32,000 nt of DNA from Candidatus Iainarchaeum sp. (GCA_028700115.1 JAQVTI010000002.1:1-32000); one strand, 5' to 3'. Numbered from the stretch's first letter, positions 1 to 32,000 are shown. Program-made: numbers and translations. Notes: a model not told the origin generated them from the letters alone.

Positions 1-288
1 AGTGAATGGTTAGAATATTCTGAAGGTGGTATTACTTCTTATGATATTTTGACTAATTTAAATAGTTTAAGTTATAAAGATGTTTTTTTAATAAATAAAA
101 ATTATGATACTAGTGATGGAATTGGTGTTTTTTATAGTGATAGAGGGGATAATATGGGTGATCGTGCCTTTCTTGTGGGTGGTTATTGGAGCATTGGTTC
201 TTATGCCGGAGTTCTATCTCGGCATTTGAACACTGGTCCTTCGTCTCGGTACTCTTACTTCGGTTTCCGGTGTGTAGTAGTTCCATAA
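1..288 (+). CDS. DGR target (variable) protein, C-terminal FGE/C-type-lectin-fold domain; 5' end lies outside the window
   Basis: Frame 1 is open from base 1, so the ORF-track TTG at 49 is internal. The C-terminus RAFLVGGYWSIGSYAGVLSRHLNTGPSSRYSYFGFRCVVVP matches the GGxW...GFRC pattern of DGR CLec/FGE-type variable regions. The VR sits at the extreme C-terminus. Confidence 0.85.
   Translation, partial: SEWLEYSEGGITSYDILTNLNSLSYKDVFLINKNYDTSDGIGVFYSDRGDNMGDRAFLVGGYWSIGSYAGVLSRHLNTGPSSRYSYFGFRCVVVP
162..282 (+). repeat. DGR variable repeat (VR)
   Basis: Colinear with TR at an offset of 1077 bp, with no indels. There are 15 mismatches, 14 opposite TR adenines (VR 184, 191, 194, 201, 202, 223, 233, 235, 244, 245, 250, 254, 256, 259) and one C-to-T at 246. 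Confidence 0.9.
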
Positions 289-321
289 AAAAGGATTTGA
301 TATTTACCCATCTTGTATTTT

Positions 322-360
322 GACGGGATAGACGGCCAGACGGCAAGACGGGTCAGACGA
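322..360 (+). repeat. Five tandem (A)GACGR units with 8-9 nt period; G+C-rich island 34 nt downstream of the target stop codon
   Basis: The sequence reads gacggg ata gacggc ca gacggc aa gacggg tca gacga, with GACG starting at 322, 331, 339, 347 and 356. It is about 64% G+C by my count, in a genome that is otherwise extremely AT-rich. Confidence 0.7.
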
Positions 361-381
361 AGTTGTTAATGCTTGAAACTT

Positions 382-426
382 GCAAAAATTTGTCCTCTTG
401 CCGTAAGGCAAGGTTCAAATTTTTGC
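382..426 (+). other. Long interrupted hairpin with GTAA (GNRA-type) tetraloop, between VR and orf122
   Basis: The outer stem gcaaaaatttg (382-392) pairs perfectly with caaatttttgc (416-426). The inner stem cttgcc (397-402) pairs with ggcaag (407-412) around the loop gtaa (403-406). Confidence 0.6.
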
Positions 427-479
427 TAAAGCTTTTTGAAAGTAAGGCTTATTTCTAATATTTTTTAAAAGATGATTTG

Positions 480-848
480 ATGAAACTTGAAAAAAATGTA
501 ATTTATTTTACTGGTTATATTGAAATAAATGAACTTGTGTGTAATTTTTTAAAAGAACTTGATGATTTGCAAAATTTTCAAAATAATTTTATTATAATAA
601 ATCTTAAAAATAAATGTGTTTGTTTAATTGAAAATTTTTCAAAAGGTTATTCTAGATTTTATAAAAAAGATAAATGTTTTTTTTATTCTAAATCTAAAGA
701 TAATCTTTCAGAAATTATCTCAAATTTACTTTTATTATATAAATTTGATATTTTTACAAAAGAACAATTTGATAGATATGTTTATTTATTTAATTTGAAA
801 TTTTCTATTTTTAATGGTTTATTAAAAAAATTTGAAAAAAATGAATAA
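480..848 (+). CDS. Hypothetical protein inside the DGR cassette (122 aa from the ATG), function unknown
   Basis: The ORF runs 477/480-848 and its stop lies 2 nt before the avd ATG at 851, implying an operon with avd. I recognise no motif in the sequence. Confidence 0.5.
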   Translation: MKLEKNVIYFTGYIEINELVCNFLKELDDLQNFQNNFIIINLKNKCVCLIENFSKGYSRFYKKDKCFFYSKSKDNLSEIISNLLLLYKFDIFTKEQFDRYVYLFNLKFSIFNGLLKKFEKNE

Positions 849-850
849 AT

Positions 851-1183
851 ATGTTATCTGATTTAAAACTTTATAATGAAACTTATAATCTCATATTATG
901 GTTATATCCTATTTTTAAAAAATATCCTAAATCAGATAAATATAGTCTTGGTAAAAAACAAAAAGATATTTTATTAGAGGTTATGTCTGATATTATATTA
1001 TTTAGTAAAAATAATAATTTAGATTATCTTAAAAAAATTGATTTAAATTTAGAACTTTTAAGAATTTCTTTTAGGCTTTCTAAAGATTTGAAAATAATAA
1101 ATTTTAATAAATATGAAATTATTTCCAAAAAAATAACTTCATTAGGTTCTTTAGTTGGTGGCTTGATTAAGAAATATTTATAA
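851..1183 (+). CDS. avd: DGR accessory variability determinant (Avd), four-helix-bundle family
   Basis: The protein is 110 aa and predicted all-helical. N-terminal YNETYNLILWLYPIFKKYPKSDKYSLG resembles the Avd / 23S-rRNA-intervening-sequence protein family. It sits immediately upstream of TR and the RT. Confidence 0.75.
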   Translation: MLSDLKLYNETYNLILWLYPIFKKYPKSDKYSLGKKQKDILLEVMSDIILFSKNNNLDYLKKIDLNLELLRISFRLSKDLKIINFNKYEIISKKITSLGSLVGGLIKKYL

Positions 1184-1238
1184 ATTGTTTATAGTATATA
1201 CATTTGTCTTAAAAGACAAAGGTAGTATACAGTAAATT

Positions 1239-1359
1239 TCGTGCCTTTCTTGTGGGTGGTAATTGGAACAATGGTTCAAATGCCGGAGTTCTATCTCGGA
1301 ATTTGAACAATAGTCCTTCGAACCGGAACTATAACATCGGTTTCCGGTGTGTAGTAGTT
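1239..1359 (+). repeat. DGR template repeat (TR)
   Basis: This is the non-coding copy of VR. Read in the target frame it gives RAFLVGGNWNNGSNAGVLSRNLNNSPSNRNYNIGFRCVVV, with 10 AAY codons. It contains 28 adenines, 14 of which are substituted in VR. Confidence 0.9.
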
Positions 1360-1569
1360 TTTTCCTTTTAGGTTAAATTATGAGTAATTATATTTAAGGA
1401 TATAATTAGTATTTTTAAAAAACTACATCTGTATAAACCTGATTTGTGTTTTATTTTTAAAACACCTTTTGGAAATACCAAGAGTTTAAGTCAAAAAATT
1501 TTTTTAAAATTATAATTTTTAGTAGTTTTTGATAAAATGAAATTAATTATAATTTTCTTTTGATTTTTT

Positions 1570-2631
1570 ATGAAGTCATATAATAATTTGTGGTCTGAAT
1601 TTATTTCTTTTAGAAATTTATTTCTTGCTTTTAAAAAAGCAAGAAAAGTAAAACCTAATTCTAAACAAGTTTTAGATTTTTCTTTTAATTTAGAAAAAAA
1701 TTTATTTTCTCTTCAAAAAGAATTAATTGAAAATAAATATTCTGTAAGTGCTTATAATGTTTTTACTATTTTTGAACCTAAAGAAAGGATAATTAAATCT
1801 TTGCCTTTTAAGGATAGAGTTGTTCAACATGCTTTAATAAATATTATTGAACCAATTTTTGAAAAATCTTTTATTTATGATTCTTTTGCTTGTAGAAAAA
1901 ATAAAGGTATTCATTTTGGATTAAATCGATTAAAAAAAGTAATTCAAAATAAATCTTGTCTAAAATATTTTTTAAAAGCAGATATTAAAAAATATTTTTT
2001 TTCAATAGATCATTCTATTTTAAAAGAAATTATTTTTAAAAAAATCAAAGATAAATCTCTTCAAAATTTAATATCCATAGTTATAGATAGTGATTGTTCT
2101 AATTTATCTATAAATAAAGGTGTGCCTATTGGTAATTTAACTTCTCAGTTGTTTGCAAATATTTATCTTAATGAATTTGATCAATATATAAAACACAATT
2201 TATTTGTTTCTAAATATTTTAGATATGTAGATGATTTTTTAATATTTTCTAATTCTAAAAAAGACTTAAATAAAATTTTATATTGCTGTCGTGTTTTTTT
2301 AAAAAAAGAATTAAAATTAAAAATTCCTTTTAAGAAAGCAAATATTTATTTAACTAATAATGGAGTTGATTTTATTGGTTATGTTATTTATCCAAATTTT
2401 ATTAAAGTTAGAACTAAAAGTTTAAAAAGATTTTATAAGGTTTCTAAAAAAAATATTTATTTATATGATATTGACTATATTTCTAAAGTTCAACTTGAGT
2501 CTTCTATTTGTTCTTTTTTAGGTTTTTTTAAATTTTCTAGTTCTTATAATGCTGTAATAAATATTTTTAATAATAATATTATATTTTATAATTATTTTTA
2601 TTTATTTAATAAAATTTATTTTAGTTTTTAA
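1570..2631 (+). CDS. DGR reverse transcriptase
   Basis: The 353-aa protein has RT motifs: PKERIIKSLPFKDRVVQHAL, FLKADIKKYFFSIDH, GVPIGNLTSQLFANIYL (the DGR-type IGxxxSQ signature) and FRYVDDFLIFS (YxDD). It starts 210 nt downstream of TR. Confidence 0.9.
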   Translation: MKSYNNLWSEFISFRNLFLAFKKARKVKPNSKQVLDFSFNLEKNLFSLQKELIENKYSVSAYNVFTIFEPKERIIKSLPFKDRVVQHALINIIEPIFEKSFIYDSFACRKNKGIHFGLNRLKKVIQNKSCLKYFLKADIKKYFFSIDHSILKEIIFKKIKDKSLQNLISIVIDSDCSNLSINKGVPIGNLTSQLFANIYLNEFDQYIKHNLFVSKYFRYVDDFLIFSNSKKDLNKILYCCRVFLKKELKLKIPFKKANIYLTNNGVDFIGYVIYPNFIKVRTKSLKRFYKVSKKNIYLYDIDYISKVQLESSICSFLGFFKFSSSYNAVINIFNNNIIFYNYFYLFNKIYFSF

Positions 2632-3148
2632 GATAAGAAGTTGTCATTTTCTCAATAATCTTGTTAATTTCTTTTTTTCCTCTTTCTATTTTATAAAAAG
2701 AAAGTGCATTTTCTTTATTATATTTATTTTTTCTAATAACTTTAATATCTAATTCTTTAATAATTTCTTTTTTTTTTTTTTTGTCAATAATTTTATTAGA
2801 TACAATATTTATAAAATAATTATTTTCCCCTTTTTTTAAATACCAGTTTTTTGAAATTTTATTAATTTGATCTGAACAGTTTAAAGTTAATAGCATTTCA
2901 GTAAATCTATTTTTTGATATATTAATTTTATCTATAAATTTAGAATATGTGATATATATCGCATAATTTAGGTGTATTTTGTTGTATATATGTGTGTTTG
3001 GGACAATAAATATTTCTATTTTATGATTTTGGTTATTTTTTATGTTTTCAATTCTTTTTAAATAGTTTTCTATATTATAAATATCTATTGTACAAAATAT
3101 ATTTTCAATATAATATTTTTTGTTATTAATATTAAATCTTTCTCTCAT
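2621..3148 (-). CDS. Hypothetical protein; possible Cgi121-like KEOPS subunit
   Basis: The protein is 175 aa. The segment FTEMLLTLNCSDQINKISKNWYLKKGENNYFINIV resembles, from memory, the Cgi121 motif E-I/L-L-x-x-x-S-G-x-R-Q-I-x-x-A-I-x-x-x-G followed by a beta strand. The match is weak. Confidence 0.3.
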   Translation of the reverse strand: MRERFNINNKKYYIENIFCTIDIYNIENYLKRIENIKNNQNHKIEIFIVPNTHIYNKIHLNYAIYITYSKFIDKINISKNRFTEMLLTLNCSDQINKISKNWYLKKGENNYFINIVSNKIIDKKKKKEIIKELDIKVIRKNKYNKENALSFYKIERGKKEINKIIEKMTTSYLKN

Positions 3149-3197
3149 AATAAAATAATATGATCGTAACTGTTTTAAAATTTATAGGTGAACTAAC

Positions 3198-3593
3198 ATG
3201 GTTGAATGGAGACAAATTTCTAAAAGAAAAAAAACTGGTGGAATCAATAATGCAGTAAATGCAAAAACAAAGTCTTTAAGTAATAAAGGTGGAACTTTTG
3301 TAAAGACAACAGTAAATGATGTTGAAAAAAGATTTCAAGAAAGAACTATTGGTGGGAATAAGAAAGTTAAACTTTCCCAAACAAATATTGCTTTAATTTC
3401 TATTGCAGGAAAATCTAAAAAGGTAAAAATTTTAGATGTTTTAGAAAATGAAGCAAATAAACATTTTGTAAGGCAAAAAGTTATTACAAAAGGGTGTATT
3501 ATAAAAGTAGATATTGATGGAAAAGAAGAAAAAGCAAAAGTTACTTCTAGACCAGGTCAATTTGGACAAGTTTCTGCTATTTTAGTTAAATAA
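3198..3593 (+). CDS. rps8e: 30S ribosomal protein S8e (eS8)
   Basis: Diagnostic segments are WRQISKRKKTGG, ERTIGGNKKVKL, KKVKILDVLENEANKHFVRQKVITKG and KVTSRPGQFGQVSAILV. A GGTGA motif lies 7 nt upstream of the ATG. Confidence 0.9.
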   Translation: MVEWRQISKRKKTGGINNAVNAKTKSLSNKGGTFVKTTVNDVEKRFQERTIGGNKKVKLSQTNIALISIAGKSKKVKILDVLENEANKHFVRQKVITKGCIIKVDIDGKEEKAKVTSRPGQFGQVSAILVK

Positions 3594-3602
3594 ATTTAAT
3601 TT

Positions 3603-4154
3603 ATGTTTTCTAAATTTAAACAAACTTTAAAAACAGATTTTAATAATAAAAAAAAAAGATTAGTTTCTCTTTATTTTTTATTTCTTTTTCTATTTTTCTT
3701 TATTATATTTTTTTTATTATTTTCAAAAACTTTTATTTATAGTTATATAAATTATTTTTATGGTATTTCTTCTTTTTTCATAATCAAAAATATTTTTCTA
3801 ATTAGTTCTAGTTTTGTTTTTGATAGTTTGAATAATGTTTCTATTATTTTAATTTCTTCTTTAAATTATCCTGTTTTTATTACTTTTTTATGTACTGGTA
3901 TACTTGAACTTAGTTTAATCTTTTCTGCTATAGTGTCTTCTTTTAATTTTTCTATTATAAAAAGATTAAAAGGTTTATTTTTAGCTTTATTTGTTGTTAT
4001 TATTTTTAATATATTTAGAATAAGTATAACTATTTTTATTATTACAAAATTTAATTTAGGTATTGCAAATTTAATGCATGGTTTTTTATTTAGATTATTT
4101 ATAATTATAATTGTTATTGGTACATATTATTTTTGGACTAAGAAAATAAAATAA
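3603..4154 (+). CDS. Exosortase/archaeosortase-family integral membrane protein (small Art-like)
   Basis: The 183-aa polytopic protein has FLCTGILE (Cys97), IFNIFRI (Arg139, 42 residues after the Cys) and LMHGF (His159). This fits the Cys/Arg/His catalytic pattern and the spacing of archaeosortases. Confidence 0.55.
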   Translation: MFSKFKQTLKTDFNNKKKRLVSLYFLFLFLFFFIIFFLLFSKTFIYSYINYFYGISSFFIIKNIFLISSSFVFDSLNNVSIILISSLNYPVFITFLCTGILELSLIFSAIVSSFNFSIIKRLKGLFLALFVVIIFNIFRISITIFIITKFNLGIANLMHGFLFRLFIIIIVIGTYYFWTKKIK

Positions 4155-4538
4155 TTATTTATTTTCTTTAATAATTTTTTTAACTTGAGAAATAGTTGCG
4201 TATTCTAATGGATTAATATTATCTATAATATATTTCATTTCTTTTAAGTCTTCTTCTTTTGCAAATTTTTTTGAAAAAAGTTCTAAAGAATGTTCAAGGT
4301 GTTCTATTTTTTTTTCAATATTATCCATTCTTTTTGTAATGTCTTTAATCTCTTGAAAGTTTAGTCCTGTACTATTATTTGTAGTTTCTGTTTTTGATGC
4401 AATTTTTTTATTTAAAACAAGTATATTTCTTCCCAAGATTTTTTCATTATGAACTAAATATTTTATTTTTTGTCTTAATACTAAAAGACTTGATTGTAAG
4501 GCTTTAATATCTTGATATATTCCAGATTGTTCAGGCAT
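4155..4538 (-). CDS. Hypothetical coiled-coil protein
   Basis: The 127-aa protein is heptad-like and K/E/L-rich, with no motif I recognise. It is convergent with the archaeosortase-like gene with zero spacing. Confidence 0.5.
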   Translation of the reverse strand: MPEQSGIYQDIKALQSSLLVLRQKIKYLVHNEKILGRNILVLNKKIASKTETTNNSTGLNFQEIKDITKRMDNIEKKIEHLEHSLELFSKKFAKEEDLKEMKYIIDNINPLEYATISQVKKIIKENK

Positions 4539-4656
4539 ATTTAATCTTTTTTATTTTTCTTATTTAATATATATTGTATATTTTCTTTTAAAGCTTTTTC
4601 TTTTTCTTTTTTTAGTTTCGCGTAATTAATTTTATTCAGTTATTAAATTAAATACC

Positions 4657-4664
4657 TTTATAAA
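4657..4664 (+). promoter_or_regulatory. Candidate TATA box for the 4720 gene
   Basis: The sequence is tttataaa, 56 nt upstream of the ATG. A GGAGGT motif lies just upstream of the start. TATA-like strings are frequent in this AT-rich DNA. Confidence 0.3.
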
Positions 4665-4719
4665 TACTTTCTCTCTATATATTATTACAAACCACATTTG
4701 GTTTTTGGAGGTATAATTT

Positions 4720-5124
4720 ATGAAAAAAGTGTTTTTTATTTTTATGATTTTATTAGTTTCTTTATTTTCAGCATTTATTTTTGCAGAAGATTTTGATATT
4801 ACTGATGTTTCATATTCTTATGTTACTTATGATTATCCAATATATCCAAATGTAAGTTATCAAAGAAATTATTCTCAAGCAGGTTATGATTATATAAATA
4901 CATATAATTCATATGCTACAATAAATCCATATTCTGGAACTTATTATAATTCTTATCCAGCATATAATTATTATGCTTATAATAATTATCCTGTATATAC
5001 TTATTATCCTACACATAGTTCGTATATAACTCCAGTTTATTCTTCTTATACAAATTATTATCCATATAATTCTAATAATTTATCTTATTCAAATGGAAAT
5101 TCTTATGTTTCTTTTACATGGTAG
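4720..5124 (+). CDS. Secreted Tyr/Asn/Ser-rich low-complexity protein
   Basis: An N-terminal signal-like segment (MKKVFFIFMILLVSLFSAFIFA) is followed by a mature region with 31 Tyr by my count and almost no charged residues. A GGAGGT SD is present. Confidence 0.7.
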   Translation: MKKVFFIFMILLVSLFSAFIFAEDFDITDVSYSYVTYDYPIYPNVSYQRNYSQAGYDYINTYNSYATINPYSGTYYNSYPAYNYYAYNNYPVYTYYPTHSSYITPVYSSYTNYYPYNSNNLSYSNGNSYVSFTW

Positions 5125-5174
5125 TTTTTATTTTTAAAAAATGTTTTTTTTAATTTATTAATGTGTGATTTAAA

Positions 5175-8100
5175 ATGAAGTTTAAAATTTATTTAATATT
5201 TATTATTTTAGTTTTTATATCAAGCACACTATGTGCTTCATATATAGGTTTTGAATATACTGAGGTTAGAAGTACTAGTTATTATACTTTTTCAAATACC
5301 CAATATTCAAATTACTATGAACCAATTGATTTAAGATTTTCTGCATATTCATCAGGTTTTAATAATTATGTTCCAGTCAGAGTAACTCCAAGAGTTTATG
5401 GGGTTCTGCCAAATGGGCAATTAAACTTTGTTTATACTCTCCCAACTTCTTCATATTTATTATATCCAAACCTTCCAATTTCATATACTTATAATAATTT
5501 ATTTTATTTTGACCCAGAATATCAATTTTATGAAATAAAATTAGATATTGTAACTACAGATGGTGTATATTCAGATACAGATACATCTTATGTTTATTTT
5601 GAAGAAAATGGAACTTCAGGTAATTCTGGAAATTCTGGTAATACAAATGATCTTGAAGTTATAGATTGTTCTAAATTTTCTTTATCTGGATTTTATGATA
5701 TTTATTTAGAGGAAGATAAAGAAGATACCTATGATTTATATATTTATAATTCTGTTGATTTCCCATTAGATATTTTATCTGTTATAACAAATGATCTTTC
5801 TGAACTTGATGTTGAAGATATAACTTATCCTTATACAATTTCTTCTTATCAAACAAGAAGTGCTCAAATTGATTTATTAGCAGATACAGTTTCAGATGAT
5901 TATTCTTCTTTTATGGATGTTTATGTGACTGCAAAATACGGAGATTTAGTTTGTAATAAAGAATTTAGAGTAAACTATACAATTGAAGATAAAGAAAATC
6001 CTTCAACTGCGGATTGTTCTGATATAGATTTTGAAAATATATCTTTTGAGATTATGGAAGATTCAAGTGATAGATTTGAAATTGATATTACAAATAATTC
6101 TTATGATTATGAATTTGAGATAGAATCAGTTTCTATAAATGATTCTGAAAATTTAGATGTAGATGTTTCATATTATCCTTCAAGAATAAATGTTGATCAA
6201 ACAAGAACTTTAAAAATAAATGTTGATTCAGAAGAAATTGATTCAAGTACAACTGAGGAAATTGAAGTTAAAGTTAAAGGGGTTATGACTAGAGACGGAA
6301 GAGAAGATAAAACTTGTAAAGTAAACCAAGATTTTAGATTTAGAATAATTGATTCTGAAAATACCTCTGGTTTTGGAGAATGTTCTGATATTAAGATTTA
6401 TACTTCACAAATTTCTCAAGTAGAAAATATTTCTAAAGATTATTCTCTTCAAGATGGTTTTTATATTTATAATTCTTCAAATAAAGATTTTATTATTACA
6501 AACATAGTTTTTGATGATAGATCTAGTGATTATGATATTTCAAAAAATCCAATGTCTTATACAGTTAATGCTTTTTCAAAAAATTCACTTAATTTCAATT
6601 TAAAGACTTATGATGTTTTTAATGATTTATATAAATCTAAGGTAAATGTATATGGTAAGTTTGAAAATGGAGTAAGTTGTTTATATTCTGATATTTCAAA
6701 AGAGTTTAATATATATATAGGTAAAGAACAAAATCAATGTAGTTTAATTAAACCTGATAGTATAAATGTAAATGAAGGTAAAAATACTTTAAGAGTATAT
6801 AATAATTCTAATCTTGATTTTATTGTAAATGATGTTTTGAAATCTAATCTTTCTGATTTAGATATTGATGTAATTGACAATTCATTTACAATTAATAAAA
6901 ATTCATATAAAGATATTGAATTTGGAGTTTTAGGTAAATCTGGTTATGCTGAGCTTTTATATAAGGGTGGATTTGAAAATGGAGTTAGTTGTTCTTATAC
7001 AGATATTTCAAAGTCTATTTTAAAAAGTAATAATTATTATTTATCTGGTGATTGTGAATTTTCTTTTGATTTTCCAAAATATTTAACTTTAAATTCTAAT
7101 CAAGATATTAAATCTTTTGAAATTTTTTTTAAAAATAAAACAAATAAGTCTGGTTACATAGAATTAACTACAGATGGTGCTAATATTTCTCCTTCTTTTT
7201 TATATTTTTCAAGTTTTGAGGATTTTACAAATAATGTTTTTATTTCTGATTTTATTAATTCTACTATTATTAATTATAATATTAAATTAAGTGATTGCCC
7301 TAAAGTGAATTATTCTACTTTTTTAAAAAAAGAAATAATTTTAGATAATAGTTTAGAGTTATTGTCTTTTTCAAATGAAATTAGTTCTACAAGTAATCAA
7401 ATAGATACATCTGTTGTTTTAAGAAATAATTCTGATTTTTCAAAAACTTTTGTTGTAGCCCTTTCTGGTTTTCCTTCTAGTTTGTCTTATTTAGTTTCTG
7501 ATAATCTTAATTTTTCTAATAGTAATAATGTTTTTACAATTGCCCCACATCAAGAAAAGATTTTATATTTTAGAATAAATTCAAGTATTTTAACAAATAA
7601 TTCTTTTAATGGATTTTTTGAATTTTTTATAGATGATTCTTTAGTTTTGCAAAAGCCTTTAAAAATAACATTAATTTCAAATCATGTTGTTGAATTTTTA
7701 ATGTCTGTTGATGTTTTAGATTCTTCTAATAGTTTTTCTAAGTTTATTTCTATAGATGTTGTTAATAATTCTTTAAATGATATTAATTCTGTAATTGTAT
7801 TTAATAATCTTAAAGAAAATATGGATGTTTTAGGAGATGATTTGAATTTTTTTATTTTGAAAAATTCAAATATTATTAAACAATATGAAATTAAAAGTAG
7901 TAGTTTTTTTCCAAAGGATTATAATTTAGATGTTATGTTATATGATTTTGATAAAAATATACCTTTAGCATCTACAAATGTTGTTTTTAATAGAAAAGGT
8001 AGTTTATTTAATACAGGTTTTTTTTCTTTAGGCGTTTTTAATAGTATTACTTTGATTTTTTTGATAATTTTATTTTTAATAATAATTGTATATTTTATTA

Positions 8101-8402
8101 AAAAACATAAAAATATTATGCCTATTAAAAATATTTTTTTAAAAAGAAAAAATTCTTTAATTTTGGATGATTCTAATAATTTTAAAAAGATTGTTTTAGA
8201 TAAGAAAGATGTTTTAGATAAGAAAGATGTTTTAGATAAGAAAGATGTTTTAGATAAGAAAGATGGTTTTAAGTTAGTTTATGATTCTTTTTTAATTAAT
8301 AATAATTCTAATATCAAAAGAAAGTCTCTAAATATGGTTGATAATAAAAAAATGGTTTCTAAAAAGAATTTAGATAGTTTTAATTTTTCTAAAAATTTTT
8401 AG
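5175..8402 (+). CDS. Large surface protein: signal peptide, repeated Cys-bracketed modules, C-terminal TM helix and a Lys-rich cytoplasmic tail
   Basis: The 1075-aa protein has Cys pairs at 165/260, 281/381, 403/502, 522/606 and 627/708, with the recurring motifs CSD-I and ENGVSC-x-Y-S/T-DISK. There are many N-x-S/T sequons. A TM segment (GVFNSITLIFLIILFLIIIVYFI-KKHK) is followed by about 100 further residues. Confidence 0.8.
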   Translation: MKFKIYLIFIILVFISSTLCASYIGFEYTEVRSTSYYTFSNTQYSNYYEPIDLRFSAYSSGFNNYVPVRVTPRVYGVLPNGQLNFVYTLPTSSYLLYPNLPISYTYNNLFYFDPEYQFYEIKLDIVTTDGVYSDTDTSYVYFEENGTSGNSGNSGNTNDLEVIDCSKFSLSGFYDIYLEEDKEDTYDLYIYNSVDFPLDILSVITNDLSELDVEDITYPYTISSYQTRSAQIDLLADTVSDDYSSFMDVYVTAKYGDLVCNKEFRVNYTIEDKENPSTADCSDIDFENISFEIMEDSSDRFEIDITNNSYDYEFEIESVSINDSENLDVDVSYYPSRINVDQTRTLKINVDSEEIDSSTTEEIEVKVKGVMTRDGREDKTCKVNQDFRFRIIDSENTSGFGECSDIKIYTSQISQVENISKDYSLQDGFYIYNSSNKDFIITNIVFDDRSSDYDISKNPMSYTVNAFSKNSLNFNLKTYDVFNDLYKSKVNVYGKFENGVSCLYSDISKEFNIYIGKEQNQCSLIKPDSINVNEGKNTLRVYNNSNLDFIVNDVLKSNLSDLDIDVIDNSFTINKNSYKDIEFGVLGKSGYAELLYKGGFENGVSCSYTDISKSILKSNNYYLSGDCEFSFDFPKYLTLNSNQDIKSFEIFFKNKTNKSGYIELTTDGANISPSFLYFSSFEDFTNNVFISDFINSTIINYNIKLSDCPKVNYSTFLKKEIILDNSLELLSFSNEISSTSNQIDTSVVLRNNSDFSKTFVVALSGFPSSLSYLVSDNLNFSNSNNVFTIAPHQEKILYFRINSSILTNNSFNGFFEFFIDDSLVLQKPLKITLISNHVVEFLMSVDVLDSSNSFSKFISIDVVNNSLNDINSVIVFNNLKENMDVLGDDLNFFILKNSNIIKQYEIKSSSFFPKDYNLDVMLYDFDKNIPLASTNVVFNRKGSLFNTGFFSLGVFNSITLIFLIILFLIIIVYFIKKHKNIMPIKNIFLKRKNSLILDDSNNFKKIVLDKKDVLDKKDVLDKKDVLDKKDGFKLVYDSFLINNNSNIKRKSLNMVDNKKMVSKKNLDSFNFSKNF
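8193..8264 (+). repeat. Perfect 18-bp x4 tandem repeat (gttttagataagaaagat) encoding (VLDKKD)4 in the tail of the surface protein
   Basis: Read directly from the sequence: four identical units, in frame. Confidence 0.95.
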
Positions 8403-8433
8403 TTATTTTTATATTTTATTAATATTCTGAGTT

Positions 8434-8451
8434 TTTTTAGAATGTTTTTTT
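8434..8451 (+). terminator. Oligo-T tracts downstream of the surface-protein gene
   Basis: Two T7 runs (8434-8440 and 8445-8451) lie after the stop at 8402. Archaeal termination uses oligo-T signals. Confidence 0.3.
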
Positions 8452-8553
8452 AGGTTTTGAAATCTTTTGCACCTTATTTTTGCATTTAAAGCTTATTTTA
8501 TTCTTTTAAGTTTTTTTTGTGCAAATTGAGTGCTTTTTAGGTTGTTTTTTGGC

Positions 8554-8568
8554 AATCTATTTATAAAG
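8554..8568 (+). promoter_or_regulatory. Candidate BRE/TATA promoter element (aatctatttataaag), copy 1
   Basis: An identical 15-mer recurs at 29588-29602 upstream of the L7Ae operon. It contains a TTTATAAA core. Confidence 0.45.
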
Positions 8569-8607
8569 TTTTCTATTCAGTTAATTATTATATAAACAAT
8601 ATAAGCT

Positions 8608-8697
8608 TTGTACACTGCTAGTTAACAGGTACAATATATTAACTTTTTTAATTAAAAGTTAACATGTAAATGCAAAGCAAGATTTATGTGTTTTTTT
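8608..8697 (+). other. Three consecutive hairpins followed by T7: candidate small structured RNA or ribosomal-operon leader
   Basis: The hairpins are at 8608-8634 (6+3 bp with a bulge), 8639-8662 (9 bp, ttaactttt/aaaagttaa) and 8663-8690 (9 bp including 2 G-U pairs). A T7 run follows at 8691-8697. The segment begins about 40 nt downstream of the TATA-like 15-mer. Confidence 0.25.
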
Positions 8698-8804
8698 AAA
8701 AATTTTAAAAAAGTAGATTTATGTTTGTGCATTTTTATAAAAAATGATTTAATATATTTAAAAAAATTTAAAAATATTTTAAAAAATAATAATGTGTTTT
8801 TAAT

Positions 8805-9788
8805 ATGCCAAGAAGATATAAACCAAGAGCTGGTTCTATGGCTTTTTACCCTAGGGTAAAAGCAAAATCAATTATTCCTAAGTTTAATAGTTTTGGAGAT
8901 ATTGTAAATAATTCAGATTGTAAGCCTCTTTGTTTTTTTACAATTAAAGCAGGTATGGCCCAAGTAATTGGTAAAGATGCTCATAAGAAGAGTTCTACTT
9001 ATGGTCAAGAAGTTGTAACTTCTGTAACTTTACTTGATGCTCCTGATTTGAAGGTTGTAGGAGCCAGATTTTATAAAGATAATAAAATTATTTTTGGGAA
9101 AAAAGCTGTTTTTGAATTTTTAAATTTTGATAATTTAATTTCACGAAAAATAAAAGGTAAAAATTCAAAAAAAACAATTTCTTTAGATGATATTTTAAAA
9201 AGAAAAGATGAAGCAAATTCTTTAGTTTTATTAGCTTATTTAGATTCTAAAAAAACATCTACTGGTCAAAAGAAACCAATTTTAGCAGAGATTCCTTTGT
9301 CAGGAGATTATGATTCTCAAATAAATTATTTAAAAGAGAAATTAAATAAAACCATTTCTGCTTTAGAAGTTTTTAATGCTGATACTTATTTAGATGTTAA
9401 GTCTATTTCTAAAGGACATGGAACAACAGGTCCTGTTAAAAGATTTAATATAAAAACATTAAGACCAAAACACCAACAAATAGAAAGACATGTTGGTTCA
9501 ATTGGTCCATGGCATCCTGCTACAATAATGTATACTGTTCCTAGAGCAGGTCAACATGGTTTCCATAATAGAACTGCTTATAATAAAAAATTATTAATGA
9601 TAGATTCAGATGTAAATAAAGTTAATTTTAAAGCAGGTTTACAAAATTATGGGGTTTTAAAAAATAATTATCTTGTGGTTGCTGGTTCTGTTCCAGGTCC
9701 TGTTAAAAGAGTTGTAGTTTTAAGAAATGCAACAAGACCACAAAGAAATTTAGTAGAGTTAACAGATATAAAAATTATAGTTAATTAA
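8805..9788 (+). CDS. rpl3: 50S ribosomal protein L3 (uL3)
   Basis: Diagnostic segments are MPRRYKPRAGSMAFYPR, GHGTTGPVKRF and GPWHPATIMYTVPRAGQHGFHNRT. It is the first gene of the conserved archaeal cluster. Confidence 0.95.
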   Translation: MPRRYKPRAGSMAFYPRVKAKSIIPKFNSFGDIVNNSDCKPLCFFTIKAGMAQVIGKDAHKKSSTYGQEVVTSVTLLDAPDLKVVGARFYKDNKIIFGKKAVFEFLNFDNLISRKIKGKNSKKTISLDDILKRKDEANSLVLLAYLDSKKTSTGQKKPILAEIPLSGDYDSQINYLKEKLNKTISALEVFNADTYLDVKSISKGHGTTGPVKRFNIKTLRPKHQQIERHVGSIGPWHPATIMYTVPRAGQHGFHNRTAYNKKLLMIDSDVNKVNFKAGLQNYGVLKNNYLVVAGSVPGPVKRVVVLRNATRPQRNLVELTDIKIIVN

Positions 9789-9799
9789 AGTGGGTTTTT

Positions 9800-10618
9800 A
9801 TGAAAACAAATGTTTTTAATTTAGAAGGAAAAGTAATTAAGGAAATTAATTTGCCAAGCTTTTTTGAAGAAAATTATAGACCTGATCTTATTAAAAGAGC
9901 AGTAATTTCAAGTCAATCAAAAAGTTATCAACCAAAAGGTAATTCTCCTTATTCAAATAGACTAAATACTGCTGAATATAGAGGTGTAAGAAAACCAAGT
10001 AGAATGAAAAATTCTATTAATACAGGTCATGCAAGACTTCCAAGATTAAAAAATAGAACAGTTCTTATGGCTGGAAGAGTTGCAGGGGTTTCTCAAGCAT
10101 TAGGTGGACCTAGAGCGCATCCTCCAAAAGTTTCAAAAATTTTAGTTAAAAAAATAAATTCAAAGGAAAGAACAAAAGCAATTTTAAGTGCAATTTCTGC
10201 AACTGCAAGTAAGTCTATTGTAAGTGTTAGAGGTTCTTTACTTCCTGAAACAATAAAAACTCTCCCAATTATTGTTGATTCTTCTTTAGAAGATGTTTTA
10301 AAAACAAAAGATGTTGATTCTTTTTTAGAAAAATTAGGATTAATTGAAAATATACAAAAAGCTAAAGATGCAAAAACTTTTAGAGCAGGAAGAGGAAAAA
10401 CAAGGGGTAGACGATATAAAAGAAGAAAAAGTATTTTGTTTGTTTTAGGAGATAATAAAAATTATAAGTCCTTTTTAAATATTGAAGGTGTTGATGTAAT
10501 TAATGCAAAATATCTTTCAATTAATGAACTTGCTCCTGGAACACATGCAGGAAGATTAACAATTTATACTGAAAATGCAATTGAAGAGTTAAAAAACAGA
10601 TTTTCTAAGGTGAATTAA
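9800..10618 (+). CDS. rpl4: 50S ribosomal protein L4 (uL4)
   Basis: Diagnostic segments are RPDLIKRAV, SYQPKG and RAGRGKTRGRRYKRRKS. Synteny places it after L3. Confidence 0.95.
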   Translation: MKTNVFNLEGKVIKEINLPSFFEENYRPDLIKRAVISSQSKSYQPKGNSPYSNRLNTAEYRGVRKPSRMKNSINTGHARLPRLKNRTVLMAGRVAGVSQALGGPRAHPPKVSKILVKKINSKERTKAILSAISATASKSIVSVRGSLLPETIKTLPIIVDSSLEDVLKTKDVDSFLEKLGLIENIQKAKDAKTFRAGRGKTRGRRYKRRKSILFVLGDNKNYKSFLNIEGVDVINAKYLSINELAPGTHAGRLTIYTENAIEELKNRFSKVN

Positions 10619-10619
10619 A

Positions 10620-10889
10620 ATGAAAATTATAGAATATTATGATGTTGTAGAATATCCTGTTATTACAGAAAAAGCTGTTGATTTAATTTCAACTGCAAAT
10701 AGATTAACTTTTGTTGTTAATAAAAAGTCTACAAAAGCACAAATTAAAGATGCTGTCGAAAAAATGTATAATGTGAAAGTTAAAACTATTAATACTTTAT
10801 TAGATAGAAAAAATAGAAAAAAAGCATTTGTTACTCTTTCAAAGGAAAATAATGCCCAAGATGTAGCAAATAAGCTTGGAATATTATAG
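10620..10889 (+). CDS. rpl23: 50S ribosomal protein L23 (uL23)
   Basis: The 89-aa protein contains YPVITEKAVDLISTANRLTFVV and STKAQIKDAVEKMYNVKV. Synteny supports the call. Confidence 0.93.
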   Translation: MKIIEYYDVVEYPVITEKAVDLISTANRLTFVVNKKSTKAQIKDAVEKMYNVKVKTINTLLDRKNRKKAFVTLSKENNAQDVANKLGIL

Positions 10890-10914
10890 ATATTAATTTT
10901 TAAAGGTAATTACT

Positions 10915-11619
10915 ATGGGAAGAAGATTAAAACTTCAAAGAAGAGGAAAAGGAAGTCCAAAGTATAAATCTACTATTCATGCAAAAGTAGATATTAGGTA
11001 TAATCATTTTAAAGAACTTGTAAAAGCACAAGTTATAGAAATGATTACAGATCCAGTAAGGTCTGCGCCTATTGCAAAAATTCTTTTAGAAACTGGACAA
11101 ACAGATTATGTAATATGTTCTGAAGGTCTTTTAACTGGTCAAAAGTTAGAGTTTGGGCAAGGTGCTAGTCAAAAAGTTGGTAATGTTTTATTTTTAGAAG
11201 ATATTGCTCCTGGTACTCAAATATTTAATATTGAAAAAAACTTTGGAGATGGTGGGAAATTTGTTAGAGCAAGTGGACAATCTGCAGTTTTAGTTTCAAA
11301 AAAAGAAAAAGCTATGGTGAAATTACCTTCTGGACAATTAAAAACATTTCCATTAGGAGTTAGAGCTACAATTGGTGTTGTAGCTGCTTCAGGAAGAACA
11401 AATAAACCATTTGTTACTGCTGGTAGTAAATTCCATGCAATGAAAGCAAAAAGCAAACCTTATCCAAGAGTTAGAGGTGTTGCTATGAACCCTGTTGATC
11501 ATCCTTTTGGTGGTTTTCAACATCATGTAGGGCATTCTAAGTCTACTTCAAGACATGCTCCTGCTGGTAGAAAAGTTGGTTCAATTGCATCAAAGAGAAC
11601 TGGAAGAAAGAAGAAGTAA
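10915..11619 (+). CDS. rpl2: 50S ribosomal protein L2 (uL2)
   Basis: Contains PRVRGVAMNPVDHPFGG and a basic C-terminus. Synteny supports the call. Confidence 0.95.
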   Translation: MGRRLKLQRRGKGSPKYKSTIHAKVDIRYNHFKELVKAQVIEMITDPVRSAPIAKILLETGQTDYVICSEGLLTGQKLEFGQGASQKVGNVLFLEDIAPGTQIFNIEKNFGDGGKFVRASGQSAVLVSKKEKAMVKLPSGQLKTFPLGVRATIGVVAASGRTNKPFVTAGSKFHAMKAKSKPYPRVRGVAMNPVDHPFGGFQHHVGHSKSTSRHAPAGRKVGSIASKRTGRKKK

Positions 11620-11631
11620 ATGTGAGTTTAA

Positions 11632-12018
11632 ATGGAAGAACCAAATGATTTTTTATATAAAGGTAAATCTTTAGATGATTTAAAAAAATTATCTTTAAAA
11701 GAGTTTGCAAGTTTAGTAAATTCTAGAGCTAGACGAAATATTATTAGAAATGAATCTGATCAGTTTTATCAAAGAGTTGAAAAAGATATAAAGCAAAATA
11801 ATATTAGAACACATAGAAGAGATTTAATTGTGACTCCTAAAATGGTTGGAAAGACAATAAGTATTTATAATGGAAAAGAGTTTAAACCAGTTTTTATTGT
11901 TTCAGAAATGCTTGGGCATTATTTAGGGGAATTTGTTCTTACTAGAAAAAGATTAATTCATGGTAAAGCAGGAATTGGTGCTACAAAGTCAAGTACTGCA
12001 ATAAGTGAAAGAAAGTAA
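11632..12018 (+). CDS. rps19: 30S ribosomal protein S19 (uS19)
   Basis: Contains HRRDLIVTPKMVGKTISIYNGKEFKPVFIVSEMLGHYLGEF. Confidence 0.93.
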   Translation: MEEPNDFLYKGKSLDDLKKLSLKEFASLVNSRARRNIIRNESDQFYQRVEKDIKQNNIRTHRRDLIVTPKMVGKTISIYNGKEFKPVFIVSEMLGHYLGEFVLTRKRLIHGKAGIGATKSSTAISERK

Positions 12019-12030
12019 AGGTAGATTAAT

Positions 12031-12501
12031 ATGACTTTAAAAAATTATAATTATCAAAAACCTTTGGATGAAAAAAGAATTGCAAAGGCATCTAGGCAAA
12101 ATGCAAAAGTTTCTACAAAATATTCAATAGAATTTTGTAATTATTTTAAAAATATGCCATTAAAAAAAGCAATAAAAATTTCTCAAGATATTCAAGATAA
12201 AAAAGATTTTCTACCATTAGTTAGATTTAATAAAAAAGTTGGGCATAGAAAAGGTCAATCTAAAAGAGGAGTTTCTTCAGGAAGATATCCTATTAAATGT
12301 GCTGCTTTAGTAAAAGAGTTATTAAAAGATGTTTCTTCTAATGCAGAAGATAAAAATTTAGATATTAATAAATTAAAAATCATTCACATGTTTGCTTCAA
12401 AAGGAGTAACTAGATCTAAATTGCAACCTCTAGGAAGAGTTAGCGGTAAGCAAAGAGAGTCTAAATCAACAAACATAGAAGTGATTGTTCTGGAGGAATA
12501 A
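12031..12501 (+). CDS. rpl22: 50S ribosomal protein L22 (uL22)
   Basis: Lies between S19 and S3. The AKASRQNAKVSTKYSIEFCNYFKNMPLKKA pattern is typical of archaeal L22. Confidence 0.9.
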   Translation: MTLKNYNYQKPLDEKRIAKASRQNAKVSTKYSIEFCNYFKNMPLKKAIKISQDIQDKKDFLPLVRFNKKVGHRKGQSKRGVSSGRYPIKCAALVKELLKDVSSNAEDKNLDINKLKIIHMFASKGVTRSKLQPLGRVSGKQRESKSTNIEVIVLEE

Positions 12502-12504
12502 TCT

Positions 12505-13500
12505 GTGAAGGAAAATATTTTTGTAAAAGATAAATTAAAAAAGATTGCAATTGCAAACTATCTTAAAAAAAAACTAAAAAGTGCAGGATTTATAGATGTT
12601 GAAGTTGTTAAAACTTCTTTTAATACAAGAATTGTAATTTATTCTTTAAAGCCTGGTTTTATTATTGGTAAAAAAGGTGCAAATATCAGAGAACTTACTA
12701 ATGATTTAGAAAATAAGTTTGGATATTCAAAAGTTCATATAGAAATTGGAGAAATTCCAAATAAAAATTTAGATGCAAAAGTAATAATAGAAAATATTGA
12801 AGCAAATATTTCTAAGGGAATTTCTTGGAAAAGCGTTGTATATTCTGCATTAAGACAAATTAAAAATGCTGGTGCAATTGGTGCTGAAATTGTTGCAAAA
12901 GGAAACACTGCGGGAAAAGGTCAAAGAAAAAGAAAATCTAGATTCTTTTTTGGATATATGAAAAAAGCAGGAGATCAAAAAGATCTTGTAAGTTTTGAGA
13001 AAAAAACTACTTTTCCTGGTCTTGGAACAATTGGTATAAGACTTAGAATTGTAAAACCAGATATTATGTTTAGTGATAAAGTAGATGTTTCTGAACTTTG
13101 TAGAGATTTTAAAATAAAAATGGAAGAAGAAATTTTAGAAAAATCTAAAGAAAAAATTGATAATGTAGATAAAAGTTCAAAAGATATTAAAGAAAAAGAT
13201 ATTAAAGAAAAAGATATTAAAGAAAAAGATATTAAAGAAAAAGATATTAAAGAAAAAGATATTAAAGAAAAAGATATTAAAGAAAAAGATATTAAAGAAA
13301 AAGATATTAAAGAAATTTCTAATGATAAAAAAAGTTTATCTAAAAAGAAAGTTTCTAAAGAAAATAGTTCTTTAAAAAAAGATATTTCTAAAAAAGTAAC
13401 TTCAAAAGTAAAAGATGTTTTAAAAACAAAAGATGATAGTAAAAATTTATCTATATCTAATGATTCTAAATTAGATGATTTAATAAAAGTAGATAAATAA
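12505..13500 (+). CDS. rps3: 30S ribosomal protein S3 (uS3) with a long K/E/D/S-rich C-terminal extension containing (KDIKE)9
   Basis: A KH-domain region (IIGKKGANIRELTNDLENKFG) and an S3 C-domain (ISWKSVVYSALRQIKNAGAIGAEIVAKG) are present. The start is GTG, preceded by GGAGGA. At 331 aa the protein is long for archaeal S3. Confidence 0.93.
   Translation: MKENIFVKDKLKKIAIANYLKKKLKSAGFIDVEVVKTSFNTRIVIYSLKPGFIIGKKGANIRELTNDLENKFGYSKVHIEIGEIPNKNLDAKVIIENIEANISKGISWKSVVYSALRQIKNAGAIGAEIVAKGNTAGKGQRKRKSRFFFGYMKKAGDQKDLVSFEKKTTFPGLGTIGIRLRIVKPDIMFSDKVDVSELCRDFKIKMEEEILEKSKEKIDNVDKSSKDIKEKDIKEKDIKEKDIKEKDIKEKDIKEKDIKEKDIKEKDIKEISNDKKSLSKKKVSKENSSLKKDISKKVTSKVKDVLKTKDDSKNLSISNDSKLDDLIKVDK
13183..13315 (+). 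repeat. Perfect 15-bp tandem repeat (gatattaaagaaaaa), 8 full units plus 13 nt, inside the S3 3' extension
   Basis: Read directly from the sequence. No substitution in any unit. Confidence 0.95.
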
Positions 13501-13521
13501 TTATTTAAGAGTTGATTTTAA

Positions 13522-13749
13522 ATGGTTAAAAAAAGAAAAATTGAATACAATTCAATTGAAGAGATTGATAATAAAGTTAAAAAATTAAAATTAGATCTTG
13601 CTAAACATAAAGGTATGCTTGCTTCTAAGACAAAAACTAACAATACTTCTAAAAAAGGTGAACTTAAAAAAGAAATTGCAAGACTTTTAACTAAAAAAAA
13701 TCAATTATCTAAATTAAATTTAGTTAATGCCGTGGAGGGTAAGAAATAA
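13522..13749 (+). CDS. rpl29: 50S ribosomal protein L29 (uL29)
   Basis: The 75-aa helical protein has the EIDNKVKKLKLDLAKHKG pattern. It lies directly after S3. Confidence 0.88.
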   Translation: MVKKRKIEYNSIEEIDNKVKKLKLDLAKHKGMLASKTKTNNTSKKGELKKEIARLLTKKNQLSKLNLVNAVEGKK

Positions 13750-14051
13750 TGAAAGATATAAGTTCTGTTAGTCATCTTTCAAATGAGATTTTTGATTTAA
13801 ATTCTATTTCAAAAGAATCTCAACAAATAAAAATTACAATTGAAAGAAAAAAATTTAAAAAATTTGCAACATTAATTTCTGGGTTTTCAAAAACTTCAGA
13901 AGCAAAAGATGTTGAAAAATATTTAAAAAAAAAGCTTGCTTGTGGTGGTACAACAAAGAATAATGTTGTTGAAATTCAAGGTAATCAAAAAGATAAAGTT
14001 AAGCTTTTATTAATTGAAAAAGGTTATCAAGAGGAATTAATTGATGCTTAA
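13749..14051 (+). CDS. sui1: Translation initiation factor aSUI1 (eIF1 homolog)
   Basis: Contains ITIERKKFKKFATLISGF and LKKKLACGGTTKNNVVEIQGNQKDKVKLLLIEKGY. The start overlaps the L29 stop (TAATG). Confidence 0.88.
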   Translation: MKDISSVSHLSNEIFDLNSISKESQQIKITIERKKFKKFATLISGFSKTSEAKDVEKYLKKKLACGGTTKNNVVEIQGNQKDKVKLLLIEKGYQEELIDA

Positions 14052-14232
14052 TTTAAAAGATATTGAAATGATTGGAAAAAGTTATAAAATAGAAAATGCT
14101 TCAGATCCTTCAAAAATTGGGTTTATTGGAAGAGTAATTTTTATAACTAATGATGAAATTGTATTTGATGATTCTCAAAAAATTTTTAAAATTAAAAAAA
14201 ATGAAATTATTAAATTAAAAAAAATTATGTGA
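14044..14232 (+). CDS. rnp1: Probable RNase P protein component 1 (Rpp29/Pop4-like), miniaturised
   Basis: It occupies the conserved slot between L29/SUI1 and S17. MIGKSYKIENASDPSKIGFIGRVIFITNDEIVF fits the Sm-like Rpp29 core (LiG..v.V..S.n.s.iG..G.Vv.eT.n...i). It is only 62 aa. Confidence 0.55.
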   Translation: MLNLKDIEMIGKSYKIENASDPSKIGFIGRVIFITNDEIVFDDSQKIFKIKKNEIIKLKKIM

Positions 14233-14237
14233 TTTTT

Positions 14238-14519
14238 ATGGTAAATAATAAACAAACAAATAATTTAAGTGTTAGAGGAAAAATGGTAGAGGGAAAAGTT
14301 ATTAGAATGAAGTCTAAAAAAACTGCTCAAATTGAAATCTCTAGAACTAAATTTATCCCAAAATATGAAAGATATTTATTTGAAAAAAGTAAATTTGCTG
14401 CACATGTTCCTGATGGATTAGAAATTTCTGTAGGGGATAATGTTTTATGTGGTGAAACTAGAAAAATAAGTAAAACTAAATCCATGATTGTTATTAAAAA
14501 ACAAGATATTAAAAATTAA
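14238..14519 (+). CDS. rps17: 30S ribosomal protein S17 (uS17)
   Basis: Contains GKVIRMKSKKTAQIEISRTKFIPKYERY and VGDNVLCGETRKISKTKS. The ORF-track GTG at 14229 lies inside the SD-like atgtga, so the ATG at 14238 is preferred. Confidence 0.9.
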   Translation: MVNNKQTNNLSVRGKMVEGKVIRMKSKKTAQIEISRTKFIPKYERYLFEKSKFAAHVPDGLEISVGDNVLCGETRKISKTKSMIVIKKQDIKN

Positions 14520-14542
14520 TTTTTTAAAAAAGGTGTATAAGT

Positions 14543-14941
14543 ATGAAACAAATAAGTGCAAATGTTACAAGAGGGCTTTGTACAAAGTCTCAATGTGTGT
14601 GTACAGATAATAGTGGTGCAAAAATTGTTGAAATTATTTCTGTTTATAAATTTAAAAATAGAAAAACACAATTTCCTTCTGCAGGAATAGGATCTCTTGT
14701 AAATGTTGTTGTTAAAAAAGGTACCCCTAATATGAAAAAAAAAATTGAAAAAGCAGTAATTGTTAGAGTAAAAAAAGAATATAGAAGAAAAAATGGTAAA
14801 AGAATTTGTTTTGAAGATAATGCTGTTGTTTTAACAGATTTAAAAGGATTTCCAAAAGCATCTGAAGTTAAAGGATGTGTTGCTAAAGAAGTTGGTGAAA
14901 GATATCCAAAGATAGCAGGGCTTTCTTCTGCTGTTATATAA
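14543..14941 (+). CDS. rpl14: 50S ribosomal protein L14 (uL14)
   Basis: Contains CTDNSGAKIVEIISV and FEDNAVVL. Confidence 0.95.
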   Translation: MKQISANVTRGLCTKSQCVCTDNSGAKIVEIISVYKFKNRKTQFPSAGIGSLVNVVVKKGTPNMKKKIEKAVIVRVKKEYRRKNGKRICFEDNAVVLTDLKGFPKASEVKGCVAKEVGERYPKIAGLSSAVI

Positions 14942-14977
14942 ATTTATTTTTAAAAAAATTATAAAGAATGATTGTTA

Positions 14978-15340
14978 ATGAATACTAAAACTAAAAACCC
15001 AGGAAAACAAAGAAAATTGTTTTTTAAGGCCCCACTTCATCTTAAAAGAAAGCAAGTTGTTGCTCCAATTGATAAAAAGAAAGCTTTAGAAATTGGAAAA
15101 AAAGCTTTACCTATAAGAAAAGGTGATACTGTAAAAGTACTTGTTGGAAAATATAAGGGTAAAAGTGGAAAAGTTGAAAAAGTAAGTTATATTAAATCTA
15201 AAGTTTATATAAAAGATTTAGTTTATAAAAATTTAAAAGGTCAAGAAAAATTTGTTCCTTTTACACCATCTAATTTAGTTATTTTAGATGTAGTTTTAAG
15301 TGATTCTAAAAGATTTAAAAAATCACCAAAGGTGAAATAG
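14978..15340 (+). CDS. rpl24: 50S ribosomal protein L24 (uL24)
   Basis: Has the KOW motif IRKGDTVKVLVGKYKGKSGKVEKV. The ATG at 14978 is preferred over the TTG at 14972. Confidence 0.92.
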   Translation: MNTKTKNPGKQRKLFFKAPLHLKRKQVVAPIDKKKALEIGKKALPIRKGDTVKVLVGKYKGKSGKVEKVSYIKSKVYIKDLVYKNLKGQEKFVPFTPSNLVILDVVLSDSKRFKKSPKVK

Positions 15341-15341
15341 T

Positions 15342-16031
15342 ATGGCAAATAAAGGCGAAACTAAATGTTTAAAAATAAGTAGTGTTAGAGTTGTTTCTGG
15401 GCTTGATAAAACAAAAAGATTTATATATAAACAAAATCCAGGAAAACATACATCTAATACTTCATTAAGTGTAGGTTATATTTTAAAAGATATCTTACAT
15501 CTTGCAGATAATACTAGAGAAGTAAAATATATTATAAAAAATAGAGAAATTTATATTGATAAAAAGAAAGTTAAAGATCATAGATTCCCTGTTGGATTAT
15601 ATGATATTTTTGAAATTCCTAAATTAAATAAATTTTATAGAATTTATTATAAATTAAATGGTTCTTTATCTTTAAAAGAAATCACTAAAGAAGAAGCAAC
15701 TTTTAAAATTTGTAAAATTAAATCTAAAAAGATTTTAGGAAAAGAAAAAGTTCAATTAACTACAAATGATGGTAGAACAATAATTACTACAAATATTGCT
15801 TATAAACCAAAGGCTTCTATAAAATTAGATTTAGAAGAAAATGTTATAAAAGAATATTTTCCTTTAGAAAAAGGAAGAGAAGTTTTAGTTATTGGTGGAA
15901 AACATATTGGTCAAATTGCAAAAATTGAATCAATTAAGCCAAGTAATATGCAAAGACAAATGTTGATTCAATTAAAAGAAAGTGGAATTGACTTTGAAAC
16001 TACAGAAAAAAATATAGTTGTAATAAATTAA
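15342..16031 (+). CDS. rps4e: 30S ribosomal protein S4e (eS4)
   Basis: Contains REVKYIIKNREIYIDKKKVKDHRFPVGLYDIFEI and a KOW-like GGKHIGQIAKIESI. Synteny supports the call. Confidence 0.93.
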   Translation: MANKGETKCLKISSVRVVSGLDKTKRFIYKQNPGKHTSNTSLSVGYILKDILHLADNTREVKYIIKNREIYIDKKKVKDHRFPVGLYDIFEIPKLNKFYRIYYKLNGSLSLKEITKEEATFKICKIKSKKILGKEKVQLTTNDGRTIITTNIAYKPKASIKLDLEENVIKEYFPLEKGREVLVIGGKHIGQIAKIESIKPSNMQRQMLIQLKESGIDFETTEKNIVVIN

Positions 16032-16045
16032 TTAATGTGATTTTT

Positions 16046-16573
16046 ATGCCTGAAGAAAAATCAAAAAATAATCCAATGAAAGAAATTTATATTGATAAAG
16101 TTGTTGTAAACATAGGTGTTGGAGAAGGAGGTGCAGAATTAGAAAAATCTGCAAAAATTCTTGAACTTGTTACTAAAAAACATGTTGTTAAAACAATTTG
16201 TAAAGTTAAACTTCCAACTTGGGGAATTAGACCTGGGCTTCCTATTGGTTGTAAAACAACTCTTAGAGGAAAAGAAGCTATTGATTTTATAACACTTACA
16301 CTTAAAGCAAAAAGAAATAAATTAAAAGCAAAGTCTTTTACAAAAGAAGGTAATTTTTCATATGGTATTCATGAATATTTAGATGTTCCTGGTATTAAAT
16401 ATGATCCAGAACTTGGAATTAGAGGGTTTGATGTTTGTATAAATCTTAGAAGAAGAGGTTATAGAATTAAATTAAGAAAATATAATCAACAAAAATTAGG
16501 TAAAAAACAAATTGTTTCAAAAAATGAAGCAATTGATTTTATTAAACAAAAATTTGGGGTTGTGGTTGAATGA
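16046..16573 (+). CDS. rpl5: 50S ribosomal protein L5 (uL5)
   Basis: Contains KVVVNIGVGEGG, FSYGIHEYLDVPGIKYDPELGIRGFDV. The ATG at 16046 follows atgtga. Confidence 0.94.
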   Translation: MPEEKSKNNPMKEIYIDKVVVNIGVGEGGAELEKSAKILELVTKKHVVKTICKVKLPTWGIRPGLPIGCKTTLRGKEAIDFITLTLKAKRNKLKAKSFTKEGNFSYGIHEYLDVPGIKYDPELGIRGFDVCINLRRRGYRIKLRKYNQQKLGKKQIVSKNEAIDFIKQKFGVVVE

Positions 16574-16758
16574 CTACAAATAAAGAAAATAAAGGTGTGA
16601 CTAAAAAAATTAGTCCAACAAGTAAAGAAACTAAAAGAAGTAAAGCATGTAGATTTTGTGGATCTCATAGAGGAGTTATTACAAAATATAATTTATACAT
16701 CTGTAGAAGATGTTTTAATGATCATGCAGAAGAATTAGGTTTTAAAAAATATAATTAA
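16570..16758 (+). CDS. rps14: 30S ribosomal protein S14 type Z (uS14, zinc-binding)
   Basis: Contains CRFCGSHRGVITKYNLYICRRCF. The start overlaps the L5 stop (ATGA). Confidence 0.93.
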   Translation: MTTNKENKGVTKKISPTSKETKRSKACRFCGSHRGVITKYNLYICRRCFNDHAEELGFKKYN

Positions 16759-16781
16759 ATAATTAGCATTTGGGTGAGTCG

Positions 16782-17171
16782 ATGAGTTTAAATGATCCTA
16801 TAGCGGATGCATTAAATAATTTAAATAATGCAGAAAATGTTGCAAAAAGTAATTGCGTTCTAAACTATTCAAAGTTATTAATATCTATTTTGGATGTTTT
16901 AAAAAATGAAGGATATATTAATAATTATAAAATTATTGATAGTAGACCTCATAAAAAAATAGAAGTTAATCTCGGTGGGAAAATAAATAAATGTAAAGCA
17001 ATAAAACCTAGATTTGCTGTAAAAAATAATGATTTTGAAAAGTTTGAAAAGTCTTATTTAATATCTAGAGATGTTGGTCTATTAGTAGTAAGTACTACAA
17101 ATGGTTTAATGACTCATAAAGATGCAAAAAAGTTAGGTCTTGGTGGTAGATTACTTGCATATATTTATTAA
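16782..17171 (+). CDS. rps8: 30S ribosomal protein S8 (uS8)
   Basis: Contains MSLNDPIADALNNLNNAE, VVSTTNGLMTHKDAKKLGLGGRLLAYIY. The ATG follows gggtga. Confidence 0.94.
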   Translation: MSLNDPIADALNNLNNAENVAKSNCVLNYSKLLISILDVLKNEGYINNYKIIDSRPHKKIEVNLGGKINKCKAIKPRFAVKNNDFEKFEKSYLISRDVGLLVVSTTNGLMTHKDAKKLGLGGRLLAYIY

Positions 17172-17201
17172 ATAGTTTATAAAAATTTAATGTTGATCTT
17201 T

Positions 17202-17753
17202 ATGACTGAAGAAAAAAAAATTAAAGAAATTAAAAAAAATATTATAGATGTTTCTAAAGATATTTCTATAAAAATAGAAAAAAATATAATTATTTTAGAA
17301 AAAGCAGGTGTTTCTCAAGAAATTGTTTTTAATCCTGTTTATATATATATAGATGTCTTAGATAATCAAATAATAATTACCCCTAGAAATAAAAAAAGGA
17401 AGTTTGTGTCTGTATCAAATACTATTAAAAAAATTATTATGAATGCAATTAATGGTTTTGATAAAGAATATGTTTATACTTTATCAATAGTTTATTCTCA
17501 CTTTCCAATAACAGTTAAAGTAGATGGGACAAATATAATAATCTCAAATTTTTTAGGAGAAAAAAAACCTAGAAAAACAAAAATTGCCCCAGGTTGTGTA
17601 GTTCAAGTTAATGGTAAGGAGATTATTGTTAAAGGTAAAAATAAATATGCAGTTGGACAAACTGCAGGTAGTCTAGAATCTACTGCAAGAGTAATTGGTA
17701 GAGATTATAGAGTTTTTGATGATGGTATTTATATTACTGGTAAAAATATATAG
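17202..17753 (+). CDS. rpl6: 50S ribosomal protein L6 (uL6)
   Basis: Lies after S8 and contains YSHFPITVKVDGTNIIISNFLGEKKPR. The ORF also has an ATG at 17190. I prefer 17202 by analogy with the motif spacing, but this is uncertain. Confidence 0.9.
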   Translation: MTEEKKIKEIKKNIIDVSKDISIKIEKNIIILEKAGVSQEIVFNPVYIYIDVLDNQIIITPRNKKRKFVSVSNTIKKIIMNAINGFDKEYVYTLSIVYSHFPITVKVDGTNIIISNFLGEKKPRKTKIAPGCVVQVNGKEIIVKGKNKYAVGQTAGSLESTARVIGRDYRVFDDGIYITGKNI

Positions 17754-17776
17754 ATTTAATTATAATGTGAATAATT

Positions 17777-18118
17777 ATGAGTAAAGATACACCAAATTTT
17801 AGAGGGCATTTTCCTCTTACAACTAGAAGAAGAAAAAAAAGAAGAGATGTTACTAAATGGAGAAGACCTAGAGGAATTGATAGTACACTTGCAACTCCAA
17901 GAGGACCTATTCCTAAAGTAGGATATGGTCATAAAAACGAAGATAAATATAAACATCCTTCTAATTTAAAAGAAGTTTTAGTTTGTTCTATGACTGATTT
18001 TGATAATATCTTTTTAGAAGAACCTGTAGCTATTAGATTTTCATCTACTTTAGGTAAAAAGAAAAAAGAAGATATTAGAAAATTAGCAATGGAAAAAAAT
18101 ATTAAAGTTTTAAATTAA
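17777..18118 (+). CDS. rpl32e: 50S ribosomal protein L32e (eL32)
   Basis: Contains WRRPRGIDS, GYGHKNEDKYKHPSN. Confidence 0.92.
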   Translation: MSKDTPNFRGHFPLTTRRRKKRRDVTKWRRPRGIDSTLATPRGPIPKVGYGHKNEDKYKHPSNLKEVLVCSMTDFDNIFLEEPVAIRFSSTLGKKKKEDIRKLAMEKNIKVLN

Positions 18119-18130
18119 AATGTGACTTTT

Positions 18131-18580
18131 ATGAAATTAAATAAAATTAAAGAAACTGCTGGTAAGATTCTAAAAAAAGGAAAACATAAGTTAGTTATCA
18201 ATTTAGAAAAATTTGAAGAAAATAAAAAACAAGTTACTGATGCAATTACAAGAAGTGATGTTAAAGATATTATTTCAAAAGGAATTATAGATATTAAAAA
18301 AAATACAGGACAATCAAGAGGAAGAGCAAGAGATCTTTTAGAAAAAAAGAAACTTAAAAGGAAAAAAGGTCCTGGAAAAAAAAAGGGTACTTTGAAAGCA
18401 AGACAAAAAGATAATGTTTATAATTTGAAAGTTAGAGGTCTTAGAAAAAGATTAAAAGAGTTAAAAAAAGAAGATAAATTAAATGATAAAAATTATAAAA
18501 AATTATATTTAATGATTAAAGGTAATTATTTTAGAGGAAAAAAACATTTAGAAGAATATATTAATGGTGAAAATAAATGA
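18131..18580 (+). CDS. rpl19e: 50S ribosomal protein L19e (eL19)
   Basis: The basic helical protein contains QSRGRARDLLEKKKLKRKKGPGKKKGT. Synteny supports the call. The ATG follows atgtga. Confidence 0.92.
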   Translation: MKLNKIKETAGKILKKGKHKLVINLEKFEENKKQVTDAITRSDVKDIISKGIIDIKKNTGQSRGRARDLLEKKKLKRKKGPGKKKGTLKARQKDNVYNLKVRGLRKRLKELKKEDKLNDKNYKKLYLMIKGNYFRGKKHLEEYINGENK

Positions 18581-19086
18581 AAAGCGGTCCTACTTATAAA
18601 GTTTCTTTTAAAAGAAAAAGAGAACAAAAAACTGATTATAAAAAGAGACTTGCATTTTTAAAGTCTGGGGAATATAGATTTATTACTAGAATTTCTAATA
18701 ATCTTGTAAGATGTCAAGTTATTTCTTATGAAGTTAATGGAGATAAAACAATTGTTTCTATTACATCTAATGATTTAAAAAAGTTAGGATGGAATTATAG
18801 TTTAAAAAGTACTCCTGCAATATATCTTACTGCATTATTACTTGCAAAAAAATTAAAAGAAAAAAATATTACAAAAGTTATTTTTGATACTGGTCTTAGA
18901 AATTATAAATCTAAGTCTAAAATATATGCTGCATTAAAAGCAATTGTAGATTTTGGTATAATTTGTCCTCATGATCCAAAGGCTTTTCCAAATGATGATA
19001 GAATAAATGGTTTGCATATAGATAATTTTTTAAAAAATAATATTTCTAAAAAGTTTGAAGAAATTAAAAATAGTTTATTAAAATAA
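18577..19086 (+). CDS. rpl18: 50S ribosomal protein L18 (uL18)
   Basis: Contains YKVSFKRKREQKTDYKKRLAFLKS. The start overlaps the L19e stop (ATGA). Confidence 0.93.
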   Translation: MKSGPTYKVSFKRKREQKTDYKKRLAFLKSGEYRFITRISNNLVRCQVISYEVNGDKTIVSITSNDLKKLGWNYSLKSTPAIYLTALLLAKKLKEKNITKVIFDTGLRNYKSKSKIYAALKAIVDFGIICPHDPKAFPNDDRINGLHIDNFLKNNISKKFEEIKNSLLK

Positions 19087-19102
19087 AATTAATGTGAAAA
19101 TT

Positions 19103-19792
19103 ATGCCTGTTGAAAGAAAAGATTCAAAAATAAAAAGAAGAAGTCCAAAAGAAAGATCTTTAAATCCAGAATTTGATAGAGATTCTTGGGTTCCAAAAAC
19201 AAATCTTGGTAGAAAAGTGAAATCTGGAGAAATTAGTTCTTTAGATGAAGCTTTTAAGTTTGGGGTTATTATGGAACCACAAATTGTTGATTTTTTAATT
19301 CCTGATATTAAAATAAAAGTAATTGATGTTAAAAAAACAACTAGAGTTACTAGAGCTGGGAGACATTTTTCTTTTAGAGTTTCTGCAATTGTAGGAGATG
19401 GAAATGGGCATGTAGGTATTGGTACTGGTAAAAATTTAGAAAGATTTACAGCACAAGAAAAAGCAATTCAAAATGCAAAATTAAAAATGGTTTCTGTTAA
19501 AAGTGGTTCAGGTAGTTGGGAAAGTAATACTTTTGATGATAATTCTATTCCTTTTAGAACTGTTGGGAAATGTTCTTCTTTAAGAGTTGAACTTTTACCA
19601 GCCCCAAAAGGAGTTGGTCTTGCAGTAAGTGATACTATTAAACCTGTTTTTGAACTTGTAGGAATTTCTAATATTTGGTCAAAAACAAGAGGTGCAACAG
19701 ATACAAAGTTAAATTTTGTAAAAGCTGCAATTGATGCTTTATCAAATTTAAATAAAATAAAAAGTTTAAATAAAAAAGAAGATGTTGAATAA
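19103..19792 (+). CDS. rps5: 30S ribosomal protein S5 (uS5)
   Basis: Contains VIDVKKTTRVTRAGRHFSFRVSAIVGDGNGHVGIGTGK and LLPAPKGVGLAVSD. Confidence 0.94.
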   Translation: MPVERKDSKIKRRSPKERSLNPEFDRDSWVPKTNLGRKVKSGEISSLDEAFKFGVIMEPQIVDFLIPDIKIKVIDVKKTTRVTRAGRHFSFRVSAIVGDGNGHVGIGTGKNLERFTAQEKAIQNAKLKMVSVKSGSGSWESNTFDDNSIPFRTVGKCSSLRVELLPAPKGVGLAVSDTIKPVFELVGISNIWSKTRGATDTKLNFVKAAIDALSNLNKIKSLNKKEDVE

Positions 19793-19816
19793 ATTTATTT
19801 TTAAATGTGAATTGAT

Positions 19817-20272
19817 ATGTTTGTAATACTTAGAGTTAGAGGAAAAATTGGGGTTAGAGAAAACATAGAACGATCTATGGAGTTATTAAATCTAACTAGA
19901 GTTAATCATTGTGTTTTATATAATGATAATCCTAAAATTAAAGGAATGCTTAAAAAAGCAAAAGATTATATTACTTGGGGAGAAATTTCAAAGGATGTTT
20001 TAATTAAACTTTTAAAAAAAAGAGGGAAAGTTTATACAAAAGAAGGGAAATTAATTAAAATTTCTGAGCAAGAAAAAGATTTTGAAAAACTTGCAGAAGA
20101 TATTCTTTCTTCTAAGAAAAATATTAAAGAGTTAAATATTAAACCAGTTTTTAGATTAAAACCTCCTTCTAAAGGTTATGATAAAAAAGGTATTAAAAAA
20201 ACTTTTAAAGAAGGCGGAGTTTTAGGATATAGAGGAGAAAATATTAATTCTCTTTTAAGAAGAATGATTTAG
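19817..20272 (+). CDS. rpl30: 50S ribosomal protein L30 (uL30)
   Basis: Contains FVILRVRGKIGVRENIERSMELLNLTRVNHCVL. Confidence 0.92.
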   Translation: MFVILRVRGKIGVRENIERSMELLNLTRVNHCVLYNDNPKIKGMLKKAKDYITWGEISKDVLIKLLKKRGKVYTKEGKLIKISEQEKDFEKLAEDILSSKKNIKELNIKPVFRLKPPSKGYDKKGIKKTFKEGGVLGYRGENINSLLRRMI

Positions 20273-20285
20273 AAAGGTAATTTTT

Positions 20286-20654
20286 ATGAGTAAATCAAAA
20301 ACAGATAGATTAAGAGGAAAAAGAACTTTTGGGAAAGGAAATACAAAAAATAATAGAGGAGGCGGTTCTACTGGTGGTAGAGGTAGAGGTGGTTCTTTTA
20401 AACATAAGTTTGGTAAATTTTCTTCAACAATAGGAATTAAAGTAACTCTAAAACCTAAAAATAAATTAAAAACTATAACTTTAAAAGATTTAAGTTTATT
20501 AATAAAAGATTCTAAAGAAATTAATTTAAAAAATTTAGGATACGATAAAGTTTTAGGAACTGGGAATATTAATAAATCAGTTGTTATTAAGAATGCTAAA
20601 TTTACAGAAACAGCAAAAGCAAAGATTGAAGCAGCTGGAGGGAAGTTTGAATGA
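20286..20654 (+). CDS. rpl15: 50S ribosomal protein L15 (uL15)
   Basis: Contains GKRTFGKGNTKNNRGGGSTGGRGRGG and LGYDKVLGTG. Confidence 0.92.
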   Translation: MSKSKTDRLRGKRTFGKGNTKNNRGGGSTGGRGRGGSFKHKFGKFSSTIGIKVTLKPKNKLKTITLKDLSLLIKDSKEINLKNLGYDKVLGTGNINKSVVIKNAKFTETAKAKIEAAGGKFE

Positions 20655-21985
20655 GTTTCATTAATTTGATGCAAAAAATTTTGCCATCTGTAAAAGATCC
20701 AATAAAAGTACCAAATCTTAAAAAAAAATTAATTTGGACTGGTTTGGTTTTAGCTGTATTTTTTATATTAGGTAATATAGAAATTATAGGTGTTGCCCCA
20801 GAAGCACTTTTACAACTAGAATATCTTCAATTAGTTATGGCTAGTCAATTAGGAACTCTTATTACTTTGGGAATTGGGCCCATAGTTTTAGCATCCATTA
20901 TTTTACAATTATTAGTTGGGGTTAAAATTTTTAATTTAGATTTTTCAAATCCCCAAGATAGAGCTAAATTTGGAATTTGGCAAAAAGTTTTAGCAATAAT
21001 TTTAGCTTTTGTAGAAGCAATTGTTTCTGTAAAAGTAGGTATGCTTGTTCCTCTTCCAGGAATGACAATGCTTGTTATTTTACAAGCTGCATTAGGTACA
21101 ATAGTTTTATTGTATTTAGATGAAGTAGTTTCAAAATATGGAATTGGTTCAGGAATAGGTCTTTTCATTGCTGCAGGAGTTTCCCAAACAATTCTTTGGA
21201 GAATTTTTATGTTTCCTGCAATTGCAAATGGTCAGGTAGGGTTAATAGGGATTGCAATTAATGCTATTAAAACAGGTGCATTAACTACTCTTTTATTAAG
21301 TGTTATTATTCCTATTTTAGTAACTTTAGTTGTATTTTTTGTAATTGTTTATGTTGAAGGAATGCATGTTAATATTCCATTAACTGTTGGACGTAGTGGT
21401 ATGGGTGCAAAATATCCTGTTAAACTTTTATATGTTTCAAATATGCCAGTTATTTTAGCATCTACTCTTTTTGCAAATGTACAGTTATTTGTAAATCTTG
21501 CAAAAGATACTGCTCTTGAAAATTTAGTTTTTAAAATATCTGAGTTTTTAACCCCACAATATGATTTAATTTCCAAAACAATTTTAGGAAGTGTTACAGG
21601 TAATGCTTGGCTTCAAGCTTTTGGATATATGATTGTTTTTGTTTTAGTTTGTGTTATTTTTGGAAAATTTTGGGTTCAAGTTGGGGGGCAAAATTCAGAA
21701 TCTGTTGCAAAACAATTACAATCTTCTGGGATGTCAATTCCTGGTTTTAGAAGAGATCAAAGAGTTTTAACAACAGTTTTAAAAAGATATATCCCAACAA
21801 TTACAATTTTAGGTTCCATTTTTGTTGGTCTTTTAGCATTTTTTTCAGATCTTACTGGTGCAATTGGTTCAGGAATTGGAATTTTATTAACTGTCGGAAT
21901 TATTTATAGATTTTATGAACAAATGGCAAAAGATCAAATGTTTGAATCTAGTGCTCTTGTAAAACAATTAATGGGTAAAAAATAG
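20651..21985 (+). CDS. secY: Preprotein translocase subunit SecY
   Basis: The 444-aa protein has about 10 TM segments. It contains TLGIGPIVLASIILQLL and YGIGSGIGLFIAAGV. It lies in the conserved position after L15. Confidence 0.95.
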   Translation: MSFINLMQKILPSVKDPIKVPNLKKKLIWTGLVLAVFFILGNIEIIGVAPEALLQLEYLQLVMASQLGTLITLGIGPIVLASIILQLLVGVKIFNLDFSNPQDRAKFGIWQKVLAIILAFVEAIVSVKVGMLVPLPGMTMLVILQAALGTIVLLYLDEVVSKYGIGSGIGLFIAAGVSQTILWRIFMFPAIANGQVGLIGIAINAIKTGALTTLLLSVIIPILVTLVVFFVIVYVEGMHVNIPLTVGRSGMGAKYPVKLLYVSNMPVILASTLFANVQLFVNLAKDTALENLVFKISEFLTPQYDLISKTILGSVTGNAWLQAFGYMIVFVLVCVIFGKFWVQVGGQNSESVAKQLQSSGMSIPGFRRDQRVLTTVLKRYIPTITILGSIFVGLLAFFSDLTGAIGSGIGILLTVGIIYRFYEQMAKDQMFESSALVKQLMGKK

Positions 21986-21996
21986 TTTTTGTTTTT
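21986..21996 (+). terminator. Oligo-T tract after secY
   Basis: The sequence tttttgttttt lies immediately after the TAG stop, and further T runs follow up to 22020. Confidence 0.35.
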
Positions 21997-22075
21997 AATT
22001 ATTGTGTTTTTAATTTTTTTAAAAATTAAAAATTGGTTATTAAAAAATATTAAAATTTAAAAAAGGTAAGAATTA

Positions 22076-22528
22076 ATGTTTGAAGTTCCTGTTATAAGTT
22101 ATTGGGTTGATTTAATAATTATTGTTTTATTTTATGCTTTTGCATATAAATTTATTCAACATTTAACTGTAAATCCAAAAGAATATTTTAAATTTAAATA
22201 TGAAAGTAAAAAAATAAATGAAGAATTAAAAAAATTATCTAAAGAACAAAAATTAGATGAAATGAAAGCAAAACAAAAAGAATCTTTTAAGATGGTTGGA
22301 AAACAATTTAAAATGACTCAAAAATCTATGTTTGTTATGATGATTGTTGCTCTGCCTATTCTTTGGGTTATTAAAGAATATTATGGGAAAATAGTTTATG
22401 ATTTTATAATTTTTTCAGTAAATGGTTTGTGGGCTTATATTATTTTAGGTGTTATTGTATCTATGATAATTAATAATATTTATGATAAAAAATTAGGTAA
22501 AAAATATTATGCAGAATTTGAAAAATAG
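22076..22528 (+). CDS. DUF106-family membrane protein (archaeal YidC/Oxa1/EMC3-like insertase candidate)
   Basis: The architecture is TM1, a Lys-rich coiled coil (KKINEELKKLSKEQKLDEMKAKQKE), then TM2 and TM3. It occupies the conserved post-secY position held by the MJ0480-type DUF106 gene in other archaea. Confidence 0.6.
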   Translation: MFEVPVISYWVDLIIIVLFYAFAYKFIQHLTVNPKEYFKFKYESKKINEELKKLSKEQKLDEMKAKQKESFKMVGKQFKMTQKSMFVMMIVALPILWVIKEYYGKIVYDFIIFSVNGLWAYIILGVIVSMIINNIYDKKLGKKYYAEFEK

Positions 22529-22585
22529 TTTTTAAAAATAGTATATAAAAAAGGATTGTTATATAATATTTAAAAGGTGAAATAT

Positions 22586-22927
22586 ATGCCAAGTGCAAGT
22601 ATAAGAAATAGAAAATTAAAAACAGTAAGAACACCAAGTGGTAAGTCAAAAATAATTATTAAAAAGAAAAAAACAAATAAGCATATTTGTGCAATATCTA
22701 AAAAACCATTATCAGGTATGCCACATGGAAAAAGAGTTTTTGAAGTTTTAAGAATGTCAAAAACACAAAGAAGACCAGAAAATCCATTATCTTCTATGCT
22801 TTCTTCAAAAGTTAGAGATGATGTTTATCTTCAAGCGGTAATGCTTAAATATAATTTAATTACAAAAGATGATGTAGATTATAGATATAAAAAATATATT
22901 GATATGATTTATAATAAAATTGAATAA
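22586..22927 (+). CDS. rpl34e: 50S ribosomal protein L34e (eL34)
   Basis: Contains RNRKLKTVRTPSGKSKIIIKKKKTNKHICAISKKPLSGMPHGK. The ATG at 22586 follows aaggtga; the ORF-track GTG at 22577 lies inside that motif. Confidence 0.88.
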   Translation: MPSASIRNRKLKTVRTPSGKSKIIIKKKKTNKHICAISKKPLSGMPHGKRVFEVLRMSKTQRRPENPLSSMLSSKVRDDVYLQAVMLKYNLITKDDVDYRYKKYIDMIYNKIE

Positions 22928-22938
22928 GTGTGGTATTT

Positions 22939-23094
22939 ATGGGAATTTTAAAACCTGGAAAAGAATGTATTTTAATTAAAGGAAATGATTTTGGTAAAAA
23001 AATTAAAATAGAAAAAATAGAAAATAATTTTGTTTATTTTAAAGAAAAAGATAAAGAAAAAAAGGTAGGTATTTATCATATCTTTCCTTTATAA
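22939..23094 (+). CDS. rpl14e: Probable 50S ribosomal protein L14e (eL14), 51 aa, absent from the ORF track
   Basis: My own translation is MGILKPGKECILIKGNDFGKKIKIEKIENNFVYFKEKDKEKKVGIYHIFPL followed by a stop. It is KOW-like (G..c.i.kG...Gk...i..i.d.nfv...) and has the terminal n..Hi.P pattern of L14e. It sits in the expected slot after L34e. Confidence 0.55.
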   Translation: MGILKPGKECILIKGNDFGKKIKIEKIENNFVYFKEKDKEKKVGIYHIFPL

Positions 23095-23114
23095 TTTGAA
23101 AATGTGTGTTTATT

Positions 23115-23741
23115 ATGGCTAAAGCAAAGGCAAAAGGAAAAGTAAATAATTCTAAATCAAAAAGTGGAAATAAAAAACCACAAAAAAATACAAGAAAGAA
23201 AGAAAGTTCTATTGTTAAAGTTACAAAAACTGAAAGAGTTTTTAAACAAAAAACAAGAAATATTCCTTCTCATTTAGATTTAAGTAAAGAAAAAGATGAT
23301 TTTAAGCATGTTGTAAGAATTTCAAATAGGGATATCCCAGGATATATGTCTATTGGAAATGGGCTTGAATTAATTTATGGAATTAGTAATAGATTAGGGA
23401 AAGCAATAGAAGTTATTTTTTATAAAAAAACAAATCAAGAAAGTTTAAAAATAGGTTATTTAAAAGAAAATGATATTGAAGTTTTAAATGATATTATTTT
23501 AAATTTAGATAAAGAAGTTCCATCTTGGCTTTTAAATAGAGCAAAAACAATTGATGGAGATGGAAAAAAACATTTAATAATGGCTGATTTGAAATTAGAA
23601 CTTAGAAAAAATCTTCAAAGACTTGGAAAAATTAAAAGTTATAGAGGTCTTAGATTACAATGGGGTCTTCCTGTTAGAGGTCAAAAAACAAAATCTACTT
23701 TTAGAAATGGTGGAGTTGTAGGAGTTTCTAAGAAAAAATAG
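23115..23741 (+). CDS. rps13: 30S ribosomal protein S13 (uS13) with a Lys-rich N-terminal extension
   Basis: Contains FKHVVRISNRDIPGYMSIGNGLELIYGIS and YRGLRLQWGLPVRGQKTKS. About 55 basic residues precede the conserved core. Confidence 0.92.
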   Translation: MAKAKAKGKVNNSKSKSGNKKPQKNTRKKESSIVKVTKTERVFKQKTRNIPSHLDLSKEKDDFKHVVRISNRDIPGYMSIGNGLELIYGISNRLGKAIEVIFYKKTNQESLKIGYLKENDIEVLNDIILNLDKEVPSWLLNRAKTIDGDGKKHLIMADLKLELRKNLQRLGKIKSYRGLRLQWGLPVRGQKTKSTFRNGGVVGVSKKK

Positions 23742-23772
23742 TTTTTTTATTTTTTTTTAAATGTGATAAATT

Positions 23773-24360
23773 ATGGGTGAACCAAAAAGATTAAATAGAT
23801 TATACGATGTTCCTAGAATGAAGTGGAATAAACAAAAAATAAAAGCAGATAATAAAATCATTAATGATTATGGTCTTAAAAGAAAAAAAGAAATCTGGAA
23901 AGCAGAAACTATGGTTAGAAACTATAGAAAAAAAGCAAGACTTCTTTTAGCTGGAAGAGTAGATGATTATGCTACTAGAAAAGATGAATTATTAAATAGG
24001 CTTATAAGATTAGGTATTTTTACTAAAGATCATAAAATTGAAGATGTTTTAAAAATTAGTGCAAATGATGTTTTAGATAGAAGACTTCAAACATTAGTTT
24101 TTAGAAAAGGACTTTCATTAACACCAACTCAAGCAAGACAATTAATTACACACGGACATATTCTTGTAAATGGAAAAATAAGAAAGACTCCAAGTTCTTT
24201 AATTTATAAAGATGATTCTATATCTTATTCAAATACTAAAATAAAAAATGAAATTGAAAAATCAATTGAAACTAAAGGAAAATCTTTTGTTCCAAAAGAA
24301 GATAAATCAAAAGTAGATTTAGATTCTAAAAAAGAAGAAACAAAAGAAGTTAAGGAGTGA
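23773..24360 (+). CDS. rps4: 30S ribosomal protein S4 (uS4)
   Basis: Contains MGEPKRLNRLYDVPRMKW and an S4 RNA-binding domain (LDRRLQTLVFRKGLSLTPTQARQLITHGHILVNG). Confidence 0.94.
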   Translation: MGEPKRLNRLYDVPRMKWNKQKIKADNKIINDYGLKRKKEIWKAETMVRNYRKKARLLLAGRVDDYATRKDELLNRLIRLGIFTKDHKIEDVLKISANDVLDRRLQTLVFRKGLSLTPTQARQLITHGHILVNGKIRKTPSSLIYKDDSISYSNTKIKNEIEKSIETKGKSFVPKEDKSKVDLDSKKEETKEVKE

Positions 24361-24366
24361 TTCTAG

Positions 24367-24756
24367 ATGGCTGGGAATGATAAGATTGGTTTAATAAATA
24401 TTTTTGCATCTAGAAATAATACTATAATGGTTTTAACAGATGAGACTGGTGCAGAAGTTATTGCAAAATCATCAGGTGGGCAATTAACTAAATCACAACA
24501 TAAAGAAGGTTCTCCTTATGTTGCTATGAAAATGTCTCAAGTTATTGCAGAAAAAGCAAAAGAAAAAGGAATTAAAGAAGTTCATGTTAAAATTAGAGCT
24601 CCTGGAGGAAATTTATATAATAATCCTGGTCAAGGTGCTGAGCCTTCTATTAAGTCTTTAACAAGACATGGATTAAAGATATTAAGTATAACAAATACAA
24701 CTCCAATACCTCATGATGGTTGTAGAAAGAAAAAATGTTATAGAAGAAAAAAATAA
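24367..24756 (+). CDS. rps11: 30S ribosomal protein S11 (uS11)
   Basis: Contains GLINIFASRNNTIMVLTDETG, SITNTTPIPHDGCRKKK. Confidence 0.94.
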   Translation: MAGNDKIGLINIFASRNNTIMVLTDETGAEVIAKSSGGQLTKSQHKEGSPYVAMKMSQVIAEKAKEKGIKEVHVKIRAPGGNLYNNPGQGAEPSIKSLTRHGLKILSITNTTPIPHDGCRKKKCYRRKK

Positions 24757-24793
24757 TTTATATAAATATAATTTTTTATCTGTGTGATTAAAT

Positions 24794-25525
24794 ATGACTA
24801 AAATAAAATTTTTAGAAACTGAGTTTCAAAATAATAAGTTTCTTGTTGAAAATATAGATCCAATAATTTTAAATACATTAAGAAGAATGATAAGTTATCT
24901 TCTTCCAATATATGCAGTTGAAGAAATTGATTTTCATATAAATGATTCTGTTGTGATTGATGAGATGCTTGCTAATAGAATAGGTCTTTGTCCTATTAAA
25001 ACTCCTTTAATCAATACTGGTAAAAAAGTTACTTTATCTTTAGATAAACAAGGTCCATGTACAGTTTATTCAAAGGATTTTATTTCAAATGATCCTGATA
25101 TTGTAATGGCATATGATAATATACCTATTACAAAATTAAATGAAGGTGAAAAAATAAATCTAGATTGTTTTGCAGTTATAGGTTCTGGTAAAGATCATGT
25201 AAAATATTCTTCTTCAATTGTTTCATATTCTCAACTTTTTGAAGTTGATTCTTCTAGAACATGTGAAGATTGTAAAAATATTTTAGATTTAGTTTCTAAA
25301 AATGCATTAAATAATTCAAAACCATATTTAATAGATTCTAATATGCAAGATTTAGTAGTTTTACAAATTGAAAAATGTGATAAAAACTGTTTAAAAATTA
25401 ATTCTACTAATAATTATATATTAAATTTAGAATTAATTGGTCAAATAGATATTAAAGATTTAATTAAATTATCAAAAAGATATGTTAAGGAGTATTTTTC
25501 TGTTTTAAAGAAAAAAATAAAATAA
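24794..25525 (+). CDS. rpoD: DNA-directed RNA polymerase subunit D (Rpo3)
   Basis: Contains ILNTLRRMI and EMLANRIGLCPIK (the AHRLGLIP-type motif). It lies after S13-S4-S11, as in other archaea. Confidence 0.88.
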   Translation: MTKIKFLETEFQNNKFLVENIDPIILNTLRRMISYLLPIYAVEEIDFHINDSVVIDEMLANRIGLCPIKTPLINTGKKVTLSLDKQGPCTVYSKDFISNDPDIVMAYDNIPITKLNEGEKINLDCFAVIGSGKDHVKYSSSIVSYSQLFEVDSSRTCEDCKNILDLVSKNALNNSKPYLIDSNMQDLVVLQIEKCDKNCLKINSTNNYILNLELIGQIDIKDLIKLSKRYVKEYFSVLKKKIK

Positions 25526-25543
25526 ATGTTTTAAATTTTATTT

Positions 25544-25625
25544 GCTGGGGTTCCCGAGTGGTCAAAGGGGCAGGACTTAAGATCCTGTGCTTAGTGCTTC
25601 GCAGGTTCGAATCCTGTCCCCAGCA
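25544..25625 (+). tRNA. tRNA-Leu (anticodon UAA), class II with a 13-nt variable region; CCA not encoded
   Basis: The acceptor stem is gctgggg/ccccagc with discriminator A. The anticodon stem is cagga/tcctg with loop cTTAAga. The T arm is gcagg-ttcgaat-cctgt. The D loop contains GG. Confidence 0.9.
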
Positions 25626-25673
25626 TTTTATTTAAGATGTTTTAAAAATTTTATAAAATTTAGGTGTTTTTAT

Positions 25674-26033
25674 ATGACTATTAAAAAAAGTTTGAAAAAT
25701 AATGAAAAAGTTGAAATGATTGATAAATTATATAAAGCTTATAAGCAAAATAATAAAGATATTTATAAAAGAGTTGCAAAGCTTTTAGAAAAAAGTGTTA
25801 GAAAAAATATTTCTGTAAATTTATCTAAGCTTGAAAAATTAAATGTAGTTAAAGATGGATCTATTGTTGTTGTTCCTGGGAAAATATTAGGTGCTGGGGA
25901 AGTTTCAAAAAAAATTACAGTTTATGCTTATAAATATTCAGATTCTGTAAAAAATAAAATTCATTCAATAAAATCTTTTGATGATTTTTGTAAGGATAAA
26001 ATTGACTATAAAAATACTTTAATAATTATTTAA
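25674..26033 (+). CDS. rpl18e: 50S ribosomal protein L18e (eL18)
   Basis: Contains ISVNLSKLEKLNVVKDGSIVVVPGKILGAGEVSKKITVYAYKYS. The ATG at 25674 is preceded by taggtg. The ORF-track start at 25587 would overlap the tRNA. Confidence 0.85.
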   Translation: MTIKKSLKNNEKVEMIDKLYKAYKQNNKDIYKRVAKLLEKSVRKNISVNLSKLEKLNVVKDGSIVVVPGKILGAGEVSKKITVYAYKYSDSVKNKIHSIKSFDDFCKDKIDYKNTLIII

Positions 26034-26053
26034 ATTAATAATTGGTGACTAAA

Positions 26054-26470
26054 ATGATATTAATTAATGCAGAAAATAAAATTTATGGAAGACTTGCATC
26101 TGATGTTGCAAAAAAACTTTTATCTACTGATGATAAAATAGTTGTAGTTAATTCTGGACTTATTATTGTTTCTGGAGATGGGACTTTACTTTTAAAAAAA
26201 ATCAGTGATAAAAGAGAAAGAGGGGGAAAAGGAAATCCACTTCATAATCCAAAACAACCAAGATATCCAGATTTGTTATTTAAAAGATCTGTAAGAGGTA
26301 TGCTCCCAAGAAGTCCAAAAGGTCTAAATGCTTTAAAAAGATTAACAGTTTATATAGATGTTCCTGAAGAATTTTCAAAAAATTTAGAAAAAGCAGTAGA
26401 TAAAAAAAATATAGAACATACAACATTAAATGCTCTTTGTAAAAAATTAGGGGCTAAATTAAAATTATAA
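26054..26470 (+). CDS. rpl13: 50S ribosomal protein L13 (uL13)
   Basis: Contains LINAENKIYGRLASDVAKKL and FKRSVRGMLPRSPKG. Confidence 0.93.
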   Translation: MILINAENKIYGRLASDVAKKLLSTDDKIVVVNSGLIIVSGDGTLLLKKISDKRERGGKGNPLHNPKQPRYPDLLFKRSVRGMLPRSPKGLNALKRLTVYIDVPEEFSKNLEKAVDKKNIEHTTLNALCKKLGAKLKL

Positions 26471-26484
26471 AAATAGGTTATATT

Positions 26485-26889
26485 ATGGTAAAAATATATA
26501 ATGTTAAAGCGAATAGAAAAAAGGCAAAGGCAAGAGCTGTAATTAAGTCTGGAAAAGGGAATATTAGAATTAATAATACTTCTGTAGATTCTTTTTATAC
26601 AGGTTATAAACAATCTCTAGTTTTAGAACCCACTCATATTGCTCCAGAAGAATTTTCAAAATTTGATTTTTTAATAAATGTATCTGGAGGGGGAGTTTCT
26701 GGGCAAGTACAAGCTGTTAGAAGTTGTATTGCAAAAGGAATTGTTCTTGCAAATGGTAGTAAAAAAACATTAAAAGATAAATTTTTAATATATGATAGAT
26801 ATTTATTAATTGATGATGTTAGAAATAAAGAACCTAAAAAACAATTAGGAAGAGGAGCTAGAAGTAAAAAGCAAAGCTCTAAAAGGTGA
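26485..26889 (+). CDS. rps9: 30S ribosomal protein S9 (uS9)
   Basis: Contains [46 protein letters not shown]. Confidence 0.94.
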
Positions 26890-26893
26890 TTTT

Positions 26894-27088
26894 ATGATTA
26901 TTCCTATAAGGTGTTTTTCTTGTGGTCAAGTTATTGCAAATAAATATGAAGAGTTTATAAAGCTTGTAAATGAAGAAAAATTATCTCCTGAAAAAGCACT
27001 TGATAAGCTTGGTATTAAAAAATATTGTTGTAGAAGAATGTTATTATCTCATGTTGAAACCATTGATGAGATAATGATGTATAATTAA
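26894..27088 (+). CDS. rpoN: DNA-directed RNA polymerase subunit N (Rpo10)
   Basis: Contains [14 protein letters not shown] and [11 protein letters not shown]. Confidence 0.93.
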
Positions 27089-27115
27089 AATGAAAATATA
27101 TAAAGAGTTGATATA

Positions 27116-27805
27116 ATGGTTGAAAAAAATGATAGTTCTAAAGGAACTTTAGTAAATATAGATTTATATCTTAAAAATGGTATTCATATAGGTACAAAAT
27201 ATAAAAATGGAGCTATGAGAAGATTTATCTTTAAATCAAGAAGTGATAAATTAAATGTAATGGATGTTCAAATAATTGATAAAAGAATTGCTATTGCTAT
27301 AGATTTTTTATCAAAATATGATCCTAAAGATGTTATTTTTGTTTCAAGAAAAAAATATTCTCTTACAGGTATTAAACTTTTAGAAAAAACTTTTGGATAT
27401 AATTCAAAAGTAGGAAGATTTATTCCAGGTACTTTTACAAATCCAGAATCTGAACATTTTGTAGAGCCTAAATTAGTATTTATTGTAGATCCAAATATAG
27501 ATAGACAGGCAATATTAGAAGCAAAAAAAATAAGAGCCCCTATTGTTGCTCTTGCTACAACTTCTAGTAATATTAGAAATATAGATTTTATTATTCCATT
27601 TAATAACAAAGGTAGAAAATCTGTTGCACTTTTCTTTTGGTTATTAAATAGAGAATTACAATTAAAAAATGGATTTATTAAAAAACCAGAAGAATTTAGT
27701 TATAAAGTTGAAGATTTTATTTTTGATGATGATAATAAAGATAAAAAAGATAAAAAAGATATTACACCAAGACCAAGATTTAGAAAAAAATTTAATAAAA
27801 ATTAA
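27116..27805 (+). CDS. rps2: 30S ribosomal protein S2 (uS2)
   Basis: Contains GIHIGTKYKNGAMRRFIF, FIVDPNIDRQAILEAKKIRAPIVALATTSSN. It has a Lys/Asp-rich tail. Confidence 0.93.
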   Translation: MVEKNDSSKGTLVNIDLYLKNGIHIGTKYKNGAMRRFIFKSRSDKLNVMDVQIIDKRIAIAIDFLSKYDPKDVIFVSRKKYSLTGIKLLEKTFGYNSKVGRFIPGTFTNPESEHFVEPKLVFIVDPNIDRQAILEAKKIRAPIVALATTSSNIRNIDFIIPFNNKGRKSVALFFWLLNRELQLKNGFIKKPEEFSYKVEDFIFDDDNKDKKDKKDITPRPRFRKKFNKN

Positions 27806-27821
27806 TTTTTTTATTTTTTTT
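27806..27821 (+). terminator. Oligo-T tracts after rps2
   Basis: A T7, then a, then a T8 run begin directly after the TAA stop at the end of the operon. Confidence 0.4.
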
Positions 27822-27934
27822 AAATTAAAAAGTATTTTTATTTTTTTTATAATTATATTTTTTTATATTTAATTATTATTAGTTAATTATATAAAGTATT
27901 TCAACATATTATATATATAAAATAAGTGGTTTAT

Positions 27935-28660
27935 ATGAAAGATACTTCTATTGTTTCTCTTTTAAGAGATTTAAATTTAACAGAATATGAAGCAAAAGCA
28001 TTAACTACTTTATTTAAATTTTCTGAATCTGATGCTCCAACAATTAGTAGAAATTCTCAAATTCCAAAAACAAGAATTTATGATGTTTTAGATAAGCTTA
28101 AAGCAAAAGGTTTAGTTTTAGAGGTTTATAAATCTCCAAAAACTTTTAAAGTTATTAATCCTAATGAAATTTTTAGTCAACTAATTGATTCTAAGAAAAA
28201 AGAATTTGACTTACTTTCTAAAAAAGTAGATGATGTTGTAGCAAATAAAAATTGGGATGTTGAACTTTCTTCTAATAAGGAAAAAATTTTGCAAGTTAAT
28301 AATTTAAATGATTATAATAAATATTTATCTCAAGAATTAAATTCTGCTGAAAAAGAAGTTTTGGGATTTACTCATATTGATCAAAGAATTGATTCTTTAA
28401 AGTCTCTTATTCCTAGAGATAATTTAGGCATTAAGATTTTAACAAATCCAATGACTAAAGTCCATAATTTACCTAAACATTTTTCAGTTCAAGAAATTAA
28501 TCATTCTATGGATGCTTTTGTTTTAGATAAACATAAAGTTATTATGGCTCTTACAGATCTTTCTGAAGCCAAAAAAAGTTATCATTTAACTGTTTTAGAA
28601 AATAATCTATCTCTTGCAAATGCTTTATCTACTCATTTTAATTCTTATTGGAAAAAATAG
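27935..28660 (+). CDS. TrmB-family transcriptional regulator
   Basis: The N-terminal winged HTH (LNLTEYEAKALTTLFKFSESDAPTISRNSQIPKTRIYDVLDKLKAKGLV) matches the TrmB N-domain pattern. The ATG at 27935 is preferred over the GTG at 27926. Confidence 0.7.
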   Translation: MKDTSIVSLLRDLNLTEYEAKALTTLFKFSESDAPTISRNSQIPKTRIYDVLDKLKAKGLVLEVYKSPKTFKVINPNEIFSQLIDSKKKEFDLLSKKVDDVVANKNWDVELSSNKEKILQVNNLNDYNKYLSQELNSAEKEVLGFTHIDQRIDSLKSLIPRDNLGIKILTNPMTKVHNLPKHFSVQEINHSMDAFVLDKHKVIMALTDLSEAKKSYHLTVLENNLSLANALSTHFNSYWKK

Positions 28661-28707
28661 TTTTATTTTTTAAATACATTCTCTTTTTATATTTTTCTAA
28701 TTATATA

Positions 28708-28717
28708 TTTTTATAAA
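28708..28717 (+). promoter_or_regulatory. Candidate TATA box about 25-30 nt upstream of the 28741 ATG (leaderless-type arrangement)
   Basis: The sequence is ttttataaaa. There is no SD-like motif before the ATG, unlike most genes in this window. Confidence 0.3.
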
Positions 28718-28740
28718 AAATTAAAAAAAAGTTTTATAAT

Positions 28741-29202
28741 ATGTGTTTATTTAAAAAAAAAGGAAAAATAGATATTAAATTAGATTCTTATAATTTAAAA
28801 TATGATGATTTTATTAAAGGTAAATTATTTATAAATATTAATAAAGATTTAATTGGAAAAGAATTATATATTAAATTAATTTCCTATAAATATGTAAAAG
28901 AATATGATTCTAATGGTAAAGCTTATAAAAATAAAAAAATTTTGTTTAATTTTAAACAATCTTTAGATAGTTTGAAAAATTATTCAAAAACAATTTCTCC
29001 TTTAGAATATTCTTTTAAAATTAAAATTCCTTCAAAAAATTCTATAGATCCATTAAATTCAACTAAAGTTGGGAATATTATTAATAAGATTTCTATATTT
29101 ACAGGAAATAATTCAAAACTTTATTGGGATTTAGAATCTAAATTAGTTGTAAAAAAAAGTCTCTTTAATATTAAAAAAAAAATTGATTTAAATATTAATT
29201 AA
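28741..29202 (+). CDS. Hypothetical small protein; N-terminal pattern reminiscent of arrestin-fold/Spo0M-like proteins
   Basis: The 153-aa protein begins KGKIDIKLDSYNLKYDDFIKGKLFININKDLIGKELYIKLISYKY, an alternating beta-strand pattern. This is a weak, memory-based resemblance only. Confidence 0.4.
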   Translation: MCLFKKKGKIDIKLDSYNLKYDDFIKGKLFININKDLIGKELYIKLISYKYVKEYDSNGKAYKNKKILFNFKQSLDSLKNYSKTISPLEYSFKIKIPSKNSIDPLNSTKVGNIINKISIFTGNNSKLYWDLESKLVVKKSLFNIKKKIDLNIN

Positions 29203-29587
29203 TTTTTTTTAACAGAATATTTATATTTATAAAAATTTATATTTTCTATTTTTATATATTAATAATTATAATAAATTTATTTAAATTTATTTTATAATAT
29301 ATTTTGAAAAAAAATTAAATTAATTTTATTTTTTATTTTTTATTTTATTTTTTTAGTTATATAATAAAATTTAGGTTATATTTTTTTGAAAATCCTAATT
29401 TTTTTAACATAAATTTTAAATAATTAATATAAATATACATATTAGTTTAATAGTTATAGATGATCATAATTATGATATATTATTATATATATTATTTTAT
29501 CTTTGTTAAGTTTATTTTATAAATAATAATATATCTTAAGAATAATATTTTTTATTTTTAATTTTTTTATAATATTTTTTTTAAAAA

Positions 29588-29602
29588 AATCTATTTATAA
29601 AG
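29588..29602 (+). promoter_or_regulatory. Candidate BRE/TATA promoter element (aatctatttataaag), copy 2, upstream of the L7Ae operon
   Basis: Identical to 8554-8568. It lies 81 nt upstream of the L7Ae ATG, and AAGGAGGT sits just before that ATG. Confidence 0.5.
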
Positions 29603-29682
29603 CTTATTGTGCTTATATTATATATTACTTTTTTTATTTTACAAAATAAAATAAACCGATGACATTTAAGGAGGTAGTTTGT

Positions 29683-30111
29683 ATGTCTGAATTTGTAAAA
29701 TTTACTGTGTCAGATGATCTATTAAATCTTCAAACTGAAGTTTTTAAAAAAATATCTAAGTCTGGTAAAGTAAAAATTGGTATAAATGAAGTTACTAAAG
29801 CTGTAGAGAGGTCTAATGCAAAATTAATTGCTATTGCAGAAGATGTTACTCCTGTAGAAATTGTAATGCATTTACCAATAATTTGTAAAGAAAAAAATAT
29901 ACCTTTTACTTATTTTAAAACAAAAGATGATTTAGGAAAAGCTGTAGGTATATCTGCAAAAGCAAGTTCTATTGCTATTTTAGATGCTGGAGTTGCTCAA
30001 AAAGAATTAACTTCATTAATTACAAAAATTAATGATTTAATTGGTGGAAAAAAAGAAGAAAAACCAAAAGAAGTTAAAGAAAAACCAAAAGAAGCTGAAG
30101 ATAAAGAGTAG
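29683..30111 (+). CDS. rpl7ae: 50S ribosomal protein L7Ae (eL8 family, K-turn binding)
   Basis: Contains GINEVTKAVERSNAKLIAIAEDVTPVEIVMHLPIICKEKNIPFTYFKTKDDLGKAVG. The ATG at 29683 follows aaggaggt; the ORF-track ATG at 29659 would place that SD inside the coding region. It has a KPKE-rich tail. Confidence 0.92.
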   Translation: MSEFVKFTVSDDLLNLQTEVFKKISKSGKVKIGINEVTKAVERSNAKLIAIAEDVTPVEIVMHLPIICKEKNIPFTYFKTKDDLGKAVGISAKASSIAILDAGVAQKELTSLITKINDLIGGKKEEKPKEVKEKPKEAEDKE

Positions 30112-30124
30112 TGGGGTGTTTTAA

Positions 30125-30334
30125 ATGGCTGATGAAGGAATACCTGCAGAAGTTGTAGAAATTGTAGGTAGAACTGGTTCAAGAGGAGAAGCTACTCAAG
30201 TTCTTTGTAAAGTTTTAGATGGTTATGAAAAGGGAAGAATAAAAAAAAGAAATGTTAAAGGTAATGTTAGACTTGGAGACATTTTATTATTATTAAACCC
30301 TGAAACAGAAGCAAAGGATATTAATTCTAGGTGA
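30125..30334 (+). CDS. rps28e: 30S ribosomal protein S28e (eS28)
   Basis: Contains PAEVVEIVGRTGSRGEATQVLCKVLDG, RNVKGNVRLGDILLL. Confidence 0.93.
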   Translation: MADEGIPAEVVEIVGRTGSRGEATQVLCKVLDGYEKGRIKKRNVKGNVRLGDILLLLNPETEAKDINSR

Positions 30335-30339
30335 TTGTT

Positions 30340-30534
30340 ATGAAATGTACATTTTGTGGTAAAGAAATTCCAGAAGGTTCTGGAATTATATATGCTAAAA
30401 AAGATGGTACTGTTTATAACTTCTGTTCTAGTAAATGTAAAATAACTGTTCTTAATAAAAAATATAAACCACATAGAACAAAATGGACAGATAAATATCA
30501 TCTTGAAAAATCAAGAATTAAGAAAAAAATTTAA
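30340..30534 (+). CDS. rpl24e: 50S ribosomal protein L24e (eL24)
   Basis: Contains CTFCGKEIPEGSGIIYAKKDGTVYNFCSSKC. The ATG follows aggtga. Confidence 0.93.
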   Translation: MKCTFCGKEIPEGSGIIYAKKDGTVYNFCSSKCKITVLNKKYKPHRTKWTDKYHLEKSRIKKKI

Positions 30535-30546
30535 TTTTTTTCTTTT
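30535..30546 (+). terminator. Oligo-T tract after rpl24e
   Basis: The sequence tttttttctttt lies directly after the TAA stop. Confidence 0.25.
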
Positions 30547-30585
30547 CTCTTCTTTAAAAAATATAATTTTTAATTTGGTGATTTA

Positions 30586-32000
30586 TTGTATAGGCAACCT
30601 ATAATAACAATTATGGGTCATATAGACTCTGGTAAAACCACTTTTCTAGATAAAATTAAAGGAAGTAGTATTGCAAAATTAGAAGCTGGAAAAATTACTC
30701 AACATATTGGTGCTACAGAGATTACTTTAGATGTTATTAAAAAAATGTGTTTTCATTTATTTAATAAATATAAATTTGATGTTACTATTCCTGGGTTATT
30801 ATTTATAGATACTCCTGGGCATAATGCTTTTGATAATTTAAGAGAAAGAGGTGGATCTCTTGCAGATCTTGTTGTTTTAGTTATAGATATTAATAAAGGT
30901 TTACAAGCTCAAGATATTGAAACTTTAGAAATTTTAAAAATGTATAAAGTTCCTTTTATTATTTTAGCAAATAAAGTTGATTTAATTAAAGGATGGTATC
31001 AAGAAGGAAAAGATATTTCTTTTTCTTTATCAAAACAATCTAAAAATATTTCAGATTATTTAGATGAATTAATCTACAAAATTGTTGGGCAATTATATGA
31101 TAAAGGATTTTCTGCAGAAAGATTTGATAGAGTTTCTGACTTTAAAAAACAAATTGCAATTATTCCTACTTCTGCAGAAAAAGAATGGGGGCTTACAGAA
31201 TCAATTTTATTTCTTGCCACTTTAAGTCAAAAATTTTTAGGTACAAGAATAACAATTCAAGAATTTCAAAAAGCACAAGGTACCATTTTAGAACTTGGTG
31301 AAGTTAAAGGTATTGGAACTGCAGCAGATGTAATTATTTATCAGGGAATTTTGAAATTAAAGGATAGAATTTCTTTTTTAACAAAACAAGGTATTATTGA
31401 ATCAAAAGTTAAAGCTTTATTAAAAATTAATGTTTTAAGTGCAATTAATAAAAAAACAAATTTTGAAAATGTTGAATTTGTTTCTGCTGCAAGTGGTGTT
31501 AAAATTATTGCTCCAGATTTAGATAAATGTCTTCCAGGTAGTGTTATTGTTTCTTCAGAAGATTTAGATGCTATTAAAAATTTAAAAGAAAGACCTCTTT
31601 CTTGTGTAATTAATTCTGAACAAGAAGGTGCTTTTATAAAAACAGATACTTTAGGGTCTTTAGAAGCTTTAACAAAGCTTTTAGAAAAAAATAATATTTG
31701 TATTGCAAAAGCAGATATTGGTGAAGTTACACAAAAAGATTATCTTGAATTAAAAATTTTAAATGAACAAAATAAAAAAAAAGGTGTTTTATTTTTATTT
31801 AATTCTAAAATTTCAAAAGATTTAGAAGAAAAATCAGAAAAAGATAAAATACCTATATTTAAAAATAATATTATCTATAAATTAATTGAAGATTATAATG
31901 ATTGGCTTTTAAAAATAAATGATGATGAAAGAAATAAAATTTTAAAAGAAATAGTTTATCCTTGTAAATTTAAAATTTTAAAAAATCATATTTTTAGAAC
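30586..32000 (+). CDS. infB: Translation initiation factor aIF5B (IF-2 family GTPase); 3' end outside the window; absent from the ORF track
   Basis: My own translation gives YRQPIITIMGHIDSGKTTFLDKIKG (G1), FIDTPGHNAFDNLRERGG (G3) and ILANKVDLIKGW (G4). The frame stays open to base 32000. A TTG start at 30586 lies 4 nt after ggtga, and an in-frame TAA at 30571 bounds it upstream. Confidence 0.88.
   Translation, partial: MYRQPIITIMGHIDSGKTTFLDKIKGSSIAKLEAGKITQHIGATEITLDVIKKMCFHLFNKYKFDVTIPGLLFIDTPGHNAFDNLRERGGSLADLVVLVIDINKGLQAQDIETLEILKMYKVPFIILANKVDLIKGWYQEGKDISFSLSKQSKNISDYLDELIYKIVGQLYDKGFSAERFDRVSDFKKQIAIIPTSAEKEWGLTESILFLATLSQKFLGTRITIQEFQKAQGTILELGEVKGIGTAADVIIYQGILKLKDRISFLTKQGIIESKVKALLKINVLSAINKKTNFENVEFVSAASGVKIIAPDLDKCLPGSVIVSSEDLDAIKNLKERPLSCVINSEQEGAFIKTDTLGSLEALTKLLEKNNICIAKADIGEVTQKDYLELKILNEQNKKKGVLFLFNSKISKDLEEKSEKDKIPIFKNNIIYKLIEDYNDWLLKINDDERNKILKEIVYPCKFKILKNHIFR

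Follow-up and report, generated by a model that had tools for sequence, protein, structure and literature searches.

Diversity-generating retroelements (DGRs) are the only natural means by which prokaryotes are known to carry out targeted protein hypermutation. Those of DPANN archaea are thought to diversify surface proteins used for host attachment, and target recognition is the least understood step of their retrohoming. The DGR of the Bordetella phage BPP-1 is arranged as mtd-avd-TR-brt, and the hairpins or cruciforms known from DGRs, which are GC-rich and have a GRNA loop, follow VR at a distance of 4–34 bp (Guo 2011, PMC3240598). Moreover, DGRs of DPANN archaea are well documented, and the preliminary description of the locus presented here was right to regard the class as not new in DPANN and CPR. 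As in the described DGRs of Nanoarchaeota, DPANN and CPR (Paul 2015, PMC4372165; Handa 2016, PMC5006420; Wu 2018, PMC5758913; Roux 2021, PMC8144416), this locus combines an ultra-small, low-GC archaeal host with an accessory protein resembling Avd, a hairpin situated beyond VR and a target that ends in ..GFRC and, judging from relatives, may be of the CLec/FGE type. However, its avd-TR-RT order corresponds to Wu's B1, whereas B3 is found in 90% of the 'CPR set' (Wu 2018, PMC5758913); its hairpin is intergenic, whereas that of the nanoarchaeal DUSEL4 elements lies within the target ORF; and the targets of its relatives show a weak type IV pilin N-terminus, whereas archaeal targets of clade 5 usually have no recognisable membrane domain (Roux 2021, PMC8144416).

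The locus lies at the beginning of the window, i.e., the whole 32,000-nt stretch of DNA that was analysed, and is very probably a chromosomal, currently active DGR of an Iainarchaeota-related (DPANN) archaeon. This reading is carried directly by its parts, their family membership, RNA pairings with covariation, and adenine-specific differences restricted to VR between otherwise identical genomes. It is ordinary in kind and unusually informative, being compact and intact, with a conserved chromosomal position by core genes and VR turnover between otherwise identical genomes. The order of its parts, target/VR, accessory gene(s), TR and RT, is canonical (Table 1). All of the defining parts are intact, but the term 'complete' used in the preliminary description is not strictly true in the window, because the target is truncated by the window edge and only its last 95 codons (1–288) are present. 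As in BPP-1, a target with a 3' VR is followed by avd, TR, a spacer and RT, the TR-to-VR differences are adenine-specific, an accessory protein of the Avd family is encoded, the RT can be aligned over residues 2–290 with conserved catalytic and fingertip motifs, and the target would adopt a C-type-lectin fold, by homology to relatives. In contrast to the phage system, the host is a cellular archaeon, a second Avd-superfamily gene is found upstream of avd, the spacer measures 210 nt instead of 140 nt, and the hairpin is placed 100–115 nt after VR instead of 4–34 bp, with a tandem 8-nt array in between.

Table 1. Positions of the features of the DGR locus, counted from the first nucleotide of the window
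Feature	Position	Strand	Remarks
DGR target gene, 3' end, 95 codons + TAA stop	1..288	+	in frame to stop 286-288; 5' part beyond window
VR	162..282	+	121 nt, ungapped vs TR; TR-adenine sites vary between two assemblies that are otherwise identical
VR invariant 3' end, IMH-like, encodes ..GFRCVVV	260..282	+	identical to TR 1337-1359
About five tandem 8-nt units GACGGGAT AGACGGCC AGACGGCA AGACGGGTC AGACGAAG	322..362	+	downstream of target stop
Hairpin/cruciform-capable inverted repeat; GC-rich core CTTGCC-GTAA-GGCAAG at 397-412	382..426	.	DNA fold
Extra accessory gene, 122-aa four-helix-bundle protein (predicted)	480..848	+	23S-rRNA-IVP/Avd superfamily; pI 8.8
Avd (accessory variability determinant), 110 aa	851..1183	+	curated Avd models; pI 9.65
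Predicted hairpin 1204-1219 and strand GGTAGTATACAG (1221-1232) pairing with spacer 1429-1439	1204..1232	+	duplexfold
TR	1239..1359	+	non-coding; in the 386-nt Avd-RT intergenic region
TR 3' end GTAGTTTTT (1354-1362), predicted to pair with spacer AAAAACTAC (1418-1426)	1354..1426	+	encloses hairpins 1364-1372 and 1385-1408 (9-bp stem)
TR-RT spacer RNA, including 3' stem-loop 1509-1517/1545-1553	1360..1569	+	3' helix covariation
DGR reverse transcriptase, 353 aa	1570..2631	+	PF00078, E 1.3e-28

The simple TR/VR alignment that had been suggested recovered the adenine-specific mismatch signature. VR and TR form a direct repeat that aligns over 121 nt without gaps and with 15 mismatches, 14 of which fall on TR adenines at exactly the positions listed previously, while the sole non-adenine mismatch places TR C1323 opposite VR T246; the total of 28 adenines in TR likewise agrees with the earlier count. 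The probability of finding at least 14 of 15 mismatches on A by chance is 1.5e-8 (binomial) or 7e-10 (hypergeometric). In the target frame, 23 of the 28 TR adenines occupy codon positions 1 or 2, and the earlier translations of TR and VR, with 10 AAY codons, are correct. These ten codons, together with three other adenine-containing ones, can be recoded into up to about 4e13 protein variants, and no stop codon is reachable from TR by A-to-N changes. TR has a GC content of 44%, compared with 23% for the window, and no second VR-like copy occurs in the 32 kb, where agreement at the second-best position is limited to 42 of 93 non-A sites. The 23-nt block that closes both repeats (260–282 and 1337–1359) finds an exact match at these two sites of the window only, and both VR versions retain adenine opposite TR 1353 and 1356. 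VR equals TR up to 282/1359, and from 283/1360 onwards the divergence is complete and the flanks are unrelated; no GC14-type IMH element like that of BPP-1 occurs at the 3' ends of VR and TR. A shared 3' block followed by unrelated flanks is consistent with an IMH/IMH* arrangement.

Among solved structures, the best relative of the RT is the Bordetella phage bRT (8ub7_A, E 2.7e-49, residues 2–290), followed by a group II RT (1e-18). The motifs IGNLTSQLFANIY, YVDD and EPKERII align to bRT I181–Q187, D215/D216 and R74/I76, and both IGNLTSQ, which had been read beforehand as DGR-type, and YVDD coincide with active-site motifs of bRT and conform to the (I/L/V)GxxxSQ and YxDD signatures of the DGR clade. 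Annotation resources could suggest instead that a coincidental repeat adjoins an RT from a different class of retroelement or defence system (group II intron, retron, DRT/UG or Abi), as the NCBIfam model with the best score is that of group II intron RT/maturase, at 143.9 bits, numerous DRT/UG models appear in the PADLOC list and relatives of the RT are annotated as 'retron-type RT' in their sources. However, the TIGR04416 group II score of 143.9 bits stands against a cut-off of 300, every DRT and retron score is also sub-cut-off, no specific defence family is prominent in PADLOC and the protein has only 353 aa. Moreover, no group II intron RNA was found in positions 1–3300, even at E <= 1, nor any other RNA family, the Rfam search of this region giving two sub-threshold chance matches only, and the RT has both an Avd gene and a TR/VR pair with adenine bias as neighbours, here as in the relatives checked. 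The likelihood of such another class is practically negligible, and the match to bRT, which exceeds those to all group II, retron and Drt structures by 30 orders of magnitude, supports the placement of the RT with DGR RTs rather than with those of group II introns and retrons.

The presence of an Avd-like protein, another element of the preliminary description, was borne out by ORF 851–1183, whose product scores 86.6 bits with NF033474 DivGenRetAVD (cut-off 80) and 69.8 bits with PF22296 bAvd (cut-off 40) and, as a small basic protein encoded beside TR and RT, qualifies by sequence as Avd. In addition, the RNA around TR is predicted to contain the elements involved in cis-priming, namely a TR:spacer duplex, a stem-loop after TR, an upstream:downstream duplex and a 3' stem-loop. 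RNAalifold predicts the long-range duplex 1354–1362:1418–1426 and both hairpins enclosed by it, the minimum free energy fold of the single sequence recovers the same structure, and duplexfold assigns −9.7 kcal/mol to the TR:spacer duplex. Throughout the 33 pairs of the spacer RNA structure, 92% of cells are paired, compared with 46–54% in slid controls, and 17 pairs are changed on both sides, compared with 1–5 in controls, with 0/500 shuffles performing as well. The upstream:spacer duplex reaches −13.0 kcal/mol in the window (duplexfold), and equivalent duplexes of changed sequence reach −11.6 to −16.6 kcal/mol in 5 further lineages (6/7 overall), the observed value being attained by <=2% of shuffles; both long-range duplexes were recovered in 6/7 lineages. 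The 3' helix of the spacer is 100% paired in 8 lineages, with compensatory changes in 8 of its 9 pairs. By analogy with BPP-1, the TR:spacer duplex and its stem-loops appear to be the counterparts of the template:primer duplex and the Avd-binding stem-loop, the 1221–1232:1429–1439 duplex would correspond to the 'cPRT Stop' duplex (bioRxiv 10.1101/2023.10.23.563531), and the position of the 3' stem-loop seems to match that of the RT-binding stem-loop. Covarying counterparts of elements from the BPP-1 cryo-EM structure support conservation of the cis-priming mechanism in archaea.

If the model of Bordetella phage BPP-1, from which cis-priming, protein roles and integration are taken here, also applies to this locus, a transcript comprising the upstream region, TR (1239–1359) and the 210-nt spacer would fold by pairing of spacer positions 1418–1426 with 1354–1362 and 1429–1439 with 1221–1232. 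The RT (1570–2631) and Avd (851–1183), probably together with the 480–848 protein, would bind the folded RNA, and this complex would start cDNA synthesis by cis-priming close to the 3'-terminal GTAGTAG of TR. TR would then be copied with misincorporation opposite adenines and the cDNA would replace VR (162–282) at the 3' end of the gene for the C-type-lectin-fold protein.

Comparisons between assemblies support ongoing diversification of VR in the population. Contig JAQUYT010000034.1 (GCA_028691725.1), which belongs to an independently made assembly of the population found in the window, shows 0 mismatches to the window across 8,378 nt downstream, whereas the two VRs show 17 differences in 121 nt, which consist of 15 TR-adenine sites, one C/T site and one indel; this agrees with the earlier view of an intact, recently active locus. 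In a sister lineage, whose RT is 65% identical and also located beside Cgi121 and S8e, samples L003 and L004 have 4 differences in 8,369 nt, all of them in VR, and L003 and L005 have 13 differences in 4,065 nt, 12 of them in VR. Contigs of several assemblies terminate at or within VR, as expected of a polymorphic site. Exact-pattern scans with the 23-nt IMH block gave 0 matches each in IMG/VR and in JGI metagenome contigs, and the search for same-strain contigs via Avd and a 98%-identical ORF returned only Logan contigs that start at window positions 399–444, short of VR.

A fossil DGR, with recognisable parts, old VR/TR differences and no further retrohoming, might also present only two VR versions in the window lineage, the second of which (L001) has a 1-nt deletion that would frameshift the target, and one non-adenine change in the window VR. 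This possibility is highly improbable: all of the ORFs are intact and the catalytic motifs are present, the sister lineage exhibits the same VR-concentrated pattern in four samples, and VR must have turned over very recently for 15 adenine-site differences to have arisen within its 121 nt while the 8,378 nt of flank show 0 differences. The L001 deletion, in turn, may be an assembly error, because it lies within 70 nt of the contig end. Likewise, there is very little likelihood that assembly artefacts, such as a chimeric consensus at contig ends, or strain recombination, and not the RT, produced the differences between assemblies. The L001 VR, which contains an indel, is situated at the very beginning of its contig, and the related contig L093 resembles a VR/TR repeat collapse; however, 15 of the 16 substitution differences fall on TR adenines, which represent 23% of positions, a bias predicted neither by artefact nor by recombination, and a chimeric consensus would itself need underlying VR heterogeneity. 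Moreover, the differences of the divergent strain L173 (about 97.6% identical) span the whole locus and are not confined to VR. Ongoing, RT-mediated diversification of VR is, thus, the preferred explanation.

With a GC content of 23%, the window contains the archaeal markers S8e, Cgi121 and an L3-to-SecY ribosomal cluster, and its nearest named relative is Candidatus Forterrea multitransposorum, of the phylum Iainarchaeota, with a complete genome of 839,632 bp. NCBI lists an identical RT under the label '[Candidatus ainarchaeum sp.]'. There is an 11-nt overlap between Cgi121 and the RT stop; next come S8e, which starts 567 nt past the RT stop, in line with the distance of about 0.5 kb estimated earlier, and the ribosomal protein cluster. 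By contrast, the reported proximity to 'envelope genes' was not confirmed, the ORFs at 4720–5124 and 5175–8402 giving no Pfam match. Since DGRs are common on phages, an integrated virus or mobile element could carry the cassette instead of the host chromosome proper, and cassette neighbourhoods do vary in more distant relatives, with a transposase-like ORF adjoining in Forterrea. Nevertheless, the flanking genes are core genes (Cgi121, S8e and the ribosomal protein cluster), the insertion context is kept in a lineage with an RT only 65% identical, and searches of IMG/VR gave neither a close relative of the RT (<=46% identity) nor the exact IMH pattern, so that a mobile carrier seems very unlikely. 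Relatives of the RT are spread over DPANN and CPR, those of cellular DPANN being 55–65% identical and the closest viral ones <=46%, and a chromosomal location remains the favoured reading.

VR corresponds to codons 55–94 of the 95 in the target fragment, in frame at the 3' end of the gene. The fragment is 42–45% identical to the C-termini of targets of 451–463 aa encoded in related loci; the only other contig reaching VR begins at window position 158. Related full-length targets match PF03781, the FGE-sulfatase/C-type-lectin fold, with 30.8 and 29.5 bits (cut-off 23.3), and the 95-codon fragment by itself has no Pfam match, so that a C-type-lectin/FGE fold may be attributed to the window target by homology to relatives only. 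The N-termini of related targets show weak archaeal Pilin_N matches and, with such a pilin-like N-terminus, the target protein in relatives is presumably located on the cell surface.

The preliminary description had also mentioned non-canonical parts, and the extra gene, as well as the array and hairpin after VR, do exist; however, these features are common to the clade and recur in relatives. Two avd genes were recorded in 1 of 372 DGRs (Wu 2018, PMC5758913), and the locus carries Avd-family genes in tandem. The AlphaFold2 model of ORF 480–848 (pLDDT 89.4, pTM 0.82) has four long helices, and its best Foldseek matches are 2rld/2gsc (TM 0.8–0.9) and Bordetella Avd 4dwl/8ub7_B (TM 0.7–0.8). It seems to share the four-helix-bundle fold of the PF05635 family (2rld, 2gsc), with sub-threshold matches to PF05635 (E 2.1e-5, below cut-off); 12 of 24 members of its own family match PF05635, and its profile retrieves bona fide PF05635 proteins with E 1e-6 to 1e-13. 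In contrast to PF05635 at large, this subfamily is small and divergent, a search of 1.84 billion proteins giving 49 cluster representatives at E <= 1e-10, and in the fetched loci its genes accompany DGR cassettes, where they precede Avd or, in the case of L105, replace it; in all close relatives, the gene is found immediately upstream of Avd. No Avd model matches ORF 480–848, its direct comparison with Avd is insignificant (BLASTP E 0.002 over 32 aa; hhalign probability 2.6%), and PDB searches with its profile and with the Avd profile gave nothing significant. Its link to Avd, therefore, depends on the structure match and on PF05635 proteins and not on direct sequence comparison, and the predicted fold points to a superfamily member, a 23S-rRNA-IVP/Avd paralogue, that does not belong to the Avd family by sequence. 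Both this second Avd-family gene, present throughout the clade, and the repeats and hairpin that recur after VR provide testable leads for understanding how the target is recognised.

The hairpin downstream of VR has a DNA fold of −14.9 kcal/mol (z = −6.8), with 0/200 shuffles equally stable, and GC-rich hairpins of other sequence occur at the equivalent place in 7/7 lineages (z −4.1 to −7.5). In the window, 100 nt separate VR from the start of the hairpin, whose core lies at +115 and whose GTAA loop conforms to GNRA and not to GRNA, so that the window locus has no hairpin of the type described by Guo 2011 (4–34 bp from VR, GRNA loop). Such a hairpin is an accessory, not obligatory, feature of the DGR family, and the role of the window hairpin in target recognition is uncertain because it lies 100–115 nt from VR, outside the 4–34 bp range.

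It is rather unlikely that the segment between VR and the accessory genes, with a 7–8-nt array of ~3–5 units followed by a GC-rich hairpin, constitutes a DGR target-site module that has not been described before. In such a module, pentameric Avd-family proteins could use the array as a platform for binding, and the IVP-like four-helix protein might read the target DNA while the canonical Avd holds the RNA, or both might form a mixed oligomer. Two other interpretations were rejected: the arrays are not confined to loci with the extra four-helix gene, as 12 of 50 loci without it also have them, and, on reading the sequences, they do not consist of LNLN codon repeats within VR. In the window, TRF delimits the array at 330–351, with a period of 8 and 2.8 copies. 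All related lineages have an array of period 7–8 at the corresponding location, the unit AGACGGCA being shared by Forterrea, and such arrays are ~12-fold enriched after the VRs of related DGRs; under a strict TRF filter, they follow VR in about 27% of related CPR/DPANN DGRs, compared with 2.3% of control windows.

The locus is a real, intact diversity-generating retroelement (DGR) and is very probably active. As the preliminary description had claimed, its variable region (VR) and template region (TR) form an ungapped direct repeat of 121 nt with 15 mismatches, of which 14 fall on TR adenines (1261, 1268, 1271, 1278, 1279, 1300, 1310, 1312, 1321, 1322, 1327, 1331, 1333 and 1336). The probability of at least 14 of 15 mismatches falling on adenines is 1.5e-8 under a binomial and 7e-10 under a hypergeometric model, and the sole exception is T246 of VR opposite C1323 of TR. 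The counts of 28 adenines in TR and 10 AAY codons in the target frame also hold; 23 of these adenines occupy codon positions 1 or 2, none can yield a stop codon by substitution, and the protein diversity encodable from TR reaches an upper bound of ~4e13. TR has a GC content of 44%, against 23% for the window. A second VR is absent from the 32-kb window: the runner-up agrees at 42 of the 93 non-adenine sites, and a search tolerating up to 3 mismatches recovered no more than two copies of the 23-nt invariant 3' block.

Features of the retroelement and predicted RNA elements (positions in the window)
Feature	Position	Properties	Method
VR	162-282	121 nt	
Tandem repeat array	322-362	~5 units of 8 nt	
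Strong hairpin	382-426	z = -6.8	
Extra ORF	480-848	four-helix-bundle protein	
Avd	851-1183	Pfam bAvd 69.8 bits (cut-off 40)	
TR	1239-1359	121 nt	
TR:spacer duplex	1354-1362/1418-1426	9 bp, GTAGTTTTT with AAAAACTAC	RNAalifold
Second duplex	1221-1232/1429-1439	GGTAGTATACAG with CTGTATAAACC	duplexfold
Small hairpin	1364-1372		RNAalifold
Stem-loop	1385-1408	9-11 bp	RNAalifold
3' stem	1509-1517/1545-1553	9 bp	RNAalifold
Reverse transcriptase (RT)	1570-2631	353 aa; PF00078, E 1.3e-28	

Recent activity, which had also been proposed, is borne out by a contig of the same population (L001; JAQUYT010000034.1 of GCA_028691725.1, 8,501 nt) that encodes an identical RT protein, begins at window position 158 and shows 0 mismatches to the window over 8,378 nt from the VR end onward, but carries a different VR. 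The two 121-nt VRs differ at 17 positions, comprising 15 TR adenines, position 246 (C/T) and one nucleotide deleted from L001, so that 19 of the 28 TR adenines are changed in one or the other, and the adenines at 1353 and 1356, in the last 9 nt of TR, are unchanged in both. The deletion (L001 1-123; TR CTCGGAATTTG versus CTCGACTTTG) would frameshift the target, and may represent a genuine but inactive variant, a slip of the RT or misassembly close to where the contig ends.

The same pattern recurs in a sister lineage with an RT 65% identical to that of the window, in which the cassette lies at the same place, in the order target, extra ORF, Avd, TR and RT, followed by an oppositely oriented Cgi121 and by S8e. 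Contigs of this lineage from different samples differ nearly exclusively in VR: one pair shows 4 differences in 8,369 nt, all of them in VR, and another shows 13 in 4,065 nt, with 12 in VR and 11 of these 12 at TR-adenine sites. Moreover, several contigs from both lineages end at or within VR, as expected where a site is polymorphic. In a divergent strain used as control (L173, 97.6% identical), differences are spread along the whole locus, with 3 sites in TR, which represents ordinary divergence unlike the VR pattern. The window strain is contained in the sequencing runs SRR22315505, SRR22315503 and SRR22535648. Its three independent Logan contigs (L173, L002 and L175) start at window 399-444, within or just past the hairpin, and none reaches VR; either the inverted repeat or heterogeneity of VR could explain the break. 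In a 62%-identical relative (L093 2521-3003; Ga0222667_1000053), the target VR joins directly to the post-TR spacer and both accessory genes are missing, which could reflect either assembly collapse over the VR/TR repeat or a true recombinational deletion.

Among all solved structures, the RT is matched best by that of the Bordetella phage DGR, solved in complex with Avd and RNA (8ub7_A; E 2.7e-49, residues 2-290). Weaker matches came from the RTs of group II introns (1e-18), of the retron type (1e-16) and of Drt systems (1e-4 at best). The proposed DGR-type motif and YVDD were both recovered in the alignment to this RT (bRT), where IGNLTSQLFANIY corresponds to I181-Q187 and YVDD to YMDD (D215/D216), while LKADIKKYF aligns to the D138 block and EPKERII to the fingertip residues R74/I76. 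NCBIfam contains no DGR-RT model; its top match, a group II RT/maturase, scored 143.9 bits where the cut-off is 300. This identity was rejected, as were the Drt and retron identities, since all of these NCBIfam models scored far under their cut-offs. PADLOC gave only generic RT matches for this protein, and neither an intron nor any other RNA family was found in an Rfam scan of positions 1-3300. The nearest IMG/VR relatives of the RT show at most 46% identity, which argues against a recent viral origin.

In the Bordetella phage BPP-1, the 3' end of TR and the spacer pair as a template:primer duplex (Handa et al., bioRxiv 10.1101/2023.10.23.563531; 8ub7 and following), a stem-loop directly after TR binds Avd and a 3' stem-loop binds the RT, and the same preprint describes similar RNA elements in other phyla, including Nanoarchaeota. 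RNAalifold predicted four helices (see table) from an alignment of the TR-to-RT region of eight lineages, with RTs 53-65% identical to that of the window. Of the cells that make up the 33 pairs across the lineages, 92% show pairing, versus 46-54% when the partners are slid by 1-3 columns, a measure biased in favour because the structure was taken from the same alignment. That bias does not explain the compensatory counts, with 17 of the 33 pairs changed on both sides versus 1-5 in the slid controls, and compensatory changes in 8 of the 9 pairs of the 3' stem; none of 500 shuffles reached any observed measure. The TR:spacer duplex was recovered by duplexfold in 6 of 7 lineages (-7.2 to -9.9 kcal/mol) and by an MFE fold computed from the window RNA by itself, and duplexfold also predicted a second duplex, the counterpart of the BPP-1 'cPRT Stop' duplex (-11.6 to -16.6 kcal/mol), with sequences changed between lineages; at most 4% of shuffles attained the energies of either duplex. 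These predictions support a BPP-1-like cis-priming, which would start close to the GTAGTAG in the 3'-terminal part of TR and would thus account for the final two adenines of TR never being transferred, and the locus supports a conserved cis-priming RNA architecture in archaea.

The element had been described as complete, which is not literally the case, as the window holds just the last 95 codons of the target. This fragment alone gave no Pfam match, and is 42-45% identical to the C-termini of 451-463-aa targets from related cassettes, whose full-length proteins match the FGE-sulfatase family (C-type-lectin fold) over the Pfam cut-off. Full-length targets from three related loci (L007 3368-4723, L012 1364-2755 and L013 2141-3514) start with a hydrophobic segment and weakly resemble archaeal type IV pilins at the N-terminus (PF07790, E 0.006-0.015). 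Targets of archaeal clade 5 usually lack recognisable membrane domains (Roux et al. 2021, PMC8144416). By homology, the window target is likely a surface-exposed CLec-fold protein with a diversified ligand-binding tip.

The Avd-like protein also stood up to analysis, passing the NCBI equivalog model for DGR Avd with 86.6 bits (cut-off 80), and its pI of 9.65 lies inside the range reported for Avd proteins (9.5 +/- 0.7; PMC5758913). Non-canonical parts had also been mentioned, and correspond to the extra ORF, the repeats and the hairpin. The repeats and the hairpin occur in all seven lineages, and all close relatives have a homologue of the extra ORF immediately 5' of Avd, among them Candidatus Forterrea multitransposorum with its complete genome. 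The AlphaFold2 model of this ORF is a confident four-helix bundle (pLDDT 89.4, pTM 0.82), closest in structure to 2rld and 2gsc, two pentameric members of the 23S-rRNA-IVP family (TM 0.8-0.9), with Bordetella Avd ranking next (4dwl, 8ub7_B; TM 0.7-0.8). Direct sequence comparison with Avd was insignificant; half of the extra-ORF family shows sub-threshold PF05635 matches, and an exhaustive profile search with the family retrieved 49 cluster representatives at E <= 1e-10 before grading into bona fide PF05635 proteins. The extra ORF is thus a divergent Avd-superfamily paralogue. It matches strongly only within the close clade, outside of which just one moderate (L105) and one marginal (L026) match were obtained. 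Two avd genes were found in just 1 of 372 DGRs (Wu et al., PMC5758913), and the tandem Avd-family pair is, together with the repeat-plus-hairpin after VR, a lead offered by this locus. In L105 (20-463), a GC-richer DGR with an RT 45% identical, the homologue is the only accessory gene and occupies the usual Avd position, which suggests that this subfamily is able to replace Avd.

Downstream of VR, the array and hairpin keep the same relative positions in the seven lineages with differing sequences, and the unit AGACGGCA is common to the window and Forterrea arrays. A 6-9-nt non-AT array within 220 nt past VR was found in 16 of 54 retrieved loci in which VR could be identified (30%), compared with 2.3% in control windows of the same loci (P ~1e-13), bearing in mind that the controls are mostly coding sequence and that the TRF threshold is lenient. 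A tie between the array and the extra gene was rejected, as 12 of 50 loci without this gene have an array. To our knowledge, arrays of this kind have not been described as a cis element of DGRs. In more distant loci, a GC-rich hairpin directly follows the array, usually with a T-run and in several cases with a loop of GNRA type such as GAAA; this corresponds to the hairpin/cruciform already described for DGRs, which lies 4-34 bp from VR (PMC3240598). The window hairpin is therefore probably its homologue, although it is located 100-115 nt from VR. Within the clade, arrays with a period of 7-8 nt also occur at L013 3564-3589, L003 310-325, L007 4774-4793 and L012 2787-2805, and further array loci are L021, L023, L027, L045, L064, L083, L085, L101, L104, L121, L139 and L154.

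The host belongs to a DPANN phylum in which DGRs were already documented as a class, and the value of this locus lies in its clean evidence of VR turnover and its conserved chromosomal position. In the window, the RT is followed first by Cgi121 (KEOPS), encoded on the opposite strand, and next by S8e, and a ribosomal cluster (L3-L4-L23-L2-S19-L22-S3 ... SecY) starts at 8805. The 3' ends of RT and the convergent Cgi121 overlap by 11 nt (2621-2631), replaced in the sister lineage by a 9-nt gap. The identical RT is labelled '[Candidatus ainarchaeum sp.]' at NCBI, and among species representatives Forterrea comes closest (phylum Iainarchaeota; 839,632 bp). Its complete genome (L013, CP045477.1) carries the same five-part cassette at 2141-6017, beside a transposase-like ORF (1021-1983); the preprint on this genome (bioRxiv 10.1101/249516) uses neither 'retroelement' nor 'reverse transcriptase' nor 'DGR'. 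The neighbouring genes taken for envelope genes, ORFs 4720-5124 and 5175-8402, match no Pfam family. The former encodes a 134-aa Y/N/S-rich protein with a hydrophobic segment at its N-terminus, and the latter a 1075-aa protein whose N-terminus resembles a signal sequence and which also has a hydrophobic segment at its C-terminus and a DKKDVL repeat present four times; both are possibly surface proteins.
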